Part shown: positions 1-64,000 of the stretch, piece by piece
Numbering within the stretch: position 1 is the first letter of the stretch
Layout of the letters: the number at the start of each line of letters is the position of its first letter
Virus record (IMG/VR): IMGVR_UViG_3300028888_000002
DNA from: a virus
Lineage: Duplodnaviria > Caudoviricetes
Direction: 5' to 3' (one strand)
Length of the DNA: 64,000 nucleotides
Notes under the pieces: generated by a model
What the model was told of the DNA's origin: nothing
Database searches by the model: none
What the model saw: only the letters and a program-made list of their open reading frames with translations
Program-made: the position numbers and the translations under genes

Positions 1-133
1 CAACCCAATGTTCGGGCTTCCAACCCATAGTGTGCATAAGGTCTGCGACGAACACGACAATGGGCAGGTTCGGGTCCAGGAAGTTTTGGGTGATGCCGTT
101 GGCGATTTCTGCGATTTCCTTGTTCATAGTCAT
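1..133 (-). CDS. Hypothetical early protein, partial (runs off window start)
   Basis: ATG at 133 preceded by the conserved AACCGAGGATAGC leader; open frame MTMNKEIAEIANG... to position 1. Confidence 0.7.
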   Translation of the reverse strand, partial: MTMNKEIAEIANGITQNFLDPNLPIVVFVADLMHTMGWKPEHWV

Positions 134-147
134 TGTGCTATCCTCGG

Positions 148-471
148 TTAGATATGGTTTTCCTTGACGAAAGTGCTGCTAGAGTAAATGGACGAAGCGA
201 TTGTGTTCACTGCGGTCAAGAGCGTGTCCTTGTCGTCAAGCTGTGCAGGAACCTTGAAATCCAGGATAGCCGTTCCGTTGACGGGACAATCGCTCAAATC
301 CACGGGAACACCGTTAGCCCTAAAGGAATGTGCAGTGAAACTCCAAACGCCTGCAAAAATGTCATAGCTTGCGTCAATGTAGAAAGCTGCGTTACGCTTC
401 GTCGCCTTTGCGAACCACTGCTTGACCTGCTTTCCGTTACGGGTATATTTGAGAATTGTTTCTACTGCCAT
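148..471 (-). CDS. Hypothetical early protein (107 aa)
   Basis: ORF track 148..537 trimmed to MAVETILKY, which follows the promoter and AACCGAGGATAGC leader. Confidence 0.75.
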   Translation of the reverse strand: MAVETILKYTRNGKQVKQWFAKATKRNAAFYIDASYDIFAGVWSFTAHSFRANGVPVDLSDCPVNGTAILDFKVPAQLDDKDTLLTAVNTIASSIYSSSTFVKENHI

Positions 472-508
472 TGGGCTATCCTCGGTTATTGGTTGTCTTT
501 CTGCGTAT

Positions 509-545
509 AATATAACAAAATACCTGCCGTTCGTCAACAGGTATT
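509..545 (-). promoter_or_regulatory. Sigma70-type promoter overlapped by a terminator-like hairpin
   Basis: TTGACG (537-532), 17 nt, TATATT (514-509); inverted repeat 519-529/535-545 spans the -35. Confidence 0.75.
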
Positions 546-570
546 GTTAAAATAATATGTTATATTTTTA

Positions 571-1896
571 TTACATACAGCAAATGTCTTGCCGTGTGAG
601 CGGGCGACCGCAGACGGGGCAGGCTACGCCCTCAAGGTCGCTGTATGCGTCGTCCAGGTAGTCGTTGCAATCCGAAATATCCTCTACGGCACCCCTGTAA
701 TTATGGATTGAGCGGGATAGTGCCGAAAGTTCCCTGTCGGACCACTTGCACGGCTTCGGGGCTTTCAGCTTCGCAATTTTCCCCAGGGCGGTATCGGCAA
801 CGTCCAGGGTTTCAGTGACTTCTTCGTAGTTACGGATAGACTGCACTAGCGGACGCAGGCGACCTTCCCATTTGCACGGCTTCGGTTCCTGCAAGTCTTC
901 CAGGGCGTTCAAAGCGGACCTGCACCGACGATAGCGGGTCACGACGGAGCCATACTGCGTGATAGAATCCGAAAGGGCTACAAGTTCCTTTTCCGTATGC
1001 TTCGGGGGCTTCGGGAACACCAGGGCACCCAACTTTTCAAGGGCGGGCGTTACACGGGCGAGAACACGGCAGGTCCCGACGTAGTTGTTGCAGACTTCAA
1101 GTTCCTTTTCCAATCCCTTGATTACTGCGGACTTGTCCCCGTTCTCAAGCCATTCGGGGATTTCGGGGTAGTTCTTGATAGCCTTGTAATCGTCAATCGT
1201 GCGTTTGAGTGCTTCCAACTTGCGGGTGAGTTCGTCAATCTTCGGCTGCGTAGCCTTTGCCTTTTCGTAAAGGTCTTCGGCTTTTTCCACCCAACTGAAT
1301 GACCCCACGGACTTTTCAAGACCCTCAACCGTTTCCTGTGCGGTGTTCACCAGGTCCGACGTGTCGGAAACCTTACGCTTTGCAAGCGTAAGAATATCGT
1401 CAACGCATTCAAGCCCCGCAAGTTCGTTCAAGTATTTGGACGCTTCGCCTGGTGTAGCTGCGAGCAGGAACGGTGCGTCAAACTGCTTCTGCACGGAAGC
1501 GTCTGCCAGGTTGAACAGCTTCGTGACGGCTTCGGGCACGTCGGTTCGGAGTGCTTCGTAAACCGTGTCGTCCACAATGTAGCCGTTAAAGGTGTTGGAC
1601 CGCTTGCGTTCTACTACGTGACCGTCCACCACTATCGTCACGGACGTATATTCGTCGTCCTTGAACTTAATAGTGCTGCTTTCCTTTGTCGTCGGTTTCT
1701 TGCTAGGCTTCGTCTGCTTCTGTGCCCAATACGATACGAAGTCGTGCGGGGCTTCGTTGAAAAGGACCCAATAGAACGCACGTAGCACGGCTGTCTTGCC
1801 GTGGTTGGAACCACCCTGCAAAACGGTGGAACGCCCCAGGTCCAATTCAAGGTCCTTGTGGCATTGGAAATTGTGCAATTTAATCTTTGTTATCAT
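571..1896 (-). CDS. SbcC/Rad50 (gp46-like) ATPase, N-terminal half
   Basis: ITKIKLHNFQCH start, Walker A GGSNHGKT, Q-loop VQKQFD, coiled coil, terminal CPVC zinc hook; no Walker B. Confidence 0.9.
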   Translation of the reverse strand: MITKIKLHNFQCHKDLELDLGRSTVLQGGSNHGKTAVLRAFYWVLFNEAPHDFVSYWAQKQTKPSKKPTTKESSTIKFKDDEYTSVTIVVDGHVVERKRSNTFNGYIVDDTVYEALRTDVPEAVTKLFNLADASVQKQFDAPFLLAATPGEASKYLNELAGLECVDDILTLAKRKVSDTSDLVNTAQETVEGLEKSVGSFSWVEKAEDLYEKAKATQPKIDELTRKLEALKRTIDDYKAIKNYPEIPEWLENGDKSAVIKGLEKELEVCNNYVGTCRVLARVTPALEKLGALVFPKPPKHTEKELVALSDSITQYGSVVTRYRRCRSALNALEDLQEPKPCKWEGRLRPLVQSIRNYEEVTETLDVADTALGKIAKLKAPKPCKWSDRELSALSRSIHNYRGAVEDISDCNDYLDDAYSDLEGVACPVCGRPLTRQDICCM

Positions 1897-1921
1897 AATA
1901 GTATATAGTCGTGTAGCGTTA

Positions 1922-2125
1922 TTATTGCTGCGAACCCAACTGCATAAATTCGTGAAGTTTGCGTTGGCAGTCTTCGCACAGGTTATAGTTCACGTATGAA
2001 TGTGCGTATTCTTCGTGGCAGTTGGACCAATCCGTATTCGCCACGACCTTTACAGAACCGCCCATATCCAGGGTGTTGTTGTATCGGGCGGGCTTGCTGT
2101 GACAGCGGGAGCATTCACCGTTCAT
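1922..2125 (-). CDS. Small Zn-finger protein
   Basis: CSRC...CEDC pairs, 67 aa, co-oriented with its neighbours. Confidence 0.6.
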   Translation of the reverse strand: MNGECSRCHSKPARYNNTLDMGGSVKVVANTDWSNCHEEYAHSYVNYNLCEDCQRKLHEFMQLGSQQ

Positions 2126-2213
2126 AAAGACCCCTATTGGTTGCTAATGCAAAGGAACAGCATTCCTGCTGCCCCTAGAATGAACGCTAGTCCATACTGC
2201 AAGATTTTGAAAA

Positions 2214-2849
2214 TCACTTAATGAGTTCCTTCGGCAAAAGGCGTTCCCTGGTTTCGGGGTAGCGACAAATCAAGTAGCCACGGAGCATAGCGTAATAGAC
2301 CTTGTAAAGACCCTGTGCAGGACCGTAAATGTGCGTATCAATTTGGAAGAACGCACTCAAGAACGGCAGCAGCGGATTGTCTGCGTAACGCTTGACGGGT
2401 AAATCCTTCGTGTATTCGTCCATACACGGGAACATCACCAACGGACGTTCCGTTATAGCGACAACGCAAATGGGGGTTTTCTTATAGGCGTAGGTAAACT
2501 TCGTTACGCTTTTCAGCTTCTCAACGTTTTCAGTCAAGCCCAAACTCTTTGTAAGGCTGCGGGCGAAGTCTGCCAAGAAATTGAACTGTTCCTCGGAGCA
2601 GTCCATAAGGCTTTCAAGAATGCCCTGGGGCTTTTTATTACGCAAGCGTTCAAGCAGGCACTTGCCCAACTTCGTGACCTTGTAACCCCACGGGTCCGTT
2701 TCTTTCTTTGCGGGCTGTGCCTTGTCTTCAATATCCTTGCGACGCTTTACGCTCTTTTCAAGAGTCTTGCGACGTTCTGCAATCCTTTCAAAGACAGCCT
2801 TGTATTTAGGCTTTTCGTCTTTTACGGGTTTCTGTTTTTTGGTAGCCAT
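2214..2849 (-). CDS. Hypothetical protein with basic N-terminus
   Basis: 211-aa ORF with AACCGAGG RBS. Confidence 0.7.
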   Translation of the reverse strand: MATKKQKPVKDEKPKYKAVFERIAERRKTLEKSVKRRKDIEDKAQPAKKETDPWGYKVTKLGKCLLERLRNKKPQGILESLMDCSEEQFNFLADFARSLTKSLGLTENVEKLKSVTKFTYAYKKTPICVVAITERPLVMFPCMDEYTKDLPVKRYADNPLLPFLSAFFQIDTHIYGPAQGLYKVYYAMLRGYLICRYPETRERLLPKELIK

Positions 2850-3066
2850 TTCGTTTCCTCGGTTTTTGTGAAAAGTTGTATGAATAAGTTTGTCCGTTGT
2901 CGGACAAGCAGCCTGCCGTAACGTCCAGGCATTGAAAGGTCCGTGAAACTTCGTCGTCCACCTGGGGTTCTACAAGTTTACGGAGTTCCGTTTCGGACAA
3001 GGTGCTGCTGTTCGCAGACACCTTAACCGTCACGGTGTAAGTCTTTTCAAAGACCAATTTAGCCAT
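2806..3066 (-). CDS. Hypothetical protein
   Basis: Start trimmed to MAKLVFEK, translationally coupled to the upstream stop. Confidence 0.55.
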   Translation of the reverse strand: MAKLVFEKTYTVTVKVSANSSTLSETELRKLVEPQVDDEVSRTFQCLDVTAGCLSDNGQTYSYNFSQKPRKRNGYQKTETRKRRKA

Positions 3067-3262
3067 TAAGCCATTCCTCTTCGGGGATAACCTTGATACG
3101 CTTTGTAACTTCGGATATAAACACGTCGTCACCTAGATTTTGGCTCTTAACAAAGGTGGCGTGTTCCACAGCGGATTTCTTTGTCCCGAACGTTGCGGTA
3201 TAGTTTTCGTGTGAAACCTTGTCATACCAGGTTACGTTATATTCAATAACTGCGTTTTCCAT
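3059..3262 (-). CDS. Hypothetical protein
   Basis: Start trimmed to MENAVIEY after an AAGGA RBS. Confidence 0.6.
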   Translation of the reverse strand: MENAVIEYNVTWYDKVSHENYTATFGTKKSAVEHATFVKSQNLGDDVFISEVTKRIKVIPEEEWLNG

Positions 3263-3312
3263 TTTTGTTTTCCTTTTCTTAAAGTGGCAAGGATAAAATA
3301 ACAAAAATGTTT

Positions 3313-3894
3313 TTAGAACGAATACTCTTTGTCTGCGTCAATATCGGTTCCCGCCACGTCGCCAACCATAAGGACTTGAACGCCTATCTTGTCCACAAGC
3401 GTAGCGATTACCTGCCCAAGTTCCTTACGGGGCTTGACTTCTTCACCGTCACGCAAATGCCCGAACGGTTCGTCAAGCAGCAAGAACGGTCGCTTGCCTG
3501 CAAGACGCAAGCAGCCGACACGCAGGGCGAAGCTAACGGAGTCAACTAGACCGCCACCCGAAGAATCCAACGGGTCCAACTTCGCACCGCCCTTACAAAT
3601 ACGGAACTCCGTGTCAACCTTGCCACGCTTCGGGACAAAGTTCACGGCAAATTCATAACCAGGGAAAAGCAGGTCCAGGCAATTCTGCACGGACCTTTGA
3701 ACAGCGTCTTTAAGTTGGTCCTGCGTCTTTGACGCAACGTCCTGCAAGAGAGCCAGGGCTTTCTTTTGGTTGCTGCAATCAGCCTGCAAGCCTTCCAACT
3801 TCTTTCGGTTGTCTGCAAGCGACTTTTCGGCAAGGTCAAGTTGGGCACGACCCGACACGACTTTCTTGTGAAAATCTTCCAGGGTCAGCGACAT
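3313..3894 (-). CDS. SbcC/Rad50 ATPase, C-terminal half
   Basis: Coiled coil, signature SSGGG, Walker B/D-loop LLLDEPFGHL. Confidence 0.88.
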   Translation of the reverse strand: MSLTLEDFHKKVVSGRAQLDLAEKSLADNRKKLEGLQADCSNQKKALALLQDVASKTQDQLKDAVQRSVQNCLDLLFPGYEFAVNFVPKRGKVDTEFRICKGGAKLDPLDSSGGGLVDSVSFALRVGCLRLAGKRPFLLLDEPFGHLRDGEEVKPRKELGQVIATLVDKIGVQVLMVGDVAGTDIDADKEYSF

Positions 3895-4136
3895 TACACA
3901 CCCGCTTCGGTAAGAAGTTTGTCGGCAGCTTCAAGGTATTCTTCCTGGGCTGCACGGTTGTCTTCAAGTTCCTGCTCAATCTTTTCCTGCAACGCTTCGG
4001 CTTCTGCAAGGGAAGAAACGTTGTAGTCACGCTGCCAGGTTTCTTCAATAGCCTTTTTCTTGCCCTCGGCTTCGGAGCGTTGATTTTTGAGTTTGTCAAT
4101 ACGGGCTTTGACGTTTTCAATATCTACTGTTGCCAT
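3894..4136 (-). CDS. Small coiled-coil protein, possibly a Rad50 arm segment
   Basis: 80-aa heptad-rich ORF between Mre11 and the SbcC C-half, stop/start coupled. Confidence 0.7.
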   Translation of the reverse strand: MATVDIENVKARIDKLKNQRSEAEGKKKAIEETWQRDYNVSSLAEAEALQEKIEQELEDNRAAQEEYLEAADKLLTEAGV

Positions 4137-4181
4137 TTTTCGGTTTTCCTTTTTGGTTCTAATTGTTATATAGTCCGTGGG

Positions 4182-5120
4182 CTACTTTTTTTCTTCGGGG
4201 ACATAGGAATCAATAATGTCCTGTGTAGCCTTGCGAACTTCCTTGTCCTTTTCTTTCAAAATCGCAGCCTGCACGTTTGCGATAAAGTCAAGGTGCGGGA
4301 CTTCAAAATCCTGCAAGCCTTCCAGGTAGGTTTCAAGTTCCTGGCGGGATTCACGCTTCGGGTCGGGGTGGACCTTTCCGAACTTTTTGAGCGGGACTTC
4401 CTTTACGGACAAATCGGACGTGTCAAGAATGTAGCAGCGGGGCTTGTAGTCTTCCATATCCGAAGCCTGGATATTCAAGCAGCCACAGGTCACGACGGAC
4501 GCATTCTTGAAATTCTTGATATAGCCGTGGTGATAGTCACCCGTAAGAATAAGCTGTGCGTTGGAACGCTCCAACAGTTCCTCGGCAATCACGCCAATGT
4601 CCGTGATAGGCTTGCCGTCCTTGTTATGCGGGCGAGCGTCGTTGTCGGGGAAGACAAGTTCGTGGACACACCAAATATCGCAATCGGGTATCTTTTCGGG
4701 TTCGGTCCCGAAAGGATATGCCTGGATTTCGGTCTTGATACTTTCGCCCTTAACGGTGTCAACACAGGACGTGGAACGCAATTCCGTGACGTTGCTCAAA
4801 GAGAAAATCCCACCGATTGTGGACTTGCTGACATTCTCATATTGGTGGTGCAGTTCGTCGTGGTTCCCGATTAGGACACGCACGGGCGTGTTGCCAAAGC
4901 CCTGCAACAGACGCAAAGCCTGGTTCGTCGCTTCGGTTGAAGTGCGGGCACGGTGGAACAGGTCGCCCAAAATCCACACTTCGTCGCAGTGTTCCTGTTC
5001 AACGATAGGGTAAAGCTGCTCAACAGACTGTCGCTGTTCTTCAAGCCAATTATCGGGGTCAACACGGCACGACGGGGCATCGCCACGCAAGTGCCAATCA
5101 GCCGTTAGTAAACACTTCAT
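4182..5120 (-). CDS. SbcD/Mre11 (gp47-like) metallophosphoesterase nuclease
   Basis: DWH, GDLFH, GNHD and GDYH calcineurin-like motifs. Confidence 0.92.
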   Translation of the reverse strand: MKCLLTADWHLRGDAPSCRVDPDNWLEEQRQSVEQLYPIVEQEHCDEVWILGDLFHRARTSTEATNQALRLLQGFGNTPVRVLIGNHDELHHQYENVSKSTIGGIFSLSNVTELRSTSCVDTVKGESIKTEIQAYPFGTEPEKIPDCDIWCVHELVFPDNDARPHNKDGKPITDIGVIAEELLERSNAQLILTGDYHHGYIKNFKNASVVTCGCLNIQASDMEDYKPRCYILDTSDLSVKEVPLKKFGKVHPDPKRESRQELETYLEGLQDFEVPHLDFIANVQAAILKEKDKEVRKATQDIIDSYVPEEKK

Positions 5121-5350
5121 TAACGCAATTCCTTCTTGTAGAAATCGTCTTCGCTGTCCATAACGTCCACAGGCGAAACGCAGTAACCGCTACCCCTGGG
5201 AATGTTGCCGTCCGTGACCTGCTCGGATTTTTCCTTTTCAGCCTTGAACGCTTCTGCCAACTTTTTAGTGGAGCAGAACCATTCTTTCTTAAAAAGGTCG
5301 TTACCGCTGCGGGCACCGCTGTTTTTGGTAATCTTGTAAATCGTCTTCAT
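5120..5350 (-). CDS. Hypothetical protein
   Basis: 76-aa ORF coupled to the Mre11 start. Confidence 0.65.
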   Translation of the reverse strand: MKTIYKITKNSGARSGNDLFKKEWFCSTKKLAEAFKAEKEKSEQVTDGNIPRGSGYCVSPVDVMDSEDDFYKKELR

Positions 5351-5362
5351 AAGGGTTTTCCT

Positions 5363-5650
5363 TTATCCTGCATTGAAACTAGACAGGATAACTATTGCTT
5401 CTTTGTCGGTTTCCAGGTCGGTGTAGCCAACCGCTGAAATTTCGTCAACTTTCTGCCAACGACCAATTTCAAAGTCGTAGTCGTATTGGACACGCTCGCT
5501 TCTGCCCTTGTAGTCCCCGTCCTGGGTTTCCTTGTCAAACACCTTGTCTTCCAAGAGTTGTTCCAACTTCTGCCTGTTGGCACAGGCGATAACGGCAGCG
5601 TCGTAGGTGTCGTAATCTACGTGATTAAGTTTAACTAGATAGAGTCGCAT
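5363..5650 (-). CDS. Hypothetical phage protein
   Basis: Start trimmed to MRLYLVK; DYDTYDAAVI...ILSSFNAG resembles a common small phage family. Confidence 0.7.
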   Translation of the reverse strand: MRLYLVKLNHVDYDTYDAAVIACANRQKLEQLLEDKVFDKETQDGDYKGRSERVQYDYDFEIGRWQKVDEISAVGYTDLETDKEAIVILSSFNAG

Positions 5651-5656
5651 AGTAAA

Positions 5657-5726
5657 TAAAAAAGCCCCGCCCATTTCCCGCACTTTAGACAACCACGACC
5701 GAGGATTGGGAAAAATTGGGCGGGGC
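5657..5726 (-). terminator. Intrinsic terminator-like hairpin whose large loop is antisense to the phage leader motif
   Basis: Stem 5664-5679/5708-5726, U-tract on the minus strand; loop contains the complement of GACAACCACGACCGAGGAT. Confidence 0.7.
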
Positions 5727-5734
5727 AAAATTCC

Positions 5735-6298
5735 TTAAAGGTTATTCAACCGTTTGCTAATCCGTGTTAGAGCTATCTTTGCACACATCAAGGCGTTCTT
5801 ATATCCTTCGTCGGTAAGGATTTCATAAGCCTGGTAGTTGTGCCCGTCTAGGTGGGTCCTAAACTTGCCGTCACGGACGCAGGTTGAAGATAAGGGGTAT
5901 GCCAACTTTACAGGTATGACACAACCAATCTTCCCGTCTTCATTAAATTTAGCAAATAATCCGTCAACGCACAAGGTATTGTGTTCGCCATTGTCGTATA
6001 TTCCGACGTTTTCCACGAAAACAATGCCGTCCGATATGCTGTTGTTAAGGTGGAATGCCTTCTTGCAAAGCTGCTCACGCAGTTCACGGACCCTGCTTTC
6101 CCAGGTCGGCTCAATGCAGGTAGCACTTACAATGACCTGCTGAAGTTCATTGACTATCTTTGAAGCGGTTGCAAGCGTGTAACGCTTGCCCTGGAACTTA
6201 CGCAGGACTTTCGGGAGTTCCGCAGAAAGATACTGTTCGCACGTAGGCTGTTTAGGCTTGTTCGGAGCCTTCCTACCTTTTATTAGTCTAGCCCGCAT
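5735..6298 (-). CDS. Hypothetical protein
   Basis: 187-aa ORF in the minus-strand operon. Confidence 0.65.
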   Translation of the reverse strand: MRARLIKGRKAPNKPKQPTCEQYLSAELPKVLRKFQGKRYTLATASKIVNELQQVIVSATCIEPTWESRVRELREQLCKKAFHLNNSISDGIVFVENVGIYDNGEHNTLCVDGLFAKFNEDGKIGCVIPVKLAYPLSSTCVRDGKFRTHLDGHNYQAYEILTDEGYKNALMCAKIALTRISKRLNNL

Positions 6299-6548
6299 TC
6301 AACAGACCCTCCAGGATTGTGCAAAAGATAATGGTAACAAGCATACAGCCGAAAATGATAGAGAGCAGCAGGTAGTTTTCCGCATTCTTTACGGCTTTCG
6401 TGTAAGCCTGGTGCGTAGAACGCAGCAGAACACGCAGGTCGTTGACCTGCTGCTTCGCTGCTTCAAGTTCCGTCGGTGCGTCCGTGCTATTCAAATAACA
6501 CTCAACTTCCATAACGGTAAGTTCGGTATTTTCAACAAAATCGTCCAT
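6288..6548 (-). CDS. Small membrane protein
   Basis: Coiled coil followed by a C-terminal hydrophobic helix; GGAG RBS. Confidence 0.65.
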   Translation of the reverse strand: MDDFVENTELTVMEVECYLNSTDAPTELEAAKQQVNDLRVLLRSTHQAYTKAVKNAENYLLLSIIFGCMLVTIIFCTILEGLLNAG

Positions 6549-6590
6549 TCGTGGTTGTAACTCCTACACTACCTATATAGGCGTATAGCG

Positions 6591-6974
6591 TCAAATTTCC
6601 ACGTTGGAGTCAACCGAAAGACCTGCGAACGCCTTGCTGACCTTTTCTGCAAGCGACCACAGGACGGACATTTCAGCACCGTCGTATTTGTCAATCATAT
6701 AGGATTCAAGGCATACGGTGTTCGGGTAGTCGTCCTTGAGCTGCCCCGCTGCCTTTGCGACCTGGAACGCTTCCTTGCGGTCCGCATAGCGGTAGGTCCC
6801 GTCCGCAGCCTTGATTACGAATCCGAAGCATTCGGGAAGACCCTTGATGATAATGCCCTTTTCCCTGCGGTCGTCCATAAGGTATTCACGGGCGGTGTTG
6901 TGGCTGTTAGCCACCGAAAACGGGTGCTTGAAGTCGGTATAGAAGCCGACGAACGGGCAAACTACGTGTTCCAT
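6591..6974 (-). CDS. Hypothetical early phage protein
   Basis: GFV...DRKEAFQVAKAAGQL; preceded by the AACCGAGGAT leader and a promoter. Confidence 0.7.
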   Translation of the reverse strand: MEHVVCPFVGFYTDFKHPFSVANSHNTAREYLMDDRREKGIIIKGLPECFGFVIKAADGTYRYADRKEAFQVAKAAGQLKDDYPNTVCLESYMIDKYDGAEMSVLWSLAEKVSKAFAGLSVDSNVEI

Positions 6975-7011
6975 ACACTTAATCCTCGGTTGAATGGTTC
7001 AACGTAAGAAT

Positions 7012-7056
7012 AATATAACTAATTACCATACCGCAGTCAACAGGCGTTGTTAAAAT
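7012..7056 (-). promoter_or_regulatory. Sigma70-type early promoter
   Basis: TTGACT (7040-7035), 17 nt, TATATT (7017-7012); upstream TTTTAACAA shared with three other promoters. Confidence 0.7.
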
Positions 7057-7116
7057 TTTTGTTTACATTTTACTTACGCTATTGCTAAACATTGGATATT
7101 TTGTTATATTGCGGGT

Positions 7117-7320
7117 ATGACAAAACCACAGACCGATATTTCGGGAATGCTCGCTATGCTTCCCGAAGACAAGCAGAAACTTTACATTAACACGCTCTAT
7201 GCAGTAGCCAGGACAGCGATTGAAGCCCGCTGCGGTGCCCTGCGTGTTATGGACCTGGAAACCCTGCAATCGCTTGAAGACGAAAGCAACGCCCGATTTG
7301 AAGAATGGTTATTTCAGTGA
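7117..7320 (+). CDS. Small hypothetical protein
   Basis: 67-aa ORF directly after a TTGTTATATT -10 box (near-leaderless). Confidence 0.55.
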   Translation: MTKPQTDISGMLAMLPEDKQKLYINTLYAVARTAIEARCGALRVMDLETLQSLEDESNARFEEWLFQ

Positions 7321-7369
7321 CCGCTAAAATAAGTTATATTTCCTATTAAACAACTAGCAGGACACTATT

Positions 7370-7891
7370 ATGCCTAAACTGAAAATACGCCTACACGAAT
7401 CCCACGGCTCTATGAAAGTTTGGGCTGTCACGTTTGACAGCGAAGACCAGGCTAACGAAGAAGACTACTATCTTCGTGACGGTTGGGGCAGCGAATTGAA
7501 TACAGCCGTATCGGGCAACACCCTTTATGCGGACGGCAGCAAAGCCGAACAAATCTTAAAGGAATGGTTCCCTGGAAAAGAAATCCAGGTCGTAGCTGCT
7601 CCGAGGGACGTGGAACAAATGCTTCTCGGCAATTTCACCGAAACCCTGGGCGAGAGCAAAAAGAAAGAAGACGCTGCGTGGGAACCGCCCGCCCCCGTCA
7701 AAATCAAGACACTCAAAAAAGACGACCTGTTCACCTTGAAGCCGATTGAGAACCCGAAGGAATCCCAGGTGTGGTGCTTCCAGGGCTACGACCGCACTGA
7801 CAGGACCTATTGGGCTATCCGTTGGGACAACATCAGCGTAAGCCGTGAGTTTAAGGGCGACAAGGACGTTTACACGGAATTTAACTTCTAA
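7370..7891 (+). CDS. Putative internal-head polyprotein (2 modules)
   Basis: N-terminal MPKLKIRLHES; internal linker LGESKKKED between unrelated domains. Confidence 0.75.
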   Translation: MPKLKIRLHESHGSMKVWAVTFDSEDQANEEDYYLRDGWGSELNTAVSGNTLYADGSKAEQILKEWFPGKEIQVVAAPRDVEQMLLGNFTETLGESKKKEDAAWEPPAPVKIKTLKKDDLFTLKPIENPKESQVWCFQGYDRTDRTYWAIRWDNISVSREFKGDKDVYTEFNF

Positions 7892-8469
7892 TGCAGACAC
7901 TATACGTTCCGAAATATGGCATACACTATCGGGTGAACCCGAAGAACCCCTGCGAATTGCAGTGGTCCAAAAAGCCGTTCGGTCCTATGACTGCGTGGCA
8001 GAAAGCCTACACGTTCAAGCGACCAATCCGTGCTTTGGACATTGACGACGAAACGGACCAGGGCGTTGTCGTTTTGAATGACAGCACGACCTACGTCGGT
8101 TCGGGCGTTCGTGTTTGGGGCAAGAAGTTCTATACTGCGGGTTCCCGCATTTACAGCCTATACGCAATAGGGGAAAGCAAAATGACACGAAAGCTGACAA
8201 TCAAGGTCCACGAAAGCACCGCTGAAAATATACCCGACGCACTTAAAAACAAGCTCCGCAACGTTATTGGCTATGAATACGATAACGGCAAATGCGTAGC
8301 GTTTGATTTTGAGCCGACGCACGAACACAATATCGTTTTCCTTTACGACGACAACGGGACCATATTGGATTACGTCAATTTCGGGGACAACTACGACGCT
8401 GCAAAGTATCTTTACGATATGACCGCCAGGGACATTAAGGCGGGCAGAAAAGTTAGCAACCACCTGTAA
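7891..8469 (+). CDS. Putative internal-head polyprotein (2 modules)
   Basis: Internal IGESK-MTRKLTIKVHES junction. Confidence 0.7.
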   Translation: MQTLYVPKYGIHYRVNPKNPCELQWSKKPFGPMTAWQKAYTFKRPIRALDIDDETDQGVVVLNDSTTYVGSGVRVWGKKFYTAGSRIYSLYAIGESKMTRKLTIKVHESTAENIPDALKNKLRNVIGYEYDNGKCVAFDFEPTHEHNIVFLYDDNGTILDYVNFGDNYDAAKYLYDMTARDIKAGRKVSNHL

Positions 8470-8481
8470 GGGGGCGAATTT

Positions 8482-8802
8482 ATGGCAAGTATGAAAATCA
8501 AAGTCCACAGCATTTCCGAAGACAAGGGCGACGTAGATTTGGACGCTATGATGTCGGAGTTCAAGCAAGTTCTCGGCAACGACTACAAGCTGCGTGGTTA
8601 CACGCAGAACACCAAATATGAGCAGCAGCTTGTGATTGAAGTAAAGGGTGTCGGTGAATTTTTCTGTGGCTACGCATTAGTTTACAACGGTGGCAGATTC
8701 AAGGTCCGCACCTGGGACGCTGACACTAACTTTGACTTGGACTGTGATATGACGCTTTTCAAGAAACTTCAAACAATCTTCTACAAGTATTGCGGGGGCT
8801 AA
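8482..8802 (+). CDS. Putative internal-head protein
   Basis: N-terminal MASMKIKVHSISE resembles the tags of neighbouring genes. Confidence 0.7.
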   Translation: MASMKIKVHSISEDKGDVDLDAMMSEFKQVLGNDYKLRGYTQNTKYEQQLVIEVKGVGEFFCGYALVYNGGRFKVRTWDADTNFDLDCDMTLFKKLQTIFYKYCGG

Positions 8803-8805
8803 TCC

Positions 8806-9048
8806 TTGAACATTGAAGACTACCCAAAACCGATAACCATTGACGGACTAGCTCCGTTGCACCGCAAGCGACACACAGCGGGGACAAAAGAAACCTGCTG
8901 TATTTGCCACGAACGCAAGACATATCGCTACATTGGGGGTAAGCCCGTATGCAGCTATTGTTCTAGCACAGAACAAGCGGAAAGAATGGGACCAAATTGG
9001 AGCAGCAGGATTATTCGTAAAGAGGACCTGGTGTATGCTAACAATTAG
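8806..9048 (+). CDS. Small Zn-finger protein
   Basis: CCIC...CSYC. Confidence 0.55.
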   Translation: MNIEDYPKPITIDGLAPLHRKRHTAGTKETCCICHERKTYRYIGGKPVCSYCSSTEQAERMGPNWSSRIIRKEDLVYANN

Positions 9049-9092
9049 TGAAAATAACGGTCACACTGTTCGTTTAATCAAGGACTAAACAA

Positions 9093-9677
9093 ATGCCACG
9101 CAATCTTGACGACATAAATTTTCTCAAAGACAGGCATTCCCTTAATGTGATTACCCGTCTAGCCGACACGCAGGTGTATGTCGCCTTGAAGCATAGTATC
9201 ACGATTGTAGGCTACAACGCAGAAGTTTACCTGCCCGTGATTTCCGAGGGCACGGAAAACTTCCCGATTGTGGACCGTGGGGACAGTTCCATTTACAGCG
9301 GTATGCCCCTGGATGGTGCCTACAACCAGGAAGACAGGACGGGTTCCGTGTATAACGAAAAGGACCACGAATACCGTTACAAGACCGAACCCGATTTTAT
9401 CGCCCGCATAGCATTCCTGGACCCGCAGGAACAGCCTGTAATCCGTGGCGAAGAAATGTTCCTGGACGAAGAAAACACGGCATACACGCTCAAAAACACT
9501 AGCGGTCACAGAAACTATTGCCCAGGCGATATTGTGTTGCATTCCAAACTACTTGTGCATTACGGTGACGAGGACTTGTCGTATTTTGTCAAGAACATTA
9601 GGACGCTCCGCAACCCGAACGCCAAAAAAGAGAGCGAAGAATCGCTCATTTACCTGGACCTTGTGTTGCACGTCTAG
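9093..9677 (+). CDS. Hypothetical protein, possibly head-completion/neck (gp14-like)
   Basis: 194-aa beta-rich ORF with AAGGA RBS; function is inference. Confidence 0.45.
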   Translation: MPRNLDDINFLKDRHSLNVITRLADTQVYVALKHSITIVGYNAEVYLPVISEGTENFPIVDRGDSSIYSGMPLDGAYNQEDRTGSVYNEKDHEYRYKTEPDFIARIAFLDPQEQPVIRGEEMFLDEENTAYTLKNTSGHRNYCPGDIVLHSKLLVHYGDEDLSYFVKNIRTLRNPNAKKESEESLIYLDLVLHV

Positions 9678-9726
9678 CGTCAAATTGTTATTTTAGGTTT
9701 TGTATAACCATAAGCAGAGGTTGAAT

Positions 9727-10134
9727 ATGTCTTTACAGGATATAGCTAACAGAGCAAAAAGCAAACAGAACACTACTCTTTTGGAAGACATTATCTGTAG
9801 TGCTTCGGAAAAGTTGAATGACGCTTTCAGCGGTTTGGAAGACCTGCTTGACGAAGACGCTAGTGACAGCGTGTGGGCTACGCTTGACAAGTTGCCCGAC
9901 GGTCCTGTAAAGCAGGAACTTGAAGAACAGGTTGGTCGCCTTTACAAGCTAGTCAATGGCGAACTTAAAGAAGCCGACGACGACCTGTCCGCTATCGCTG
10001 AAGAAGTCAGTTGGGACAGTAACAGCGTTGACACCTGGAAAGACGTTGTTATGGCTGCACTTCCCGCAGGTGCGTCGGCTTCTATGGCTAACGACGTGGA
10101 AGCAGCCCTTGAAAACATTAAGAGCGTTTACTAA
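9727..10134 (+). CDS. Acidic helical hypothetical protein
   Basis: Start trimmed to MSLQDIA after GAGG. Confidence 0.65.
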   Translation: MSLQDIANRAKSKQNTTLLEDIICSASEKLNDAFSGLEDLLDEDASDSVWATLDKLPDGPVKQELEEQVGRLYKLVNGELKEADDDLSAIAEEVSWDSNSVDTWKDVVMAALPAGASASMANDVEAALENIKSVY

Positions 10135-10151
10135 TCAGTGAGGACACCACT

Positions 10152-11435
10152 ATGGGTTTCAAAATCAAAGTAAAGGAAGGAAACGGCTACGCAGGTGGTA
10201 AGGGCTTTCCGAAGAAAAACGGAACGTATATCATTACTGTAAAGGACCTTAAACCAGGACTTCACAAAGGTCCATATTCTGTTAAGGCACGTTGGTCCAA
10301 CTACGCTATGGATTGGGTTCTTGAAGACCTGGACGAAATCCCGCATTTGGACAGCTCCGTAATGGTTATTGACTACAAGCCGTTCAACCAGGAAGAATAT
10401 GACCGCCTGCGTGAACAGGAACAAATCCGTGACCTCGGTTCCGTCCGCAGAAAAGAACCGTTTGACATTCCCGTGGCAAAGGCGTTCCGTGGGGAATCTT
10501 TCTACTCCCAGGGCAACCGTGACGGTCGCAAGTATGCCCCGATGAAGACCCAGGAATCGTTCCCGAACCGTGCAGCGTTCCTGTCTTACAAGAAAGGCTA
10601 CAACGAAGCCCTTGACGGCATTTACGAAGAAACGGGCGACCCCGACTTTGACAAGGAAGTTAAGGACCTTAAATCAAAGCCTGGTATGGACAGCCTTGTT
10701 TCCGCTTTGGACGGCTTGACCGACGAACAGCTTGCCTTGCTTGAAAAGGGCTTTGGCGACGGTGAATATGCCGAAAAAATGAACACTGCCGTAATGGATA
10801 TTAAGGCAAAGGACCTGCACCCGACGCAGAACGAAATTGACGTTGGCAAGTCCCTGTCTTACCAAATCAGCGGTAAGAACCCCGACCAGGTTAAGCAAAT
10901 CCTTGATGGCGGTCCTGTCACCATTAACTTGCCGTTGGTCGTCTATGACTACAACGGAACGTATTACATAGTGGACGGGCACCACCGTTGGTCCCAGGTG
11001 TTCTTGCTCAACCCGAACTGCCAAATCAACAGTATCGTTTTCAAAAATTCCGCAGGCGACACCGCCCAGGACCCCGCAGATATGCTGCGTGACTTCCAGG
11101 GTGCTATCGCTATCGCAAACGACGGTGAAGTTCCGCAAAGCACCGTCAAGCCTGGAATGAATATGTTTGATTGGTCGTCCGACCAACTCCGTGACTACCT
11201 GGAAGAAAATATCCAGGACGGTATGATTTCCGCTTACCAGGATTTCTACAACTCCGAAATTGACAAGGAAGACATTGAAAATTCTGTTGTCAGTAACGCA
11301 GGCTTGATGAAGAAATCCAATAAGCCTATCAATAACGCCCCTAGCCGTGCTGTTATGCCACAGACCGACACGGGCGTTGACAAGACGGGCGTTGCGGGTC
11401 TTGAAATCGCAAAGAAGGGTATGACCGACCTTTAA
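10152..11435 (+). CDS. Polyprotein with C-terminal ParB/sulfiredoxin-like domain
   Basis: MGFKIKVKE tag; LHPTQNEI and YIVDGHHRW ParB/Srx-type motifs. Confidence 0.75.
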   Translation: MGFKIKVKEGNGYAGGKGFPKKNGTYIITVKDLKPGLHKGPYSVKARWSNYAMDWVLEDLDEIPHLDSSVMVIDYKPFNQEEYDRLREQEQIRDLGSVRRKEPFDIPVAKAFRGESFYSQGNRDGRKYAPMKTQESFPNRAAFLSYKKGYNEALDGIYEETGDPDFDKEVKDLKSKPGMDSLVSALDGLTDEQLALLEKGFGDGEYAEKMNTAVMDIKAKDLHPTQNEIDVGKSLSYQISGKNPDQVKQILDGGPVTINLPLVVYDYNGTYYIVDGHHRWSQVFLLNPNCQINSIVFKNSAGDTAQDPADMLRDFQGAIAIANDGEVPQSTVKPGMNMFDWSSDQLRDYLEENIQDGMISAYQDFYNSEIDKEDIENSVVSNAGLMKKSNKPINNAPSRAVMPQTDTGVDKTGVAGLEIAKKGMTDL

Positions 11436-11448
11436 TGGAGCGTGTGAT

Positions 11449-12525
11449 ATGAACCAACTTGAACAGCTTGAAGTTTATCTTAAACACCTGGGTCGTCCCT
11501 ATGTGATTAAGAACGCTGACCCGAAAGCGTTCAACAAAATCCCCTATACCGACGAAAACGGCAAGGACAACGAAGTTGAATACACAAAGGTCGTCACGAT
11601 TGACAGCCCCGAATCCGTAAAGGATTATTACCCGAAGATTGACCTGTGGTATATCCCGTCTTTGGATAAATTCGTAGAACACGGAAGTGCTACGGATGGT
11701 GAAACCAACGCACTGCAAGCAGACACCGCAAGGGACATCCTGGACTATATCGGGTATGTCTATTGGGAAATGGAAGACCTGGGCGACCAACTTGACAACT
11801 CCACCAAAAACACCGAAAAACGTTTTAGCAATTCCAAAAAGGAAAGCAGTATGAAAACCTACGAATGCTCTATGCAGAAGAAAATTGAAAGCCTCGCCAA
11901 AAAGCGTTCCGAAAAGCGGACCGTGACGAAAAGCTACGACGTTTACAAATACGACGAACTTTCCGACGACGCAAAGGCAAAGGTCAAGGATTTGTTCTTG
12001 CAGTGGCGTGGCGAAGACGGTGACATTTTCAAGGAAGACTGCGAAAACAGCCTTGCAGAAATGTTCCCGAACTCCGATTTGAAAGTGCAGTATTCCTTGA
12101 CCTACTCCCAGGGCGACGGCTTCAACACCTACGGCACCTTGAACATCAAGGACCTGCTCAACGCAGATTTAAGCAAATACCCGCTCAACGATTCGGGCAT
12201 TACCGCACCTGCAAACAAGGACGCTATCCTTGCTGCTTGCGACAAGGCTGACGTTTACGACATTGACCTTGAAGAAAACCGTCGCTACGGCTATTCTTTG
12301 GCTGACCGCCTGGAAGTCGTCCCGAACAACGACGAAGACCTCACCGACGAAGACACCGCCCTGTTGAGCGACCTTGAAAACTTTGCCCGTGAAGTAATGG
12401 AAGCAATCAATAGCAAGTTTGAAAAGAACGGCTATGACTACTTCTACGAAATGAGCGAAGAAGATGTCCGTGATATGGCAGACGCAAACGACTACGAATT
12501 TACCGAAGACGGTGAATTAGCCTAA
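11449..12525 (+). CDS. Polyprotein with a widespread phage/plasmid acidic C-terminal domain
   Basis: Linker SKKESS-MKTYE...KIESLAKKRSE; domain VYKYDELSDDAK...SQGDG...ANDYEFTEDG. Confidence 0.75.
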   Translation: MNQLEQLEVYLKHLGRPYVIKNADPKAFNKIPYTDENGKDNEVEYTKVVTIDSPESVKDYYPKIDLWYIPSLDKFVEHGSATDGETNALQADTARDILDYIGYVYWEMEDLGDQLDNSTKNTEKRFSNSKKESSMKTYECSMQKKIESLAKKRSEKRTVTKSYDVYKYDELSDDAKAKVKDLFLQWRGEDGDIFKEDCENSLAEMFPNSDLKVQYSLTYSQGDGFNTYGTLNIKDLLNADLSKYPLNDSGITAPANKDAILAACDKADVYDIDLEENRRYGYSLADRLEVVPNNDEDLTDEDTALLSDLENFAREVMEAINSKFEKNGYDYFYEMSEEDVRDMADANDYEFTEDGELA

Positions 12526-12535
12526 CAGGTGAGAA

Positions 12536-13558
12536 ATGCCACACAAAGCGTTCCTTAAAAAGAAGTCACTTCTTGACAGGTTCAAGGACGACCACGAACG
12601 GACGGGCTTCATACAGTCTGCCCGTGCGAAGCATACCTGGAACAATCCGCTTACCAGGCGTAAGCGGACAAAGGAACTCAACGGGTGGATTAAGTCGTTC
12701 GCAGGCAAGAACCATATACGCAAGCTGTCCAGGTTCAACGCACAGCAAGCGGGGCGGTATGAATCCTTGCAGGTAGCTCACCCCGACGTGGAGTTTGACT
12801 GCCTGCGTTATGCCGACACGCTTGAACTGCCGAACGGTGTATGCGTGAAAGTCTATCCGACAATCCGCTGCCCCCGCAGGTGTGCGTTTGTTTTCCGTGT
12901 AATGGGCTTCGGTGAAGTGGACCCCGACGTGAACAAGAATGCGGGAAAACTTAACTATGCCATACACGGGTATTACCCCGTATATGGTCTTGAACGCCAA
13001 CCGTCCGAGGAATTTGACATTTACTGCGACGACGTTAGCGAACTACAAAAATGGTCCAACTGCAACGGTTGGGGTATGGGTGTAGGTCCGTCGGCTTCTT
13101 CTATGGAAGTTGCCAGGGAAGTCGCAAAGGGCAAAGAAACTATGAAGAACGAAAAGGCTATACCCATAAACTTCAATCTGTGCTACACGTTTGACCTTGA
13201 CGACGAACTTGCTAAAAAGTTTACCGACGGTGCCAAAGGCAATAACAAAATATCCGTCCAACAGAACGACGGATATACCGACGTTTTCTTTGATAAACTA
13301 GACGACCTCGTTGACTTCCTGGACGAAGTTGCAGTTGGGGCAGATAGTGACAAGGTTGACAATTCGTTCCGTTATGCAGTCTTGAATTGCAAACGCAGCA
13401 GGATTGACCCTGCCGACTTACAGCCGTGTGCCGACAAGTATGGCGTAAAAACAAAGATTGAAAAGTCTATGAACCAAAACGGTTTACCCGAATACGAAGT
13501 CACGCTATATAAGGACTTTGAAGACGTGTCCGCAACGCTTGTGGACTTTGGATTTTAA
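12536..13558 (+). CDS. Multi-domain protein with basic N-terminus (possibly prohead core/internal)
   Basis: Arg/Lys-rich N-terminus ending GRYES, second junction TMKNE. Confidence 0.65.
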   Translation: MPHKAFLKKKSLLDRFKDDHERTGFIQSARAKHTWNNPLTRRKRTKELNGWIKSFAGKNHIRKLSRFNAQQAGRYESLQVAHPDVEFDCLRYADTLELPNGVCVKVYPTIRCPRRCAFVFRVMGFGEVDPDVNKNAGKLNYAIHGYYPVYGLERQPSEEFDIYCDDVSELQKWSNCNGWGMGVGPSASSMEVAREVAKGKETMKNEKAIPINFNLCYTFDLDDELAKKFTDGAKGNNKISVQQNDGYTDVFFDKLDDLVDFLDEVAVGADSDKVDNSFRYAVLNCKRSRIDPADLQPCADKYGVKTKIEKSMNQNGLPEYEVTLYKDFEDVSATLVDFGF

Positions 13559-13570
13559 CGGAGGCTATCT

Positions 13571-15361
13571 ATGGCTAAAATTACTGTAAACAGAAAAGTT
13601 TTTAAGGGCTTTAGCTCCGAAAGCAAAAACGAAACAAAGTTTGACCCGTCGCAATATGACTATTTCAAGGCAAGCTACACGCTTGACGGCACCAACCGTG
13701 TAAAGAACACCAACGGTATCGTTGACGCACAGGGAACGCTTGAAATGGCACAGCGACACGGTGCAACCAACCTTAAATTGGTAGGTGTCAAGGACGGCAC
13801 CGAAACCGATATTCCGTTGAGCGACGTAGGTATTTCCGAAAGCAAGGACGAAGCTATGTCCTTGAAAGGTTTCCTTGAAACCCTGGAAGAAAAACTTGTA
13901 AAGCAGTTTGACCTTGACGAAGAAGAAGTGAAGAATTACCTGGACACTCACACCCAGGAAATGCAGGAACTTTTGGACGACAAGGAATTGTCCCTCAAGG
14001 AAAAGGTGCTTTTCGTGCGTAGCGAAATCACGGGCGAAAAGGACGAAGCCAAAGAACCCGCAGAAGAAAAGTTGGGCTACGAAAAGGGACATAAAAACAG
14101 CAAAGGCGAAAACGCTCCGTGGGTAATTCGCAGCCACGAAGACAACCGCATTCTTGCGTCGTTCGCAAAGAAAACAGACGCAGAGGAACATTTGAAGCGT
14201 ATGAAACAGTATAGCAAACAGGAAAGTATGTCCGCTGACGAACTTGACAAGTATATCAAGGACGTAAAGTCCTTGCTCAAATCCAAGTATGGTATGGACT
14301 TCAACGACAAGGACACCTGCCGTCTTAACGTCGGTTGGTTGGAAAAGTTGGACGCTATGTTCTACCAGGGCAAACCCGTTGAAGACGGTGCAAAGGAAGT
14401 CGCAGCATTCTGTGGCTACAACAAGAACGAATCCAAGCAGTCCGAAGCGAACGGACCTTTTGACGCACCTATCAAGGATTGGTATATGGGTGCATACAAG
14501 GAAGACGACCTGGGCGACAGGCTCAACGGAACGTTCAAGGGTGCCCTCCAAACCTTGATGCGTGGCGACGACATTTACGACTACATTGGTGTAGGCGACT
14601 CCCTTATTCGTGAACGCCTGTTTAGCAAACTTGCGGAAATGCTTGACGTTGACTACGACGAAATCTACAACGTGTGGCTTAACGAGGGTGCTGCAAGCAA
14701 CGAACTGACTGCCAAAATTAACAAGATTGGCATAAAGCGAACAAGGACTATCCCGCCCACTATCAAGGACAAGGTGAACAAACTAGGTAGGGGCGTATTA
14801 CCACCGAAAATCGTAAAGGTTACGGGCGAATCCAAGAAATCCGAACGCCTGTTCAATAAAGCCGAAATGGAAAAAATCGCATTGTCCGAAGCGTCTAGCC
14901 TAGACAACTATCGCAAAGACGTTATTTCCGAACTTGCGGTGTCGTTCCATTATGGTGAAGACGGGGCAACCAAACTAGCCAACAAATACAGTGATACTAT
15001 AAACGACGCTTACGTTGAAGGCGAATCGCTCCCGTATGAAACGGCAAGGCTAATCGCCCGTCAAGACGGAAACGGCTACGCCAACGAAAGCAAGAAACAG
15101 GAATCCCGTAAGTCCGAAGTTCGCCTGGAACTCATTGACACAATCGTGGTCCCGAAGTGGCTGTGGGAAGCATACAACTTCGGAAACGAATACGGTGAAG
15201 ACCTGGACGACCACGAACAGAACATTCTTTCGGAGTTCAAGGAAAAGTATGCCGATTGCCACCTTGACGACGAAGACGAAGAATCCTACTTCAGCAGCTA
15301 TAACGACTTTGACAGTTATGGCGGTCAGTGCTACACCGTAAAGGTGTATAAGGAAAAGTGA
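13571..15361 (+). CDS. Large acidic polyprotein, about 7 modules separated by ESK-x-SE linkers
   Basis: Linkers at 13616, 13835, about 14213, 14426, 14825 and 15083; one module (IKDWY...GVGDSLIRERLF) resembles polyvalent-protein domains. Confidence 0.85.
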   Translation: MAKITVNRKVFKGFSSESKNETKFDPSQYDYFKASYTLDGTNRVKNTNGIVDAQGTLEMAQRHGATNLKLVGVKDGTETDIPLSDVGISESKDEAMSLKGFLETLEEKLVKQFDLDEEEVKNYLDTHTQEMQELLDDKELSLKEKVLFVRSEITGEKDEAKEPAEEKLGYEKGHKNSKGENAPWVIRSHEDNRILASFAKKTDAEEHLKRMKQYSKQESMSADELDKYIKDVKSLLKSKYGMDFNDKDTCRLNVGWLEKLDAMFYQGKPVEDGAKEVAAFCGYNKNESKQSEANGPFDAPIKDWYMGAYKEDDLGDRLNGTFKGALQTLMRGDDIYDYIGVGDSLIRERLFSKLAEMLDVDYDEIYNVWLNEGAASNELTAKINKIGIKRTRTIPPTIKDKVNKLGRGVLPPKIVKVTGESKKSERLFNKAEMEKIALSEASSLDNYRKDVISELAVSFHYGEDGATKLANKYSDTINDAYVEGESLPYETARLIARQDGNGYANESKKQESRKSEVRLELIDTIVVPKWLWEAYNFGNEYGEDLDDHEQNILSEFKEKYADCHLDDEDEESYFSSYNDFDSYGGQCYTVKVYKEK

Positions 15362-15383
15362 TTCTCTTGTTGAGAAGCATAGT

Positions 15384-15414
15384 GAGGCTCCCGTCCGAAA
15401 GGGCGGGTGCCTTT
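15384..15414 (+). terminator. Intrinsic terminator
   Basis: GGCTCCCGTCC-GAAA-GGGCGGGTGCC followed by TTT. Confidence 0.65.
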
Positions 15415-15447
15415 GCTATTGACCGTTCACGGATAATTTGTTAGATT

Positions 15448-15870
15448 ATGGGTATGGAAAATCAGCCTGCTACCATTTCACAAAACGAGCTAGACCAAAT
15501 AAAGTCCCGCCTAAACCGTAAAATGCTAAACATTACGGAGTATTCCATAGACGGTATGGAAGCCCTGTTGCATTCTATGGACGATATTGACAACGCTATC
15601 TTCGGGAAAGTGAACCTGGACGAAGCGTCGGTCCGTGAACTCATAGACCTGTCAAAGCAGCGTAACGAATCGTTTAGGGTTCGCCTGGACTTTATGAAAG
15701 CCCTATCGGGTCACACGGTAGATACTTCCAACGTGGAAGTTGAGAAGCCCGCAGAAAAGATTGACACGACGGTTATTTCCGAAGACGACGCAGAACGAAT
15801 CAAGGCTGAAATCCTAAAACGAAACGGCAACGCCCCGCCCAACGTGCAGGACGCAGTGATAGTCAAGTAA
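15448..15870 (+). CDS. Hypothetical protein, candidate terminase small subunit
   Basis: 140-aa helical protein; TerS role inferred from size and helix pattern only. Confidence 0.4.
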   Translation: MGMENQPATISQNELDQIKSRLNRKMLNITEYSIDGMEALLHSMDDIDNAIFGKVNLDEASVRELIDLSKQRNESFRVRLDFMKALSGHTVDTSNVEVEKPAEKIDTTVISEDDAERIKAEILKRNGNAPPNVQDAVIVK

Positions 15871-15887
15871 TAAAAATCGTAAGAAAT

Positions 15888-15960
15888 TATTTTAACAATA
15901 CCTGTTGACATTCAGCAGGTATTTTATTATATTGTAGGTGTAACCACAACCGAGGATAGC
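15888..15960 (+). promoter_or_regulatory. Terminator-promoter-leader cassette
   Basis: TTGACA 15905-10, 17 nt, TATATT 15928-33; hairpin 15897-15908/15912-15923; leader AACCACAACCGAGGATAGC. Confidence 0.8.
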
Positions 15961-15964
15961 CCCA

Positions 15965-16816
15965 ATGGAACTCAAAAGAACCTACATTCGCACAGACAAG
16001 AACGGCACAAAGCACTACGACGTGACATACCGCTGCGAGTGGTGCAGGGGCACGGGCATTCGCCCACAGTATATGCACGTTTTCGGGGGTGTATGCTTCT
16101 ACTGTGACGGTTCGGGCTTCCATACCCGTGAAGTCAAGGAATACACGGAAGAATACGCAGCAAAGTTGGAAGCGAAGCGTAAGGCAAAGCAGGAAGCCAG
16201 GGAAGCCGAAGAACAAGCTATCCGTGATGCCTGGAACCCGCTTGATGAAGTCAAGAAGCAGGGCTTTGACGCAGTTATGGGCATTGTCGTGGACGCAAAG
16301 ACGGGCAAGCCCGTGGAACGCCACGAAAAGGGCAGCAGTTGGCTCTATTTCACGGCAAAGTGCAAGAACATTTGGAACCTGTATTTCACGGACCTGGACA
16401 ACCCCGTTATCGCAGAAGACAAGAACTACCAGGTCGTGCCGATGCCCTGGAACGAAGTGTTCGTCCCGAACTACACCGCTATGACATTGCAGTGGAACGA
16501 AAATATAATGCAGACGTTCCTGGACAACCACTACTACGGCTACCCGAAGTGCCCCAAAAGCGACGCTGTGGGCAAGGTTGGCGAACGCTTGACCGTTGAT
16601 GCCACCATCAAGGAAATCAAGTCCTACGACACGTTCTACGGCACCAAATACTTCTACACGTTCCAGGACCGCAACTTCAACCTGCTCCGTTGGGAAACGA
16701 GCAAGGACCTGGAAATGGAAGTCGGGACCGCTGTAAAGCTGACGGGGACCGTCACGAAGCACGACTCCGACGGTTTCGGCTCTTACACCAACCTTAACCG
16801 CTGCAAGGTCGCATAA
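15965..16816 (+). CDS. Early protein with CxxCxGxG Zn finger and C-terminal OB-fold-like domain
   Basis: CEWCRGTG...CFYCDGSG; VGKVGER...GTVTKH...TNLNRCKV. Confidence 0.8.
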   Translation: MELKRTYIRTDKNGTKHYDVTYRCEWCRGTGIRPQYMHVFGGVCFYCDGSGFHTREVKEYTEEYAAKLEAKRKAKQEAREAEEQAIRDAWNPLDEVKKQGFDAVMGIVVDAKTGKPVERHEKGSSWLYFTAKCKNIWNLYFTDLDNPVIAEDKNYQVVPMPWNEVFVPNYTAMTLQWNENIMQTFLDNHYYGYPKCPKSDAVGKVGERLTVDATIKEIKSYDTFYGTKYFYTFQDRNFNLLRWETSKDLEMEVGTAVKLTGTVTKHDSDGFGSYTNLNRCKVA

Positions 16817-16849
16817 CATATTTGTAACAATATAGTAAGGAACAGAACA

Positions 16850-17170
16850 ATGAGAAGTCTTGAAGAATGTATCACAAAGTTGGCTTACAGCGGTTGCCCC
16901 TGGAAACCCGAAAATATCGCCAACGTCCAGGTCCATACAATATATGGTGGCGACTCCGAAGTTGACCCCGAAGATATGGGGTTCCACCCGAACGGGGGCT
17001 GCGGTTGCGTAACCCTGGGCGACGAGGAAATTTTCGGAATCCGCTGCGACCACCTTATGTGGTTGACGGGGGACCACGAATACCTGGGTGACGGCAAGGA
17101 CGGTGTTCTGCTGCTAGGGAACCACAAGGGGACGCTGTTTATCAAATACCTGTGCGAAGAAACCCCCTAA
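16850..17170 (+). CDS. Hypothetical protein
   Basis: 106-aa ORF with AAGGA RBS. Confidence 0.65.
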   Translation: MRSLEECITKLAYSGCPWKPENIANVQVHTIYGGDSEVDPEDMGFHPNGGCGCVTLGDEEIFGIRCDHLMWLTGDHEYLGDGKDGVLLLGNHKGTLFIKYLCEETP

Positions 17171-17215
17171 AGCCAAATTGGAGCCTAGTTGCTATATTAC
17201 TCTTACACGTGATTC

Positions 17216-17291
17216 GTCGGTGCTGCCGTCTAACGCATCAGTCCTAGCGGAAGACGGCAGTCACCGACACCTTGAAGTTTTATAGGACTGA
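17216..17291 (+). promoter_or_regulatory. Structured 5' leader; predicted pseudoknot sequestering the RBS
   Basis: Stem 17216-17231/17252-17268; loop TCAGTCCTA (17238-46) is the perfect complement of TAGGACTGA (17283-91), which contains the AGGA SD. Confidence 0.7.
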
Positions 17292-17296
17292 CCCCA

Positions 17297-18163
17297 ATGA
17301 CCGAACCTACAACCACGAACCGAACAACTAGAAAAGGTTACGACCCTACCGAAGAATGGCTATCAGTTGCAGAATCCCTTGAAGTTTACCTAGAAGAAGC
17401 AGCACAGCCATCCGCCCGATACGAATACAAGCCCGACGGCATTAAGCGAATACCATTCACGAACAAGCAGTGGATTAGCTTCACGGGGACAGAAACACCC
17501 CCAGGTTCGGGTTTGGTGTGGCTGAAACCTGGGAACCATTACAGGGCAAAGGACAGGCTAATCCACGTAATACCCTACAAGTATTACAGGGGCTTTGAAT
17601 GGCGAATTATTTGGTGTATGGTCCGTAACACCCTGCTTTGCAAGCAGTTAGCGTCCGTGTATGTCCGTCTTGAAGCCGTAAAGGACACAATCGCCTTCTA
17701 CCTTAAAGACTACACGGACTGCCCCCTAAACCTCATTGAGCGGGTATCAAGTGCAATCGGGTTTACGGCTATGACTATAATAGACTCCCATTCGGAATGC
17801 ACAGCCGAAGACCTGGCAGGCATTGAAAGCAAGTATGCGACTACAAGGGGAGCGGTTGACTATGAATGCCGTCAAGACCTGTGGAAAATGCTTAAAAACC
17901 ACGGAATTGGGTCATTGAGAACCCGAAAGCAACAGGAAGCATTGATTGACAAGGTTCTAACCCTCCCGAAATTCGCCCATTTGAGCAACAACACGAAGAC
18001 ATCGCTTCTGTTTAGATTAAGGCGAAACCACCTGCTGAAACCCGACACCGACAAGATTAAAGACAGGGTTTCGGATATAAAACTGAAACAATTAAGCAAT
18101 ATACCGCTTACAGCCTCGGACCGCCAATACGTCCACCGACACAAGGATTTATTCATTATTTAA
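17297..18163 (+). CDS. Hypothetical DNA-binding protein, candidate replication initiator
   Basis: 288 aa, basic helical C-terminus; lies immediately upstream of a hairpin-rich non-coding region. Confidence 0.6.
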   Translation: MTEPTTTNRTTRKGYDPTEEWLSVAESLEVYLEEAAQPSARYEYKPDGIKRIPFTNKQWISFTGTETPPGSGLVWLKPGNHYRAKDRLIHVIPYKYYRGFEWRIIWCMVRNTLLCKQLASVYVRLEAVKDTIAFYLKDYTDCPLNLIERVSSAIGFTAMTIIDSHSECTAEDLAGIESKYATTRGAVDYECRQDLWKMLKNHGIGSLRTRKQQEALIDKVLTLPKFAHLSNNTKTSLLFRLRRNHLLKPDTDKIKDRVSDIKLKQLSNIPLTASDRQYVHRHKDLFII

Positions 18164-18500
18164 GCTAGAATCCCCGAATAATTCGGGGATTACTTTGTAT
18201 GCGAAAACGTGACATTTTTTTATTCCGTATAGGATATAAGGCTACCATACCGAGAAAAAAAATGTCACGCTAGAATCCAGGATAAAAGCTGTGGGCACGA
18301 AATGTTCGCTTCGCTCACATTATCGTGCCTATCACGCCCTTACGGGCGTGATGGTAGAGAAGATTTGGATTTACAGGTCTTTAAGGCAGGTGAAGTTCCT
18401 GGCTCCGTGAAAGGTGAGCCAAAGGGGGGAGCAAAGCGACCCCCGACGTGAACCTTTCCGAGTAGGGAATATGGGTGGTGGTTTGGGTTGGGTGAAAATT
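18164..18500 (+). other. Hairpin/inverted-repeat cluster, putative replication origin
   Basis: Palindrome 18169-91, 14-bp IR 18208-21/18256-69, hairpins 18294-18329, 18331-52, 18401-20 and 18424-44, G-rich tract 18473-92. Confidence 0.5.
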
Positions 18501-18658
18501 GTGTGAAAATGAGTGTCAAGAGCGGGGAGTAGCAAAAGGACCGTATGCGTGAGTTTAAAAATGTTACTATGTAACAGATTATTTGTTATATTTCCCTACA
18601 AGAGCGACAGCCACGCATATAGCCCCGACCCTTACGGGGTAAAAGGAAGGTTACACTT

Positions 18659-20461
18659 ATGGCTGAAAGCGGACTTGCAGGATTAAGCACGGCAGACTTG
18701 TATAAGGCTGCTGCAATAGCCGAGGGCTATGAATCCGTCCCTGTTGACATTGAAACGTTCATTAACGACCCGTTCTACATTGGCGAAATCTACGGTGAGG
18801 GTCGTGTCTATCCCTATTGGTTGGACAAGCTGAAAAAGCTGTTCCCGAACCCGCTTTACAGCCCGTTCATTGAAGTCTGCATTACGGGGTGTATCGGTGC
18901 GGGTAAGTCCACGGTGTCCATTATCGGGGTCCTTTATGACCTGTATAGGGTGACGCTGCTGAAAGACCCGCACAAGAAATTCAAGCTAATACCGACCACG
19001 CCTATCGTGATTACGCTCATTACCGCAACTATGGACCTGGCGGGTGCCGTCCTTGCGGACCAACTTATAGACGTTATTGGCTGCTCCCCGTATTTCCGTT
19101 CAAAGCTGCTTCCAGGCAAGGGCGACAAGATAGATGAAGAAATGTTTCCCCACCACGTAGGTATCGCCTACGGTTCCCGTATGCGTCACTCTTTGGGCAA
19201 GGCTGTCATTGGGGCTATCATTGACGAAGCGAACTTCCAAAACGCAGTAGCGGACCAGGCGGTGCAGAACTACAACAGCATCCGTCGTCGTATGTTTTCC
19301 CGTTTTATGACTAAAGGCGGTGAAGTGCCCTGCCGTATGTGGGTCGTGTCGTCCCGAAACGAAAGCACGTCGTTCCTTGAAAGCCATATTGACGCAGAAC
19401 GCAACAACCCGAAAGTCGCTATCTTTGAGCCTGCCATTTGGGAAGTCCAGGCACACAAGGGTATTTACAGCGGGGCGACCTTCCCCGTCTTTATCGGTTC
19501 CGACATTGAGCAGCCGAAAGTCATTACAAGCGACGCAGAACTTGACGACTACCAGGGTCGTGTTATCCAGGTCCCCGTTGAATACCGAAAGGACTTTGAG
19601 AACAATTTGCCTGGTGCCTTGCAGGATTTGGCGGGCGTGGCTACCCGTAACGGTGTGAACCTAATCTACAACGTGGAAGCCCTGGATAGGTCAATGTGCC
19701 TGGAAAACTGTATGACTACGGACGAACTGCACTTGACCTTGAACGACAACGACCAAATCGCTGACTTCTACAAGGGGAACCTTCCGAAAGGCAAGTATTA
19801 CGTCCATTTGGACGGTGGCTTGCGTAGCGACCGTTTCGGCTTCGCTATGAGCCGTGTCACGGAGCAGATAACGGTCACGACCACTTCTGCCGTTAGCGGT
19901 GTGGAAGTGAGCAAGATTAGCCCCGCAGTAGAAACCCCGCTTGTGTTCGGTATCAAGGCGTTGCCAGGGTCCGAAGTCCCGTTTTGGAAGGTCCGTGTGT
20001 TCCTGGTTTACCTGCGTAGCCAGGGCGTGAACATAGCCTTGATTACGTGCGACGGCTACCAATCTGCCGATATGATGCAGCTACTCACGAAGTTGGGATT
20101 TAACGTGAAATACGCTTCTGTGGATAAGACCAAAGACCCGTATTTGAAGTTGAGCAGCAACATTCTTTTGAGTTTGATTAAAATGGCGAAGTCCCGTATT
20201 TTGAGGACCGAACTAATCAACCTGCAAAACCTACCGAAGAAGATAGACCACCCTGCTACAATCGTCGTGGACGGGAAGCAGGTTGCGGGTGGCAAGGATA
20301 TTGCGGACGCTGTGGCTTCTAGTTCCTACGAAGCTATCTGTGCTTCTATGACCCTGGGTGCGTCGTCGCTGCTCCAAATGCAGCAGTCAAAGCCTACCCA
20401 AATGACTATGCACCAACGCCAGGAATACGTTATGGAACACTTTTTTAAAATGAAAAGGTAG
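18659..20461 (+). CDS. terL: Terminase large subunit
   Basis: Walker A GCIGAGKST, Walker B AIIDEANF, nuclease motifs VHLDGG, DGYQS and GKDIADAV. Confidence 0.93.
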   Translation: MAESGLAGLSTADLYKAAAIAEGYESVPVDIETFINDPFYIGEIYGEGRVYPYWLDKLKKLFPNPLYSPFIEVCITGCIGAGKSTVSIIGVLYDLYRVTLLKDPHKKFKLIPTTPIVITLITATMDLAGAVLADQLIDVIGCSPYFRSKLLPGKGDKIDEEMFPHHVGIAYGSRMRHSLGKAVIGAIIDEANFQNAVADQAVQNYNSIRRRMFSRFMTKGGEVPCRMWVVSSRNESTSFLESHIDAERNNPKVAIFEPAIWEVQAHKGIYSGATFPVFIGSDIEQPKVITSDAELDDYQGRVIQVPVEYRKDFENNLPGALQDLAGVATRNGVNLIYNVEALDRSMCLENCMTTDELHLTLNDNDQIADFYKGNLPKGKYYVHLDGGLRSDRFGFAMSRVTEQITVTTTSAVSGVEVSKISPAVETPLVFGIKALPGSEVPFWKVRVFLVYLRSQGVNIALITCDGYQSADMMQLLTKLGFNVKYASVDKTKDPYLKLSSNILLSLIKMAKSRILRTELINLQNLPKKIDHPATIVVDGKQVAGGKDIADAVASSSYEAICASMTLGASSLLQMQQSKPTQMTMHQRQEYVMEHFFKMKR

Positions 20462-20482
20462 CTATCGGTCTATATTACAAGT

Positions 20483-21424
20483 ATGAACGTTTGCGATTTA
20501 GATATTGAACTTTGGAAGTTTCGGGACATTTACTTTGACGAGGGACCCCACGTCTATACGGACTCTTTGGGGACCAAATACACGTCCGTCACCACGTTCG
20601 TGCAGCAGTGCGGTGAACACCTGGAACTTGAAAAATACGTGGGCGAGTTCTCACTGCAAAGCGGTGTCCCGAAGGACGACCTGTTTGCTATCTTTGACGG
20701 CAGTTTTAAGGATTTGTCGCTTCCCGTAATTTACGAAATGCTTACGTGCGACAGGGCTGACGTTCCCGAAGACTTGCTGAAGGCTTTGGTTGCCCGTGAC
20801 AAGTATAAGTTCTGCGACATTTTGAAATGGCGTGAAATCGCACAGAACTACGCCACGAAGCACAATATGAACGTTGCCGACGTGCAGGCTATGTGGGACA
20901 AGAACAAGAACGAGGCTGCGTCTATGGGAACCCAGGTTCACGCCTATATGGAAAACCTGTGGCGACGTAAGCACTACGAACCCGAAGTTCCCGTGGGTGA
21001 CTACGAAACCGTCCGAAAGAACGGGTTGGAAGCCTACAAGTATCTGTGCCGTCGGTTCGTCCCTATCCGTAACGAATTTATTGTCTATAAGCCCGAATGG
21101 GCTTTGTGCGGGACGATTGACTTTCTGTGTTGGGACCGTGCCGACGATTGCATAGCCATTTTGGATTGGAAGACAAACAAGAAAATTGACAGGGAAAACC
21201 AATATCGCAGGTGCGTGGGTCCGCTTGACGGATTGCCCGATTGCAACTTCACGCACTATTCTGCTCAATTAAGCACCTATAAGCTGCTCATAGAGCGAAT
21301 GACAAACCTGCGTGTTGAAGAATTGGCGTTGGTCCACTTGAAGCGTGACGGTTGGGAGTTCATACCCTGTATGGACTTGAGCGTTGAAATAGGTGCCTAT
21401 TTGGGCAATAGAAACAAGGGGTAA
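20483..21424 (+). CDS. PD-(D/E)XK exonuclease
   Basis: SVTT, GTQVH, E...GTID...ILDWKT, QLSTY motifs. Confidence 0.88.
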   Translation: MNVCDLDIELWKFRDIYFDEGPHVYTDSLGTKYTSVTTFVQQCGEHLELEKYVGEFSLQSGVPKDDLFAIFDGSFKDLSLPVIYEMLTCDRADVPEDLLKALVARDKYKFCDILKWREIAQNYATKHNMNVADVQAMWDKNKNEAASMGTQVHAYMENLWRRKHYEPEVPVGDYETVRKNGLEAYKYLCRRFVPIRNEFIVYKPEWALCGTIDFLCWDRADDCIAILDWKTNKKIDRENQYRRCVGPLDGLPDCNFTHYSAQLSTYKLLIERMTNLRVEELALVHLKRDGWEFIPCMDLSVEIGAYLGNRNKG

Positions 21425-21429
21425 AGATT

Positions 21430-21834
21430 ATGGCAGTTTCAGCCGAAGTAATGAAAGAAGTAATGCAGGAAGCAGCCGACTACTGCGGTGTTGAAATCGG
21501 GGACTTGTCGGACGGCTTCCATACGTTCAACAGCCTTTACAGGCAGCGTTGCGTCCTGTTCGCCACGCTTGTGAACCTGTTCCCCGAACATTCCTGGAAA
21601 TCCAGGAAGCACGAAGACGGCAAGCCGTGTTTCGGGGGCGGTTGGTTCGTTGTCTGCATAGACACGCCCGACGGTCCGTATTCGTATCACTACGAAGACA
21701 AAGATTGGGATATGTTCAAGTGCAGGTCCCTGGAACGTGCGAAGCCGTTTGACGGTCATACGGACGAGGACGTTGGCAGGCTCTTGTCGCTTGCTATGCA
21801 GACGTTTGTCAAGCATACCCAAAATCTTGCCTAA
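21430..21834 (+). CDS. Conserved phage protein (WDGH-like family)
   Basis: SDGFHTFNSLY...WKSRKHEDG...SYHY...FDGHT. Confidence 0.75.
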   Translation: MAVSAEVMKEVMQEAADYCGVEIGDLSDGFHTFNSLYRQRCVLFATLVNLFPEHSWKSRKHEDGKPCFGGGWFVVCIDTPDGPYSYHYEDKDWDMFKCRSLERAKPFDGHTDEDVGRLLSLAMQTFVKHTQNLA

Positions 21835-21844
21835 AATGGCGTAT

Positions 21845-21884
21845 ATCCGTAAGCCGTGCGTTTTGTCGTTTACGGATTTTTATT
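21845..21884 (+). terminator. Intrinsic terminator
   Basis: ATCCGTAAGC...GTTTACGGAT followed by TTTTATTT. Confidence 0.6.
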
Positions 21885-21896
21885 TATATTTAGGCT

Positions 21897-22283
21897 ATGG
21901 CAACAAAGCGTGATAGGGTAAATCGTGTAAAGGGCTTGGTCTATCTACCGATAGACGGTTCCCGCCTGGTTAAAGGCGAGCGGGTCACTTTGACGCACGT
22001 CCAGGAAGCTGACATTTTCCCCGACGTGATTAAGGACCCTATGGAAATGCGGGAGCCGATAAATGGCGACGCTGTTGGCGACGCTATCTTTGACGCTATG
22101 AAGGAACCGACCTATATTCCCGAAGTCATAGGGGACGACGAGTCGGACGAAGAAAACCCTATCGCTTTGGGATTTGAAGACGGTAACTTTAACATTTTGC
22201 TAGACACGGGTGCGTCGTCCTACGACGACGATTACAGCGAAGACGATTACCTGGTGTGCGACCCTATGGAGGGCGAAACCTAG
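21897..22283 (+). CDS. Acidic hypothetical protein
   Basis: 128-aa ORF after a TATATT box. Confidence 0.65.
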   Translation: MATKRDRVNRVKGLVYLPIDGSRLVKGERVTLTHVQEADIFPDVIKDPMEMREPINGDAVGDAIFDAMKEPTYIPEVIGDDESDEENPIALGFEDGNFNILLDTGASSYDDDYSEDDYLVCDPMEGET

Positions 22284-22296
22284 ATTTGAGGTTGTT

Positions 22297-24747
22297 ATGG
22301 CAGCGAAGAAAGACATTGCAGTGACACGAATTTATCAGTTGGAACAGGGCGTTTACAACGGCAATTCCTATGTTGTGATTGATGACGGTGTTCGTAACCA
22401 TAAACTCAAAAAGTTGCCGTTGTCGCAGATTAAGGGACAGAAAGGCGACAAGGGTGACAAGGGCGACAAGGGCGATACGGGTGCCCAGGGTCCGCAGGGT
22501 GAACAGGGTCCGCAGGGCGTTCAAGGTGAACAGGGCGTTGAGGGTGTTTCCCCTACTGTGACTATTGAATCTGTTGCCCCGTCGGGTGATACTCCGCAGG
22601 GCTACGAAGTCACGATTACCGATGCCGAACACCCGCAGGGACAGACTTTTGAAGTCCACGACGGACGCACTTCTTTTGCGGATTGGCGTAGGGCTTACGC
22701 CAACCAACTTGCTCCGTATGCTGACAATAAGTTTGATTTGAATAGCAGTTTGGTTTCTTACGACGGTAGCAGCGACGATATTTATGTGGACGATGACGAC
22801 CACAAGCTGTATTTCAAGGCGGGTGTTTATGTTGTTATCGCCACGGTCATAGTTGAAAACACGTCCACTGCAAGTGCCTACAAGGAAATATCCGTGAATC
22901 CTGGTTCGGGTATTGCAGGTCTTATTTGGCAGCAGGATTGGTCCATTGGTTCCAATAAGGAACGCAGGACGCTCGCCTACATTCTTGACGTTGCTAACGA
23001 CGATACGCCACTTACTCTTACGGTTGACGGCTTTACCGACGTTGAAGGTCATACGGAACTTTCCCGTATTGACTGTTATAAGTTGGCGGGTGCCCTTGAA
23101 CCTGGTGGCGGTGGTGGTGCTTCGGTCACGATTACACCGACGTTCGGGAATGGGGTAAAGATTGCGGACTTCACCATTAACGGAACTAGCGGGGTTATCA
23201 ATATCCCGCATACGCACGTTATGTGTGACGCTACGGGTTCGGGTGCTACCGACGAAAGCGTGTTACCGCAGGCAGGCTCCGAAGATACTTTGTATTTTGT
23301 CAAGGAATCCGTTTCGTTGGGAAGCAGGTCGCTTGACAGGTATAACATTTACATTTGGCGTGACGACAAGGTTCCTTCGCAGGACCCGTCCGCAGTATTC
23401 CCCGATAACTCAAAGTATGTTCTTGTGGACGAGGCTTCGTATTCTTCCACTGAAATCATTTCTATGTTCGGTGACGTGGGTGCTGAAATAGCAGCTATCG
23501 TTGAAAGCCGTATTCTTTATACGGTTGAACTTGGGTCTATCACGACTCAAAAGCAATTTGAGTTTAATGGTTCTGTTGGCGGTTTTGTTTGGACTTTGTT
23601 TAACCCCAATATGGATATGGAAGTCGTGGCGGGTGATACCCCTACGAACCTTGCGTTTGCTACTACGGATAATATCCCTATTAACGAATCGGGTAAGTAT
23701 CTGTGTATCGGTATTTACGAATATGACCTGGAACATAACACGTTTTCTTATGTTGCTGACACGGGAAATATCGTTTCAACGATAACTGACAAGGGTGCAA
23801 GTAACAAGGGCTTGCAGGTTGTTCAAATAGCTAATGTGAAGCAGGACACTACAACGGGTGAATACAAGCAGCGTTTGTTGTCCGCTAAACTTTATGCGGT
23901 TGTGTTTGCGTCCAACATTAACCCGTTAAAGGTTGCGGGTTGCCCGTTTGAAAACGCAATCTACACTGTTCCGTCGTTGGGTTTGGCTAACTTAAATTAT
24001 TCAATAGACCCCTCGGCTATGGCTACTAGCTTGCCGTCGTTTAGCGGGACTGAAGGCGATACACCGAATGGTTCCTTGTCGGAATTTCATATCTTTACGG
24101 CATTGACTAACGTGCAGATTGTCCTACCGCCTGCACCTCCGCCACCGCCCGTCCCGACTTCCCCGTTTGTGACAATGCCCGTCACTACTTCTACGGGTGA
24201 TTACACGGTAAATCCGACGAAAGTTACTTACGATTCTAGTGAGTTTGACAACATTACTTTGGACACGTCTAGTGGCGTTCTGTTGCAGAAGATTGTTCCG
24301 CAGGCTGATGTCAATATCACCGCCTGGACGATTGTTGATACTAGCCCGAACGCTGTTACGAACAACCCGCCAGGTGAAATGGTCTATGACGAGAACTTCC
24401 AGGAAATTTGCGGGCATAACGCCACGTTGCAGGCTTCGCTAGACTCCGAGGGTGTTATGCCTGGGACGGGAAACCAGGCGTATGTGCATAGGTTCGTTGT
24501 TGACAACAATCAATCCATTCAGTTGTTGGCGGGTCATACCTATTGGTTCCCGATTATTTCCAATCCGAACCTTGCTGAATGGTGGTATGCTACCGTTTCG
24601 GAAAATGGCACGACCGTGTATAATCCGACAACGAGCGGTGCTGCTATTAGCAGCTTGTATTACTTTGCTACCGAGGGTATCAAACAGACTATGCCCGTCG
24701 CACGTATGACCCTGGAAGACGACCAAAACAATACTTACGATATTTAA
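22297..24747 (+). CDS. Collagen-repeat tail/head fibre protein
   Basis: (Gly-X-Y)n run near the N-terminus, Gly linker, poly-Pro hinge, beta-rich domains; start trimmed to MAAKKD. Confidence 0.8.
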   Translation: MAAKKDIAVTRIYQLEQGVYNGNSYVVIDDGVRNHKLKKLPLSQIKGQKGDKGDKGDKGDTGAQGPQGEQGPQGVQGEQGVEGVSPTVTIESVAPSGDTPQGYEVTITDAEHPQGQTFEVHDGRTSFADWRRAYANQLAPYADNKFDLNSSLVSYDGSSDDIYVDDDDHKLYFKAGVYVVIATVIVENTSTASAYKEISVNPGSGIAGLIWQQDWSIGSNKERRTLAYILDVANDDTPLTLTVDGFTDVEGHTELSRIDCYKLAGALEPGGGGGASVTITPTFGNGVKIADFTINGTSGVINIPHTHVMCDATGSGATDESVLPQAGSEDTLYFVKESVSLGSRSLDRYNIYIWRDDKVPSQDPSAVFPDNSKYVLVDEASYSSTEIISMFGDVGAEIAAIVESRILYTVELGSITTQKQFEFNGSVGGFVWTLFNPNMDMEVVAGDTPTNLAFATTDNIPINESGKYLCIGIYEYDLEHNTFSYVADTGNIVSTITDKGASNKGLQVVQIANVKQDTTTGEYKQRLLSAKLYAVVFASNINPLKVAGCPFENAIYTVPSLGLANLNYSIDPSAMATSLPSFSGTEGDTPNGSLSEFHIFTALTNVQIVLPPAPPPPPVPTSPFVTMPVTTSTGDYTVNPTKVTYDSSEFDNITLDTSSGVLLQKIVPQADVNITAWTIVDTSPNAVTNNPPGEMVYDENFQEICGHNATLQASLDSEGVMPGTGNQAYVHRFVVDNNQSIQLLAGHTYWFPIISNPNLAEWWYATVSENGTTVYNPTTSGAAISSLYYFATEGIKQTMPVARMTLEDDQNNTYDI

Positions 24748-24759
24748 GGGGACGTTTAT

Positions 24760-25098
24760 ATGATTAAGGATTACAGCAAGGCTGTTATGGCGACGAAGAC
24801 AAGTCCCGAAGGCGTTGCCCTTTACGAAAAGGTAAAGGACCTTTCGGGTCGTGAGTATAACCGTGCCGTGTCGGGACCGTTCTTGGACGATATGCTTGAT
24901 ATGCTCAACGACAAGCAGTCGTTGGATTTTTTACCGTATATGCCTACATTCCTGTCTGCGTTGCAGGCGGGTATGTTTGATACTGCTGCGAAGTATCTTG
25001 AATCTTTGGAGCTGTCCGAAGACCTTGAAGCTATCAAGGGTGAAGTCATTAGGCGTTTGCACGAAGCGGACGACGTTAAGGAGGCTGACAATGGCTGA
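24760..25098 (+). CDS. Hypothetical protein (possible fibre chaperone)
   Basis: 112-aa ORF immediately after the fibre gene. Confidence 0.6.
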   Translation: MIKDYSKAVMATKTSPEGVALYEKVKDLSGREYNRAVSGPFLDDMLDMLNDKQSLDFLPYMPTFLSALQAGMFDTAAKYLESLELSEDLEAIKGEVIRRLHEADDVKEADNG

Positions 25099-25543
25099 AA
25101 TGAACAAAATCTTGACTAACGTTCAGCAGAACTTGTCCGACCCCGCAAAGGATTTGGCTCGCAAGAATATCGGTGCCTGCGGTAACGCCCCCGATGACGC
25201 ATTCTATGTCAATCGTGGTGGCGAGTGGGTCAAGGCATACGACTTGCAACAGATACCCATTGAGGGTTTCCCCGTGGACGACACCGAGGAATATCAAAAG
25301 ATTGGGGAGTTCAACGGCTATCTATATCCGTATGTGGCTATCGGGGTTGAGGGGACGGCAACTGTCGGTCTGTTCAACTACGATACAAAGGAATACGACG
25401 ACGAGATAACCTTGACGGACGGGGCACAGACAACAGAAATTTCAACAAGGGGTAAATATGAAATACACGCAAAAGGAACAGGGATTGTCACTGTGGTTGT
25501 GCAGGCTGACGAGTTTGAAGCGGAGGGCAGCGGAAATGAATAA
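25091..25543 (+). CDS. Virion fibre-associated protein
   Basis: Start trimmed to MAEMNK; QQNLSDPAKDLARKNIG fibre-type motif. Confidence 0.6.
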   Translation: MAEMNKILTNVQQNLSDPAKDLARKNIGACGNAPDDAFYVNRGGEWVKAYDLQQIPIEGFPVDDTEEYQKIGEFNGYLYPYVAIGVEGTATVGLFNYDTKEYDDEITLTDGAQTTEISTRGKYEIHAKGTGIVTVVVQADEFEAEGSGNE

Positions 25544-26612
25544 GTTAAGCGGAATGTTATCACAAGTAATGATTTTTATCTTGTCCGTTGCCCTTGCGAC
25601 CGTTGACGGGTGGGGGGCGTGTACTTCGGGCGACTATTACCCAAGAAACGGTTCTGTGTCTGTAGTTGGTTGTGCTAAACCTTTATCATCTTTTTGTTCT
25701 TATTCCCCGTCATCTACTGTTACCGATAATAACTATTATTATGCAAATTGTACGGCGGGAATAATTGTATATTGTTCAAATACGGATAGGGTTTGGAATT
25801 GTCATACAAATAGTGGCTCTAATGTGCGAGTTACTCAATATCCCATCCCATCGGGTTGTGGTGGTAATATTTGCGGTTCTCTTCCCTTTTATGCTTTTTG
25901 TACTTCTCGATGTGACAATAGTTGTGAAGCAGATAGTCTAAAATGTTTGCAGAATGGTGGCACTTGGACGAACACGGGAGCGTCCACCTGCGACGGAAAG
26001 TCCTGCAAAATGTCCAACTGCCTACAATCGGACACGCTTTGGCTCAACGACTCAAAGGCTGCTTGCGATGCCATCGGTGGCGAGAACAACTATGCCATAA
26101 CCGATATAGACGAAACTTGCGTCCGCAGCGGTATCTGCTGCCCGCCCGATTCAGCCCTAGTAGGCAATACTTGTAAGTGGCGTTGCGATAGCCTATACAA
26201 CGCCTGCACCGCAAAGAACGGCTACCTGTATGCGGGTGTCCTGCAAGACACGACCATAAGCGGTGCCGACTCTACATTTACGAACAAGTGCTACTACAAC
26301 TGCTCTTATGCTTACAATAAGGACTCCACCACGTCCGTAACGGACGGAAACACCGCCTGTTCTAGCCCGTCAACTCCAATCGCTGACTGCACTAGAATGC
26401 CGAATGATTTTTCGTCCGTCCGAACCACCTACGGGGACTCTGTATATTCCTACGATTTCCTAACCCCAGGTTCGGCAGCATATATAGACTCTATCGTCCT
26501 TACGCCTTGCTCAAGGTTTATGTATCGTTGCACGGTCAACGGTAAATACAAGTATTGGTATAGTGACGCAGACATTCCTACGGGCTGCACGAACATTGTC
26601 AAGATTAAATAA
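25536..26612 (+). CDS. Secreted cysteine-rich protein
   Basis: Signal-peptide-like N-terminus MNKLSGML...GWGA and very high Cys content. Confidence 0.75.
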   Translation: MNKLSGMLSQVMIFILSVALATVDGWGACTSGDYYPRNGSVSVVGCAKPLSSFCSYSPSSTVTDNNYYYANCTAGIIVYCSNTDRVWNCHTNSGSNVRVTQYPIPSGCGGNICGSLPFYAFCTSRCDNSCEADSLKCLQNGGTWTNTGASTCDGKSCKMSNCLQSDTLWLNDSKAACDAIGGENNYAITDIDETCVRSGICCPPDSALVGNTCKWRCDSLYNACTAKNGYLYAGVLQDTTISGADSTFTNKCYYNCSYAYNKDSTTSVTDGNTACSSPSTPIADCTRMPNDFSSVRTTYGDSVYSYDFLTPGSAAYIDSIVLTPCSRFMYRCTVNGKYKYWYSDADIPTGCTNIVKIK

Positions 26613-26624
26613 GGAGGCTCACAA

Positions 26625-26852
26625 ATGACCGCAAAAGACCTACTCAAACTTGCTGCTTCGGCACCTATCGCAGTCGCTTCTTCGGGAGCTGCGTATGTTG
26701 CAGCTACTACGGACTCCGACGAAAACGCAAAGAAGATAGAACAGCTTGAAGAACGCCTGGAACAGTTGCAGGAACAGAACAAGGGCTACGTCTATATGCT
26801 CCAAAAGGCTGAAAACGAAATAGTCCTGCTCAAATCTAACAAGGCGAAGTAG
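26625..26852 (+). CDS. Small protein with hydrophobic N-terminus and coiled coil
   Basis: AGGAGG RBS, 75 aa. Confidence 0.65.
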   Translation: MTAKDLLKLAASAPIAVASSGAAYVAATTDSDENAKKIEQLEERLEQLQEQNKGYVYMLQKAENEIVLLKSNKAK

Positions 26853-26904
26853 CCCTAATTCGTTGGGTTATTGCTATATTATATCTACTCACAGGGGTTT
26901 TACC

Positions 26905-28473
26905 TTGAATATCTTTGGACAGTTTACACAGCGGTTTTTGAACACCTTTGCGGACTACACGATGCTCAATCAAATCGGGCAACGTGTTACGTCCGTTGAA
27001 GAACTTATTGCGTCTAACGAACACGACCGCCAGGTTATTCGCCAAATGGCTTCTAACGGGTCGTCCCAAATGTATCTGCTCACGCAGTTGTATGAGCAGT
27101 TCACCCGTTACCGTGACGACGTAAACAAGTATGAACCGCTGAAAGCCCATTACCTTGTAATGGCTATGATTGAAACTATGTCTTACGATATTCTTGCGGT
27201 GGACCCCCGCACGAACCTTACGTTTGACATTACCGTTGACGACCGCTACAACAAGTCCAACGTGGCTAACCAAATCGTCAACACGTTCCGTCGCTCCACG
27301 CAGTTGGATAAATACATTTCCAAAATCCTGTTTGACGCTATCTTTTACGGTCAGTATTTCGTTGAGTATATTCGTGACAAGCAGGGTCATATCGTAGGGT
27401 TGAAAGACACGTTCCAACCAGGCTCTATCTTTACGATTACGTTGGAAGGTCTTAACGCCACGCCAATGTATTACAAGCTGTCTGTGGACCAAACCAACCA
27501 TATTGAAATCCTGGATAACAAGGAAATCGTGTGTTTGGATATGCAGTCCGACCGCTACCGCTATTCCTTGTCGTCTATGAACGTGTCCTTGCAGTCCAGG
27601 GACGCAGTTATCGCACAGAACGGTAGCCTGGGTCGTCCGTTCTGCTTTGAAATCTACGACAAGCTGACCGCCCTGGAAATGTTGGAGCAGTTGGACCTTG
27701 CGTCCATTAACGCTTCGCTTCAACGTAACTCCCTTGTGTCCGTTACGGCTCCCGACGGTCTTGACCTGGAACAGTTGAAGGAATTTACAGCCTGGTATGA
27801 AAAGGCGATAAATAATACGGGTGGTGATACGGTCACGTCCTATAACCTTGATACTATCCGTATGTATGCAGCCGAAGCCACGAAGCTGCGTGTAATCCCG
27901 CAGCAAAGTCAGCGTGGGGCTATCGCTGCTTCCCTGGGTGCTGCCGAAAACGCAAGCGTTGAGGGTCTTCCCGACCGCATTAACAACCTGCGTAACCTAA
28001 TCCTGGATATTAAGTCCATTCCTGCCGAATTTATCTTTACGGGTCGTGACGAACAGAAAGTTGGCGGTGCGTTAAGACGCTACGCCCGCTATGCCCGAAA
28101 GGTAAAGGCGGGGCAGGCTGCGTTACAGGCATTCCTGGAAAAGATTGTTACCGACCTGCTCAAATCCTACGGGCACGACGTTACGGGCAACCTTGTTATT
28201 CAGCAGTATTGTGCTATCAATACGTCCGAACTTGACCGCCTGGAATATGCGGACGCTTCCGCTACGGTTATTAGCAACGTCTTTACAGTTCTTGATACGA
28301 TTGTCAATAACGAAAAGATTGCACCTTACGTCAATATCAAGGCTTATATCGCTTATGTGGAATCGCTGCTTGATGGTCTTGCGGGTGCTTCGCAGATTAT
28401 TAACGTGGACGTTAATAACGCAGACGCAAAGTCCAATAGCGGTAAGAACGCACCGTTAAAACAGAATGGCTAA
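26905..28473 (+). CDS. Portal protein (T4 gp20-like)
   Basis: About 520 aa; LFDAIFYGQYFVE and LGRPF...LTALEMLE patterns match the gp20-type portal layout; TTG start after AGGGG. Confidence 0.72.
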   Translation: MNIFGQFTQRFLNTFADYTMLNQIGQRVTSVEELIASNEHDRQVIRQMASNGSSQMYLLTQLYEQFTRYRDDVNKYEPLKAHYLVMAMIETMSYDILAVDPRTNLTFDITVDDRYNKSNVANQIVNTFRRSTQLDKYISKILFDAIFYGQYFVEYIRDKQGHIVGLKDTFQPGSIFTITLEGLNATPMYYKLSVDQTNHIEILDNKEIVCLDMQSDRYRYSLSSMNVSLQSRDAVIAQNGSLGRPFCFEIYDKLTALEMLEQLDLASINASLQRNSLVSVTAPDGLDLEQLKEFTAWYEKAINNTGGDTVTSYNLDTIRMYAAEATKLRVIPQQSQRGAIAASLGAAENASVEGLPDRINNLRNLILDIKSIPAEFIFTGRDEQKVGGALRRYARYARKVKAGQAALQAFLEKIVTDLLKSYGHDVTGNLVIQQYCAINTSELDRLEYADASATVISNVFTVLDTIVNNEKIAPYVNIKAYIAYVESLLDGLAGASQIINVDVNNADAKSNSGKNAPLKQNG

Positions 28474-29035
28474 AAAGGATTACATTTACGTTCACGGCAA
28501 GCCCATCCACGCAAAGAAGCTGAAAGAGGCTTGCGAGTTCAACAAGGGCTGCTCACAATACATAACAGCCCGTAAGAAAGCCCGTGAGCGTTCCAGGCAA
28601 ATCCGTGAAAAGAACGGTCCGCAGTCTATGGAATGGGTGCAGTCCGCTCTTTTCCTGTATGCCTGTAAGAAGTATGGATTGAGCAAGGACTTGAAGCGGG
28701 CGATATGGGCTTACACCACAGCTATGGTCGTGAAGTTGGAAAAGTTCGTAGCCGACTCCGAAAAGATAGCTAGTCGTGAGGGTATCGCAGACACGTTCCA
28801 TTGGGTCGCCTTACAGCTCCGTGCAGCTATTCGTCAACATACAAAGCTGCTAGATATGTTCAAGGACGAAGACGTGGAAATCCCGCCTTTGTCAAAAGAG
28901 GGTAGCTGCATAAGCGGTATTACGCACCACCCGACGGACAAGGACACGGACGAAGCCGTTACCTATGTCTTGACGGATTTCAAGCAGCAAAATCCCGAAG
29001 CCGAACACCTGCTTCCTAAAAAAGACGAAATATAA
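28466..29035 (+). CDS. Hypothetical protein
   Basis: 189-aa ORF overlapping the portal stop. Confidence 0.65.
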   Translation: MAKKDYIYVHGKPIHAKKLKEACEFNKGCSQYITARKKARERSRQIREKNGPQSMEWVQSALFLYACKKYGLSKDLKRAIWAYTTAMVVKLEKFVADSEKIASREGIADTFHWVALQLRAAIRQHTKLLDMFKDEDVEIPPLSKEGSCISGITHHPTDKDTDEAVTYVLTDFKQQNPEAEHLLPKKDEI

Positions 29036-29128
29036 TAGATAGCTTATAGTGCTATGTATGTTATTGGGAAATGGTAGCCTCGGTGAGCCGTGCCCATAGA
29101 CAAGTTGGGCGAAGGAATACGTGAGTAT

Positions 29129-30483
29129 GTGAACTATTTAAGCGTAGAATTGCTTAAATGGATTGTTTTCGCATCAACGGGTTTGCGTGTGTCCCACTAT
29201 CACTAGCGGGCATAGTGGCAACTCCCTCAACGGTGGCTTGTTCCAAGCACACGGCTCTCTTTGACGAGCCAATCATCAAGACTACACGGGCAGAATGAGT
29301 GTCCCTGTCCATAGTATAACCACAACCGCACTTGTAGGTTCTATCCGCAAGCGTGGGATGGTTTATACATCCACAGGCAGGACACATCTTTGTGGTTGGT
29401 TCCCATTTGGAAATTTTGAAACTGCGACCGCTCGCTTCCAATGCGACAAGTCGCTGCTTCAATGACCCAAGACAGGATGATTGAACCTGTTTTCCAAACA
29501 AGCCCTTCTGCCACCCCTTAATCTGCTCGTCTTGAAAGTAAATTACATCATAGTCGGTCGTTAATTTGTGGTATATCTTGTTGGCGAAGTCTTTTCGTCT
29601 ATTTGCCAATCTTTCATACTCACGCCTTAATTGACTCATACACCTGTAATACCGCTTTGACTTCTTCTTGTTCTTCTCAACTCCACGCTTGTTCAGTTTG
29701 CGTGACAGAAATTTTAGATAGTCAATTTCTCGCACATCACATTTGTATTTGTCACCGTATGACGTTGTTATGGAATCCTTTATGCCGAAATCAAGACCAA
29801 CGTTCTTGTGGGTAGGAATCCTTTTGGATTTCGGCAGCATAACGCTAACTTTTAAGTAATAGCCACTAGCCTTACGAACAAGTTTAGCGTCTGCTATTTC
29901 AAACTTCTCAAACTGCTGTAATTGGTCAAGTCCGTGAACACGTAGTTTGCGGAATCCTGGAATTGTAATCCTGCACCCGTCCAGGATTTGTGTGTAGCCC
30001 GTAATGATAGGCAGGCAATTAACTTCGGATTTGAATTTTAATGCCCCGACCTTGATACCCTTCTTCTTGGCTTTTGCAAGGTTCACAATGTCTGTTCTCT
30101 TTTGGGCGACTGTCGCCCTGTGGAGAACGGACGGGAGTGAAATAGTGTCTGTTATCGGGTTCTTGTCCTTGTCGTAGTGAACTACGTTCTTATGTTCCGT
30201 GTATTTGTAATCAAACAGGGAGATGTCTTTGCTCTTGTTGGAGAGCGATAACATATCGTTCACGACCCACTTTGCTTCCTTGAAGCATTGGGCTAACTTC
30301 GTAAATACTTCTTTCGGGTTATGCCGTATGGAAACCTTGAGTTCAAAGACACGGCAAACCTGTGTTTGCCGTCTAGCCCTTGTTTCGGAAATGGACTCCC
30401 GAATCCTGGCTTTAGTGTCTTCGCTTCTTACTGTTTCCATAGATTTGACTTAAACGGACATTTCTCAATATCTAACTCAAATA
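29129..30483 (-). mobile_element. IS200/IS605-type element carrying a solo tnpB
   Basis: Right-end hairpin ATTTAAGC/GCTTAAAT then AGTTCAC on the minus strand; candidate left-end hairpin about 30442-30483; no tnpA. Confidence 0.55.
29154..30440 (-). CDS. tnpB: TnpB-family RNA-guided nuclease (RuvC-II reads QDE)
   Basis: VGLDFGIKD, YFQDE, CPAC...CGC Zn finger, DRD. Confidence 0.88.
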   Translation of the reverse strand: METVRSEDTKARIRESISETRARRQTQVCRVFELKVSIRHNPKEVFTKLAQCFKEAKWVVNDMLSLSNKSKDISLFDYKYTEHKNVVHYDKDKNPITDTISLPSVLHRATVAQKRTDIVNLAKAKKKGIKVGALKFKSEVNCLPIITGYTQILDGCRITIPGFRKLRVHGLDQLQQFEKFEIADAKLVRKASGYYLKVSVMLPKSKRIPTHKNVGLDFGIKDSITTSYGDKYKCDVREIDYLKFLSRKLNKRGVEKNKKKSKRYYRCMSQLRREYERLANRRKDFANKIYHKLTTDYDVIYFQDEQIKGWQKGLFGKQVQSSCLGSLKQRLVALEASGRSFKISKWEPTTKMCPACGCINHPTLADRTYKCGCGYTMDRDTHSARVVLMIGSSKRAVCLEQATVEGVATMPASDSGTHANPLMRKQSI

Positions 30484-30613
30484 TAGATTATTTTGTGGCA
30501 TAAAAGAAGCTATTTATTGCTTATATTCTGCTAGAGGGTCTAGCACATACCCTAAAGAGGACGTGTCTGCAACAGGATATATGCCATTTTATAAATATAT
30601 AACAGATAATCTA

Positions 30614-30660
30614 TTGCAAATAGGGCGGTATTATGTTATATTTGTAGTGCGACAACCACG
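30614..30660 (+). promoter_or_regulatory. Promoter with GACAACCACG leader motif
   Basis: TTGCAA 30614-19, 17 nt, TATATT 30637-42. Confidence 0.65.
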
Positions 30661-30697
30661 TAATTTGATTCTTTTATAAAGATAAAGGATTGGTGGT

Positions 30698-31081
30698 ATG
30701 TCAAGAAATGTGCCGAAGCGACGTTGGCTAGATACAGAAATCCTGGAAGTGCAAAAGGGTAATGTCCCCGAAGGGCGAACCTACTTGCAGGCTGCGTCCT
30801 ATGCCCACAAGCACAATATCCCCTGGAAAGAACTTCGTAAGAACACCTGCAAGTGGTGGTGGACCCCCGCAGAAGACGCTGTGTTAATGTCGGGAAACAT
30901 TGTTCCGAACCGTTCCTGGGAATCTATCCGACAGCATAAAGAAGCCCTGGGAATACCCCGTTCGGCAAAGCCCCGCTTTTCCGATTTCAAGGCGTTTAAT
31001 GAAAAGAACAGGAACGCTATAAACATTATTCACAGGGGAAAGCCGAATGCCCAGGAAGAAGAAACGACCCAACCCGTTTGA
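30698..31081 (+). CDS. Myb/SANT-like repeat DNA-binding protein
   Basis: Two W-x3-E repeats with GRT/NRS: RWLDTE...GRTY and WTPAED...NRSWES. Confidence 0.55.
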   Translation: MSRNVPKRRWLDTEILEVQKGNVPEGRTYLQAASYAHKHNIPWKELRKNTCKWWWTPAEDAVLMSGNIVPNRSWESIRQHKEALGIPRSAKPRFSDFKAFNEKNRNAINIIHRGKPNAQEEETTQPV

Positions 31082-31415
31082 CGAACTGTGCAAGTGCCTG
31101 GATATGCAGGCTACCTTTGACGACAACGTTAAGCGTGTTTATGCCCTGTTGACCAAAGGCGAATTTGACCTGCATATCGTCGCAGAAATCCTAGTTGAAG
31201 CTGCGACAATGCCCGTCCTGGCTCAAGAAAATCTAAAACTCTGTGCTGCCGTCAAGGACCTTACGCACAAGTTGGATATTGCCGACGAGTGCATTAAGGA
31301 TTACTCCGAAAGACTGAAAAACGCAGCCATAGCTTCGCAGGAAGGCGTTACGGTTGAAGACGAACACAGGGCTGTGCGTTTCTTGAAGTTTCCAAAGGGT
31401 CCCGCAGTAAATTGA
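31047..31415 (+). CDS. Hypothetical protein
   Basis: 122-aa ORF. Confidence 0.6.
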   Translation: MPRKKKRPNPFDELCKCLDMQATFDDNVKRVYALLTKGEFDLHIVAEILVEAATMPVLAQENLKLCAAVKDLTHKLDIADECIKDYSERLKNAAIASQEGVTVEDEHRAVRFLKFPKGPAVN

Positions 31416-31449
31416 CGCTGTATAACTATATACCTAGTAAGAGGTTTTT

Positions 31450-32073
31450 ATGGCACGAAAGTTTGTCTTTGATATTGAAACTACTCCCCGTCCAGGCATA
31501 ATGGACACGTTCTACCCTATGTGGGCTGAAACAAAATATCCTGGCAAGGAAGGTCAAGAGTTGGAAGATATGGCAGCACTACACGCTGAATTTGGAATGG
31601 TGTGTGCTATCGCTATCGGTAACGCCTTGACGGACGACCCCCCGACGGTTCACACCGCAGGTAGTGTTGAAGAAGAAAGTTACCTGTTGGAATCCGTTAG
31701 CGATATTTTTGACAGCGAAAATGCTATCCTAATCGGTCACAACATTAAGGGTTTTGATATTCCCTTTATGGCGAAAAGGTTTATGGCACAGTTGGGCTTT
31801 GTTCCCCGTGCCCTTAACTTCGGTGGCAAGAAACCCTGGGAAATCCCGCATATTGACACTATGGAACTTATGCGTTTCGGTGGCGGTGCGTCTATGTCCT
31901 TGCGTTCGGCTTGCCTGCTGCTCAATATAGAAGACCCGAAGGGTTCCGTGTGCGGTTCCGAAGTTCCGCAGTTGTTCCGTGAGGGCAAGACGGATATTAT
32001 CGGAAATTACTGTGCGGGCGACGTTGTTGCAGAACGTTTAGTTTACAGAAAGGTTATGAAGGCTTTGGCTTAA
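31450..32073 (+). CDS. DEDD 3'-5' exonuclease (PolB-exo-like)
   Basis: FDIET, GHNIKGFDIPF, YCAGDV. Confidence 0.9.
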   Translation: MARKFVFDIETTPRPGIMDTFYPMWAETKYPGKEGQELEDMAALHAEFGMVCAIAIGNALTDDPPTVHTAGSVEEESYLLESVSDIFDSENAILIGHNIKGFDIPFMAKRFMAQLGFVPRALNFGGKKPWEIPHIDTMELMRFGGGASMSLRSACLLLNIEDPKGSVCGSEVPQLFREGKTDIIGNYCAGDVVAERLVYRKVMKALA

Positions 32074-32092
32074 TTTGCAGTGAGGTTTTTTA

Positions 32093-32602
32093 GTGCATCG
32101 TATATACATTGGCATTGACAATGGCACGTCGGGAACTATCGGTTGGCTTGGCGACGGCATTGAAACGGGTTTCGCTGAAACCCCTAAATTTGTAGAACAG
32201 TCCTACACGAAGGCTGCGAAGAATATCAGCCGTATTAAGCGTTCCGCTTTGCGTGAATTGGTCTTGAAGATTTTGGGCGATAATCAGCCGTGCGAAGCAA
32301 TCGCAGTCCTGGAACGTCCCCGTGTGAACCCGAAGCAGTTTGTCACGACGCTTTCGGCTATGCGGGCGTTGGAAGCGACGCTTTGTGTTTTGGAAGACCT
32401 GGGTGTTCCGCTTACCTATACGGACTCCCGTCCGTGGCAGAAGAAAATGTTGCCCCAGGGCATAAAGGGTTCTGCCGAACTCAAGAAAGCCTCAAAGGAA
32501 ATCGGTTGCAGACTTTATCCGCAGTTTGCGGACGCTATCCGTAAGCATAAGGACGCAGACGGTTTGCTTATTGCTGAATGGGCTAGTAGGGAGCGTCTAT
32601 GA
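32093..32602 (+). CDS. RuvC-like Holliday junction resolvase
   Basis: IGIDNG, VLERP, PWQK, DADGLLIA. Confidence 0.85.
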   Translation: MHRIYIGIDNGTSGTIGWLGDGIETGFAETPKFVEQSYTKAAKNISRIKRSALRELVLKILGDNQPCEAIAVLERPRVNPKQFVTTLSAMRALEATLCVLEDLGVPLTYTDSRPWQKKMLPQGIKGSAELKKASKEIGCRLYPQFADAIRKHKDADGLLIAEWASRERL

Positions 32603-33570
32603 GTAGTATAATTGAGCAGCAGGATTTGGTGGCAACCCCTGTTGACATTGAAACGTTCGTAAAGGACCCGCAGTATCTAGGGAATATCGTTGGCGATGGT
32701 ATTTACCCGTATTGGTTGGAGCAGTTCAAGAAAATCTATGCTGCCTCCGATGGTTCTCCGTTCTTTTTGTCGGAGTATAGCGAAGTCCTGTTTGCGGGTG
32801 CTTTGGGGGCGGGCAGAAGTTTTGCTGCTATCGTAGGGTTCCTGTATGAACTCTATATCCTTACGCTTGTAAAGGACCCCCACAAGAAATGGACCCTGCT
32901 GCCGACTACACCGATTGATTTGGTGGTCATTACTGCGGACGCAAGCAACACGCTTCTTTCCGACCGTATCTTGGACTGCATTAACGTTTCCCCGTATTTC
33001 AAGTCTATTTTGCTGCCGAATAAGGGTTCTGCTCTTGAATCCAATATGTTCCCGAATCACGCAGGTCTTGCTGTTGTTGCTAACAATCGGTTCTTGTTGG
33101 GACGTGCTATTTTCGGTGCTATCGTGGATGATAGTTGCTTCCCGCAGGAAAAACCACTGTGCGATTTATGGTTTAAGAATATATCCGAACTATACACTTG
33201 TTCGTGGCGACGTGGGTTTTCCAGGTTTGGCTGTGCAGGGACTACACCGCTTCGTATGTGGGTAGCTGTGGCTTCAAGTTCTCCCTTGTATGCCCTGGTT
33301 GATGAACGTAGAAAACGTGGCTATGGCATATACTATGTTTCTCCGTCTATTTGGGAAGCACAGGCGTTTAAGGGTGTCTATTGCGGTGATACGTTCTCCG
33401 TGTTTGTCGGTTCCGATACGGAACCCCCGAAGATTGTCACGGATATAAACGACCTTGTGAAATATAAGGACAAGATTATCCAGGTCCCTGTTGAATATCA
33501 CCAGGATTTTGAAAAGAATATCCGTGATGCTGTTCAAGAATTGGCGGGCATCCCTGTCGCAAAGTTTTAA
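32599..33570 (+). CDS. Truncated terminase large-subunit paralog (ATPase domain only, degenerate motifs)
   Basis: Colinear with TerL 18659 (PVDIETF, YPYWL, LVKDPHKK, IWEAQA, QVPVEY); Walker A GAGRS, Walker B IVDDS; stops where the TerL nuclease domain begins. Confidence 0.88.
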   Translation: MSSIIEQQDLVATPVDIETFVKDPQYLGNIVGDGIYPYWLEQFKKIYAASDGSPFFLSEYSEVLFAGALGAGRSFAAIVGFLYELYILTLVKDPHKKWTLLPTTPIDLVVITADASNTLLSDRILDCINVSPYFKSILLPNKGSALESNMFPNHAGLAVVANNRFLLGRAIFGAIVDDSCFPQEKPLCDLWFKNISELYTCSWRRGFSRFGCAGTTPLRMWVAVASSSPLYALVDERRKRGYGIYYVSPSIWEAQAFKGVYCGDTFSVFVGSDTEPPKIVTDINDLVKYKDKIIQVPVEYHQDFEKNIRDAVQELAGIPVAKF

Positions 33571-33611
33571 TCACAAAAACCGCTGTGCATTACAGCAAAG
33601 GAAACACTAAA

Positions 33612-34214
33612 ATGGCTACTAAAAAAGTCGCACCGAAAACCGAAACCAAAACTGCTCCGAAGAAGGAAGTCAAGTCTGCTGCCCCGAAAAAGGAAGGGAA
33701 GACCGCTCCGAAGAAAGAAGTCAAGGTAGCTCCGAAGAAGGAAGTCAAGTCCGAAATTCCGACTACTTCTGCCCCGAAGATTATGGCTAAAATGGTTCCT
33801 GCAAAGAAGACCGCTCCGAAGCAGGACCAGGACTACGTTGTTCTTGAACACGACCTGCTTACGAAGAATTACACGATGATTATTCACGAAGCAAATTTCA
33901 AGTTCAATGCCCCGCACCATTTTAAGGTTATCGCAGCACAGCCCGACACTGACGGTGAACACAAGGGACAGAACCGTGTCGTTGGTATCGTGAACTTCCA
34001 GGAAGGTCCGATTAAGGAAAACGGTGTGAACGGTGTTGCCAACGAAGACTTGCTTGGTATGGTTCTTTGCCGTTTGGAAGGCTTCCAAAACAGCGAATAC
34101 AAGTGCCGTGAAAACGCCCTTGCTATTACGAAGATTGAAGAAGCCCTTATGTGGCTCCGCAAGAGAACTAACGCCCGTGTGAAGCGTGGTGTTGAAGGCA
34201 CGTCAAAGGTTTAA
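33612..34214 (+). CDS. Tad1/Acb2-family anti-defence sponge with histone-H1-like N-terminal extension
   Basis: FQEGP...NGVANEDLL...RLEGFQ...CRENALAITKIEEALMWL...R.KRGVEGT matches the Tad1 signature; APKKE(V/G)K repeats at the N-terminus. Confidence 0.85.
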   Translation: MATKKVAPKTETKTAPKKEVKSAAPKKEGKTAPKKEVKVAPKKEVKSEIPTTSAPKIMAKMVPAKKTAPKQDQDYVVLEHDLLTKNYTMIIHEANFKFNAPHHFKVIAAQPDTDGEHKGQNRVVGIVNFQEGPIKENGVNGVANEDLLGMVLCRLEGFQNSEYKCRENALAITKIEEALMWLRKRTNARVKRGVEGTSKV

Positions 34215-34230
34215 TTGGGGGAAATGCAAA

Positions 34231-34524
34231 ATGGCTAAAAAGAAGACCGTGAAGACTGCTCCCGTAAAGAGTCTTGCAGAAGTTATCGTTGACCTTGAAC
34301 TTGAATTTGACGAAATCGCAGGGAGGGTTGAAAAGATTGACGCTTCGTTGGACGATGACGACTTCTGTGATAGAATTGGTATTGAACATACTAACTTGCT
34401 TATTCAGCAACGCAACGCTATGTTGGAATATCGTGACAAGTTGGGCATTCGCCTAGCCTTGCTCCGTCGTGCGAACGCAAAGGCTGTAGAAGCCGAAATT
34501 AAGGAAAAGGCGGTTAAGGCTTAA
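34231..34524 (+). CDS. crAss001_48-like helical protein
   Basis: LL..Q...M..Y...L..R pattern. Confidence 0.6.
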   Translation: MAKKKTVKTAPVKSLAEVIVDLELEFDEIAGRVEKIDASLDDDDFCDRIGIEHTNLLIQQRNAMLEYRDKLGIRLALLRRANAKAVEAEIKEKAVKA

Positions 34525-35240
34525 TGGCTGACTCCACGCAAGATACGCTCGCACACCGTCAAATGGTCGTGGATTTCGCTACGGACTTCTGCACGTCCCT
34601 GCTTGAACGTGCAGACGGCTATGGCGACAAGACTATTTCCGACGCTGCCCTGGATTTCTGTAATGACATAATGGATAGGGCATACCGCCACGACGAATCT
34701 AAACTGCACGAACCCGAAAAGGAACGTTTTGATTACGTCGGGACGCACCAACATTTGTCAAAGCACACCTACGGTTCCGACGAATATAAGAAGTCCCTTG
34801 AATACCTCGGACCCGCATTGGACCACCACTATAAAGAAAACGACCACCACCCGCAGCACTTCCCCAACGGCATTAGCGGTATGAACCTTATGCAGTTGGT
34901 TGAAATGTGGCTTGATTGGCTTGCTGCTTGTAAGCGAAACAAGAATGGCAATATCTATCAATCCCTGGAAGTGAACAAGGACCGCTTCAAGATTTCGGAC
35001 CAACTTTATAACGTCCTGCTAAATCAAGCTGACGTGGTTGAATCCGACAAACGTGGCGACGGTTCTACGAACCTGTTTGGTCTTGTTGAAATGTGGTTGG
35101 ACTGCGTGGCAGCTAACAGCCGTGACGAGTCAAAAAGCATTCACAGCATTGTTGAATCCGACATTGACCGCACACTGCTGTCCGAACAACTGTATAACAT
35201 TATTTGCAATACAGCGAATACATTTGAACCGCAAGGATAA
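34524..35240 (+). CDS. DUF5662-like HD-type protein with duplicated C-terminal segment
   Basis: HDESKL, HHYKENDHHPQHF, LVEMWLD occurring twice. Confidence 0.75.
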   Translation: MADSTQDTLAHRQMVVDFATDFCTSLLERADGYGDKTISDAALDFCNDIMDRAYRHDESKLHEPEKERFDYVGTHQHLSKHTYGSDEYKKSLEYLGPALDHHYKENDHHPQHFPNGISGMNLMQLVEMWLDWLAACKRNKNGNIYQSLEVNKDRFKISDQLYNVLLNQADVVESDKRGDGSTNLFGLVEMWLDCVAANSRDESKSIHSIVESDIDRTLLSEQLYNIICNTANTFEPQG

Positions 35241-35242
35241 CT

Positions 35243-35377
35243 ATGGCTAAAACCAAAGAAACTATCTGCAACAACTGTAATTCAAAGTCCTACTGTGCGA
35301 ACAAGGCTTTGGGCGTGACGGATTGTATCAATTACAATAAGTTCCCGAAGCCGTCCGCAGACGAATTTAAACGATGA
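35243..35377 (+). CDS. Small Cys-rich protein (44 aa)
   Basis: AAGGA RBS, MAKTKETICNNC...; not in the ORF track. Confidence 0.5.
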   Translation: MAKTKETICNNCNSKSYCANKALGVTDCINYNKFPKPSADEFKR

Positions 35378-35664
35378 ACGCATACGCTAACAAGCTGCTT
35401 GCAAGAGCCGAGGGAATTTGGCACAATCTAGGGTTGGCACTTCAAGAGAAGAAATCCCTTGAACACGACGGCTACACGTCCATATCGCTCTATTTTGACC
35501 GTATCACACCCGCCCAGGCTGAAATGCTTGTTTCTCAAATGAGCAAGGCTTTCCGCAGGGCTAACGTGTATTGGAAAGAAGACGAGCGTGGGACGAAGAT
35601 TTGTGTTGAAATCCCGCCTATGGGTTCGGGGACCCCCGTTCCTATGAAACGCAGTTGCAGGTAG
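35374..35664 (+). CDS. Hypothetical protein
   Basis: 96-aa ORF with ATGA overlap. Confidence 0.6.
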   Translation: MNAYANKLLARAEGIWHNLGLALQEKKSLEHDGYTSISLYFDRITPAQAEMLVSQMSKAFRRANVYWKEDERGTKICVEIPPMGSGTPVPMKRSCR

Positions 35665-35688
35665 TAACCACTTTGTTTATATTTTGGG

Positions 35689-35822
35689 AGCAGGACGGTT
35701 TGTAGCCATTCCGTCTTGTTACTTCCATAAGGGTGGAATAGCCCTACGTCGCTACTTTGGTAGCAGGCTCATTGGCGTGGGGCGGGGCAGCGTAGTTCTC
35801 GGTTTTCTACGCTGCCTTTTTC
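35689..35822 (+). ncRNA. Candidate small RNA (about 130 nt)
   Basis: Own promoter TTGCAG-17-TATATT (35655-83), three hairpins, terminator stem 35786-95/35807-16 plus T-tract; no convincing ORF. Confidence 0.7.
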
Positions 35823-35851
35823 TTGACAGCCACCAGGTAATTTGTTATATT
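35823..35851 (+). promoter_or_regulatory. Promoter of thyX
   Basis: TTGACA, 17 nt, TATATT. Confidence 0.75.
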
Positions 35852-35877
35852 TAAGGGACCTAAACAAGAGGTTCAAA

Positions 35878-36576
35878 ATGCCCATTACGATTATCAGTGT
35901 TACCGAAAACCCGCTTCAACTCATAGGTGAGTCCGCAGGTATTTGTTGGAATGCACCCGTTGACGACCCGCAGAAGAATATCCTTCGTGCGATTTCCTGC
36001 ATTGAAGCGGACCACGGGCGTGTCCTGGAATATCCCGATATTACGATTGTGATTGACGGTAAGTCTGCCCGTGCGTTCCGTGAACTCTATACGCACATAG
36101 GTGGGGGACCTACCCGCTTGCAATCGTCCACCCGATATGTTGACGAAAGCAACTTTAAGTATTATACGCCCCCGTCTTGCCAAAAGGACGGTGTGCGTGA
36201 AGTTTACGAAAAGGGTATGAAGCAGGTTGCGGAATTTTACGGGGAGCTTATTGAACTAGGTGTTCCCCGTGAAGACGCAGCTAACGCCCTGCCGTTGGGT
36301 ATGGACTCAAAGGTGGTGTGGAAGATTAACTTGCGGTCCCTGGTGAATTTTATGAACAAGCGTCTGTGCAGCAGGGCACTGCTTGAAATCCGACAGTTTG
36401 CAAACGAACTGCGTTCTATGCTTATGGGCAGGAACGTGGAATGGATGTGGATTTGCGAAAACCTGTTTGTTCCGTCCTGCGAACGTTACAAGTTCCTTAA
36501 CAAGAAAATGTGCTTCTGCATTGAAAAGAAAGGGTGCGGTCGCCACAAGTATATCAAGGATTTTACGCTTGACTGA
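35878..36576 (+). CDS. thyX: FAD-dependent thymidylate synthase (variant motif)
   Basis: H..VLE, QSSTRYV, REDA..LP, NLRSL, R.CSRA..EIR; RHR replaced by THI. Confidence 0.85.
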   Translation: MPITIISVTENPLQLIGESAGICWNAPVDDPQKNILRAISCIEADHGRVLEYPDITIVIDGKSARAFRELYTHIGGGPTRLQSSTRYVDESNFKYYTPPSCQKDGVREVYEKGMKQVAEFYGELIELGVPREDAANALPLGMDSKVVWKINLRSLVNFMNKRLCSRALLEIRQFANELRSMLMGRNVEWMWICENLFVPSCERYKFLNKKMCFCIEKKGCGRHKYIKDFTLD

Positions 36577-36910
36577 CGAAATAGATTGGAAAGCGGTTCG
36601 TTGCCGTATTTTGGAAACGCCTGTGGTGGTTCCACCAAAGAAGCCGTCCCGAAAGGTTGACCCCGAACAGTCCAGGGGAAAGGGTAGGCGTTTTTATGAA
36701 GCCCATAAGGACGACCCCGATTTCAAGGAAAAGAAGTCAATCAGCAATAAGGCTTACAAGGACGCTCACAAGGACGACCCCGAATACAAGGCGAAGAAGT
36801 CCGAATATAACAAATTATACAAGTTGGCTCACAAGGACGACCCCGTGTATAAGGCTAAAAGAGCCGAGGCTTGCAGGCGATACAGGGCTAGAAAGCGACT
36901 TGCTGCCTAA
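36569..36910 (+). CDS. Basic protein with three 21-aa AHKDDP repeats
   Basis: TTG start after AAGGA; repeats AHKDDP(D/E/V)(F/Y)K. Confidence 0.6.
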   Translation: MTDEIDWKAVRCRILETPVVVPPKKPSRKVDPEQSRGKGRRFYEAHKDDPDFKEKKSISNKAYKDAHKDDPEYKAKKSEYNKLYKLAHKDDPVYKAKRAEACRRYRARKRLAA

Positions 36911-36920
36911 TCAGCGACTT

Positions 36921-36948
36921 ACCCCGATACCACGTATCGGGGTTTTTA
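36921..36948 (+). terminator. Intrinsic terminator
   Basis: ACCCCGATAC-CAC-GTATCGGGGT-TTTT. Confidence 0.75.
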
Positions 36949-36982
36949 ATTATATTTAGGTTGAATAAGAGGAAGCTGACTT

Positions 36983-38761
36983 ATGGCTAAAAGAATACCC
37001 GCTAAACAAGTTGTCCGTGCAGGGACTAAATCCGATTTGCGTGAAAAACTTATTGACCGTGAATTGGGTTTTGAACCGACTGAATTTATGCTGTATGTCA
37101 AATACGGGGACGAAATCTACCCCGCAGGTGCCGTGAGCATACCTGCACCTGGGTCAAACAGCGTGTATATGGGTAAGGAAGACGGGACTATGGGTTGGGC
37201 TGACTTGCCCGCTACACCCGCCCCGTATGACGAAGAATTGAATGTCTATGAAAGCCTTGATGGTGTGCCGTTCGGAGCTGCGTTTGCCTATAAGGACTCC
37301 GAGGGTAACGACATTCAAATGAATGTGTATTATAGCCCCCGTGTCCGTGAACGCTACGGTCGCCTTGTAATTGTAAATGAAGAAGTTTCCCATTTGGCTA
37401 GTGTCCGTATTGGGTCCCGTGATTCTGCCTGGATTGGTGCTTTAATGCCTACTACGGCACCATCCCCCGATGGTGTGTTTAAGAAGGGCGACATTCTAAT
37501 GGTGGACAGCAACTTTGGCGACCACGGACCTATGCTTCTTTGGAAGCACCCCGAATCCGACGACGTGCGGGAAGCGTTGCCTGGTAAAATGCTTGTCGTG
37601 ACGTATGGTGAAACCACCCAAGCCGTAATCAATGCTGCTATCGCCAACAGGTATATTTTGGTGTTGGAGTATTTTGAGAACGACAGCACGGTTCCGCTGT
37701 ATGCCTATTATTCGCATTCAACCGATGCGGGTCCTGTGTTCCGCTCTACTGTGTATAGCAACGGGACCGTTAAGCAGTTTAGCGTTCTATACACGAACCA
37801 ATGGGTCACTGAAATTGTTCCTGTCAATAAGGTGTTTGTAGCCGTTAAGGATTCTACCACCTATGCCGAATTGAACACCGCTTTGGCTAACAACCAAATG
37901 CTAGTGTTGGAGTATTATAATGAAGGCTCCACAGTCCCGAATTATGCGTATTTCTATGGTTCTAGCGATGCGGGTGTCACGTTCCATACACTGCCCGATA
38001 ACAATGGTAATTACAAGACGTTCACGCTCTTATATACGAACCAATGGTCCGTTGCGGATGAATGCGTGTGCAACGTGTTCGTTGCAACGTATGGCGTGAC
38101 TTCTTCGCAGGACATTAGAACCGCTGTAAACAGTAACAAAGTCGTCTTGCTGCAAGGTGTCACAAGCGGACAGATACATATTGACTTTATACTGACTGAA
38201 ATGGTTGACGGGGCTAACCCGACTTATTTGTTCTGTTCCCCGTTGAACAGGTTTGGGACTTATTATTGGGCAGCGTTGGACGGTTCTACCTGGACTAATG
38301 GCGTCAAGTCCACTGCCATTGAAACTACAAGTAGTGGCTCAATCATATCAAGTTCTGTTTCCGAAACGGAACAGACTTTGCTTGAAGTTAAGCCCGTGTC
38401 TAGTGGTGCAAGTTCCATTGATTTCACTATCAAAGGGTTCGTCTATCAAGGTAAGTTTTCGTTTAGGGTCTATTCTAACAACTTGAGTTCCGTTCGGTTT
38501 GTTGGAACGAAGCACACGGTTAGAAACGACCAATCTAATCCGTTGAATGCCGTGGTCCTGTCCGACAACACCTTGACCATTCCTAGCAGCGGTTACGCAA
38601 GTTATAACCCGATTGAGGAACAGGAAAGCGTCAATACTAATACGATTGTCACGCTTGACCTTGTTGTGGAAGTCAATGGGACTACCTATGGCAACCTGCG
38701 AATCAAGAAATTTTATAGTAGCAGTGCTAACCGTGTTTGGGCTACCTACGATGGATTTTAA
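36983..38761 (+). CDS. Virion fibre/structural protein with three internal repeats
   Basis: Repeats starting LVVTYGETT, VFVAVKDSTT and VFVATYGVTS. Confidence 0.7.
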   Translation: MAKRIPAKQVVRAGTKSDLREKLIDRELGFEPTEFMLYVKYGDEIYPAGAVSIPAPGSNSVYMGKEDGTMGWADLPATPAPYDEELNVYESLDGVPFGAAFAYKDSEGNDIQMNVYYSPRVRERYGRLVIVNEEVSHLASVRIGSRDSAWIGALMPTTAPSPDGVFKKGDILMVDSNFGDHGPMLLWKHPESDDVREALPGKMLVVTYGETTQAVINAAIANRYILVLEYFENDSTVPLYAYYSHSTDAGPVFRSTVYSNGTVKQFSVLYTNQWVTEIVPVNKVFVAVKDSTTYAELNTALANNQMLVLEYYNEGSTVPNYAYFYGSSDAGVTFHTLPDNNGNYKTFTLLYTNQWSVADECVCNVFVATYGVTSSQDIRTAVNSNKVVLLQGVTSGQIHIDFILTEMVDGANPTYLFCSPLNRFGTYYWAALDGSTWTNGVKSTAIETTSSGSIISSSVSETEQTLLEVKPVSSGASSIDFTIKGFVYQGKFSFRVYSNNLSSVRFVGTKHTVRNDQSNPLNAVVLSDNTLTIPSSGYASYNPIEEQESVNTNTIVTLDLVVEVNGTTYGNLRIKKFYSSSANRVWATYDGF

Positions 38762-38767
38762 TTCGGG

Positions 38768-39544
38768 GTGTATATGCGTATAACAAAAGTAAATCAAAGG
38801 ATTTCACGCCTGGACGAACAGTTAAACACGCTGCTCTATTTGAAAGAACACCCGAAGCGTCGTCTGCACGAATCGTTGTCCGATTGGGCTGACCGTGAAG
38901 TTGAAATCGCTTGCAAGGGTGCCGACGGTTATGGGGCGGGCTGCTACAAGTCTGCATTAAAGGCATTCCGTTCTCTTATGGAAGACGGGCATAGTGGTTT
39001 TTCTATTGGTTGCACAAAGGCTATTTTGAACAGGCTTATTGACGGCAAGCCCTTGACGGCTATCAACGACGTGGATAGCGAATGGTGCGACGAATCCGAT
39101 TTCTACGGTGAAAGCGGGCACTATCAGCACAACCGTGCGTCGTCCGTATTTAAGACGGTGAACCCCGACGGTTCCGTTGAATACAACGACGTGGATAGGA
39201 CCGTGTTGGTTGAAGTTGCCGACGACGGGACCGAAACGACCTGGCACAGTGGTTTAGCGTCAAAACTTGTCAATGAAGTTGTTGGTCCGATTACGTTCCC
39301 GTATTACCCTAGTGCGAAACCTTATAAGGTTTACGCCCGTCAATTTGACTCCGTGAATGCAGAAGTTGGCTGCTTTGACACGTCGCATATTTTGAAGATT
39401 GAAGACCCCGACGGGAATGTTATTGACTGCGAACGCTTCTATGTTGAGGGTGGCGACCGTGGCTTCCAGGAAGTAGGACGTGACGAATACGCTGCCCGTG
39501 TGTTGTCATACAGGAATGCCCTCAAAAATAAGTGTAGTAAATAA
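38768..39544 (+). CDS. Conserved phage domain (GHSGFS) behind an RRLHES tag
   Basis: WADREV...GHSGFS...PLT...YQHNR.SSVFK...ITFPYYP preceded by a basic leader of about 35 aa. Confidence 0.75.
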   Translation: MYMRITKVNQRISRLDEQLNTLLYLKEHPKRRLHESLSDWADREVEIACKGADGYGAGCYKSALKAFRSLMEDGHSGFSIGCTKAILNRLIDGKPLTAINDVDSEWCDESDFYGESGHYQHNRASSVFKTVNPDGSVEYNDVDRTVLVEVADDGTETTWHSGLASKLVNEVVGPITFPYYPSAKPYKVYARQFDSVNAEVGCFDTSHILKIEDPDGNVIDCERFYVEGGDRGFQEVGRDEYAARVLSYRNALKNKCSK

Positions 39545-39593
39545 ATAGCATTATGTTGTCTGTGAATTTATTATATTGCGGAGGAACTGAACT

Positions 39594-39854
39594 ATGGAGC
39601 AATTTGTGGAAATTCTAACAGGATTGTCTAGCATTATAGGTGTTCCCGCAACGCTTTGTCTAGCGTGGGCTGTTTTTATTATCAAAGACCACGCAAAGCG
39701 TATTGAGAAATTGGAAACTGCCCTGGACGCATTTGACAATAAACGAGCCGAGGAACTCAACGCTATCTATGAGCGTATAAATTCTATGGCGGGCGATGTT
39801 GCTTTCATTAAAGGTGCATTGTCCGAACGCTATAAGCAGGAGGGTTCTAAATGA
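39594..39854 (+). CDS. Holin-like membrane protein
   Basis: N-terminal TM helix plus coiled coil, upstream of the peptidase. Confidence 0.55.
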   Translation: MEQFVEILTGLSSIIGVPATLCLAWAVFIIKDHAKRIEKLETALDAFDNKRAEELNAIYERINSMAGDVAFIKGALSERYKQEGSK

Positions 39855-40321
39855 ACGTCTATGCAATAACTTTGGATAAACCTTGTCTAGCCGTTACGCC
39901 TATCGGTGACAGGTATTATAAACTTTCGCAGGACACTACCGTTACGGTTCATACCGATATTGGTTGTCTTGAAATGCTAATCAAGGCGGGATTCATTACG
40001 AATTTCCGTAGCGGTGGCAGGTTCGTTGACGGCTTCGTGGACCAGGTGGGCGACGAAAAGAAGTCGCTCATTTACCTTATTCACGACCTGTTCTACACTC
40101 CTTGTGACGACTGTAACGGTGAACACCCTGTAACCCGTGAATTTGCCGACGAATTTTTGCGTGACGGTCTTGAATGGGCGGGTATGGGCAAGATTAAACG
40201 TAATGTGGTTTATTACTCCGTCCGTGTGTTCGGAAAGTCCGCATACGAAGACGACGACCATCTTACGGACACTAATCGGATTCTGTTTACGTTCAAGTGG
40301 TCTGCCAGGGAAGCGGGGTAG
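39851..40321 (+). CDS. DUF1353-like protein
   Basis: GFITNFRS...IHDLFY...ADEFL...YYSVRVFG. Confidence 0.7.
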   Translation: MNVYAITLDKPCLAVTPIGDRYYKLSQDTTVTVHTDIGCLEMLIKAGFITNFRSGGRFVDGFVDQVGDEKKSLIYLIHDLFYTPCDDCNGEHPVTREFADEFLRDGLEWAGMGKIKRNVVYYSVRVFGKSAYEDDDHLTDTNRILFTFKWSAREAG

Positions 40322-40326
40322 TTTGT

Positions 40327-40740
40327 ATGACGCTTACGGAATACTTGAAGCATTTTATCGGTCGCCCCTACATTTGGAGCGGTGACGGGACGGGAAAAAC
40401 CGCTAATGGCTTTGATTGCAGCGGTCTTGTCCTGGAAGGTCTTTGGGCGTTGGGGCTTTATACAGGCTCCGACGTTACAGCACAGGGACTTTACAATTTT
40501 CTTACGAAGCAGGCTAATTGGCGGGAGGGCAATACAGACCACGCCAACGACGGGGACATTTTGTTCTTCGGAAAAGCTGTTACAAAGATTACGCACGTAG
40601 CCGTAGCCCTGGGTGACGGCTTGATGATTGAAGCGGGGGGCGGTGGTTCGTCCTGCAAGTCTGCTGCGACTTCTACGGGTTTCGTCCGTGTAAGACCTAT
40701 CCGTAAGGACGTTGTAGCCTGCGTCTATTTGAAAAAGTAG
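40327..40740 (+). CDS. NlpC/P60 cell-wall peptidase (endolysin candidate)
   Basis: GRPYIW.G, FDCSG, GDILFF, HVA. Confidence 0.9.
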   Translation: MTLTEYLKHFIGRPYIWSGDGTGKTANGFDCSGLVLEGLWALGLYTGSDVTAQGLYNFLTKQANWREGNTDHANDGDILFFGKAVTKITHVAVALGDGLMIEAGGGGSSCKSAATSTGFVRVRPIRKDVVACVYLKK

Positions 40741-40768
40741 CCATTGTGCTATATTAAATTGAGAGGGA

Positions 40769-41107
40769 TTGTCTATGGACCTGTTGTGTCAAATAACGTC
40801 GGTGGTCTTGTCTATGTGCTTGCTTGTAGCCTGTGTCTATTTGGTGCAGCAGGTCCGTAAGGCTATGGAACAGTTCCAAAAATTTGAGAAGCTGTTTAGG
40901 ACCCTGCGTGAAGCAAATACAAAGGCACGGTTTATGGCTGTGTCTGTAAAGGACAAGGTTTCGCTCTTTGAAACAACTTTACAGGACTTGCAGGCTCAAA
41001 TAGACGTTATATTCCAATCGTCAAATAAATCGCCAAAGACCGAGGTAAACAATGGAAACAACGACGCTAGTTCTACTAATCCTGCTGATTCTGTCCTTAA
41101 TCGGTAA
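40769..41107 (+). CDS. Membrane-anchored coiled-coil protein (possible spanin component)
   Basis: N-terminal TM helix plus coiled coil after the endolysin. Confidence 0.5.
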   Translation: MSMDLLCQITSVVLSMCLLVACVYLVQQVRKAMEQFQKFEKLFRTLREANTKARFMAVSVKDKVSLFETTLQDLQAQIDVIFQSSNKSPKTEVNNGNNDASSTNPADSVLNR

Positions 41108-41255
41108 CATTTTGCTTGTTATCCGTGTGGCAGTTCTGCGAAATTACCTATCTTTATTTGAAGCGAAGATAGCCGACATTGAAAAGCGACTATCCCCTAA
41201 ACATTTACAAAAGGAACAGAAAAATGAACAAGAACAAAAAACTGTCCGTTCTTAA
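41052..41255 (+). CDS. Small membrane protein
   Basis: GAGG RBS, long hydrophobic N-terminus. Confidence 0.55.
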   Translation: METTTLVLLILLILSLIGNILLVIRVAVLRNYLSLFEAKIADIEKRLSPKHLQKEQKNEQEQKTVRS

Positions 41256-41580
41256 AGACCTCATTAGCAAGCGTCGTTCCCGCCCGCAGGTTGCACAGCC
41301 GAAGACCGTGAACACCGCTGTCAAGCATCCGAAAGTTGAAGCCCCGAAAGTGGAAGCACCGAAGGTGGAAGAAAAGCCCGTTGAACAGCCACAGGTTGAA
41401 GTAGCGGAAACCCCGACGGCTCCGATTGCCGAAGAAGTCCAGGTTGAAGCCCAGGTTGAAACTCCCGTGGAAGTTCCGCAGGAAGAAGCCCCGATTGCCG
41501 AAGCCCCCGCTGAAACGGTGGAAGCCGAAGTGAAGCCGAAGCGTCGCAACCGCAGAAACCGTGAGGTTGAAAATGGCTAA
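41224..41580 (+). CDS. Low-complexity Glu/Pro/Val-rich protein with basic ends
   Basis: PKVEA and PIAE repeats. Confidence 0.65.
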   Translation: MNKNKKLSVLKDLISKRRSRPQVAQPKTVNTAVKHPKVEAPKVEAPKVEEKPVEQPQVEVAETPTAPIAEEVQVEAQVETPVEVPQEEAPIAEAPAETVEAEVKPKRRNRRNREVENG

Positions 41581-41707
41581 AAAGAATGTTGACGAAGTTA
41601 TCGTCAAGGTCCCGCAGGGGACCAAAACCGTGAAGATTGAATTTGGTAACTCCCCGTCTAATGAAAACGTTGGCGGTAAGGGTTCCCGAAAGAAAATCTG
41701 CGACTAA
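41573..41707 (+). CDS. Small hypothetical protein (44 aa)
   Basis: GAGG RBS, MAKKNVDEVIVK...; not in the ORF track. Confidence 0.5.
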   Translation: MAKKNVDEVIVKVPQGTKTVKIEFGNSPSNENVGGKGSRKKICD

Positions 41708-41725
41708 CCGAAAAACCGACACCCT

Positions 41726-42625
41726 ATGGATATTCTAATACCGTTCGTTGAATCTAACGACGACGCTTGGCTTGACGTATTCCTAAAAGCCAAAAACTTG
41801 CACCCGAAGAATGAAAAGGCACGACAGATTTTCTTTGTGCCTTTTCGTCGTCGGTATTCTAGCCACGGGCTTTTCAAGTATTGGTGGCGGGCGTTGGAAC
41901 AGAACTACAAGGATTTGGGCAAGGTCCATTTGCTGCTAATGCAGCCCTCGCAGTTCCCGTCTTTCTTGAAAAAGGACGACCCCCGAATTGTGGTTCATTA
42001 CCATAATGAGTTTATCCCCGACAAGCACCGCCCCTGCTTTAACAGCAGCACCATTGAGCTATGTGCTATCAAGGAATTGGACTTGAAGGGCAATTTCATT
42101 TTGGCGAACGACGATATGTATGCGAACGCTCCCGTGGACGATACCTGTTTTGAACAGGACGGGAAGCCGTTGACGTTCATTGAGAGCCGTGACGCTTACG
42201 GTGTGTTCAATCAGTTCCGAAAGACGCTTACCAACGGTCACAAGTTGGTCCTGGACCATTACTGCAAGCCCCTGCCTTATTACCATTGGCACCATTTGTT
42301 CCAGGTCTATAACGCTGAATTTTGCAAGGCGTTCTTGAACGAAGAATGGGAGAGGATTTCTAGCGGGTTGGGCAAGTGGCGACGGGACCACGACTACAAC
42401 CATATGCTGCTAATGATGGCACAGAACATTAGCGGTATGGCGGTCCACAGCGAAAAGTTCCCGCATATAGGCTACTTTGAAATGCCTACGTTCTCGCCCC
42501 AGGTTTATGCGGAAGCCGACACCCGCCAGGTTGTCTGCTTTAATGACACTACGGGCAAGAATGACAAGACCACCCGTGAGTATTTGGCAAGAAAATACCC
42601 GAACAAGAGTTCTTTTGAAGTTTGA
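41726..42625 (+). CDS. Stealth-family hexose-1-phosphate transferase
   Basis: DILIPFV, H.EFIP...PCFNSSTIE, ANDDM, CFND, YPNKSSFE conserved regions. Confidence 0.85.
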   Translation: MDILIPFVESNDDAWLDVFLKAKNLHPKNEKARQIFFVPFRRRYSSHGLFKYWWRALEQNYKDLGKVHLLLMQPSQFPSFLKKDDPRIVVHYHNEFIPDKHRPCFNSSTIELCAIKELDLKGNFILANDDMYANAPVDDTCFEQDGKPLTFIESRDAYGVFNQFRKTLTNGHKLVLDHYCKPLPYYHWHHLFQVYNAEFCKAFLNEEWERISSGLGKWRRDHDYNHMLLMMAQNISGMAVHSEKFPHIGYFEMPTFSPQVYAEADTRQVVCFNDTTGKNDKTTREYLARKYPNKSSFEV

Positions 42626-42655
42626 CGTTCCCTAGAATTATATATATTTAGGGAT

Positions 42656-42997
42656 ATGGATTTTAACCACGATTATGACGGCACTAACGAATTGCTCGTT
42701 GTGGGCAGTCGTGAACGCTTGCAGGCTTGCAAGTGCGTGATTTTGGCGTTTGGGGATTTGGGTTATACGGACCCGCCCCTGCCCGATTTAAGTGAAGCTA
42801 TCGGTGACTTTACGGATTACGACGGGCAGACCGCTGTAAAGAATAAAATCCGTGAAATCCTAATCCGCTCGCAGGTAGTCCGTGACGACGAAATCCTGGG
42901 CATTGACATAATTTCACAGGTTGGCGACGAAAGGTTCACCGTGGACCTGCAATTAACGTTCGGTAATGAAACTTTTGACGTAAACGGGATAGTGTAG
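42656..42997 (+). CDS. Baseplate protein (gp25-like candidate)
   Basis: Size and position before the wedge gene. Confidence 0.5.
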   Translation: MDFNHDYDGTNELLVVGSRERLQACKCVILAFGDLGYTDPPLPDLSEAIGDFTDYDGQTAVKNKIREILIRSQVVRDDEILGIDIISQVGDERFTVDLQLTFGNETFDVNGIV

Positions 42998-43007
42998 AGG
43001 TTAAAGT

Positions 43008-45011
43008 ATGGCTCAACAGTTCTATGACCATTTTGCATTAGCGAACCTGTCCATACAGGAACGCTTGGGGCGTTCCGCAGCCACGCTTAATAAGGACTCC
43101 GCAGTATTTGGGCAGCAGACCCGTTCGTTCTTGCAGATGCTTATGTATGGGCTTGACGCTATCACAGCCCGTTCCGCTTCGCACCTGCTCAATATGGACG
43201 TGCTGTATAGCAACGACGCTTACTTGCTGAAACTTGCGGAAGGCATTCTGCTTAACAGCGTTGAGTCTATCACTCCCCCGAAGATTAACGCTGCAACTCC
43301 GTTCCGCTTTTGGTCGGAACGCTCTTACACCCGTTGGAGTTCGCTAGGGACGATTTCGCTGAAAGACGGGACGAAGACGAACCTTATTGTGTTCAAGATT
43401 GACGCAACAGGTCACGTAGAAGGCTCCGACCTGGGGACTGAATACGAAGCCCTTTACTGTGCGGGCGACTACGTGCAGCAGACTATTGACAGCGGTTTTG
43501 ACGGTTACACGCCTGGTATTTTTGCACCCGTGCTTATTCCCGAAACCTACAAGTCCGTATGGTCGGAGTCCGTTGAAGTTAAGTTGGAAATGGATAGCGA
43601 CGAAGACCCTATTTATCCGAAACTTGCCTGGTCCCTGGACGAACTTTTGTCTATGCCGAACGCAGACGACGCAGCCTTGATTCAGCATACCGCCCGTGGT
43701 ATGACGCTGACCCTGGGTGACGGGGAAATCTTTGGCAAGGCTTATAACGGTGGCAGCGGTAAGGCTCATATTAAGCAGGTCATTGTGACCTACGTTAAGT
43801 GTGAAAGCCTTGCCCCTGTGGACCATTCTTCCATAAAGTTCAATTCGGACATTACGGAAATGTTCCTTAAAGGTGAAAGCACTCCGTTGCTTTCGCCTAT
43901 GAACACGGGTGACACCCCGACTTCTTTGCGTTCCCGTGCCATAGCGGAATTTTTCGCTGCAAGCAAGATTACGGACGAACGTGACCTTGTGACCGAGGTT
44001 AGTAAGATACCGTTCGTGAAGTCCTGCTATGGACGCAGGGAGTATAATTGGTCTTCCTGGGTTACGGTATCTATGCTGTTAAAGGGCTATAACGATTCTA
44101 AATACGGTCGTAACACAAAAGAGCGACTGTTCTTTAACCGTTATAAGTATAGCAACTACCGTCGTTACAATCCTGGTGAAATGGTAGTCTATGGGACGAA
44201 CCTTTATGTTTGCTCCGACCCGAACCACAGGGGTGTTCCGTCGGCAAAGAACGGTTGGGCGTTCTATATGTCCTTGACGGATGGCAGCAAACTTTCGCAG
44301 ATTTACCAACGCTATTACCCGTCGTCCTGTGTGTATGACAATGCCACAATCGTGCTTTCGGGTCTAGTGTTGAAGAACCGCAGGTATTGGAGCGAAAACG
44401 GTATTTACTACCAGGGCGACGTTGTTTACCATTCAAAGACGAAGCAGCTTTGGCTTGCGTTGCGTGACGGTGGGCAGACTGTTGAACCTGGTAGCGAAGA
44501 CGACGTGTCGCTGTATAGCGAAAACAGATTTTGGGCTACCCGTGAAGAAGCCGTTGAACTTGACGACGACAGTTCCACGGAGCAGGTCTATAACCTGTCT
44601 TACAAGTTTGACGACTACGAACAACTGACACAGGCTATCTTTGAATCCGAAATCAAGGGTTATTTCAACATAGCGGGCAAGTTGGGATTTACGTCTGTTG
44701 TGGTTGAACCGCTTGGGCAGGTTGGCGTAAGCGTTGACATTCAATACACCGCCCCTTATACGATGCAGCAGCAGGTCCGAAAGGCTATTGAAGACTATGT
44801 TTGCTATCACGTAGGTAAGACCCTGGAAGCCGATACGCTCAACTCTATGCTTACTGAAAGTTTCAACTTGTCGTCCGTCTATGTGACGATTAAGTTGGAC
44901 TCTGTGGATAATTCGCAGAACGGTATTGAGTTGGTCTTGCCGTCGGCTACCTATGTGCCACCTAGCCTGCTCAATGTATCACTTAAAGAATATCTTGGAA
45001 CGAGGAAGTAA
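43008..45011 (+). CDS. Baseplate wedge protein (gp6/J-like) with inserted YxxGDxV modules
   Basis: FGDG-like LGDG, DT..SLRSRA...ITDERD pattern. Confidence 0.65.
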   Translation: MAQQFYDHFALANLSIQERLGRSAATLNKDSAVFGQQTRSFLQMLMYGLDAITARSASHLLNMDVLYSNDAYLLKLAEGILLNSVESITPPKINAATPFRFWSERSYTRWSSLGTISLKDGTKTNLIVFKIDATGHVEGSDLGTEYEALYCAGDYVQQTIDSGFDGYTPGIFAPVLIPETYKSVWSESVEVKLEMDSDEDPIYPKLAWSLDELLSMPNADDAALIQHTARGMTLTLGDGEIFGKAYNGGSGKAHIKQVIVTYVKCESLAPVDHSSIKFNSDITEMFLKGESTPLLSPMNTGDTPTSLRSRAIAEFFAASKITDERDLVTEVSKIPFVKSCYGRREYNWSSWVTVSMLLKGYNDSKYGRNTKERLFFNRYKYSNYRRYNPGEMVVYGTNLYVCSDPNHRGVPSAKNGWAFYMSLTDGSKLSQIYQRYYPSSCVYDNATIVLSGLVLKNRRYWSENGIYYQGDVVYHSKTKQLWLALRDGGQTVEPGSEDDVSLYSENRFWATREEAVELDDDSSTEQVYNLSYKFDDYEQLTQAIFESEIKGYFNIAGKLGFTSVVVEPLGQVGVSVDIQYTAPYTMQQQVRKAIEDYVCYHVGKTLEADTLNSMLTESFNLSSVYVTIKLDSVDNSQNGIELVLPSATYVPPSLLNVSLKEYLGTRK

Positions 45012-45014
45012 CCT

Positions 45015-45782
45015 ATGGAACAAATGCCTGCTGCTATCGTTGATTTCGCTGCTGCTTTGAAGCTGCTTGGGCAGTCCCAAAGCGACGTTGCCGAAATCGT
45101 AACAAAGTGGGACTTAATCTGTAATACCGACACGCCCCGCACTGTTGAAATTCAGTTGTCTAACGGGGTTCATAAGGTAGATAACCTCGCTAAAATCCGC
45201 AACGATTTGATTAAGGGTTTGTCCCTTGACGAACCGAAAGTAAAGTCTGTGCAGTTTTCGGCATACCGTGTGAGCGGTAGAATTTCCGCTACGGACCGCA
45301 TATCTAATGCGTGGCACGAAGACGGGGAAGACCCGTATGAACCTACACGGGTGGGTTGGGAAACTTCGGCACGTTTTGGCAATACGGATATGGAATCTGT
45401 GTGTATGCCGACTACGCCCAACATTACCGTGCGTATGAGTGACCTACGCCCCGTTATCTTTGTCGGTTGGGCTACGGGGACGGACGGCAACCCGATTACG
45501 ACGTTTGACATTCACATAAAGTCTATGCAATCTGCGTGGTCTAGTTCCTTGTATAGCGAAAAGCAGTATTATACAAGGACTACGTTTGTGAATACGAACC
45601 CTAACGGTGACGACGTTACGATTAGACTTTGGTATGACGATACTAACCCGAAGGGTTATTTTACCCGTGTGCTGCCTGTTCGTAAGAGTTTCACTGTTCT
45701 TGTTTGGGCTGCTCTTGGGCAAAACCTGGTGAACATTCTTGAACTTAAAGAAGATATTGAGGGGGAACTGACTAATGGCTAG
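45015..45782 (+). CDS. Putative baseplate/tail structural protein
   Basis: In the structural operon. Confidence 0.6.
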   Translation: MEQMPAAIVDFAAALKLLGQSQSDVAEIVTKWDLICNTDTPRTVEIQLSNGVHKVDNLAKIRNDLIKGLSLDEPKVKSVQFSAYRVSGRISATDRISNAWHEDGEDPYEPTRVGWETSARFGNTDMESVCMPTTPNITVRMSDLRPVIFVGWATGTDGNPITTFDIHIKSMQSAWSSSLYSEKQYYTRTTFVNTNPNGDDVTIRLWYDDTNPKGYFTRVLPVRKSFTVLVWAALGQNLVNILELKEDIEGELTNG

Positions 45783-47007
45783 TATTGCAGATAGTTCTAC
45801 TTCTCTTGAAGCTATGAAGTCTGCCAACGACGACTTCGTTGAACTCATTTTGAAGTTGAAGTCCCTGCTTAACGGCAAGGAACCTGTCACGTTCAATATG
45901 GGTAAATACAGTATAACCGTGCAGTCCGTCCTGGATTTGATTTCTAACTATAAGGACGGCAAGTTTGACGAACTGTATTTGGGCGGTCAAGGCGTTGGAA
46001 AGAAAGTCAAGCTGTCCGTGGACGCTAACGGTAATTTGTGCGTCACCGATACCGACGGCTACAAGGTTTCCGTATCGTGCAGCAAGATAATTTCTGCGAC
46101 CATTCAGCAGTGCTACGCAAAGTATGTCACTGCGAAAGACGTGCGTATAAGTTCGCTTGAAGGCAGGACTTCTGTTAAGGGTGGTTCCGTAAAATTCTCT
46201 AATATGTCTTTTGAGAATTTGAAGGTCAACAACTTGGAAGCACAGAAAGTCAAGACTAACGTTTTGAACGTTGCGTCTGCCCTTAACTGCGACGGCATTC
46301 TTCTTACGGGTGTTCGTAAGTTTGCTCCGCAGCTTGTTCGCAGAATGTTCTATCGTGACAACAGCCCGATAGACAATGCAGCGAACTCGGTAGTTATTGA
46401 AAACAACGTGTGGAATATGAACGCAGGTGGCGGTAAACTTTCCCCGCTTGATTTTGGGTTCCCGCAGGCAGAAAACCCTACGCAGTTGCAAGCTACTTCT
46501 GCGGTGCCCGACATTATTCAAATTTGTGGGAATAATAAGTTTAGTGATTTTGCGACACGTAGTCAAGTTTTCTTTAAGACATACAAGCAAGCTAGGACCG
46601 TCCCTGGGAATGTTGCTGCGTATGTGTCTGCTCCGAATAGCGATAGCTACTATGATATAACGTTTGAGGGCAGTAACTATTCGTTTGCTGCTTTAATGGC
46701 ATTCCCTACGGGTGGTTTTTCTTCTACGCTTACAGAAAAGGGTGCGTTATACCTTACGTCGTTCTCTGCCAACGATATTGGTAAGGAAATCTATTACCAA
46801 ACCTATGACCAGGATTGGTATATTTACAGGACGATGGTATTGGCGTATTCGTCTGCAACTGCAAAGATACCCGCTGTTGGTTTCGGTGCTTACACGAAAA
46901 TTCCTAAATACTCTTGTGTGCGGTTTATCGTGGGTTGCACGGACGAAACTAAAACCGAGGGTTCGTCTTCTTCAAGAACTGTAACTTACTCTTTGGATTT
47001 ATCGTAG
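45775..47007 (+). CDS. Putative tail structural protein
   Basis: In the structural operon; beta-helix-like segment. Confidence 0.6.
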   Translation: MASIADSSTSLEAMKSANDDFVELILKLKSLLNGKEPVTFNMGKYSITVQSVLDLISNYKDGKFDELYLGGQGVGKKVKLSVDANGNLCVTDTDGYKVSVSCSKIISATIQQCYAKYVTAKDVRISSLEGRTSVKGGSVKFSNMSFENLKVNNLEAQKVKTNVLNVASALNCDGILLTGVRKFAPQLVRRMFYRDNSPIDNAANSVVIENNVWNMNAGGGKLSPLDFGFPQAENPTQLQATSAVPDIIQICGNNKFSDFATRSQVFFKTYKQARTVPGNVAAYVSAPNSDSYYDITFEGSNYSFAALMAFPTGGFSSTLTEKGALYLTSFSANDIGKEIYYQTYDQDWYIYRTMVLAYSSATAKIPAVGFGAYTKIPKYSCVRFIVGCTDETKTEGSSSSRTVTYSLDLS

Positions 47008-47010
47008 CTT

Positions 47011-48390
47011 ATGTTGAACGCTCATACTGCCATACGGACTTTTAGGGAACTTCAATTTGACGTAAAGGCTTTCCTTTACGCCTTGTATGACATTTATCCC
47101 GCAGAGGGTCACGAAGACAAGGGCGTTGTTGAAATCAAGTGGTCCGATGGCTCCGTTGACGTTGTTCCGACCTTTGAGTTTGTTCGGGGTATGTGCAACG
47201 CAACGTTCTTGAAAGTTATTGTGGGTGGGTTAGCAGAACTAATCCCCGAAATTACGACAATCCCTATCCAGGGCGGTAAGTATCAAAAGACCACGCTCAA
47301 CCTGGACATTAAGGGTGCCCCGCTCAAAGCTAACTTCCCCGAAATCGGTGATACCGATACGGATTTGACGGTTGACGGTGGAACGATTGTAAAGCTAGTC
47401 GCAGACACCGTTGAACTCCCGTATGACGCAGTTATTTCAAAGGTGGAAGCTACCGAAGAACTTTATTCTACTAATGCCGACGCTACGTCCGCTGAAATCG
47501 GGCAGCTTTATCTTGAAAACGGCAGCATACTTACACGGGGCGACTCCCCGTATTCCTATCCGTTTACGCTTGACTTGTCAAAGGTTGCGTGGAACCAGGC
47601 TTTGCAGTTGGGGACCAGGTTTAGAGGTTCGTATGACTTATCCTGCTACACGCAGACGCAATACAGCGGGAATGCCGTAGGGTTGTTTAAGGTTACGGGT
47701 TATTTTCGCTACGATACTGTAGGCTATGCCGAATACGCAGGTCATTTCAAGCGTTATCACGCAGGTGTTATCGTTGAAATTCCTGTGTTCAAAAGCATAT
47801 CCTATGGCGGTTCTGCAAGGGGTGGTAGTTACACTAACATAGAGTTTGAAACCTACCCTATGCCAAAGGTGAATTACCCCAATTATAGTATGACCGAGGA
47901 AATGCCCGCTTCGGAAATTCCGAACATAGTTATGCTCTATCCGTTCAAGGAAACCCGAACAAAGGACCATTGGTATGGCACCTGTTATATGACGTTGCGT
48001 GAACCTACCGAGGACGAACAGGATAGGATTGTGACTGTCCGCAACCCGACTTCAAAGACGCTCAAACTTTGCAATGCCTGGGCGTTTTCTACGGCTGACA
48101 AAAAACGGAAAACGACTAGGGGTGGCTCTAATTGGATTAGCTCTGCTGTAAGAGCAGCCACGGATATTGCTGTCGGGTTTAGTAGCCCATTAGTGGGTGC
48201 AGTCATAGGCGGTGCTTCTACGACTACACAGGACGATACGGTTTACGGCTCCGTTGAAGATTTGAACTATATTGAAATCCCCCCGTTTTCGGCAATAGAT
48301 TTCCTGTTCCAATGGGAAATTAAGGGTGGACTTCTGTATGCGTATATGCTCCCAATGTTTATGCCGTTGACGGGCGACGGTAACGATTAA
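47011..48390 (+). CDS. Putative tail structural protein
   Basis: In the structural operon. Confidence 0.6.
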   Translation: MLNAHTAIRTFRELQFDVKAFLYALYDIYPAEGHEDKGVVEIKWSDGSVDVVPTFEFVRGMCNATFLKVIVGGLAELIPEITTIPIQGGKYQKTTLNLDIKGAPLKANFPEIGDTDTDLTVDGGTIVKLVADTVELPYDAVISKVEATEELYSTNADATSAEIGQLYLENGSILTRGDSPYSYPFTLDLSKVAWNQALQLGTRFRGSYDLSCYTQTQYSGNAVGLFKVTGYFRYDTVGYAEYAGHFKRYHAGVIVEIPVFKSISYGGSARGGSYTNIEFETYPMPKVNYPNYSMTEEMPASEIPNIVMLYPFKETRTKDHWYGTCYMTLREPTEDEQDRIVTVRNPTSKTLKLCNAWAFSTADKKRKTTRGGSNWISSAVRAATDIAVGFSSPLVGAVIGGASTTTQDDTVYGSVEDLNYIEIPPFSAIDFLFQWEIKGGLLYAYMLPMFMPLTGDGND

Positions 48391-48395
48391 GGGGT

Positions 48396-51386
48396 TTGCT
48401 AATGAACGATTTCATTGATACAAGTTACAAGCGTTCCTACATTGTAGTGTCTGCGTCCGCAGACGGTGTTGTTCTTCGTCCTGTTGAAGACGAAACCTTG
48501 CTGTCCTATTGGCGTGAATTTTTGTCGGGCTACATTACGGACCCGCTGCCCGAAGACGTGACACCGATAATCACGCTCACGCAGTTGCCTATTGAAGTTT
48601 TGAAAGTGGACGCTTACGTGGATTACGTCGTTGAATATCCCCGTGTGTCCGTGTCTTACGGTAGCTATTCCGTTGACGTATCGGATAGGGTTTCGGTTAA
48701 TCACCCGAATCCCGAAACGCCTGGGTTGTATGCCCTGGACTTCACTATTTCAGTGAGTGGCGAAAAGACTACACCGATTTGGCGTTCCTGGGTTTCCATT
48801 GAGGAACCCCCGTTGCTCCGACATATCGTGACCCCGTGGAACCGTTCTAATAAGGCTCTTGCGGATTTGAACCGTCTTGTCATTGAGCCACAGTTTAACG
48901 AGGCTCTTTACGAAGCGGGTGTGCCCATTTACAACTTTCAACAGGCTAATGCTCCCGCAGCGGTCAGTCAGTTTGCTGCGTTGAAGTATAAGGATGCCCG
49001 TGCTATCGTGATTGACAACCGCCTGTTCATTTCGGGTCCACGTCTGCCTGTTGGAACCGAAGTGACCGTGAACGGTATGACCCGTATGTTGGGCGTTACA
49101 CTTGTGTGCCCGCAGTTCTCTAACCAGGACGTTTACACAAAGGGCGACGTGGTTAGCTACTGTGGTTCGGACTACTACGCACTTGACGACGTTCCGACAA
49201 GGAAATACCCCGACCCGAACGACGACACAAAGACTATAACGGGTAGCGTATTGCCAACGGCTACTTTTTCCGAAGACGGGGTGGACCGCACGTATTGGTT
49301 GCGGGGTTGCTATTATTCCGTCGTTCCGATGAATTTGCCCGACGGTGAGTATGAACTAACGTCGCTGTGGGCGGTCCTGGACGTGAGCGGGTATATGTTC
49401 AAAATGGACCTGCTCCGTGCGTTCCCCGTCCGTCACTATTGGGGTCATTACGACCGAAAGTATTTCCTGGATTACGCAGCGGGCGACCTGGTGTCGGTTG
49501 TTGACGACAACGTAATTACGCTTTATCAGCGAAACGAAACGTCCATAGCCGAAGACGGTATTGAAGAAGCCTATCGCCCAGGTCACTATTTGAACCCGCA
49601 TTGGACGGAAGTGTATTCTGCGTCCAATAATTCTATGCTGCGGGACCCGATTATTAAGCCTTACACTAATTCCACGAATGCGGTAATCAGTAAGACGTGC
49701 CCCGCCCGTGAAGAAGCCTTCCGTATTTATGCGAAGTTGGTGGATATTCCGTTCGCACTTGTGGACGCATTGGGTTCAAAATACAGCGTCCTGTTATGGG
49801 CGTTGCTTTACAGGACCCGTGAAACGTTCCCAGGCATTAAGGCTGCGATGAACGCTATCGGTATGGAATTATCCAACCTGCGTAGGGCTAGTCCGTCCGT
49901 TGTCTATTCGCAGTATAGCGAGGGTGGTATTCAGTCCGAAATCAAGGATGTTTATACCGAAATCGGAAAAGTCAAGGAAATCGCAAAGTCCGTAAAGGCT
50001 GACAAGGTTTGGACCGAGGGGCGTTCCTTGCTGTATAAGGACGACCCCGACGTTGACGTTCCGTGGATTAGGTATTCGCAGGAAGGCGAAGACCCCGACA
50101 CCGTTTGGATTTACAAGCGTAACAGCGGAACGTCGGACGCAGGTAGTTGGGAAAAGTTCTATTCGTTTGTCCATATCGGCAGCGATAGGGATATTTCGGA
50201 ATATGACTACTCCGTGAACAACCGCTATTACAGGGCAGACGCAAGCCTGTTGGACCGTTTGGCAGAAGACGGTGTTATTGATATGGGCGACGGTTTGCAG
50301 TGGATTGACGACGACACCTTTGTGGGCTTGTCGCTCGCACTCACTACGCTGCTTTCCTACGAAATCCCGATTTACATTTATTTCCGTTTGAAGGTCCGTC
50401 TTGCGACCGTCGGTCACACCCGTCTGCGTGGGATTTCAAAGCCTGTGTTCTTGCAGGATGCCTGGGGCGGTCCTATCGGGCTTAAACTGTTCCCTGGCAA
50501 GTATTTTGATTTTGTCACTATGGAAGTCGTAGAATGCTACCCGACTGTGTTCTACGTCTATGCGGACGACCCCGAAGACAAGCCGTCAAGTGATAGCCCC
50601 GACACGGATTGGACGAAGTGCGTTGAGTTCGTGGATATGGGCACCTACCGTTATTACCCGTTTGACAGGGCTGTTTACTTGCGTATAAAATATACGGGTG
50701 ACAACGCTTCGCTTATTTACAGGGTAGCCCGTGGCATTGATTACGACGATAGAGAAGAGGGCGTAACCCGTTTCAAGTGGTGTTGGACTTCCCGTTACAC
50801 AATCGGCTGTCTAGGCAATTCCGAATCGCCAGGAACAGACGATTACAAGGCACGTCCAGGCGACCACGGTTTTGACGGCTTTGAAGACGCTACTCAAATG
50901 AACCCGACGGACAACGACCGCCACGGCTCCGATATTTACTTGTGCAAGGGTATCGCTGCCATTACGTTGCGTATCGCTACGGATAACTTGAAAGTGACCG
51001 CAGAAGCATTTCAGTGGCAGTATATTTTCAATGACCCCGAATGGACTATGGGTGATACGGAGGACGCTTTGCGGTTTGCGGGTTGGCACCCACTTGACGG
51101 TGTGAAAATGATAGGCTGTTGGGTTGGTGACGTTGCGTCCTTTAAGAGTATGATTTACAGGGTTACGTCACCCGAAGTAAGCAATTTGGAATGTCAGTGG
51201 GACACCGACGAACCTACCTTAAAAGTCCGTGGTGGCATTCCACGCTTCCTGTATCTGTGGGACCGCCAGGGGTTTATTAGGGGTATGCTTATCGTCCCGT
51301 TCACGGACCGTTTGGTTGACAAGATAGACAATCCAGGCGAGGACGATTGGCAGTTCAAGTTTACGTTTGAAGAAAACGACGAATAA
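48396..51386 (+). CDS. Large baseplate protein (gp7-like candidate)
   Basis: 996 aa with YxxGDxV modules; operon context. Confidence 0.6.
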   Translation: MLMNDFIDTSYKRSYIVVSASADGVVLRPVEDETLLSYWREFLSGYITDPLPEDVTPIITLTQLPIEVLKVDAYVDYVVEYPRVSVSYGSYSVDVSDRVSVNHPNPETPGLYALDFTISVSGEKTTPIWRSWVSIEEPPLLRHIVTPWNRSNKALADLNRLVIEPQFNEALYEAGVPIYNFQQANAPAAVSQFAALKYKDARAIVIDNRLFISGPRLPVGTEVTVNGMTRMLGVTLVCPQFSNQDVYTKGDVVSYCGSDYYALDDVPTRKYPDPNDDTKTITGSVLPTATFSEDGVDRTYWLRGCYYSVVPMNLPDGEYELTSLWAVLDVSGYMFKMDLLRAFPVRHYWGHYDRKYFLDYAAGDLVSVVDDNVITLYQRNETSIAEDGIEEAYRPGHYLNPHWTEVYSASNNSMLRDPIIKPYTNSTNAVISKTCPAREEAFRIYAKLVDIPFALVDALGSKYSVLLWALLYRTRETFPGIKAAMNAIGMELSNLRRASPSVVYSQYSEGGIQSEIKDVYTEIGKVKEIAKSVKADKVWTEGRSLLYKDDPDVDVPWIRYSQEGEDPDTVWIYKRNSGTSDAGSWEKFYSFVHIGSDRDISEYDYSVNNRYYRADASLLDRLAEDGVIDMGDGLQWIDDDTFVGLSLALTTLLSYEIPIYIYFRLKVRLATVGHTRLRGISKPVFLQDAWGGPIGLKLFPGKYFDFVTMEVVECYPTVFYVYADDPEDKPSSDSPDTDWTKCVEFVDMGTYRYYPFDRAVYLRIKYTGDNASLIYRVARGIDYDDREEGVTRFKWCWTSRYTIGCLGNSESPGTDDYKARPGDHGFDGFEDATQMNPTDNDRHGSDIYLCKGIAAITLRIATDNLKVTAEAFQWQYIFNDPEWTMGDTEDALRFAGWHPLDGVKMIGCWVGDVASFKSMIYRVTSPEVSNLECQWDTDEPTLKVRGGIPRFLYLWDRQGFIRGMLIVPFTDRLVDKIDNPGEDDWQFKFTFEENDE

Positions 51387-51401
51387 AGGTATATTTAGAG
51401 T

Positions 51402-51629
51402 ATGAGTAAGTTCAAGAGAAACGAAGCAGCCGAACTTGACGCACAGGCGTTGAAGCAATACACCAACAGGAATTTGCCTGCGGGTTATTCCGCTGCGGTG
51501 TCTGCCGACGACAAGGGTGTGACTATTGACGTGTATGACAGCGACGTTATGGTTCTGTCTATTCCCGTTGGCGGTCTTTCGCAGGGTGCTGCTGAAAAGG
51601 CTGTTGACAAAGCCCTGGAGGAATTTTAG
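51402..51629 (+). CDS. Small hypothetical protein
   Basis: MSKFKRNE start, own -10 box. Confidence 0.6.
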   Translation: MSKFKRNEAAELDAQALKQYTNRNLPAGYSAAVSADDKGVTIDVYDSDVMVLSIPVGGLSQGAAEKAVDKALEEF

Positions 51630-51631
51630 TT

Positions 51632-52438
51632 ATGGCAACAAAGTATGATATGCTTACTAACGAGGGTAGCCTTGCGTTAGCCCGTTCGGTCGCTACGGGT
51701 GCCAAACTCATTATCCGTGGTGCTACGCTTTGCAACGTTTCTAGCGGGATGGCTTCCGTGGATGATGTCGCTGCACTTAAATGGTCCGATATTTCGTCGT
51801 TTGCCCTTGAAGACGCAGACTTGCCCTGCACAAGCTACCTGCCGTGTATGTATGACAGCCAGGGTGCCGAAACGGGAAAGCCTATTGCTGCCCTGGATAT
51901 TGAGTTTACGTTTATGCCGTCGGGTGACGTTGAATACAACGTTATAGCTGTTTTGGCAGACCTTTACTATATGTTCGCCCCGTTCGCAAAGAACGGCAAC
52001 TACAAGACGGGTGACACCGTTTGGTATTTGGGCAACAACGACGTGTATGAGTATTACCGCTGTATTGAATCCGTGGATAGCTCCGATTACCCGCAGAACG
52101 ATACGACCCATTGGGAGTCGGTTACGGTTTACAACCAACTTGACACGTCCGTGTATAACGGCAATCTGCAATACAAGACAATCAGCGACGAACCTATCTT
52201 GCTGTATGTTTCAAAGACGGCAGGCGTTGTCAATATCGGTCCCGAAATTGAAATTGACTACAAGGTTCGTTTGTATCTTGAAGGTGTCAAGAACGCTGCG
52301 GACGTTAAGGAATACGTTGTCTTTGATACGTTGGGTCCCGAATTTATGGCTTCCACACAGATGGTGCTTTTGGCTGAATTTGCCGACGCTATGAAGCATA
52401 TCCGTGACGTAGCCGTTGAACGGGCGGGGAGGTCCTAA
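51632..52438 (+). CDS. Baseplate/tail-collar-type protein
   Basis: LTNEGSLALA N-terminus typical of fibre-collar proteins; YKTGDTVWY module. Confidence 0.6.
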   Translation: MATKYDMLTNEGSLALARSVATGAKLIIRGATLCNVSSGMASVDDVAALKWSDISSFALEDADLPCTSYLPCMYDSQGAETGKPIAALDIEFTFMPSGDVEYNVIAVLADLYYMFAPFAKNGNYKTGDTVWYLGNNDVYEYYRCIESVDSSDYPQNDTTHWESVTVYNQLDTSVYNGNLQYKTISDEPILLYVSKTAGVVNIGPEIEIDYKVRLYLEGVKNAADVKEYVVFDTLGPEFMASTQMVLLAEFADAMKHIRDVAVERAGRS

Positions 52439-53029
52439 ATGGCTGTTAGTCTGCGTGACGTTCTTGACGAAGAACTTAACATTGAAACCGAAGAACTCAT
52501 TACGGACGAAGTTATACTTCGTATGTATCGTAAGGCGGTTCATTGGTATCGTAAATACCGTTTGTTCCCCCGCACGAACACCTATAACTATTCCATTGAA
52601 AGCGGTGACTACGTTCCCGACATTCTTATGGACCAGGTTGTTACCGTTGACGGTAAGACGGGTAAGTTGTCGGAGTTCGTTGAAACCAGGACCAGGGTGT
52701 TTAACGGGACGGGGACAATTATTGTCACTATCGCCTTGAATGCGAACAACGCTTATTTGGCGGGTCTTCCCGAAGAATTGGAAAACCTGTTCGTGTCGCA
52801 CTGCAAGGTTGTTATAGGTCAACGCTTGAAGTTCTCTAAATACCCGTCGCAGCCGATTGAGTTGGACGGTCCAGGTATGTTTGCCGAGGGGACTGCGGGC
52901 GTTGAGTATTGGAAGAACTTTATTATGATTAACCGTGACTGCGACCCCGAAAACATTACGGACTTGCGTAACGAAGCCTATACAGGCATTCCGAAGCCGT
53001 ATTTCTATTCGGGCAGACGGGTTTGGTAA
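52439..53029 (+). CDS. Head-tail adaptor/neck protein (gp13-like candidate)
   Basis: C-terminal IELDG...FAEG pattern resembles T4-type neck proteins. Confidence 0.55.
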   Translation: MAVSLRDVLDEELNIETEELITDEVILRMYRKAVHWYRKYRLFPRTNTYNYSIESGDYVPDILMDQVVTVDGKTGKLSEFVETRTRVFNGTGTIIVTIALNANNAYLAGLPEELENLFVSHCKVVIGQRLKFSKYPSQPIELDGPGMFAEGTAGVEYWKNFIMINRDCDPENITDLRNEAYTGIPKPYFYSGRRVW

Positions 53030-53041
53030 AAAGGGGATTTT

Positions 53042-53386
53042 ATGGCTAATGTCACTAGGGGCACACTGCTTGCTACTTTAAAGGAATTGCGAAAACATAA
53101 GCGACCGAAGGCTTCAACGGCTGCTGTGTCTGTGCAGGCTATTTGCCCGAAGAAGTCCGTTACTGTTGACAAGAATGCCGATTTGCAGGCTTCTATTGAA
53201 CGTCGCAGAACGTTGCTGCATACGTCAAGTATAGTCCCGTATTATACTACTGAAGAATACGCACGGTTTGTTTCTATGTATGAAGATTTCGTGCAGGACT
53301 ACGTTAAGAATAAGAAACCCCGTATCGTGGCAGTCGTGAAAAATGCAACAGAAGATTTATCTAACAGAAGTTGTCCTGCTGACTAA
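53042..53386 (+). CDS. Hypothetical protein
   Basis: 114-aa ORF with GGGGA RBS. Confidence 0.6.
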   Translation: MANVTRGTLLATLKELRKHKRPKASTAAVSVQAICPKKSVTVDKNADLQASIERRRTLLHTSSIVPYYTTEEYARFVSMYEDFVQDYVKNKKPRIVAVVKNATEDLSNRSCPAD

Positions 53387-54122
53387 AACTACCAACTTGC
53401 AGGATTTCAAGGATTGGTTAGAATGGCATTTGGATAAATGCCATTTTGAGCATTGCCATATCTTTGATAATGAAAGCCCCGTTGACATTAAGGGCGTGTG
53501 CGACAAGTATGGAAGCCTAGTTACCTATGAACGGATTAAAGGGTTCCCCGACCAATACACGCTGTATAATCGTTACATAAACAGGGATAGTAAGGCGTGG
53601 TGGGTGCTACCTATTGACGACGACGAATTTCTGTGGATGCGTGATTTTTCTAATGTGAACGATATGATTTTGCACTACCAATCAAAGTGGCGGGATATGT
53701 GCAAGTTGTCAATACGTTGGAAAAATATGTTCCCGAAAGACGTTAATACTGACAGGGGTTCCCTGTCGCTTATGGCATATTGTAGCGAAGCCAACGAAAA
53801 GTGGGCTGCTCTGTTTGACGGTGGCAACAAGCCCGTCAAGACGTTTGTTAGGACAACGGGTCCCGTAAACTATTCGTTGGCTACAAAGGAAACGCATAAT
53901 CCCATTGTATGCAATCAGTTGTCCTATTTGTGTAATGGTGAGCGTCTTAAAGGGAATTGGTATTTTGGGGAAGACACTGACGACGCATTGAAATTGCTGC
54001 ATTATCAGTTTAAGTCTAAAAAAGAATGGATATGGAAGTGCAACCATAGAAACCGTGTGTCTATGAGTGGCGGTAAGCTATATCAAAAATGTCGGGAGCT
54101 TGTATGGAAAAGAATGGTATGA
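53343..54122 (+). CDS. Glycosyltransferase (GT2/GT92-like)
   Basis: WLEWH...IFDNES, IDDDEF (DxD), VKTFVR, LLHYQFKS. Confidence 0.85.
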   Translation: MQQKIYLTEVVLLTKTTNLQDFKDWLEWHLDKCHFEHCHIFDNESPVDIKGVCDKYGSLVTYERIKGFPDQYTLYNRYINRDSKAWWVLPIDDDEFLWMRDFSNVNDMILHYQSKWRDMCKLSIRWKNMFPKDVNTDRGSLSLMAYCSEANEKWAALFDGGNKPVKTFVRTTGPVNYSLATKETHNPIVCNQLSYLCNGERLKGNWYFGEDTDDALKLLHYQFKSKKEWIWKCNHRNRVSMSGGKLYQKCRELVWKRMV

Positions 54123-54946
54123 CCTGGGAAGAATTTTGTTTGAGCAAAGAACCGCTTGTCAAGAAAATGTTTCCAAAAGCGGATTTGAAAAATCCGAAGA
54201 CACTGACAGACAAATTGCAGTGGTTGAAAATACACGACTCCACGTTTCTTAAAGCGTTCTGTGCAGACAAGATTACGTTACGTGAGTATTGCAAAATTAA
54301 ACTCGGTCGTGACCTGTGTCTTCCAATTTTGGCAGTATATAATCGCCCCGAACAGATTGATTGGGATAGCCTACCGCAGCAGTTTGTGATTAAGTGTAAC
54401 CACGGGAGTGGCTATAACATAATTGTTAAGGATAAGCGGACCTTGAATAAGAGTAAGGTTGTTGCAGCCCTTAACAAGTGGCTCCGCACGGAATATGGGT
54501 CCTTGTCGTATGAACTGTTTTATAACTTGATACCCCGCAAGATTTTTATAGAACAGTATGAGGAAAACTTTGGTAAGGCATCACTTACCGATTACAAGTT
54601 TGTATGCTTTAATGGAGAAGTTAAATACTTGCAGGTCATAAACGGCAGGTTCACAAAGGATTTACACTTCAACTACTACACTACGGATTTCAAGCCTATG
54701 CTTGACGTTAGTTGGAATGCTCACCCCGCCAGGTATGACTTGTTAGACGACAAGCCTAGCAACTACGACGAAATGTTGGAGTTGGCTAAAAAGCTGTGTG
54801 TAGATTTTAAGTGCGTCCGTGTTGACTTTTATTCTATTGAGGGTAGAACGTATTTGTCCGAATTGACGTTTATTCCCGCTTCGGGCAATATCACGTATAA
54901 GGACCCTACGACAGATTTGAAACTTGGGCGGTTGCTGAAACTTTAG
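54104..54946 (+). CDS. TupA-like ATP-grasp protein
   Basis: NPKTLTDKLQWLK, ADK, KCNHGSG, DYKF, RVDFY, ELTFIP. Confidence 0.88.
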   Translation: MEKNGMTWEEFCLSKEPLVKKMFPKADLKNPKTLTDKLQWLKIHDSTFLKAFCADKITLREYCKIKLGRDLCLPILAVYNRPEQIDWDSLPQQFVIKCNHGSGYNIIVKDKRTLNKSKVVAALNKWLRTEYGSLSYELFYNLIPRKIFIEQYEENFGKASLTDYKFVCFNGEVKYLQVINGRFTKDLHFNYYTTDFKPMLDVSWNAHPARYDLLDDKPSNYDEMLELAKKLCVDFKCVRVDFYSIEGRTYLSELTFIPASGNITYKDPTTDLKLGRLLKL

Positions 54947-55532
54947 TCCCGAAGAAATAGTTTGCCAGGTATATCGCAATTTTCCTGTGAACATCGTCAA
55001 CGCCCATTTTAAACGTGTGGTTGTGTATTCGCACGTTACCCTGGCTAGTCAGCTTTTTATTTTTGTTCACGGGCATACATACAATTACTTTGTATTTGGG
55101 TTTGGCTTCTATTATCTGTTTGATTTGTGTGTCGTTCAAATAGTATTCTTGCCAATAGCCCGCAGCTAGAATAAAGATAGGGTCCATATGGTCCGCTTTC
55201 ATTTTAGCCATACGTGAGAAATACTTTTCTTTCACGTAGGGTAGAATGTCTTTACATTTAACATTTGACTTCTCAAAGGTCAGTTCCGATTTATCGGGGT
55301 CTTCTATGTAGTGTATATATTGGACCTTTACGCAGTTGTCTATTATAGCCGTGTAGTAGTTACCTGTTTTAACAAATTCTACCTTGTTGAAATCTATGCT
55401 GTCATATTTTGTTATTAGTGCGAATATGCTATCAAAGTCTAGTTTAGCCCAACAGAACGGATTGCCGTAAGGCTCTTTTAAGCATAGCTTACTAATGAAT
55501 GCACTTACACACGAATTACCGATTAAGTTCAT
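54906..55532 (-). CDS. Polysaccharide-biosynthesis-associated protein (DUF1919/DUF1796-like)
   Basis: LIGNSC...YGNPFCW...IHY...YFSR pattern. Confidence 0.55.
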   Translation of the reverse strand: MNLIGNSCVSAFISKLCLKEPYGNPFCWAKLDFDSIFALITKYDSIDFNKVEFVKTGNYYTAIIDNCVKVQYIHYIEDPDKSELTFEKSNVKCKDILPYVKEKYFSRMAKMKADHMDPIFILAAGYWQEYYLNDTQIKQIIEAKPKYKVIVCMPVNKNKKLTSQGNVRIHNHTFKMGVDDVHRKIAIYLANYFFGTKVSATAQVSNLS

Positions 55533-56138
55533 TTACACTCCGTTTATTGGTTTGATTTGGTCGTGGAAGTAGCAAGGGAATTTTTTGTAAAGGGCTGCAA
55601 ATGAGAAGTGTTGAGCCTTGCATACTCTTTTGAAAAATCCGTCGTCTTGAAGATTAGCAATTTTGTAAGCCTTAAATTCTTCAAGGAATTTGTTAAACGT
55701 TGACGGGGCATATAACACGCTGCACCCTATTGGGCAGGTTGGGTCTTTCTGTGACATTCTGTAACTAATGACTTGCGTTCCTGTGTCTTTCCAATACGTG
55801 TATAGCTTTTTAGCATAGTTGCAAATGTAGATACAGTCGTCGTCCGCAGAAATAACGGGAACGTCTTTATATTTTTCCATAGTAGGTAGAACTTTCTTGA
55901 AAGACTTTGTGTTCTTATACACCCAAAGTAATTCTATTAAGTCCTGGTTCACGAAAGCCATAACGCTATCGGGGAGTTCGGCTTCTTTCTTTGGAAATTC
56001 TTCTTCGCTTAAAACAAGGACAATGTGGAAGCCAGGGCAACGTTTGTATAGGCTAAACAGCGTCAAGCCCACAGTGTTAATCCTGGCTTTCCAGGAAGTC
56101 AAGCTAATAATCGCCTTTTCACCGTTATACTGTTTCAT
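55533..56138 (-). CDS. Glycosyltransferase (GT-A fold), paralog 1
   Basis: ISLTSWKARI, KSFKK, ISADDD, QDD. Confidence 0.8.
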   Translation of the reverse strand: MKQYNGEKAIISLTSWKARINTVGLTLFSLYKRCPGFHIVLVLSEEEFPKKEAELPDSVMAFVNQDLIELLWVYKNTKSFKKVLPTMEKYKDVPVISADDDCIYICNYAKKLYTYWKDTGTQVISYRMSQKDPTCPIGCSVLYAPSTFNKFLEEFKAYKIANLQDDGFFKRVCKAQHFSFAALYKKFPCYFHDQIKPINGV

Positions 56139-56147
56139 ACGATTTTA

Positions 56148-56792
56148 TCAAAAGCATTGGGCGTAACAAGCCCGTCTGCGTTGTCCTTTTGTGAGGGGTT
56201 GAACGTCGTCGTGGAAAACGAACGGCAGGGTCTTGCTGCCGACGTTTTCTTCAATCTTTACACCGTGCCTAACCAGGAAATCCGAAAGCACCTGGTCGTC
56301 CTGGGACGCAGCTATTTGTTCGTCTGTTAAGGAACCTATGAACTCCGAAATCAGCGTAGGCGACAAACAGTAAAGTGTGCAGGGACCCTGCGTGATTTGC
56401 CGTGACCTGGGCGTGTAGCGGACAACACTTGCTTGCGATTTTAGCCACTGCTTGTAAAGCCGTTCGGCATAGTTGCAGGTGTAGATACAGTCGTCGTCGG
56501 CAGAAATTACGGGAATGCCCTTATACTTCTCAACCGTGAACACCACCTTTTTGAAAGCCTTGTAGTTTTTCTTGACCCATAGGATTTCAACTAGGTCCTG
56601 GTTCACGAAAGCCATAACGGTGTCGGGGAGTTCCGCTTCTTTCTGCGGGAACTCGTCTTCGGATAGCACCAGGACTATATGGAAGCCAGGGCACTGCTTG
56701 TAAAGGCTGAAAAGGGTCTTTCCTACCGTGCCTATACGGGCTTTCCAGGAAGTCAAGCTAATTATGGCTTTTTCGCTGTTATACGTTTTCAT
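56148..56792 (-). CDS. Glycosyltransferase (GT-A fold), paralog 2
   Basis: N-terminal half near-identical to 55533..56138. Confidence 0.8.
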   Translation of the reverse strand: MKTYNSEKAIISLTSWKARIGTVGKTLFSLYKQCPGFHIVLVLSEDEFPQKEAELPDTVMAFVNQDLVEILWVKKNYKAFKKVVFTVEKYKGIPVISADDDCIYTCNYAERLYKQWLKSQASVVRYTPRSRQITQGPCTLYCLSPTLISEFIGSLTDEQIAASQDDQVLSDFLVRHGVKIEENVGSKTLPFVFHDDVQPLTKGQRRRACYAQCF

Positions 56793-56851
56793 AGGTATTC
56801 TTTAATATAACAAATTTGGGCAAGGTTCGGGAGCCTTAAAATTTTTCAATT

Positions 56852-56932
56852 ATTTTAACAAAACCTATTGACAGCAGATAGGTAATTTGTTATATTTATA
56901 GCGTAAAGAGAAAACCACCAACCGAGGATAGC
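56852..56932 (+). promoter_or_regulatory. Early promoter-leader cassette
   Basis: TTTTAACAA, TTGACA 56868-73, 17 nt, TATATT 56891-96, leader AACCACCAACCGAGGATAGC. Confidence 0.8.
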
Positions 56933-56935
56933 AAT

Positions 56936-57091
56936 ATGGCAAAGAAGAAGTTCAACGTTGAATACGTCAGCGAATTTGGTGGGCACCACTCCGTCGTTAT
57001 TGAATGCAACGACATTGACGAAGTTCGCTGCGAAGCACTTGATACCGTTGACGGTATCTACGACATTGAAAACATTACCGAAATCAAGTAA
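56936..57091 (+). CDS. Small acidic early protein (51 aa)
   Basis: MAKKKFNVEYVSEFGG...; follows the leader; not in the ORF track. Confidence 0.7.
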   Translation: MAKKKFNVEYVSEFGGHHSVVIECNDIDEVRCEALDTVDGIYDIENITEIK

Positions 57092-57103
57092 GGCGGTGGA
57101 CCT

Positions 57104-57505
57104 ATGAAATACCTGTTAATTCTTGCAGCCCTTTTGTTCACCGCCTGTGCAGAAAACCCGTCTGCACCGTCCACATACGCCAGGGAATGCACCCACAGGT
57201 TTGAAGCAGCGGAACTGCTCACAATCCTGTCCGACTCCACCTACTCAATCGGCTCCCACGAATACGTCGCCCCGCCCGACACCCCTATGGGTAACTTCCT
57301 TTATACCCGCTCGGAATTTATGCGGAGGATTGAATCCTGCTACAATGACGGCTTGACCGTCCGTGGTGAAATGACAAGAGCCGAAGTAGCCGAACACGCT
57401 CTTAACTGTATTACGCCCGAAGACGAAATTGTTGCTCTTATGGGTGGATATGAACTCCCGAAGCCCATAAGCGTCACTTACCTGGGTGCAGATTGCAGGG
57501 AATAA
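57104..57505 (+). CDS. Lipoprotein
   Basis: MKYLLILAALLFTA-C lipobox. Confidence 0.8.
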   Translation: MKYLLILAALLFTACAENPSAPSTYARECTHRFEAAELLTILSDSTYSIGSHEYVAPPDTPMGNFLYTRSEFMRRIESCYNDGLTVRGEMTRAEVAEHALNCITPEDEIVALMGGYELPKPISVTYLGADCRE

Positions 57506-57569
57506 TGTATATTATACATTGAACTAGGTATGCAAGTATGTGGAAGTCCTTGTGTGCTTAATTGAATTT

Positions 57570-58776
57570 CAAAATGCCCGATGGACGCTGACTTCCACAA
57601 TAAGTGTCTATTGGGCATTTGCTATTATATGGTTGAAGTTAAGACATACAGATACAAGTTATACAATCGGGATGCCTTGCAGTATCTTGATAGGATTCTT
57701 GTAATTTCAAGTCATATCTACAACCATTGCATAGCACTCCATAGAAAGTATTATGCACTGTATCATAAGTCTTTACACAAATATGCCCTGTCAAAGCATT
57801 TAACAAAATTAAAGAAAAGATATACGGAATGGAACGAAGTTCCATCACAGGCTATCCAAGACATTACAGATAGGATAGATAGGGCATATAGGTTATTTTA
57901 TGCGAAATTAAAAAACAGTATAAAACCTAGCCCACCACATTTTCAAAAATCTTCAAAATACAGGTCTTTTACAACAAAGCAGTGTGGGTATAAATTTCAC
58001 GACGGAAATAAAGTCCGCATAGGTGTAAAAGAGTTTGCCTATTGGAACAGTCGTCCGTTTGACGGTAGAATTAAAACACTGACAGTAAAACGCAAGAGCA
58101 ATGGTTACTACATATACGTTGTCGTTGAACAGGAAAGCAAGACCGAAACACTAGCAAAATCGGGTAAAATCGTTGGCTTTGATTTCAGCCTAAACAACTT
58201 TCTTGTGGCATCCGACAACAGTGATTGCAGTATTCCAAAATTGATGCGTAAGAACCTAAAATCCCTGCGGAATTTGAGCCGAAAATACTCCCTGTCTAAA
58301 GGGAAACGAGGTTCGCTCCACAGGCTACAAAAACTGCACGAAAAGATAACGAATCAAAGGAATGACCTGCATTGGAAGTTGGCACACAGGTTGTGCAAGG
58401 CTTACGATGTAATGGTGTTTGAAACCCTTGATTTGGCTAGTATGGATAGACGGTTCAAGAAATCCATAAACGATTTCGGATTCAACGCTTTCCTGTCTAT
58501 ACTAGAATACGTGGCACACAGGACGGGCAAGACCGTTATGTATGCTGACAAATACTTTGCTTCGTCGCAGTTATGTAGTGACTGCGGTTACAAGAACGCA
58601 GCATTGAAAGACATAAGAATCCGTGAGTGGGTTTGCCCTAATTGTGGTTCTCACCATAACAGGGATTTCAACGCTGCACTGAATCTACAAAAGGTAGGGG
58701 CATCTACCTTTAGCCAATGTTGCTCAAATTGAGCAACCGCTAGAATCCCACGACTTGAATCGTGGGTGTATGCCAA
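57570..58776 (+). mobile_element. IS200/IS605-type element carrying a solo tnpB
   Basis: Left hairpin AAATGCCCGATGGAC/GTCTATTGGGCATTT; right end AGAATCCCACGA-CTTGAA-TCGTGGG-TGTATGCCAA. Confidence 0.65.
57629..58732 (+). CDS. tnpB: TnpB RNA-guided nuclease, intact D-E-D
   Basis: KTYRYKLY, VGFDF, VFETL, CSDC...CPNC, RDFNAA. Confidence 0.92.
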   Translation: MVEVKTYRYKLYNRDALQYLDRILVISSHIYNHCIALHRKYYALYHKSLHKYALSKHLTKLKKRYTEWNEVPSQAIQDITDRIDRAYRLFYAKLKNSIKPSPPHFQKSSKYRSFTTKQCGYKFHDGNKVRIGVKEFAYWNSRPFDGRIKTLTVKRKSNGYYIYVVVEQESKTETLAKSGKIVGFDFSLNNFLVASDNSDCSIPKLMRKNLKSLRNLSRKYSLSKGKRGSLHRLQKLHEKITNQRNDLHWKLAHRLCKAYDVMVFETLDLASMDRRFKKSINDFGFNAFLSILEYVAHRTGKTVMYADKYFASSQLCSDCGYKNAALKDIRIREWVCPNCGSHHNRDFNAALNLQKVGASTFSQCCSN

Positions 58777-58840
58777 AAGGTCCAATGCACGATTAACGTA
58801 ATTGTTTGATTCGTTTTATATTTTTATATATTTGACTTGT

Positions 58841-59377
58841 ATGGCTTATAATTTTGACCTTGGGACAAACGCATTGCGTAGGGCTTTAAGCCCCCGAACT
58901 TACACGCTACGCTGTAAGGTTTTAGAGATTGGTCAGTTTTATAGAGTTCAATGCACTATGAATGCCAAGGAAGAAGTCCACTTGGACTTTTGGGCGAAGC
59001 CCCTGTTGTCCCTGTCATATTCTTACGAAGTTGACGACGAAGTTATTGTTGAGGTCCGTTCCCTGTGCGAAGCCTATATCCTGGGTCTAGTCAAGGAACT
59101 AGCCGAAACTAACACCGAAGAGGAATTTTATTTCCGCTTCGGCAAGAATATCGCAAAGGGTCGCAAGGACGGCACCACGTTTGAGTTCAAGGGTGGCGAC
59201 GACGGGTTCCGTGTGGAACACTCGCCCGCAGGGACCACCGTTGAAACGAAGGGTGTCCTTTCGCTCACGGGCGATATGGTTATGATTGGCGACGGTATGG
59301 GTTTAGGCTTGAACTGTAACACAGCCTGCCCGCTAATGGGTATGCACGTCCCGACACAGCAGAAGACACTATTTTAG
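58841..59377 (+). CDS. Baseplate spike/hub candidate
   Basis: OB-like N-terminus, beta-rich C-terminus, terminal C..CP..G.H metal-binding tip. Confidence 0.5.
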   Translation: MAYNFDLGTNALRRALSPRTYTLRCKVLEIGQFYRVQCTMNAKEEVHLDFWAKPLLSLSYSYEVDDEVIVEVRSLCEAYILGLVKELAETNTEEEFYFRFGKNIAKGRKDGTTFEFKGGDDGFRVEHSPAGTTVETKGVLSLTGDMVMIGDGMGLGLNCNTACPLMGMHVPTQQKTLF

Positions 59378-59385
59378 GGGTTGGT

Positions 59386-60684
59386 ATGAAGACGGTTAAA
59401 CTTCGGATATGCTGTAATCCCGATGTGTTGGGTGACATACGCATTTTTAGTAGTATGGTTCATATTGCGTTTAACCGTTTTCAAGAGGGGTATTCCGAAA
59501 AACAAATCACGGAATACTTGAATGCTAGGTTTGTTGCTAATTGTTGGGTAATCCGTTCTGCTATTAAGGAAGCCCACGTCTTGTTTGATGTTCAAGGGCA
59601 GAGGCATATCGTGTTCGGGGGCAAGTGGAACTTAAAGCAATATCTTAAAGGGTTGATAACTAAAGAGCAGTTTAAGAAAAATCGGTATATGCCTCTGTGT
59701 AGTATAGGCGAAAGGCAATATGCAGGCAATCGCTTATTTGATTTTGACTTTATTAACAGGGCTGTTGTATTTAAGCCTGGTAAGGGCATCCGTAAGGAAA
59801 TTCGCTTCTGTCCTGTAAAGAAGAAATTAGCTCAAGAGTTAGCCAAAGTTCAAGAGTTAGCCGAACAGAAGAAAATTCCTGTCACTGTTAAGTTTACGGA
59901 CAAGCACCTGTTCTTAACCTACGATGAATCCTTGATTTACAACGAAGCCTACAAAGGATTAAAGCACAATCGTGTTTTGGGCATAGATATGAACCCTAAT
60001 TATATTGGGGTTTCCGTTATTGAGTTTGACGAACACGACGAATTTAAGGTATTGCATAAAGAGGTGTATGACTTAACAACCCTTACAAAGTCTAGTGGTG
60101 AAGCAAGCCCTCATACTAAATCCAAGTATTACACGAATAAGTTGAGGCACGAAACGATAGCTATTGCTCACAGAATTAACAAGTTGGTGGATTATTGGAA
60201 ATGCAGTAAACTTGCTATTGAAGACTTGTCTATCAAGCCCTCCGATAAACAGAAGGGTAGAAATCTTAATCGCCTGTGTAACAACAGGTGGGAACGCCAA
60301 CTGTTCGTGAATAAGTTGAAAATGCTTGCAGGCATACACAGGTATGAGTTGGTTGAAGTAAATCCTGCGTATTCTTCAATAGTAGGTAACTTTGCATACG
60401 GGAATGAAAATACTCCCGATATGGTCGCTTCTGCTGTTGAAATAGCACGTAGGGCATACAAGAAGTTTGAAAAGGGGTGGTTCTATCCCAGGTTTAACGT
60501 TGAACGATTTGACGAGCAATGGAAGCAAACGCTGTCGGGAGTGAAAACCTGGAAGGACTTATTCCGAAAAGTCAAAGAAGCGAAACTCAAATATCGCTTT
60601 CTGCTATCCGATTATATCGGAAATGCAGTCTTTAGCAAATTTTATAACCCGCACAGGTGGTCGTTTTACCTGTTTGCAAAGTGA
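59386..60684 (+). CDS. TnpB-related RuvC protein lacking the Zn finger
   Basis: VFGGK, LGIDMNP, AIEDL, VNPAYSSIVG, PDMVASAVEIARR. Confidence 0.8.
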   Translation: MKTVKLRICCNPDVLGDIRIFSSMVHIAFNRFQEGYSEKQITEYLNARFVANCWVIRSAIKEAHVLFDVQGQRHIVFGGKWNLKQYLKGLITKEQFKKNRYMPLCSIGERQYAGNRLFDFDFINRAVVFKPGKGIRKEIRFCPVKKKLAQELAKVQELAEQKKIPVTVKFTDKHLFLTYDESLIYNEAYKGLKHNRVLGIDMNPNYIGVSVIEFDEHDEFKVLHKEVYDLTTLTKSSGEASPHTKSKYYTNKLRHETIAIAHRINKLVDYWKCSKLAIEDLSIKPSDKQKGRNLNRLCNNRWERQLFVNKLKMLAGIHRYELVEVNPAYSSIVGNFAYGNENTPDMVASAVEIARRAYKKFEKGWFYPRFNVERFDEQWKQTLSGVKTWKDLFRKVKEAKLKYRFLLSDYIGNAVFSKFYNPHRWSFYLFAK

Positions 60685-60698
60685 GGATATGTATTTTG

Positions 60699-61472
60699 AT
60701 GCAGTCTATAGCCATACAAGCTTATTTTGCACGAATGCGTGGTCTTTTTACTAGGCAGGGTTTTGATGGGCATTTGAAAGTCTGCTATGGTTCGGACGCA
60801 GAGGGTCCACAGCGTATTTTGGACCAGGACCTTGCCGACAAGAAAATGGACCGCAAGTCCGAAACCAACCGTGAGAATGTCCGTGAAGACCCGTATTCCT
60901 ATTTGTTTTGGACCAGGGATTCTTTGAAGAACATTGTCCGACGCTCCATAAACTTGCAGGACGGTGTGGCACCCGACGGGCGGTTGAAGTTCAAGAAAAC
61001 CGTGTCTGCCGAATTTGGTATGGGCTGTGTCCTGGTTTCCAATAAAATGGGATTGATTGAGGACTTTGCCGAAGCGTTCGCAGCGGAATACCAAAACATT
61101 CACAACGTCCCGATTAACTTGAAGTTCGCCTACGAAACACGCACGTCCGTAGCCGAGGGCGGTTACGACACGGCAGGCTTGAACTTGACGATTATCCAGG
61201 ACCTCGGTGAAGAAGAACCTATTTCGTTCCGTCAAGGGGACCTGTTTTCCTATTCCTGGAACGTCCGTGTCATTTTGCAGTTCGTGAGCGAATTTGCCGA
61301 TTGGCGAATATCCCCGCTGCGTTCCGTCGTCGTGGACCTGTATAACAAGAACGGCATTCCGCTTGCGTCTATGGATTTCAACGGTTTGCCCGAATGGAAG
61401 GAATACGTCGCAAAGGACGGGACAAAGGTAATCGTCCCCAAAGACGCTTACGTTGAAGTTGAGAAGCCCTAG
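60699..61472 (+). CDS. Tail completion/terminator-like structural protein (candidate)
   Basis: Start trimmed to MQSIAIQ; function inferred from size and context. Confidence 0.5.
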   Translation: MQSIAIQAYFARMRGLFTRQGFDGHLKVCYGSDAEGPQRILDQDLADKKMDRKSETNRENVREDPYSYLFWTRDSLKNIVRRSINLQDGVAPDGRLKFKKTVSAEFGMGCVLVSNKMGLIEDFAEAFAAEYQNIHNVPINLKFAYETRTSVAEGGYDTAGLNLTIIQDLGEEEPISFRQGDLFSYSWNVRVILQFVSEFADWRISPLRSVVVDLYNKNGIPLASMDFNGLPEWKEYVAKDGTKVIVPKDAYVEVEKP

Positions 61473-61524
61473 TAGGTATTCTATTATATCCATTAGTTAT
61501 CCCGAAGTAACGCCTATTTTGAGT

Positions 61525-61563
61525 ATTCCCCTGTTGCACAACGGGGGAATTTGTTGTTATTTT
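61525..61563 (+). promoter_or_regulatory. Terminator hairpin overlapping a promoter
   Basis: ATTCCCCTGTTG/CAACGGGGGAAT; TTGCAC, 18 nt, TATTTT. Confidence 0.55.
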
Positions 61564-61595
61564 TAAGAACGTAAAACTAAACCAGGAGTTTATCT

Positions 61596-62231
61596 ATGCA
61601 GTATGTAAAGGACGATTCCCTTGTCAACTTCCCGTTTTGGAGCGGTGCGAAGTCCAATGCAGATATGCTTACCTACGACGAATTGCAGCAGTTGGACGAC
61701 GTGCTGCCCGAATACTTTGACACGGGTGATGGCAGACTTCCGACCGAAACCGAAATTAACGATATGTTTTGGTTTGAGTTCGCCACGGTTTGCGAAGCTA
61801 TTGGCTTGAAGTATGACGCAGACAAGGACGAAATTATCCGTGATGGTGACGACGACAGCGACGAAAGCCGTAAGAAGCGTTCCGAAGCCAACGGCAACGA
61901 CAAGGTTGGTAAGCAGAATTTCACCTATGCAGAACTTGAAGATGCCTGGAACAAACTCAACGACCGCATTCAACGTGACCCGTTTGACAAGGACAATCCC
62001 CCGTCGGGTGGTTACGATATTCGCAACGGCTATTTCTGTGGCGAGCGTGATTGGAACGAATGGCATATTGACTTTACCCTTGACGCTGTTAAGAAAGCAC
62101 TTGAAGAAGTGGCTGAACCGATTAGGGAAGGCGACCTTGAAGTGTATTACAATGACAAGGACAACAATCAAGCCGATTCCGATAATCACGGTATCTTTAT
62201 CATTGACGGCAAGATTGACACCATTTACTAA
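61596..62231 (+). CDS. Two-module acidic polyprotein
   Basis: FWSGA...TETEINDMFWFE domain, linker DESRKKRSEA (61860-86), second domain. Confidence 0.75.
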   Translation: MQYVKDDSLVNFPFWSGAKSNADMLTYDELQQLDDVLPEYFDTGDGRLPTETEINDMFWFEFATVCEAIGLKYDADKDEIIRDGDDDSDESRKKRSEANGNDKVGKQNFTYAELEDAWNKLNDRIQRDPFDKDNPPSGGYDIRNGYFCGERDWNEWHIDFTLDAVKKALEEVAEPIREGDLEVYYNDKDNNQADSDNHGIFIIDGKIDTIY

Positions 62232-62251
62232 TCGCAAGGGGTTTCTTGTAT

Positions 62252-62917
62252 ATGGCTAATTGGTCTATCAGTTATACCGACGTTTTTGGTAAGAAGAAAG
62301 TTGAGTCGTTCCAGGACAAGGACGCAGCACAGGCACGTTATGAAGACCTGCTTCCCCGCACCTATGGCGACCTGGGCGACCTTGTGAACGTGACCGCACC
62401 CGTCCGTTCTGCCGTAAAGGTTTCGGAAGGTATCTTTTACGGTTCTGCCGACAAGAAAGCCCCGAACCGCTATGCCGACGGCAAGGAAGAATGGGACGAT
62501 TTCAAGGACGTAGTTCGCAAGTTGCTTGCTGAATTTGACGACCGTGCTGAAACAAAGTTCTTCAAGGTTGTTCCGATTGGGGATGACAACTACGAAATCT
62601 ATTTCAAGGGCGACGGGGACAAGTTGTCCGACCTGCTCTTTATGAGTATCTATCAAAGTTCGTTTGGCGAGCCGACTATTAGTGTTATCAAGGGCGACGT
62701 TAGCGACGCTGTGTTTGACGACGCTTATGACATTGTTGAGCCGTATATCGCAGACGTGTTCCGTTTGGCGTATGACGACGGCAACACGGGCATTGTTCGC
62801 AAGTTCTATTCTAGCGGTGACTACCACAAGTCATTGAAAGAAGATTGCGGGGGTGCGTCTGCTGCGTCGCTCGGTGCAGTCCCGACCGCCACCGTTTGTC
62901 CGTCTAACAAGCGTTAA
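62252..62917 (+). CDS. Modular acidic protein (putative internal head protein)
   Basis: Junctions VKVSEG and SLKEDCGG...SLGAVP. Confidence 0.65.
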   Translation: MANWSISYTDVFGKKKVESFQDKDAAQARYEDLLPRTYGDLGDLVNVTAPVRSAVKVSEGIFYGSADKKAPNRYADGKEEWDDFKDVVRKLLAEFDDRAETKFFKVVPIGDDNYEIYFKGDGDKLSDLLFMSIYQSSFGEPTISVIKGDVSDAVFDDAYDIVEPYIADVFRLAYDDGNTGIVRKFYSSGDYHKSLKEDCGGASAASLGAVPTATVCPSNKR

Positions 62918-62944
62918 ACTTAAACCAACCGAGGCAAAAACACT

Positions 62945-63985
62945 ATGCAGATTGCAGAAGACTATATTCCGTTTAAATGTGAGTTCATTGACGACATTTC
63001 CCGTGTTGACGAATCCGCACAGTCCGAAGTCGCAAAGAGCGGTGGCACCATTCTTGCCATTGTCAAGGGTCAGCATTTCTGCCCTGGCAAGGTGAGCCGT
63101 AATCACCGTCTTTATACAGAAGAACTTTGGGAAGTTGCAGGCAAGGACGAAGACGTGCAGCGTAAGCTGACCAACGGTCAAATGTTCGGTCGTATCGGTC
63201 ACGAAGCCGAAATCACGGACGAAGATATTGCTGAAGGCAAGTTCTCGCATATTACCCGTAACATAGATTGGAAGACGGGTATCGCTGAATCCGTTATCTA
63301 CAATACGGATATGGGTAAGACGCTATACACCATTCTTCGTGCGGGCACCACTATGTATGTCAGCTCCCGTGCCGACGGTGACTACGAAGGCAAGGACGAA
63401 GACGGTAACGACATTCTTGACCCGAAGACATACAAGCTAGAACGCTTTGACTTTGTGCAGGACCCTGGGTTCCTGGACGCAAAGCCGAAAATGATTTCCG
63501 AAAGCAAGAAAAACGAAAATGTTGAAGAAGCCGTGAACGAACGTGTCGCAGAATCCCTGCTTTCTCTTGCAAAGGAATTGGGGGCACCCGTTGAACTTGA
63601 CGGCAGCACCTACGTTGTAGAAAGCCTGGAAAAGAAAACCGTTGAAATGACAAATTGTGACAACGGCACGGGCGACACCTACAAGTTTGAAGACTTTACC
63701 GAAGTGACTGAAGATATTAAGCAGTCTATCGTGAAGTTCGTTGAAGGCTTGCAGGACGAATTGAAGCAGTCCGAAGACACTATCCGTGAATTGAAGTTCG
63801 CCAACAAGAACGGCTTGAACGAAGATTACGTGAAAGAACGTCGTCGTGCAGGTGCTACTTACGAAGCTATTGAACGTGAGCAGCCTGCACCGCAGACCTT
63901 TAAGGTCCTGGAAGCAAAGGCACCCGCCCGTGCAGCCGAAGACAACGACGGGTCCTTGATTGGTTACATTCTCGGCAGCAGGTAG
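62945..63985 (+). CDS. Prohead core protease (T4 gp21-like) with C-terminal scaffold-like extension
   Basis: SRNHRLY, GRIGH, SH, GKTL, VSSRADG, FDFVQDPGF motifs. Confidence 0.9.
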   Translation: MQIAEDYIPFKCEFIDDISRVDESAQSEVAKSGGTILAIVKGQHFCPGKVSRNHRLYTEELWEVAGKDEDVQRKLTNGQMFGRIGHEAEITDEDIAEGKFSHITRNIDWKTGIAESVIYNTDMGKTLYTILRAGTTMYVSSRADGDYEGKDEDGNDILDPKTYKLERFDFVQDPGFLDAKPKMISESKKNENVEEAVNERVAESLLSLAKELGAPVELDGSTYVVESLEKKTVEMTNCDNGTGDTYKFEDFTEVTEDIKQSIVKFVEGLQDELKQSEDTIRELKFANKNGLNEDYVKERRRAGATYEAIEREQPAPQTFKVLEAKAPARAAEDNDGSLIGYILGSR

Positions 63986-64000
63986 TGAGGTCACTTATGG

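Follow-up and report, generated by a model that had tools for sequence, protein, structure and literature searches.

The window (the whole 64,000-nucleotide stretch of DNA that was analysed) contains a cluster of genes, 7117-15361, which forms a single operon (Table 1). The operon encodes proteins built as strings of small modules that fold independently and can be exchanged; most of these modules are acidic (pI 4-5). The source of the window is an uncultured phage of about 215 kb from ruminant guts. The promoter heading the operon belongs to a family with about 30 copies in the relative G002 (99% complete). Promoters of this host-type, sigma-70-like class stand before about 30 operons, most of them made up of small genes, and the head module has none; one at the start of the operon may indicate early expression.

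Table 1. Features of the operon and of the head-module genes in the window. A slash marks the presumed cut after Glu.
Feature	Position	Strand	Remarks
Sigma-70-like promoter, TTGCTA-17-TATATT, TG-extended	7082..7110	+	heads operon 7117-15361
Two-module protein	7370..7891	+	tag A MPKLKIRLHE/S 7370-7402; joint LGE/SKKKED 7643-7669
Two-module protein	7891..8469	+	joint then internal tag, IGE/SK-MTRKLTIKVHE/S, 8167-8217
Single-module protein	8482..8802	+	tag A variant MASMKIKVHSISE 8482-8520
Two acidic proteins, 194 and 144 aa	9093..10134	+	tag-free and joint-free
ParB-like-domain protein	10152..11435	+	tag A variant MGFKIKVKE 10152-10178; exchangeable N-terminal module
ParB-like nuclease domain of ORF 10152	aa 213-311, nt 10788-11084	+	PHROG 1033, E = 8e-6
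Two-module protein	11449..12525	+	tag B junction NSKKES...CSMQKKIE/SLAKKRSE, aa 128-155, nt 11830-11913
Protein with ~70-aa basic N-terminal leader (12536-12745), then acidic modules	12536..13558	+	
Seven-module polyprotein, 596 aa	13571..15361	+	homology blocks start and end at each joint
ORF 13571 joint SSE/SKNE	13613-13633	+	
ORF 13571 joint ISE/SKDEA	13832-13855	+	
ORF 13571 decayed joint TGEKDEAKEPAEEKL	14030-14074	+	
ORF 13571 joint SKQE/S	14216-14230 (aa 216-220)	+	
ORF 13571 joint KNE/SKQSE/A	14423-14449	+	
ORF 13571 joint TGE/SKKSE/R	14822-14848	+	
ORF 13571 joint ANE/SKKQE/SRKSE/V	15080-15121	+	
Two-module head-module protein	61596..62231	+	joint SDE/SRKKRSE/A 61857-61889
Prohead protease, T4 gp21 / S77 type	62945..63985	+	phrog_207 (E = 5.9e-21), Pfam S77
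Protease catalytic domain	aa 16-184	+	
Probable self-cleavage site of protease, I-S-E186/S-K-K-N-E	63494-63517	+	160-aa C-terminal extension after

The modules are preceded by boundary elements of three kinds, each ending in Glu followed by a small residue: the N-terminal tag A (M-x-K-[LM]-K-I-[KR]-[VL]-H-E/S), tag B (C-S-M-Q-K-K-[IK]-E/S-L) and the internal joint (x-E/S-K-K-S-E/[GSAV]). The motif strings on which the original prediction was built are all present where it had placed them. In ORF 13571 there is an ESK at nt 13619, 13838, 14429, 14828 and 15086, an ESR at 15101 and the SKQES string; LGESKKKED, IGESK (8167), DESRKKRSEA (61860-61889), ISESKKNE of the protease and NSKKES...CSMQKKIESLAKKRSE of ORF 11449 were also found. 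One string, MTRKLTIKVHES, had been taken for the start of an ORF and actually lies inside ORF 7891 (aa 98-109), where it immediately follows IGESK. The DNA of this joint and tag, GGGGAAAGCAAAATG, resembles a ribosome-binding site and an ATG that are translated in frame, and G002 gene 101676 has MESK-LKIKVHE at the matching position. The G002 homologue of ORF 7370 is gene 100903, with MSKMKIKVHES and FESKKSESA, and the homologues of the two tag-free proteins are genes 103253 and 103898. In the G001 counterpart of ORF 10152 the N-terminal 110 aa or so are swapped for an unrelated stretch of about 190 aa with HESKQSEA. The leader of ORF 12536 also heads P0026, P0032 and P0037, preceding modules B, C and G of ORF 13571.

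That unrelated modules are joined through recurring junctions, with domain boundaries at the linkers and some modules existing as genes of their own, was confirmed in ORF 13571. Its homology segments (1378 homologues) break at aa 85-96, 151-168, 211-253, 283-300, 415-438 and 499-517, and these breaks are the joints. Modules C, E and G also occur alone, as proteins of 62-127 aa, and the C-terminal module of ORF 11449 (aa 135-358), which matches phrog_5162, is the stand-alone gene 160528 within the G002 head module. In an AlphaFold2 model of ORF 13571 (28-row alignment) the joints at aa 405-428 and 502-515 are disordered (pLDDT <50) and lie beside two confident domains, aa 430-499 and 519-595 (pLDDT ~85-95). 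Module A follows SSE/SKNE in the window, I-T-E in G001 and K-V-H-E/S in G002, and the N-terminal tag K-I-K-V-H-E-S and the internal joint substitute for each other before the same module.

ORF 13571 contains six ES[KR] where 0.64 are expected (p = 5e-5, 20,000 shuffles) and six ES[KR]x(1-3)E where shuffles give 0.18. The 10-ORF region has eight ES[KR] (1.65 expected) and the remaining window nine (8.4 expected); the motif is therefore concentrated in the cluster and in two neighbours of the protease gene and is not window-wide. Across 150 homologues there are 183 ES[KR] against 52 expected, and the logo reads E-S-K-K-S-E with a small residue after it. For the window as a whole no enrichment of ES[KR] was found (17 against 10 expected), as would be the case if the motif were a chance or compositional effect of Lys-, Glu- and Ser-rich sequence. 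This origin is refuted, however, by the ORF 13571 shuffles, the homologue counts and the coincidence of the sites with module boundaries, and its probability is close to nil.

The requirement for Glu is strict. In the 150 homologues ESKK occurs 67 times and DSKK never, there are 48 ESK[KQ]SE sites and no variant with Asp at either acidic position, and K[KQ]SE outnumbers K[KQ]SD by 99 to 2 although Asp exceeds Glu in overall frequency. In 77% of cases the second Glu is followed by G, S, A or V. Because the Ser codons are mixed (AGC and TCC families), the motif acts at the protein level; these codons vary and codon context accounts for most of the bias, so constraint at the DNA level is not strong.

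The motif had been predicted not to be equally common elsewhere, and in G002 it hardly occurs in 85% of the proteome: 19 of the 21 strict joints fall within the 15% made up of the head module (protease to capsid protein) and the cluster homologue. Fourteen are in the head module, which holds 10% of residues (p = 7e-8), five in the cluster homologue and two in the other 300 genes. The density of KSE[AGSV] in the first two is 20-30 times that elsewhere. Modules move between the head module and the accessory cluster, as seen in the window and G002 for ORF 11449 and for ORF 61596, whose C-terminal module (aa 100-211) is gene 100490 of the G002 accessory cluster, behind the tag MSNMKITLHES. The gene order in the relatives L012, L013 and L014 is protease, tagged proteins and polyproteins, scaffold, capsid protein and polyproteins. 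The capsid protein belongs to the Gp23 family, and in three lineages it retains (K/R)(R/Q)-Y-E-S in its N-terminal region (aa 60-66), 8 alignment columns from Glu65 of T4 gp23. In two more distant protease lineages there are tags near the protease, but ESKKSE polyproteins were not found.

The catalytic residues His86 and Ser140/141 of the protease align with His85 and the VSSRG motif of T4 gp21. The proposed link between the joints and the protease junction held: I-S-E186/S aligns with I-T-E187/S of T4 gp21, fits T4's own L/I-x-E rule and shares its Glu-Ser core with the joints, the N-terminal tags and the Y-E-S of the capsid protein. Glu186 is invariant and Ser187 at least 90% conserved in a 46-row alignment of homologues, and nearly all of 71 homologues have [IV]-[ST]-E-S after the catalytic domain. 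C-terminal processing has been reported for gp21, phiKZ gp175 and 201phi2-1 gp268.

The E-S-K-K-S-E joint peptide is also found at the probable self-cutting site of the protease, so the chains are probably packaged in the capsid and cleaved into pieces. The tags and joints would be recognition and cleavage sites of the T4 gp21-type prohead protease, cutting after Glu. Once activated, the protease would cut the chains into single modules and would free itself at its own I-S-E186/S-K-K junction, and the joints would double as short recombination joints for the insertion, deletion and swapping of modules. Judged from the sequences, it is likely that the head protease cuts the chains and that they are loaded into the capsid; for the whole scheme, with the joints also acting as recombination points, we put the chance at a little better than even.

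At P3 most joints have Lys or vary (Leu, Met and Val combined reach ~30% in the homologue logo), so most conform neither to L/I-x-E, the rule in T4, nor to S/A/G-x-E, the rule in phiKZ/SPN3US. Additionally, the primed side, S-K-K-S-E, is more conserved than the unprimed side, which is unusual for gp21-type sites. This could suggest that the tags and joints are signals for other machinery, either a different host or phage protease or a non-cleaving targeting or chaperone system. Domain searches found no other peptidase domains in the cluster or polyproteins, however, and outside the cargo proteins the motif is invariant solely in the prohead protease, which makes other machinery highly improbable.

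It is unlikely that the joints are uncut flexible linkers and recombination joints in early-made accessory proteins of polyvalent type, which would act as whole chains in the cytoplasm with the motif kept by common descent and by recombination between the repeats that encode the linkers. An uncut linker should tolerate Asp, which is found at none of the 48 ESK[KQ]SE sites, and in T4 Asp at P1 of the capsid-targeting sequence blocks processing (PMC9026906). Concentration of the motif in the head module, the same Glu-Ser core at the invariant protease junction, the N-terminal tags standing in for joints and the lack of strong DNA-level constraint also count against uncut linkers. The sigma-70-type promoter of the operon and the departure at P3 would nevertheless suit uncut linkers, and the joints are hydrophilic and disordered, like any linker. 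The joints might stay alike by recombination alone, because the window and G001 differ by an 88-aa module indel that has the direct repeat GGACCC(G/A)CAGAA (11/12 nt alike) on either side. The ParB-like domain of ORF 10152, whose Pfam match is under the Pfam cut-off, and module E of ORF 13571, shared with a classical 2183-aa polyvalent protein containing LPD3, LPD25, ArdC-N and MPTase-PolyVal, belong to the polyvalent-protein repertoire. The likeness to polyvalent proteins claimed for several domains is limited to these two modules.

If the chains are cut by the head protease, the pieces may be retained and injected as effectors or may be expelled like scaffold fragments. In the latter case the chains would be filler of the prohead core or scaffold type, with acidic pieces that exit before DNA packaging like those of T4 gp22, gp67 and gp68; the core proteins of T4 are cut into several fragments that leave the head (PMC9026906). 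The acidity of the modules and their position between protease, scaffold and capsid protein in relatives are consistent with this. Inert filler would not be expected, however, to be diverse, independently folded and rapidly exchanged, or to carry a ParB-like nuclease domain along with a module found also in ArdC-type polyvalent proteins, and some of the module pool is encoded at a distance from the head genes, in an operon of its own. We consider filler quite unlikely, although its probability overlaps that of the preferred reading because the cleavage step is shared and only the fate of the pieces differs. As for the delivery platform of the original prediction, the mobile folded modules and the head-linked motif stood, but an anti-defence function and injection were not supported; injection of the pieces as effectors is a tentative and rather doubtful possibility.

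Overall, the scheme would be a lineage variant of the known T4 processing by capsid-targeting sequence (CTS) and gp21. In T4 the CTS of IPI, IPII, IPIII and Alt is removed by the gp21 prohead protease. The proteins described here share with the T4 internal proteins a gp21-family protease and a gp23-family capsid protein, a leader of about 10 residues ending hydrophobic-x-Glu, a strict Glu before the presumed cut, a homologous I-[ST]-E/S site after the protease catalytic domain and cargo genes that vary among relatives. In contrast with T4, the leaders have no sequence in common with the T4 CTS, P3 of the joint is usually Lys rather than Leu or Ile, and packaging and cleavage are predicted. The cargo often consists of several modules, up to seven, linked through a fixed internal joint, for which no T4 counterpart is reported, and the modules are acidic whereas T4 internal proteins are basic and stay with the DNA.

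In phiKZ, 201phi2-1 and SPN3US, inner-body and ejection proteins are processed by gp175 or gp245 after S/A/G-x-E or A-x-E, many head proteins have several cleavage motifs and much protein is packaged with the DNA (PMC10052503, PMC9026906). Here too there is a jumbo-sized genome and a diverged gp21-type protease processed (by prediction) at its own C-terminus. The cuts in those phages mostly trim N-terminal propeptides of one mature protein, whereas the motif here separates unrelated exchangeable modules and has its conserved part on the primed side.

Phage polyvalent proteins are predicted to be packaged in the capsid, and release of their domains by peptidases has been suggested (Iyer et al., 2017; PMC5512222). 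In the parts of that article considered here, a uniform short joint and interchangeable N-terminal tags were not found, and the word 'linker' is absent from the article. Many unrelated domains per polypeptide, a ParB-like domain and module E are features in common with these proteins. An embedded peptidase is absent here, however, so that release would rely on the separate prohead protease, and the modules are much smaller and mostly from unknown families. Finally, the arrangement recalls the polyproteins of RNA viruses, in which short cleavage sites recur between the functional units of a single chain and the viral protease also releases itself, but the protease and domains are unrelated and cutting here would occur inside the assembling capsid of a DNA phage.

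The phage from which the window derives is uncultured and two relatives were used for comparison: G001, an IMG/VR record of 101.6 kb with 94-98% DNA identity over the region considered here, and G002 (IMGVR_UViG_3300028914_000054), which is 215,686 bp long, 99% complete and encodes a protease 90% identical at the protein level. The run 7117-15361 (the cluster) contains eleven consecutive genes on the + strand. Almost nothing in the encoded proteins is recognised by Pfam or PHROGs; the exceptions are in ORF 10152 (a weak match to a ParB-like nuclease domain) and ORF 11449, whose C-terminal half matches an unnamed PHROG family. Megablast with the cluster region gave zero matches in cultured phages, and sequence and feature searches of the PDB and ESM Atlas with ORF 11449, ORF 13571, the capsid protein and the protease gave nothing usable. 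One protease homologue, P0158 (93% identical), is labelled by NCBI as originating from a 'Clostridia bacterium' metagenome-assembled genome, which is a weak hint on the host or a binning artefact.

The original prediction described modular polyproteins joined by an ES(K/R)Kx(S/N)E linker, and all the strings it quoted are found in the window sequence. MTRKLTIKVHES, listed as the start of an ORF, is present but lies inside ORF 7891, directly behind IGESK. The motif is over-represented in the cluster. In ORF 13571 (13571-15361), a 596 aa polyprotein, ES[KR] occurs 6 times against 0.64 expected (20,000 shuffles, p = 5e-5) and ES[KR]x(1-3)E 6 times against 0.18 expected from shuffling. The ten-ORF region has 8 occurrences of ES[KR] (1.65 expected), whereas elsewhere in the window the count is as expected (9, with 8.4 predicted). 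Among the 150 best homologues there are 183 against 52 expected, and their logo reads E, S, K (76%) or R, K (43%), S (30%), E (47%), with only weak conservation of the residues preceding the first Glu (at P3, K accounts for 28% and L, M or V together for about 30%). We refer to the internal sequence x-E/S-K-K-S-E/[GSAV] as the joint, the slash here and below marking the presumed cut position.

The acidic positions of the joint are Glu, while Asp is slightly the more frequent of the two residues overall in the joint-bearing homologues. ESKK is found 67 times and DSKK 0 times; ESK[KQ]SE 48 times, with 0 for both DSK[KQ]SE and ESK[KQ]SD; and K[KQ]SE 99 times compared with 2 for K[KQ]SD. At 77% of sites a G, S, A or V comes after the second Glu, which, upstream of module G of ORF 13571, is invariant in 28/28 rows, even in rows without the first ES. 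Judged from these alignments, the conservation of the joint is unlike that of a plain linker. A few proteins (G002 genes 20097-20657 and 85067-85504, and the homologue P0027) have ...ESK or ...ESKS as their very last residues, as though the upstream module carried the first half of the joint as its own C-terminal end.

Both AGC and TCC serve as Ser codons in the motif, which therefore acts at the level of the protein. In G002 the joint Ser codons are TCC or AGC in 30/30 cases, but genome-wide 77-79% of Ser codons before Lys or Glu are TCC or AGC, so that codon context accounts for most, perhaps not all, of the bias (residual p ~6e-4). ESK as a translated ribosome-binding site was rejected, save possibly for a single site in ORF 7891. 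At this site (8167-8217, within ORF 7891-8469) the DNA GGGGAAAGCAAAATG resembles a ribosome-binding site and start codon in frame, which suggests either that two genes have fused or that translation also starts internally, in which case the C-terminal module would be made separately. In G002 the corresponding position, in gene 101676, reads MESK-LKIKVHE in place of IGESK and the internal tag.

The joints fall at module boundaries. With ORF 13571 as query, exhaustive profile searching recovered 1378 relatives, which match it piecewise, and the starts and ends of 219 matched stretches cluster at the boundaries listed in the table, so that the predicted coincidence of domain limits and linkers held. 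Seven segments of ORF 13571 (modules A-G) match separately and there are several two-module proteins besides. Modules C, E and G were also found as stand-alone proteins of 62-127 aa, in agreement with the expectation that modules exist elsewhere as free-standing genes. In an AlphaFold2 model built from a collinear 28-row alignment of aa 405-596, residues 430-499 form a helical domain and residues 519-595 an alpha/beta domain; pLDDT is about 85-95 in each of these domains and <50 in the two joints. The single-sequence model of ORF 13571 (mean pLDDT 42) is too poor for use beyond coil at the joints. Fold searches with modules F and G gave no PDB match and a weak likeness to small uncharacterised phage proteins (DUF6926).

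Close relatives differ by entire modules. G001 has an extra 88 aa CxxC...CxxC module, ending in GVSESKGPT (locus L006, 10330-10600), that is absent from the window (14030-14074). It is flanked by a direct repeat, GGACCC(G/A)CAGAA, with 11/12 bases identical (GGACCCGCAGAA and GGACCCACAGAA, encoding G-P-A/T-E), which is likely to be the recombination joint of this module. This suggests that the joints double as recombination points, and it fits either reading of them, as cut sites or as plain linkers. Similarly, the N-terminal half of ORF 10152 is replaced in G001 by a different one containing HESKQSEA.

Modules are also exchanged between the cluster and the head module, the block of genes from the protease to the capsid protein. 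In G002 the C-terminal module of ORF 11449 stands by itself as a gene within the head module. The C-terminal module of ORF 61596 lies beside the protease behind DESRKKRSEANG in the window; in G002 it belongs to the cluster and follows the tag MSNMKITLHES. Module A is preceded by SSESKNETK in the window, MAKITE in G001 and TIKVHES in G002. Taken together, these arrangements indicate that the cluster and the head module draw on one pool, with interchangeable tags and joints. The N-terminal tag M-x-K-[LM]-K-I-[KR]-[VL]-H-E/S nearly follows the L/I-x-E rule of T4 with its V/L-H-E, and in some proteins tag and joint are merged (e.g. RLHESKKQE and KVRESKKNE). The leader K-x-K-I-K-V-H-E is not known to resemble that of T4. 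A second leader, C-S-M-Q-K-K-[IK]-E-S-L-x-K, is N-terminal or internal depending on the protein and is usually followed by K-K-x-S-E. ORF 12536 starts with a basic region of about 70 aa (aa 1-70, 12536-12745; MPHKAFLKKKSLLDRFKDDH...RKLSRFNA), which also heads P0026, P0032 and P0037, proteins of other phages in which module B, C or G of ORF 13571 is present. A third type of leader is one possible reading of this region, a DNA-binding head piece another.

Features of the window and of related loci
Feature	Position	Description
Promoter family, window	7082-7110	sigma-70-like promoter heading the cluster; precedes the 7117-15361 gene run
Promoter family, window	7040-7012 (-)	
Promoter family, window	15419-15447	
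Promoter family, window	15905-15933	
Weak terminator	15392-15409	3' of the cluster; two further promoters beyond
ORF 13571 boundary	aa 85-96	ISESK
ORF 13571 boundary	aa 151-168	decayed joint; GESKEPADEK in relatives
ORF 13571 boundary	aa 211-253	SKQES
ORF 13571 boundary	aa 283-300	NESKQSEA
ORF 13571 boundary	aa 415-438	GESKKSE
ORF 13571 boundary	aa 499-517	NESKKQESRKSE
Second leader, window	11866-11898	ORF 11449 aa 140-150
Second leader, G002	genes 5288, 105221, 105704, 151763, 160528, 187316, 195534, 202073	
Second leader, L012 (relative's locus)	13452, 14577, 19730	
Prohead protease	62945-63985	phrog_207 head maturation protease, E = 5.9e-21
G002 head block		tagged small proteins
G002 head block		protease with ISESKKKE
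G002 head block		468 aa chain, ESKKKEAKK joints
G002 head block		scaffold-like protein
G002 head block		Gp23-family capsid protein
G002 head block		1265 aa chain, six NESKKSEA-type joints
G002 head block		489 aa chain, four joints

The distribution of the motif in a near-complete genome is far from even. There are 21 strict joints in G002, 14 of which lie between the protease and just past the capsid protein (10% of residues, p = 7e-8) and 5 in the homologue of the cluster (4.5% of residues, p = 0.003), leaving 2 in the other 300 genes. Enrichment in the polyprotein ORFs relative to other genes had been proposed, and 19/21 strict joints in these two regions agree with it. KSE[AGSV] behaves in the same way, with 16/20 sites in the two regions compared with 1.2 predicted from composition. 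The head-block pattern recurs in L012, L013 and L014, loci of further relatives. The window also has a TnpB-like gene (OrfB_IS605 and a Cas12f1-like TNB domain) at 57581-58732, and the head-module genes follow some kb downstream of it.

A T4-type mechanism requires an S77 prohead serine protease with catalytic His and Ser and a Gp23-family major capsid protein encoded beside it; the first is found in the window and the second was read in G002, the capsid-protein gene being past the end of the window. The window protease matches Pfam PF03420 (S77) weakly (E = 1.6e-4; 21.6 bits, under the 27-bit cut-off), several of its homologues are assigned to PF03420 in precomputed Pfam annotations, and it is about 40% identical to annotated phage prohead proteases. 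Across the 46 rows of an alignment there is no variation at His86, Ser140/141 or Glu186, and the conservation of Ser187 is 90% or higher; His86 and Ser140/141 align with His85 and VSSRG of T4 gp21 (from NC_000866). The G002 capsid protein belongs to the Gp23 family (PF07068, 38.8 bits against a 24.4-bit cut-off; phrog_138 also matches). Capsid proteins of three lineages retain (K/R)(R/Q)-Y-E-S at aa 60-66, with Y-E-S eight columns from Glu65/Ala66 of T4 gp23 in an alignment that is approximate only.

The protease itself carries the Glu-Ser core of the joint at a junction of its own. There is an [IV]-[ST]-E-S sequence immediately behind the catalytic domain in nearly all of 71 homologues (47-99% identical), and K-M-I-S-E186/S of the window aligns with K-E-I-T-E187/S of T4 gp21; its I-S-E obeys the T4 L/I-x-E rule. 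Members of the gp21 protease family cleave C-terminally to Glu. In the T4 capsid-targeting sequence Asp at the position preceding the cut blocks processing but not targeting (PMC9026906). C-terminal processing has been reported for gp21, phiKZ gp175 and 201phi2-1 gp268, and SPN3US gp245 cuts itself after A-x-E (PMC10052503). After [IV]-[ST]-E-S the near clade has Lys (I-S-E-S-K) and a distant clade Leu (V-S-E-S-L). In the 20-kb stretches read around the proteases of the distant clade, a single K-S-E-S-L-K-K site was seen, too few for co-variation.

On the sequence evidence, we lean slightly towards reading the joints as sites at which the prohead protease would cut capsid-loaded proteins. P3 is Lys or variable at most joints, so this lineage would need a subsite preference unlike that of T4 and of phiKZ/SPN3US. 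A wider and more tentative proposal is that tags and joints together form plug-and-play cassettes, in which Glu-ended peptides would serve as capsid address, cut site and recombination joint for modules delivered with the DNA. Small modules of any sort could pass between the head module and the separate operon, be linked into chains of whatever length and enter the capsid, to be set free there as single proteins that are delivered along with the DNA.

Most modules are acidic (pI 4-5), and the pieces could be expelled like scaffold fragments instead of staying with the DNA. DNA-mimic anti-restriction proteins are typically small and strongly acidic, and that the acidic modules are proteins of this kind is only a thought. 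The promoters give no guidance on the timing of expression. The host-type promoter family that heads the cluster operon, CCTATTGACA-N9-GGTATTTTGTTATATTTAGG, is strong and strongly conserved, has a conserved leader (GACAACCAC...AACCGAGGATAA) and is present in about 30 copies in G002; there is none in the head module. A -10-only variant, [AT]AGTTATATT, is found at 7331 in the window (before ORF 7370) and at 100164 and 162779 in G002, and also in the structural region. Neither class can be assigned to early or late, and the promoter classes were rejected as a timing clue.

Cutting of the joints in the prohead would mean that a large phage could enlarge and reshuffle its set of capsid-carried proteins simply by recombining small modules at one constant peptide, each protein needing no new targeting signal of its own. 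Capsid targeting as described for single T4 proteins would then cover exchangeable polyproteins as well, the concept of the polyvalent protein would be tied to a concrete release mechanism, and there would be a short, portable pair of tag and joint that is testable for loading foreign proteins into capsids. For annotation, the signature E-S-K-K-S-E with strict Glu, together with the tags, points to probable virion cargo in uncultured phages of the rumen, most of whose genes lack annotation.

A literature search found neither a publication describing a joint-linked module system of this kind nor proteomic data on the phage. Polyvalent proteins (Iyer et al. 2017; PMC5512222) have two to fifteen unrelated domains per polypeptide of a phage or conjugative element; in this respect ORF 13571 fits the class, and there is overlap in content with the cluster modules. 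The predicted likeness to polyvalent domains stood in part: it is seen in the weak ParB-like match of ORF 10152 and in module E, found also in the classical polyvalent protein P0048 with its LPD3, LPD25, ArdC-N and MPTase domains; no LPD family of Pfam was matched among the window proteins. These two are also the only hints of module function, and the stand-alone homologues of module E matched no Pfam family. An embedded self-processing peptidase is common but not universal in this class; here, searches of the 10 ORFs and of the G002 head-module polyproteins recovered no peptidase family. The T4 capsid-targeting sequence with its gp21 processing and the multi-site propeptides of phiKZ and SPN3US would be alike in working to the cluster system. 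T4 gp21 substrates have L/I-x-E before the cut, from which most joints deviate; Glu at P1 is strict here. In contrast with T4, phiKZ/SPN3US and the polyvalent proteins, the present system is without an embedded peptidase, strings unrelated modules by one fixed internal joint, has interchangeable leaders and joints, and carries the conserved part of its motif on the primed side.

What the first reader, a model, noticed from the sequence alone, without database searches (positions are those of the whole stretch)
32599..33570. Degenerate, nuclease-less terminase paralog beside Tad1: candidate decoy for terminase-sensing immunity
Seen: an intact 323-aa ORF colinear with the N-terminal half of the phage's own TerL. 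Walker A GAGKS has become GAGRS and Walker B IIDE has become IVDD. It ends at QELAG, matching TerL QDLAG at the ATPase/nuclease boundary. It is diverged but has no frameshifts or stops, is translationally coupled to RuvC far from the packaging genes, and lies directly upstream of a Tad1 anti-defence gene. Established: Avs1-3 STAND NTPases recognise large terminases, including ATPase active-site features. Inference: a maintained pseudo-enzyme that titrates such sensors without activating them, or a dominant-negative regulator of packaging (own timing or competing phages).
Basis: partly seen in the sequence, partly recalled or inferred. Interest (0 to 1): 0.8.

Follow-up and report, generated by a model that had tools for sequence, protein, structure and literature searches.

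The report
Dead terminase-ATPase copy in rumen phages
A group of large phages from ruminant guts carries, besides its normal DNA-packaging enzyme, a selected but catalytically dead copy of only that enzyme's ATP-binding half; it probably works by mimicking the enzyme, possibly to fool host immunity, but that role is untested.

Summary
ORF 32599-33570 (323 aa) is 46% identical (E 8e-85) to the N-terminal half of ORF 18659-20461. I confirmed that ORF as the large terminase (TerL) by homology and fold. The short copy ends at the ATPase/nuclease boundary, reads GAGRS and IVDD at Walker A and B, overlaps the RuvC-like gene by ATGA, and precedes a true Tad1 homolog.

It is not decaying. It belongs to a single-origin family of 28 sequenced alleles (9 clusters at 50% identity) in about 220-kb phages of sheep, goat and cattle guts. 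dN/dS is about 0.1. The catalytic Glu is lost in 27 of 28 and the Walker A Lys in 20 of 28, while the P-loop glycines and the fold are kept.

Alleles diverge far faster than TerL (41-63% against 83-90% identity) and are swapped as single-gene cassettes. One subclade has a membrane-anchor tail. One complete relative has cleanly deleted the ATPase-like body, so the gene is accessory.

The decoy idea is plausible but untested. Published work shows that terminase ATPase domains alone, and the T4 paralog vs.8, activate EcAvs2 rather than block it. Earlier notes of this scan report similar nuclease-less copies in other phages.

The parts
32599..33570 (+). Short terminase paralog ('sTerL'), 323 aa. 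It covers only the complete terminase-type ATPase domain, with no nuclease domain.
   Evidence: ORF. 46% identity, E 8e-85, to TerL residues 26-327. AF2 model pLDDT 88, pTM 0.88. Best Foldseek matches are large terminases: 8dgc_E, 6z6d, 4iei and the T4 gp17 ATPase domain 2o0j.
32638..32715 (+). N-terminal motif PVDIETF..YLG..YPYW (aa 14-39), invariant in all short forms and shared with TerL.
32797..32820 (+). Degenerate Walker A, GALGAGRS (aa 67-74). The P-loop glycines are kept and Lys is replaced by Arg.
   Evidence: Arg in 20 of 28 short forms and Lys in 8. Lys in 42 of 42 terminases compared.
33118..33132 (+). Degenerate Walker B, AIVDD (aa 174-178). The acidic Mg ligand is kept and the catalytic Glu is replaced by Asp.
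   Evidence: The Glu is kept in 1 of 28 short forms and in 42 of 42 terminases.
18659..20461 (+). The phage's own large terminase (TerL), 600 aa: ATPase plus RNase H-like nuclease, with intact GAGKS and IIDE.
32093..32602 (+). RuvC-like Holliday junction resolvase, 169 aa. Its stop overlaps the sTerL start (ATGA).
   Evidence: PHROG 1770, E 5e-11. Invariant D9, E74, D154, D156. Junction sequence. It lies upstream of sTerL in 14 of 14 loci.
31450..32073 (+). DEDDh 3'-5' exonuclease (PolB-exo-like), first gene of the conserved block exonuclease-RuvC-sTerL.
   Evidence: PF10108, E 8e-15. Synteny.
33585..34214 (+). Tad1 homolog with a Lys/Ala/Pro-rich N-terminal extension. The likely start is the ATG at 33612.
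   Evidence: PDB 8kbb, Tad1, E 3e-35 over aa 85-209. PF24729, 26.9 bits. Sequence.
34186..34524 (+). Sequestin / crAss001_48-family protein (PF21825).
   Evidence: E 7e-8. The orthologs are labelled Sequestin.
34524..35240 (+). DUF5662 protein, same operon-like block.
   Evidence: PF18907, E 4e-30.
38768..39544 (+). Tad3-family protein (type I Thoeris inhibitor family), 5 kb downstream.
   Evidence: PF25185, E 3e-27.

Best explanation
The gene encodes a selected, catalytically inactive copy of the whole ATPase domain of the phage's large terminase: a pseudo-terminase.

Shown:
- It arose once, by duplication of terL in the ancestor of a group of about 220-kb ruminant-gut phages.
- It lost the nuclease domain exactly at the domain boundary.
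- It lost the residues needed for ATP hydrolysis and force coupling.
- It kept the fold, the P-loop glycines, the Walker B acidic Mg ligand and an N-terminal motif shared with TerL.
- It is accessory, not essential.
- It evolves as deeply diverged alleles that are exchanged as single-gene cassettes.

Inferred: it still binds nucleotide but cannot turn it over, and it acts by binding, as a mimic of the ATP-bound terminase ATPase domain.

My most likely reading, about 0.3, is a role in the conflict with host immunity. Made from the same tightly packed, same-strand gene block as Tad1 and Sequestin, it would occupy host sensors that recognise the terminase ATPase domain (Avs1-3- or Upx-like) without allowing productive oligomerisation. 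In the tail-bearing alleles it would hold them at the membrane.
For: Real and selected:
- dN/dS is 0.090 (dS 0.20) and 0.099 (dS 0.51) against two relatives.
- The search found 24 intact homologs of 308-367 aa, and 9 clusters at 50% identity among 1.84 billion representatives.
- The short forms are monophyletic (100/99) beside the TerL clade of the same phages.

Pseudo-enzyme:
- The catalytic Glu is kept in 1 of 28 and the Walker A Lys in 8 of 28.
- Terminase-invariant N192, Q200, G172-S173 and the SS coupling motif are degenerate.
- The P-loop glycines, R211/R215, the core and the N-terminal motif are kept.
- The terminase fold is confirmed.

Accessory:
- A 215-kb relative rated 100% complete has TerL and a 90%-identical RuvC, but only a 66-aa remnant of sTerL. 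The ATPase-like body is deleted in frame.
- That allele circulates as 7 sequence variants on about 19 contigs.

Conflict-like evolution:
- sTerL is 41-63% identical between phages whose TerL is 83-90% identical.
- Its branches are many times longer than TerL's.
- In another run, contigs match up to the RuvC stop and again from the Tad1 start, but carry a 70%-identical allele in between.
- sTerL alleles assort independently of RuvC alleles.

Context:
- The gene block is tight, on one strand, and has no + strand terminator-like site between the genes (one lies inside the RuvC gene).
- Tad1, Sequestin, DUF5662 and Tad3 homologs lie downstream.

Target plausibility: Avs2, Avs3 and Upx read the ATP-bound terminase ATPase domain. 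The authors of PMC13601566 suggest that terminase-like non-terminase ligands may be anti-defence proteins.
Against: No binding or inhibition data exist for any sensor.

- In PMC13601566 the ATPase domain alone activates EcAvs2 and Upx. T4 vs.8, a stand-alone terminase-ATPase paralog, is toxic with EcAvs2. A mimic would therefore by default be a trigger, not a blocker.
- The known anti-Avs proteins, ORF55 (a ligase) and ORF83 (Smf-like), are unrelated to terminases.
- Tad1 is missing downstream of sTerL in several family members, while exonuclease and RuvC are always upstream. The anti-defence neighbourhood may be coincidental.
- The residues most conserved in sTerL are those it shares with the highly conserved TerL. 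That fits a conserved phage-internal partner or ATP as ligand at least as well as a variable host sensor.
- Pairwise dN/dS shows no sign of pervasive positive selection.
- The host, and whether it has terminase sensors, is unknown.
Confidence: 0.3

Rival explanations
1. Modulator of the phage's own, or a co-infecting relative's, packaging motor. The dead ATPase domain keeps the surfaces by which TerL meets the small terminase, the portal or neighbouring TerL subunits. It competes for them, delaying or tuning packaging or poisoning a competitor's motor. Tail-bearing alleles would do this at the membrane.
For: The invariant N-terminal motif, R211/R215 and the subdomain motifs are shared with TerL, while only the catalytic residues are lost. 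The fold is a complete terminase ATPase domain. A subclade carries a hydrophobic C-terminal tail.
Against: TerL is 83-99.8% conserved among these phages, yet sTerL alleles differ by 40-60% and are swapped freely. That is unexpected for a partner of conserved packaging parts. The gene sits in a block with DNA-metabolism and anti-defence genes, not with terL. A complete relative lacks the ATPase-like body, so any such role is optional.
Confidence: 0.22
2. Accessory factor of recombination or branch resolution. The non-hydrolysing ATPase-like protein works with the RuvC-like resolvase and the exonuclease encoded just upstream, for instance to bring the resolvase to DNA or to the packaging motor. 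From memory, T4 endonuclease VII acts similarly at the portal.
For: The order exonuclease-RuvC-sTerL is kept in 14 of 14 loci and in L092, and most loci have the ATGA overlap. A probably independent short, Walker-B-degenerate paralog (P0239) lies after an SbcCD-like nuclease and before DNA polymerase A. T4 vs.8 lies next to denV.
Against: RuvC and sTerL alleles assort independently. RuvC is 87% identical against sTerL 43% in one pair, and 95% against 63% in another. The correlation of 0.56 is lower than for exonuclease with sTerL, 0.83. Inserts of 240-670 bp, or two small ORFs, separate the two genes in some phages. No RuvC-sTerL fusion appeared in any search. A relative keeps a 90%-identical RuvC without the sTerL body. 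RuvC is not derived from the terminase nuclease.
Confidence: 0.13
3. A liability or neutral leftover: a duplicated terL fragment on its way to loss, with no function of its own.
For: One lineage has deleted the body. The catalytic motifs are degenerate.
Against: dN/dS is about 0.1. All 28 alleles have intact frames despite up to 60% divergence. 39 columns are invariant in the 25-allele alignment. Predicted-fold confidence is high.
Confidence: 0.03

Closest known systems
Large terminase subunit (TerL) of tailed phages, here the phage's own TerL at 18659-20461. Solved examples: HK97 6z6d, PhiV-1 gp19 in 8dgc, Sf6 gp2 4iei, T4 gp17 3cpe/2o0j.
   Same: Homologous over the whole ATPase domain (46% identity to its own TerL) with the same fold. 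It shares the N-terminal motif, the P-loop glycines, conserved arginines and the subdomain motifs.
   Different: It has no nuclease domain. The Walker A Lys is Arg, and the catalytic Glu is Asp (or C, L, T, A, S in other alleles). The coupling motif and other terminase-invariant residues are degenerate. It evolves many times faster, is accessory, and is encoded outside the terL neighbourhood.
T4 vs.8, a stand-alone terminase-ATPase-like protein (Evans et al. 2026, Nat Commun, PMC13601566).
   Same: A separate gene that copies only the ATPase part of the phage's large terminase. It is restricted to one phage lineage and its function is unknown. It lies among non-structural genes, next to denV.
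   Different: The origin is independent: hhalign of the sTerL family against vs.8 gives probability 0.3%, with only the P-loop aligned. vs.8 is 219 aa with conserved Walker A and B. sTerL is 323 aa with degenerate motifs. vs.8 is reported to activate EcAvs2, while nothing is known for sTerL.
Known phage inhibitors of Avs: ORF55 (DNA ligase) and ORF83 (Smf/DprA-like) of phage DruSM1, as reviewed in bioRxiv 10.1101/2025.06.06.658234.
   Same: They would share the target class only if the decoy reading is right.
   Different: They are unrelated in fold and in proposed mechanism. No terminase-like decoy has been described.
Other nuclease-less terminase-ATPase paralogs noted earlier in this scan: coliphage 186 gene W, a P1-like dead paralog and a megaphage paralog. 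These are AI notes and were not checked here.
   Same: The same general architecture, and in some cases degenerate catalytic motifs.
   Different: They occur in different phage lineages and presumably arose independently. I did not compare sequences.

Membership tests
Functional large terminase (TerL) | Terminase-type ASCE P-loop ATPase fold and sequence homology to terminases | tested here: met
   46% identity, E 8e-85, to its own TerL. The best Foldseek matches are terminases.
Functional large terminase (TerL) | Walker A lysine (GxxGxGK[ST]) | tested here: not met
   GALGAGRS. Arg in 20 of 28 family members. Lys in 42 of 42 terminases compared.
Functional large terminase (TerL) | Catalytic glutamate after the Walker B aspartate (hhhhDE) | tested here: not met
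   IVDD. The Glu is kept in 1 of 28 short forms and in 42 of 42 terminases.
Functional large terminase (TerL) | C-terminal RNase H-like nuclease domain | tested here: not met
   The protein ends 5 residues after ELAGI. The nuclease starts about 15 residues later in TerL.
Pfam PF27249 (MJ0330_N, P-loop domain of this terminase clade) | Match to the family profile | tested here: inconclusive
   The local Pfam copy gave no hit. The precomputed label PF27249 is on the 96%-identical P0001 and on TerL. Atlas clusters carry it.
T4 vs.8-like stand-alone terminase-ATPase paralogs | Separate gene encoding only a terminase-ATPase-like domain beside a full TerL | tested here: met
T4 vs.8-like stand-alone terminase-ATPase paralogs | Sequence homology to vs.8, with conserved Walker A and B | tested here: not met
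   hhalign probability 0.3%. The motifs are degenerate.
T4 vs.8-like stand-alone terminase-ATPase paralogs | Activation of EcAvs2 on co-expression | not testable with these tools
   Needs a co-expression toxicity assay.
Anti-defence decoy of terminase sensors (hypothetical class) | Binds the sensor domain of Avs1-3 or Upx and prevents activation by TerL | not testable with these tools
No experimental data exist.
Anti-defence decoy of terminase sensors (hypothetical class) | Accessory, variable gene lying with other anti-defence genes | tested here: inconclusive
   Accessory and variable: yes. Tad1, Sequestin and Tad3 lie downstream in this phage, but Tad1 is not a conserved neighbour across the family.
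Tad1 (the neighbouring gene) | Sequence homology to solved Tad1 proteins | tested here: met
   8kbb, E 3e-35. 7uav and 8kbe, E 2e-14.

The most novel reading that the evidence does not exclude
sTerL is the first natural decoy of a protein pattern-recognition target in phages. It would be an ATP-locked, hydrolysis-dead mimic of the terminase ATPase domain that soaks up terminase-sensing STAND or Upx receptors, at the membrane in the tail-bearing alleles. Host sensor diversity would drive its cassette-like allelic turnover.
Probability: 0.25. Interest if true: 0.85.

Novelty: new variant of a known kind. Interest (0 to 1): 0.6.

Why it matters
The terminase ATPase domain is the protein that several bacterial immune sensors (Avs1-3, Upx) recognise. 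How phages escape such sensing of an essential, conserved protein is an open question.

This family offers a natural test set:
- a selected, catalytically dead copy of exactly the recognised domain;
- many diverged alleles;
- a membrane-tethered subclade;
- a circulating deletion allele.

The test is simple: does each allele trigger, block or ignore the sensors?

Even if the decoy idea fails, the family adds a well-documented case. Together with T4 vs.8 and other cases noted in this scan, it suggests that large phages have repeatedly evolved stand-alone terminase-ATPase copies whose role is unknown.

Tried and rejected
- **Complex prediction of sTerL with the RuvC-like protein.** Each chain was given as an alignment. 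The result was 'no answer' (score 0.00, mark 0.32). This is no evidence either way.
- **RuvC-like gene as a split-off terminase nuclease domain** (a permuted, split second terminase). BLASTP against the TerL C-terminal half found nothing, and the gene matches a resolvase family. Rejected.
- **Homology to T4 vs.8.** None beyond the P-loop.
- **Family libraries.** Pfam, PHROGs, NCBIfam, PADLOC and a PDB sequence search gave no significant hit for sTerL (one chance-level PDB match, E 0.23); the four family libraries gave none for TerL either, and its PDB sequence search none at all. The identifications rest on BLAST to annotated terminases and on fold.
- **Fusions of sTerL with another domain.** None were found in the length-limited or the all-length search, apart from the C-terminal tails.
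- **Transcription.** An RNA-labelled sheep-gut library holds a 3,954-nt contig, of which 2,922 nt are laid on the stretch (32319 to its end at 35240) without a difference. Such libraries can contain DNA, and contigs cannot show expression. I do not count it as proof.
- **The window's own assembly** is not held, so a whole-genome search of this exact phage was not possible. The nearest record, G001 (47% complete), has just the two copies.
The Nei-Gojobori estimates are reported instead.
- **Site-wise tests for positive selection** were not attempted. dS is saturated between the allele groups.
Full report
**1. Observation**

ORF 32599-33570(+) is intact and 323 aa long. A tblastn of the ORF against the window finds one paralogous place besides itself. 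It is 46% identical over 315 aa (E 8e-85) and colinear with the N-terminal half of the 600-aa ORF 18659-20461.

Neither protein hits Pfam, PHROGs, NCBIfam or PADLOC, and neither has a significant match among PDB sequences. I therefore checked the identity of the long ORF separately.
- It matches annotated terminase large subunits of Rhizobium, Maribacter and Vibrio phages at 30-37% identity over 90% of its length, with E down to 2e-101.
- Its AlphaFold model (pLDDT 83) has full-length large terminases as its 28 best Foldseek matches. These include HK97 (E 1e-15), D6E, PhiV-1, T4 gp17 and Sf6. Nuclease-only terminase structures follow.

The motif statements are correct. GAGKS in TerL corresponds to GAGRS, IIDE to IVDD, and QDLAG to QELAG.

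The short protein ends five residues after ELAGI. In the TerL model the last ATPase helix ends at DLAG and the nuclease fold begins about 15 residues later. The cut is therefore at the domain boundary.

The model of the short protein is confident (pLDDT 88, pTM 0.88). Its best structural matches are terminases, among them the T4 gp17 ATPase-domain crystal structure.

The upstream gene is a RuvC-like resolvase (PHROG 1770, with invariant D9, E74, D154 and D156). Its stop overlaps the start codon as ATGA, behind an AGGGAG.

The downstream gene is a real Tad1 homolog (PDB 8kbb, E 3e-35) with a Lys-rich N-terminal extension.

**2. A family under selection, not a decaying fragment**

A search of 5.8 billion proteins found 24 homologs of 308-367 aa, 41-96% identical, all intact and all ending just after ELAGI. 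An exhaustive profile search of 1.84 billion representatives finds nine clusters of short forms at 50% identity, and full-length terminases below them.

Against two close relatives the Nei-Gojobori dN/dS is 0.090 (dS 0.20) and 0.099 (dS 0.51). TerL gives 0.03-0.04 and the neighbouring genes 0.05-0.16, except the Sequestin-family gene at about 0.4.

In a maximum-likelihood tree of ATPase domains the 25 short forms are one clade (100/99). That clade groups with the terminases of the same phage group, apart from more distant terminases (100/99). This fits one duplication of terL.
- The stem is 0.52 changes per site and the internal branches 0.3-1.4.
- Within the TerL clade branches are 0.02-0.35.

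More distant phages rated complete or nearly so have only TerL. The stretch occurs in sheep, goat and cattle gut metagenomes, on contigs up to 222 kb.

**3. Pseudo-enzyme signature**

I compared 28 short forms with 42 terminases, column by column.

Lost in the short forms:
- the Walker A lysine, kept in 8 of 28 and Arg in the other 20;
- the catalytic glutamate after Walker B, kept in 1 of 28;
- terminase-invariant N192, Q200 and G172-S173;
- the SS motif in the position of the coupling motif, which is degenerate.

Kept in the short forms:
- the three P-loop glycines;
- the acidic Walker B residue, D or E in 24 of the 25 alleles tabulated (the three added also have D or E);
- R211 and R215;
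- the hydrophobic core;
- several subdomain motifs;
- the N-terminal motif PVDIETF..YLG..YPYW, which is invariant in both paralogs.

From memory, even conservative changes of these residues in T4 gp17 (K166R, E256D) abolish function. I infer a protein that may still bind nucleotide but cannot hydrolyse it or translocate DNA. This is inference, because no assay exists.

**4. Accessory, allelic and modular**

sTerL is the most diverged gene of its neighbourhood.
- It is 43-63% identical between phages whose flanking genes are 70-97% identical and whose TerL is 83-90% identical.
- In one goat or sheep data set, contigs follow the window up to the RuvC stop and again from the Tad1 start. In between they carry another allele, whose first residues (MTNSLDFVSAP) are those of the 70%-identical P0005 type. 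Alleles are thus replaced as single-gene cassettes.
- RuvC and sTerL alleles assort independently. RuvC is 87% against sTerL 43% in one pair, and 95% against 63% in another.

A monophyletic subclade carries a C-terminal tail of 46-57 residues with a strongly hydrophobic segment (Kyte-Doolittle 19-residue mean 1.8-2.7). This is a predicted membrane anchor, and the window's allele lacks it.

Most tellingly, a 215-kb relative rated 100% complete has an intein-bearing TerL and a 90%-identical RuvC, but no sTerL body. At the locus a 66-aa ORF joins the first nine residues to DLAGI plus the membrane tail. This is a clean in-frame deletion between two 'DL' codon pairs. The deletion allele is a cluster of eight sequences on about 19 contigs. 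Seven of them share the junction, with the tail segment invariant; six are 66 aa and one is 73 aa.

The ATPase-like body is therefore dispensable. The gene is accessory.

**5. Context**

From 30698 to 35664 the genes lie on one strand, tightly packed, with no + strand terminator-like site between them; the one + strand site is inside the RuvC gene. The order is two small ORFs, DEDDh exonuclease, RuvC, sTerL, Tad1, a Sequestin/crAss001_48-family protein, DUF5662 and two small ORFs. A Tad3-family gene lies 5 kb further on.

Across the family, exonuclease and RuvC are always upstream (14 of 14 loci plus L092). In some phages 240-670 bp or two small ORFs are inserted before sTerL. Tad1 is absent downstream in several phages.

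**6. What it most likely does**

The data show a binding protein shaped like the ATP-bound terminase ATPase domain. It is optional for the phage and diversifies quickly.

The published record cuts both ways.
- EcAvs2, SeAvs3 and Upx read exactly this domain and its bound ATP. The authors speculate that terminase-like non-terminase ligands may be anti-defence proteins.
- However, isolated ATPase domains and the T4 paralog vs.8 activate EcAvs2 (PMC13601566).
- Known anti-Avs proteins are unrelated to terminases.

*Modulator of packaging, or of a competitor's packaging, 0.22.* This fits the shared motifs. It fits poorly with rapid divergence beside a nearly invariant TerL.

*Partner of the RuvC-like resolvase, 0.13.* This fits the synteny. 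It is weakened by independent assortment, by the inserts, and by the relative that keeps RuvC without sTerL.

*Neutral decay, 0.03.* Contradicted by the selection data.

**7. Comparison and novelty**

The closest published relative in kind is T4 vs.8. It has an independent origin (hhalign probability 0.3%), intact motifs and a smaller size.

A probably independent short, Walker-B-degenerate paralog (P0239) exists in another phage lineage, next to SbcCD-like and DNA polymerase genes.

Earlier notes of this scan list further nuclease-less terminase-ATPase copies in other genomes: 186 gene W, a P1-like dead paralog and a megaphage paralog. I did not test those notes, but they suggest the architecture recurs.

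I therefore class this as a new variant of a known, scarcely described kind. What is new here is:
- the documented loss of catalysis under purifying selection;
- the cassette-like allelic turnover;
- the membrane-tail subclade;
- the natural deletion allele.

Noticed in passing
window 29154-30440 (-): An intact TnpB (OrfB_IS605 plus Cas12f1-like TNB domains) lies between ORF 28466-29035 and ORF 30698-31081. In relatives L001 and L003 these two genes are about 100 bp apart, so the TnpB element is an insertion specific to this phage lineage.
   Followed up: partly
relatives of window 18659-20461 (P0026-P0123; loci L023-L032, L039-L041): About half of the closely related TerL genes are 750-1030 aa long. 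They carry intein, LAGLIDADG or HNH domains (PF14890, PF14528, PF13392) inserted in the ATPase domain. In many of them the sTerL-like match restarts near residues 65-77, close to the Walker A region, while in others it is undivided. The window's TerL is intein-free.
   Followed up: no
L094:3437-3637 (record G006, 215 kb): A 66-aa ORF is left by the in-frame deletion of the sTerL body. It keeps the ATGA overlap with RuvC and an invariant hydrophobic tail in seven sequence variants, so the tail peptide may have a function of its own.
   Followed up: partly
L090:10001-10948 (P0239): A 315-aa nuclease-less terminase-ATPase paralog in another phage lineage has Walker B reading LVET. It is closer to full terminases (33-35%) than to the sTerL family (30%). 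It lies after an SbcCD-like 916-aa gene and before Cpn10 and DNA polymerase A. This is probably an independent origin of the same architecture.
   Followed up: partly
window 33585-34214: The Tad1 homolog carries about 70 N-terminal residues of Lys/Ala/Pro-rich repeats (APKKEVK-like) that solved Tad1 proteins lack.
   Followed up: no
window 17297-18163: The 288-aa ORF upstream of terL has no family match and is hypervariable. It is 62% identical to the relative whose TerL is 99.8% identical, and 36% identical where TerL is 94.6% identical. A 500-bp non-coding gap separates it from terL.
   Followed up: no
window 34186-35240 and 38768-39544: Sequestin/crAss001_48 (PF21825), DUF5662 and Tad3 (PF25185) homologs lie downstream. 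Together with Tad1 they form a cluster of known or candidate inhibitors of signalling immunity.
   Followed up: partly

Follow-up and report, generated by a model that had tools for sequence, protein, structure and literature searches.

A conserved structured RNA of rumen and gut phages with a terminator loop antisense to a leader common to cassette genes: a candidate trans-acting regulator

Introduction

The terminator hairpin of RepG, an sRNA of Helicobacter pylori, carries a C/U-rich loop that pairs with an element in the leader of its target mRNA and sets translation (PMC8295292). In phages P1 and P7, the c4 antisense RNA blocks the translation of a single target, ant, through loops that pair around a ribosome binding site (PMC12197685). 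Here we describe an RNA gene in a 64,000-nt stretch of tailed-phage DNA (IMG/VR record IMGVR_UViG_3300028888_000002, hereafter the window) that resembles each of these in part. Like RepG, it is predicted from its sequence to be a stand-alone RNA that employs its terminator loop as a seed on a leader. RepG, however, is bacterial, and its pairing with a G-repeat in the leader of one operon is experimentally proven, whereas the loop of the phage RNA is antisense to a Shine-Dalgarno-bearing leader that is common to a whole class of phage genes. Like c4, it is a phage RNA with loop sequences complementary to ribosome-binding-site regions. A c4-type antisense RNA as in P1 was nevertheless rejected on its architecture, since the start region of the downstream gene is not complementary; which gene lies downstream also varies between lineages, and the candidate targets are dispersed leaders. 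The phage RNA has no sequence or Rfam relationship to RepG and shares no sequence family with c4.

In phage T4 the corresponding job falls to a protein, RegA, which occupies the initiation regions of many early mRNAs and thereby blocks their translation late in infection. The logic that we propose is alike, with an RNA loop that would do the same job. A further likeness is found within the same phage, where the oversized loop of a terminator-type hairpin (5658-5726, minus strand) is likewise the antisense of this leader. That hairpin stands alone and its loop covers ~20 nt of the leader (a ACAACCAC block and a ACCGAGGAU block), whereas the RNA described here pairs over 8-11 nt and possesses three further hairpins and two other conserved motifs. 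To our knowledge, virulent or jumbo phages have yielded few regulatory RNAs, and in the literature we found none that targets a leader common to a temporal class of a phage's own genes.

Results

The non-coding RNA gene is ~135 bases long and occupies window positions 35686-35821 (plus strand), within the 213-nt gap that separates a 96-aa ORF from thyX. It contains four hairpins, the last being an intrinsic terminator, and is preceded by a conserved -10 box. The features of the locus are as follows.

35374..35664, plus strand: 96-aa ORF of no known family; always precedes the RNA and served as the query for relatives
35655..35683, plus strand: promoter-like region, with a weak -35-like TTGCAG (35655-35660), a 17-nt spacer and a -10 box TATATT (35678-35683)
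35689..35720, plus strand: hairpin 1, a 10-bp stem and a 12-nt loop (35699-35710, UUUGUAGCCAUU) with the conserved AGCCAUU
35723..35738, plus strand: a short hairpin 2 that varies and in relatives is either replaced or expanded
35741..35783, plus strand: hairpin 3, a lower stem, an apical hairpin and a 9-nt 3' bulge (35765-35773, AGGCUCAUU) with the near-invariant GCUCAUUG
35784..35821, plus strand: intrinsic terminator, a 12-bp G+C-rich stem and an 11-nt loop (35796-35806, UUCUCGGUUUU) with UCUCGGUU, then U5
35823..35851, plus strand: thyX cassette promoter, TTGACA-N17-TATATT, outside the RNA; serves thyX at 35878-36576 (Pfam Thy1)

The predicted fold has a minimum free energy of -65.4 kcal/mol (z = -5.7), and none of 200 shuffled sequences is as stable. 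A previous sequence-only reading had described this unit as a promoter, four stem-loops and a terminator with no convincing ORF. The stem-loops and the positions of their loops are borne out by the sequence, by the fold and by covariation in 17 relatives, and the terminator was correctly recognized as a 12-bp stem followed by U5. The promoter stands in part: a -10 box, either TATATT or TATTACAT, is located 8-12 nt 5' of hairpin 1 in every lineage, but the -35 is weak, as TTGCAG agrees with the consensus at only 3/6 positions and is missing from the scan's promoter list. No -35 is common to the lineages, and in most relatives the promoter is of a non-cassette class that has no TTGACA type. Judged on sequence features, then, the case for a separate transcription unit consists of a -10 box kept in all lineages and a strong terminator, together with this weak -35. 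Transcription probably starts at the G run at 35686-35688.

The one small-ORF interpretation that we considered, a 56-aa ORF with a TTG start (35684-35854), is out of frame in relatives, which argues for an RNA gene rather than a coding one and agrees with the previous reading. Searching the whole window against Rfam (release 15) at gathering thresholds returned zero matches, and by E-value the sole weak match was to a mammalian lncRNA (E = 2.3). ARAGORN reported zero tRNAs and zero tmRNAs over the window, and blastn against deposited phage records returned no match.

The upstream 96-aa ORF served as one query for relatives, in viral and metagenome contigs and in a large protein collection; a covariance model of the RNA provided a second route. 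Together these yielded 17 distinct RNA sequences from ~9 lineages, all on rumen or gut phage contigs, several of which are ~215 kb. The RNA lies directly 3' of the same 96-aa ORF in all 17. One record, G001, is 99% identical to the window, and its RNA differs by a single G-U to G-C change. The RNA is present in a single copy per genome, with no paralogues within the genomes searched. Extra viral pattern scans produced zero new lineages, and one pattern scan of bacterial genomes gave 54 pattern matches, all of them chance and none confirmed by the covariance model.

Covariation and conserved loops in related phages had been set beforehand as a check on the proposal, and both were found. Across the 17 distinct sequences, 30 of the 41 model pairs change on both sides. 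Pairing is seen in 94.8% of the alignment cells, compared with 39-60% when the partners are slid, and 0/500 shuffles equal any of the covariation measures, which are to be read with the caveat that the alignment was fitted to the structure model. Support is complete for hairpins 1, 3 and 4, including 10/10 lower-stem pairs of hairpin 3 and 10/12 stem pairs of the terminator, while hairpin 2 is short and variable. While the stems drift, three single-stranded motifs stay fixed: AGCCAUU in loop 1, GCUCAUUG in the bulge and (C/U)CUCGGUU in the terminator loop. The stem of hairpin 1 is wholly replaced in some lineages, yet its loop core is retained in 15/17 distinct sequences, with AGUCAUU in L009 and AGCUAUU in L118 as the exceptions. 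The bulge motif is identical in 15/17. The terminator loop, at 9-14 nt, is unusually long for a terminator in 16/17 sequences and retains (C/U)CUCGGUU in every lineage except L009, where the loop is reduced to 5 nt. It requires only 0.01 kcal/mol to open and so has the properties of a seed, being conserved, single-stranded and accessible. The RNA is a real and new structured RNA family.

The AGCC of loop 1 is complementary to the GGCU of the bulge, giving 4 bp in most lineages. This helix is shifted by one pair and still has 4 bp in L119 and L009; it has 3 bp in the L127 group, and the C-to-U change in loop 1 of L118 remains wobble-compatible with the bulge. These changes are suggestive of a pseudoknot between loop 1 and the bulge, though they amount to ~three events and are too few as independent changes. 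The two motifs could touch start codons, pair with each other or bind protein.

The surroundings of the RNA vary. In the window, an insertion of thyX with its cassette promoter (35823-36576) separates the RNA from the DEIDW gene (about 36578-36910). In relatives the RNA and this gene adjoin each other, some with and some without a cassette promoter. We rejected thyX as the regulated gene, as L009, L015 and others have the RNA and lack thyX, and the RNA is missing from the thyX relatives L012 and L013. Upstream, a 44-aa Cys-rich ORF and the 96-aa ORF (window 35243-35664) always follow Tad1, a Sequestin-like gene and DUF5662; neither of the two ORFs has a Pfam or PHROG match.

In three contigs (L018, L019 and L025, about 1749-1790) the 96-aa ORF and the DEIDW gene are 5 nt apart and the RNA is absent; a partial genome of this lineage retains the AACCGAGGA leader. 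The RNA of L122 (1520-1870) is expanded, with ~190 extra structured nucleotides in place of hairpin 2 (z = -3.65, no Rfam match), and it keeps loop 1, the bulge and the terminator loop. In two further contigs, one of which is 210 kb, an element of ~1.4 kb splits the RNA inside loop 1, after UUUGUA (L020:1447-2860 and L121:1520 onward). The sequence to the right of this insert has a -10 box that is new and a 9-bp hairpin that differs from the original but again has GCCAUU in its loop; hairpin 2 and the rest of the RNA follow. The insert carries a 431-aa minus-strand ORF with RuvC-like motifs; in L020 this ORF has no Pfam, PHROG or PDB sequence match, and the sole lead is an Atlas feature match to a viral family that partly carries SSO2105_N.

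Canonical TnpB genes (OrfB_IS605 and Cas12f1-like TNB) adjoin the RNA locus in at least four contigs, at the following positions.

L114:1495-2649: TnpB gene adjoining the RNA locus
L126:717-1871: TnpB gene adjoining the RNA locus
L122:1986-2658: TnpB gene adjoining the RNA locus
L128:1305-2353: TnpB gene adjoining the RNA locus

They landed 5' of the RNA promoter, within the DEIDW gene or 3' of the 96-aa ORF, which marks the RNA locus as an insertion hot spot. A TnpB omega-RNA or an IS605 end was rejected as the identity of the RNA itself: the tnpB of the window (29154-30440, minus strand) is 5 kb away, and the TnpB-type genes beside the RNA in relatives are on the opposite strand, where they interrupt or flank it.

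The cassette genes of these phages are preceded by TTGACA-N17-TATATT and then a leader that ends in AACCGAGGAU a few bases 5' of the ATG. The core of this leader, AACCGAGG(A), bears the Shine-Dalgarno sequence and is common to the cassette genes; AACCGAGG occurs 9 times where 2.25 are expected, mostly 8-11 nt 5' of an ATG. The leader is borne by 4/7 cassettes in the window, by 20/35 in the complete relative G003 and by 12/23 in G002, and a 215-kb genome has 20 or more cassette genes. As to start contexts over the whole window, ATGGCT heads 14/79 predicted genes, T is favoured at -1, and many proteins start MAKK or MATK. The leaders and hairpin relevant to pairing are listed here.

15948..15967, plus strand: example of a cassette leader, AACCGAGGAUAGC..AUG
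142-149, 480-487 and 6984-6991, minus strand: other cassette leaders
56920-56927 and 62927-62934, plus strand: other cassette leaders
2836..2866, minus strand: leader and start of ORF 2214-2849 (gene 2849), the best two-site candidate target in the window
5658..5726, minus strand: second anti-leader hairpin, whose large loop is complementary to the leader, as confirmed from the sequence

The conserved (C/U)CUCGGUU of the terminator loop is the antisense of the leader core AACCGAGG(A), and the resulting duplexes are predicted at -12 to -14 kcal/mol. A cruder duplex test, in which the loops with their stem flanks were compared with all start regions, gave no enrichment for any loop; it was later replaced by loop-only and accessibility-aware tests. 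In G003, at least 8 contiguous pairs with the loop are available in 26 of the 35 cassette leaders, whereas shuffled loops achieve this with 4.2 leaders on average (p = 0.01). When accessibility is taken into account, the G003 leaders score -10.3 kcal/mol, compared with -7.9 for mid-gene controls (p = 1.6e-7) and -7.7 for shuffled leaders (p = 1.6e-8). The preferred site on the RNA is the terminator loop for 21/35 leaders and for 12/120 controls. The same preference is seen with the window RNA against the leaders of the window and G001, at -8.8 against -7.0 and -6.0 (p = 0.0014 and 1.1e-5). The RNA of G002, which belongs with L009 to the lineage that has lost the anti-leader loop, shows no leader preference (p = 0.95), and the anti-start preference is absent from this lineage as well. 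The proposal that the terminator loop can pair with a phage-wide leader therefore stands, in that the complementarity exceeds chance in G003 and in the window lineage. Complementarity to targets of this kind is a property of the terminator loop toward cassette leaders and not of the bulge.

The complementarity proposed between the terminator loop and the ribosome binding site of gene 2849 is likewise found, with 11 pairs, one of them G-U, to AAAACCGAGGA at 2856-2866 (minus strand) and -13.9 kcal/mol. Loop 1 reaches -12.9 kcal/mol at the start of the same ORF. The match of loop 1 to this start had been put at 14/16 with stem bases included; we count 11/12 in the loop and 12/16 with flanks. The starts of Tad1 and of the Sequestin-like gene also match loop 1 at 11/12 positions each, 9 of them contiguous at Tad1. 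More broadly, loop 1 can pair over at least 7 nt at 12/79 start regions of the window, where shuffles give 1.7 (p < 0.002), and at 21/317 in G003 (p = 0.03). Its enrichment at start regions thus upholds one part of the anti-start proposal, but it is accounted for by AUGGCU being the commonest start hexamer (14/79 genes). The bulge, proposed as a third anti-AUG element, is not enriched for pairing to start regions.

Gene 2849 and Tad1 do not hold up as specific targets. Neither G002 nor G003 has a homologue of gene 2849. At Tad1, the start and loop 1 do not covary: the start is unchanged where loop 1 is retained, as in the window, G001, G003 and G004, and in G002 both are altered without compensation, so that 9 bp of pairing become 6 bp. 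L122 and L132 have different Sequestin-like starts and an unchanged loop 1. Separately, G003 has at about 185191-185420 (L049) a 51-aa cassette gene (MATKYF...) with a AACCGAGGA leader and, at its start, a 12/12 complement to loop 1; homologues of this gene are absent from the window, G001, G002 and G004.

Discussion

Our leading reading, which we hold tentatively and regard as possible rather than probable, is that the RNA is a phage-encoded sRNA that acts in trans, its terminator loop pairing with cassette leaders and damping their translation. The terminator loop would kiss the leader, cover its GAGG Shine-Dalgarno sequence and compete with the 30S subunit, and the outcome would be reduced translation, perhaps also altered stability, of the whole leader class. 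The RNA is likely to be made on a schedule unlike that of the cassette genes, because its own promoter has no cassette-type -35 in most lineages, and it would serve to switch off early-type genes. An additional contact may come from loop 1 (AGCCAUU) at AUGGCU starts, as in the leader of gene 2849, or else this loop may shape the fold by pairing with the bulge (AGCC with GGCU). Of the multi-loop trans-acting sRNA that had been proposed, what remains is a structured, stand-alone RNA with conserved, accessible loops, one of them anti-leader; the anti-AUG pairing proves generic and trivial, and the named targets fall away.

Several observations favor an sRNA that acts on the leaders. The fold (z = -5.7) and the covariation (30/41 pairs) are strong, the loops are kept across ~9 lineages in which stems are replaced, and the terminator loop is both unusually long and fully accessible. 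The leader class is real, and the loop prefers leaders over controls. The downstream gene varies, being thyX, the DEIDW gene, DUF7487 or others, which argues against a cis leader; the RNA is single copy, and the same phage has a second anti-leader hairpin at 5658-5726. Against this reading, pairing is limited to 8-9 bp in most leaders and, in the window lineage, includes a G-U pair. Because G/U-rich loops are promiscuous partners of A/C-rich leaders, the shuffle background is high, and no enrichment was obtained in the test with stem flanks. In the L009/G002 lineage the leaders are retained although the terminator loop has only 5 nt and shows no preference; one lineage without RNA at the site retains the leader, and a mobile element interrupts the gene in L020 and L121. 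The most conserved motif, GCUCAUUG in the bulge, is not accounted for by the model. Finally, there is no loop-target covariation, as loop and leader are both nearly invariant.

In a different proposal, the RNA acts through its fold or a bound protein, as a scaffold, sponge or decoy, with the conserved motifs as protein or tertiary contacts; given its place at the end of a block of Tad1, Sequestin-like and DUF5662 genes, a counter-defence role is then conceivable. The bulge, which is the most invariant motif of the RNA, is without pairing enrichment to start regions, the AGCC of loop 1 can pair with its GGCU (including the wobble in L118 and the shifted 4 bp in L119 and L009), and the synteny with the Tad1-to-96-aa gene block is constant. 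We nevertheless consider this proposal rather unlikely: the 96-aa neighbor occurs without the RNA, no partner protein emerged from the analysis, the loop 1-bulge pairing falls to 3 bp in the L127 group and has changed in ~three independent events, and the match between the terminator loop and the leaders is left unexplained. Less probable again is a cis element, that is, a terminator or insulator that ends the Tad1-to-96-aa operon and gates read-through, with the loop complementarity incidental. L009, L015 and L119 have no promoter between the terminator and the next gene, which must then depend on read-through, and elsewhere a cassette promoter follows the U tract immediately, an arrangement seen in the terminator-promoter-leader cassettes of the phage. 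However, the loops are constrained while the stems drift, and a plain terminator needs neither a conserved 11-nt loop nor three upstream hairpins; the unit also has its own conserved -10 box and a downstream gene that differs among lineages, and by eye no antiterminator pairing is kept between the window and L015. A riboswitch or attenuator leader was rejected on similar grounds, as the downstream genes differ and inspection revealed no conserved antiterminator.

Two further readings appear very unlikely to us. One is the repressor originally envisaged, in which several anti-AUG loops, with the bulge as the third such element, would act on gene 2849 and Tad1. It can draw on the 11/12 matches of loop 1 at the 2849, Tad1 and Sequestin-like starts, on a Tad1 start that is kept in the window, G001, G003 and G004, and on the additional terminator-loop site of gene 2849. 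Since AUGGCU is the commonest start, however, such matches are expected for any loop that holds AGCCAU; moreover, gene 2849 is absent from G002 and G003, the G002 changes at the Tad1 start and loop 1 are uncompensated (9 bp to 6 bp), the Sequestin-like starts of L122 and L132 differ while loop 1 is constant, and the bulge is not enriched. The other, to which we give equally little credence, also sees a trans-acting sRNA, with host mRNAs as its real targets. Conserved loops could be seeds for host sites, and several phage-encoded sRNAs act on host genes, an example being lambda LPR1/PreS (bioRxiv 10.1101/2024.10.31.621285). The one bacterial pattern scan, on the other hand, confirmed no copy of the RNA among its 54 matches.

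Returning to an sRNA that pairs with the cassette leaders, a bolder extension can be envisaged, which we consider doubtful: a class-wide RNA switch by which these jumbo phages would control their own genes, two or more sRNAs with oversized anti-leader terminator loops silencing some 20-30 early-type genes after the early phase, with two CAUU-bearing motifs clamping the start codon. Such a switch, if it exists, would do with RNA what the RegA protein does in T4.

The family offers an unusually clean comparative signal, in which strong covariation and fixed loops are combined with a concrete target motif. Should the anti-leader model prove wrong, what is left is still a new and well-defined structured RNA family beside counter-defence genes. 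Should it prove right, phages would time classes of genes by RNA-RNA pairing at a common leader, which could provide a compact design principle for synthetic control.
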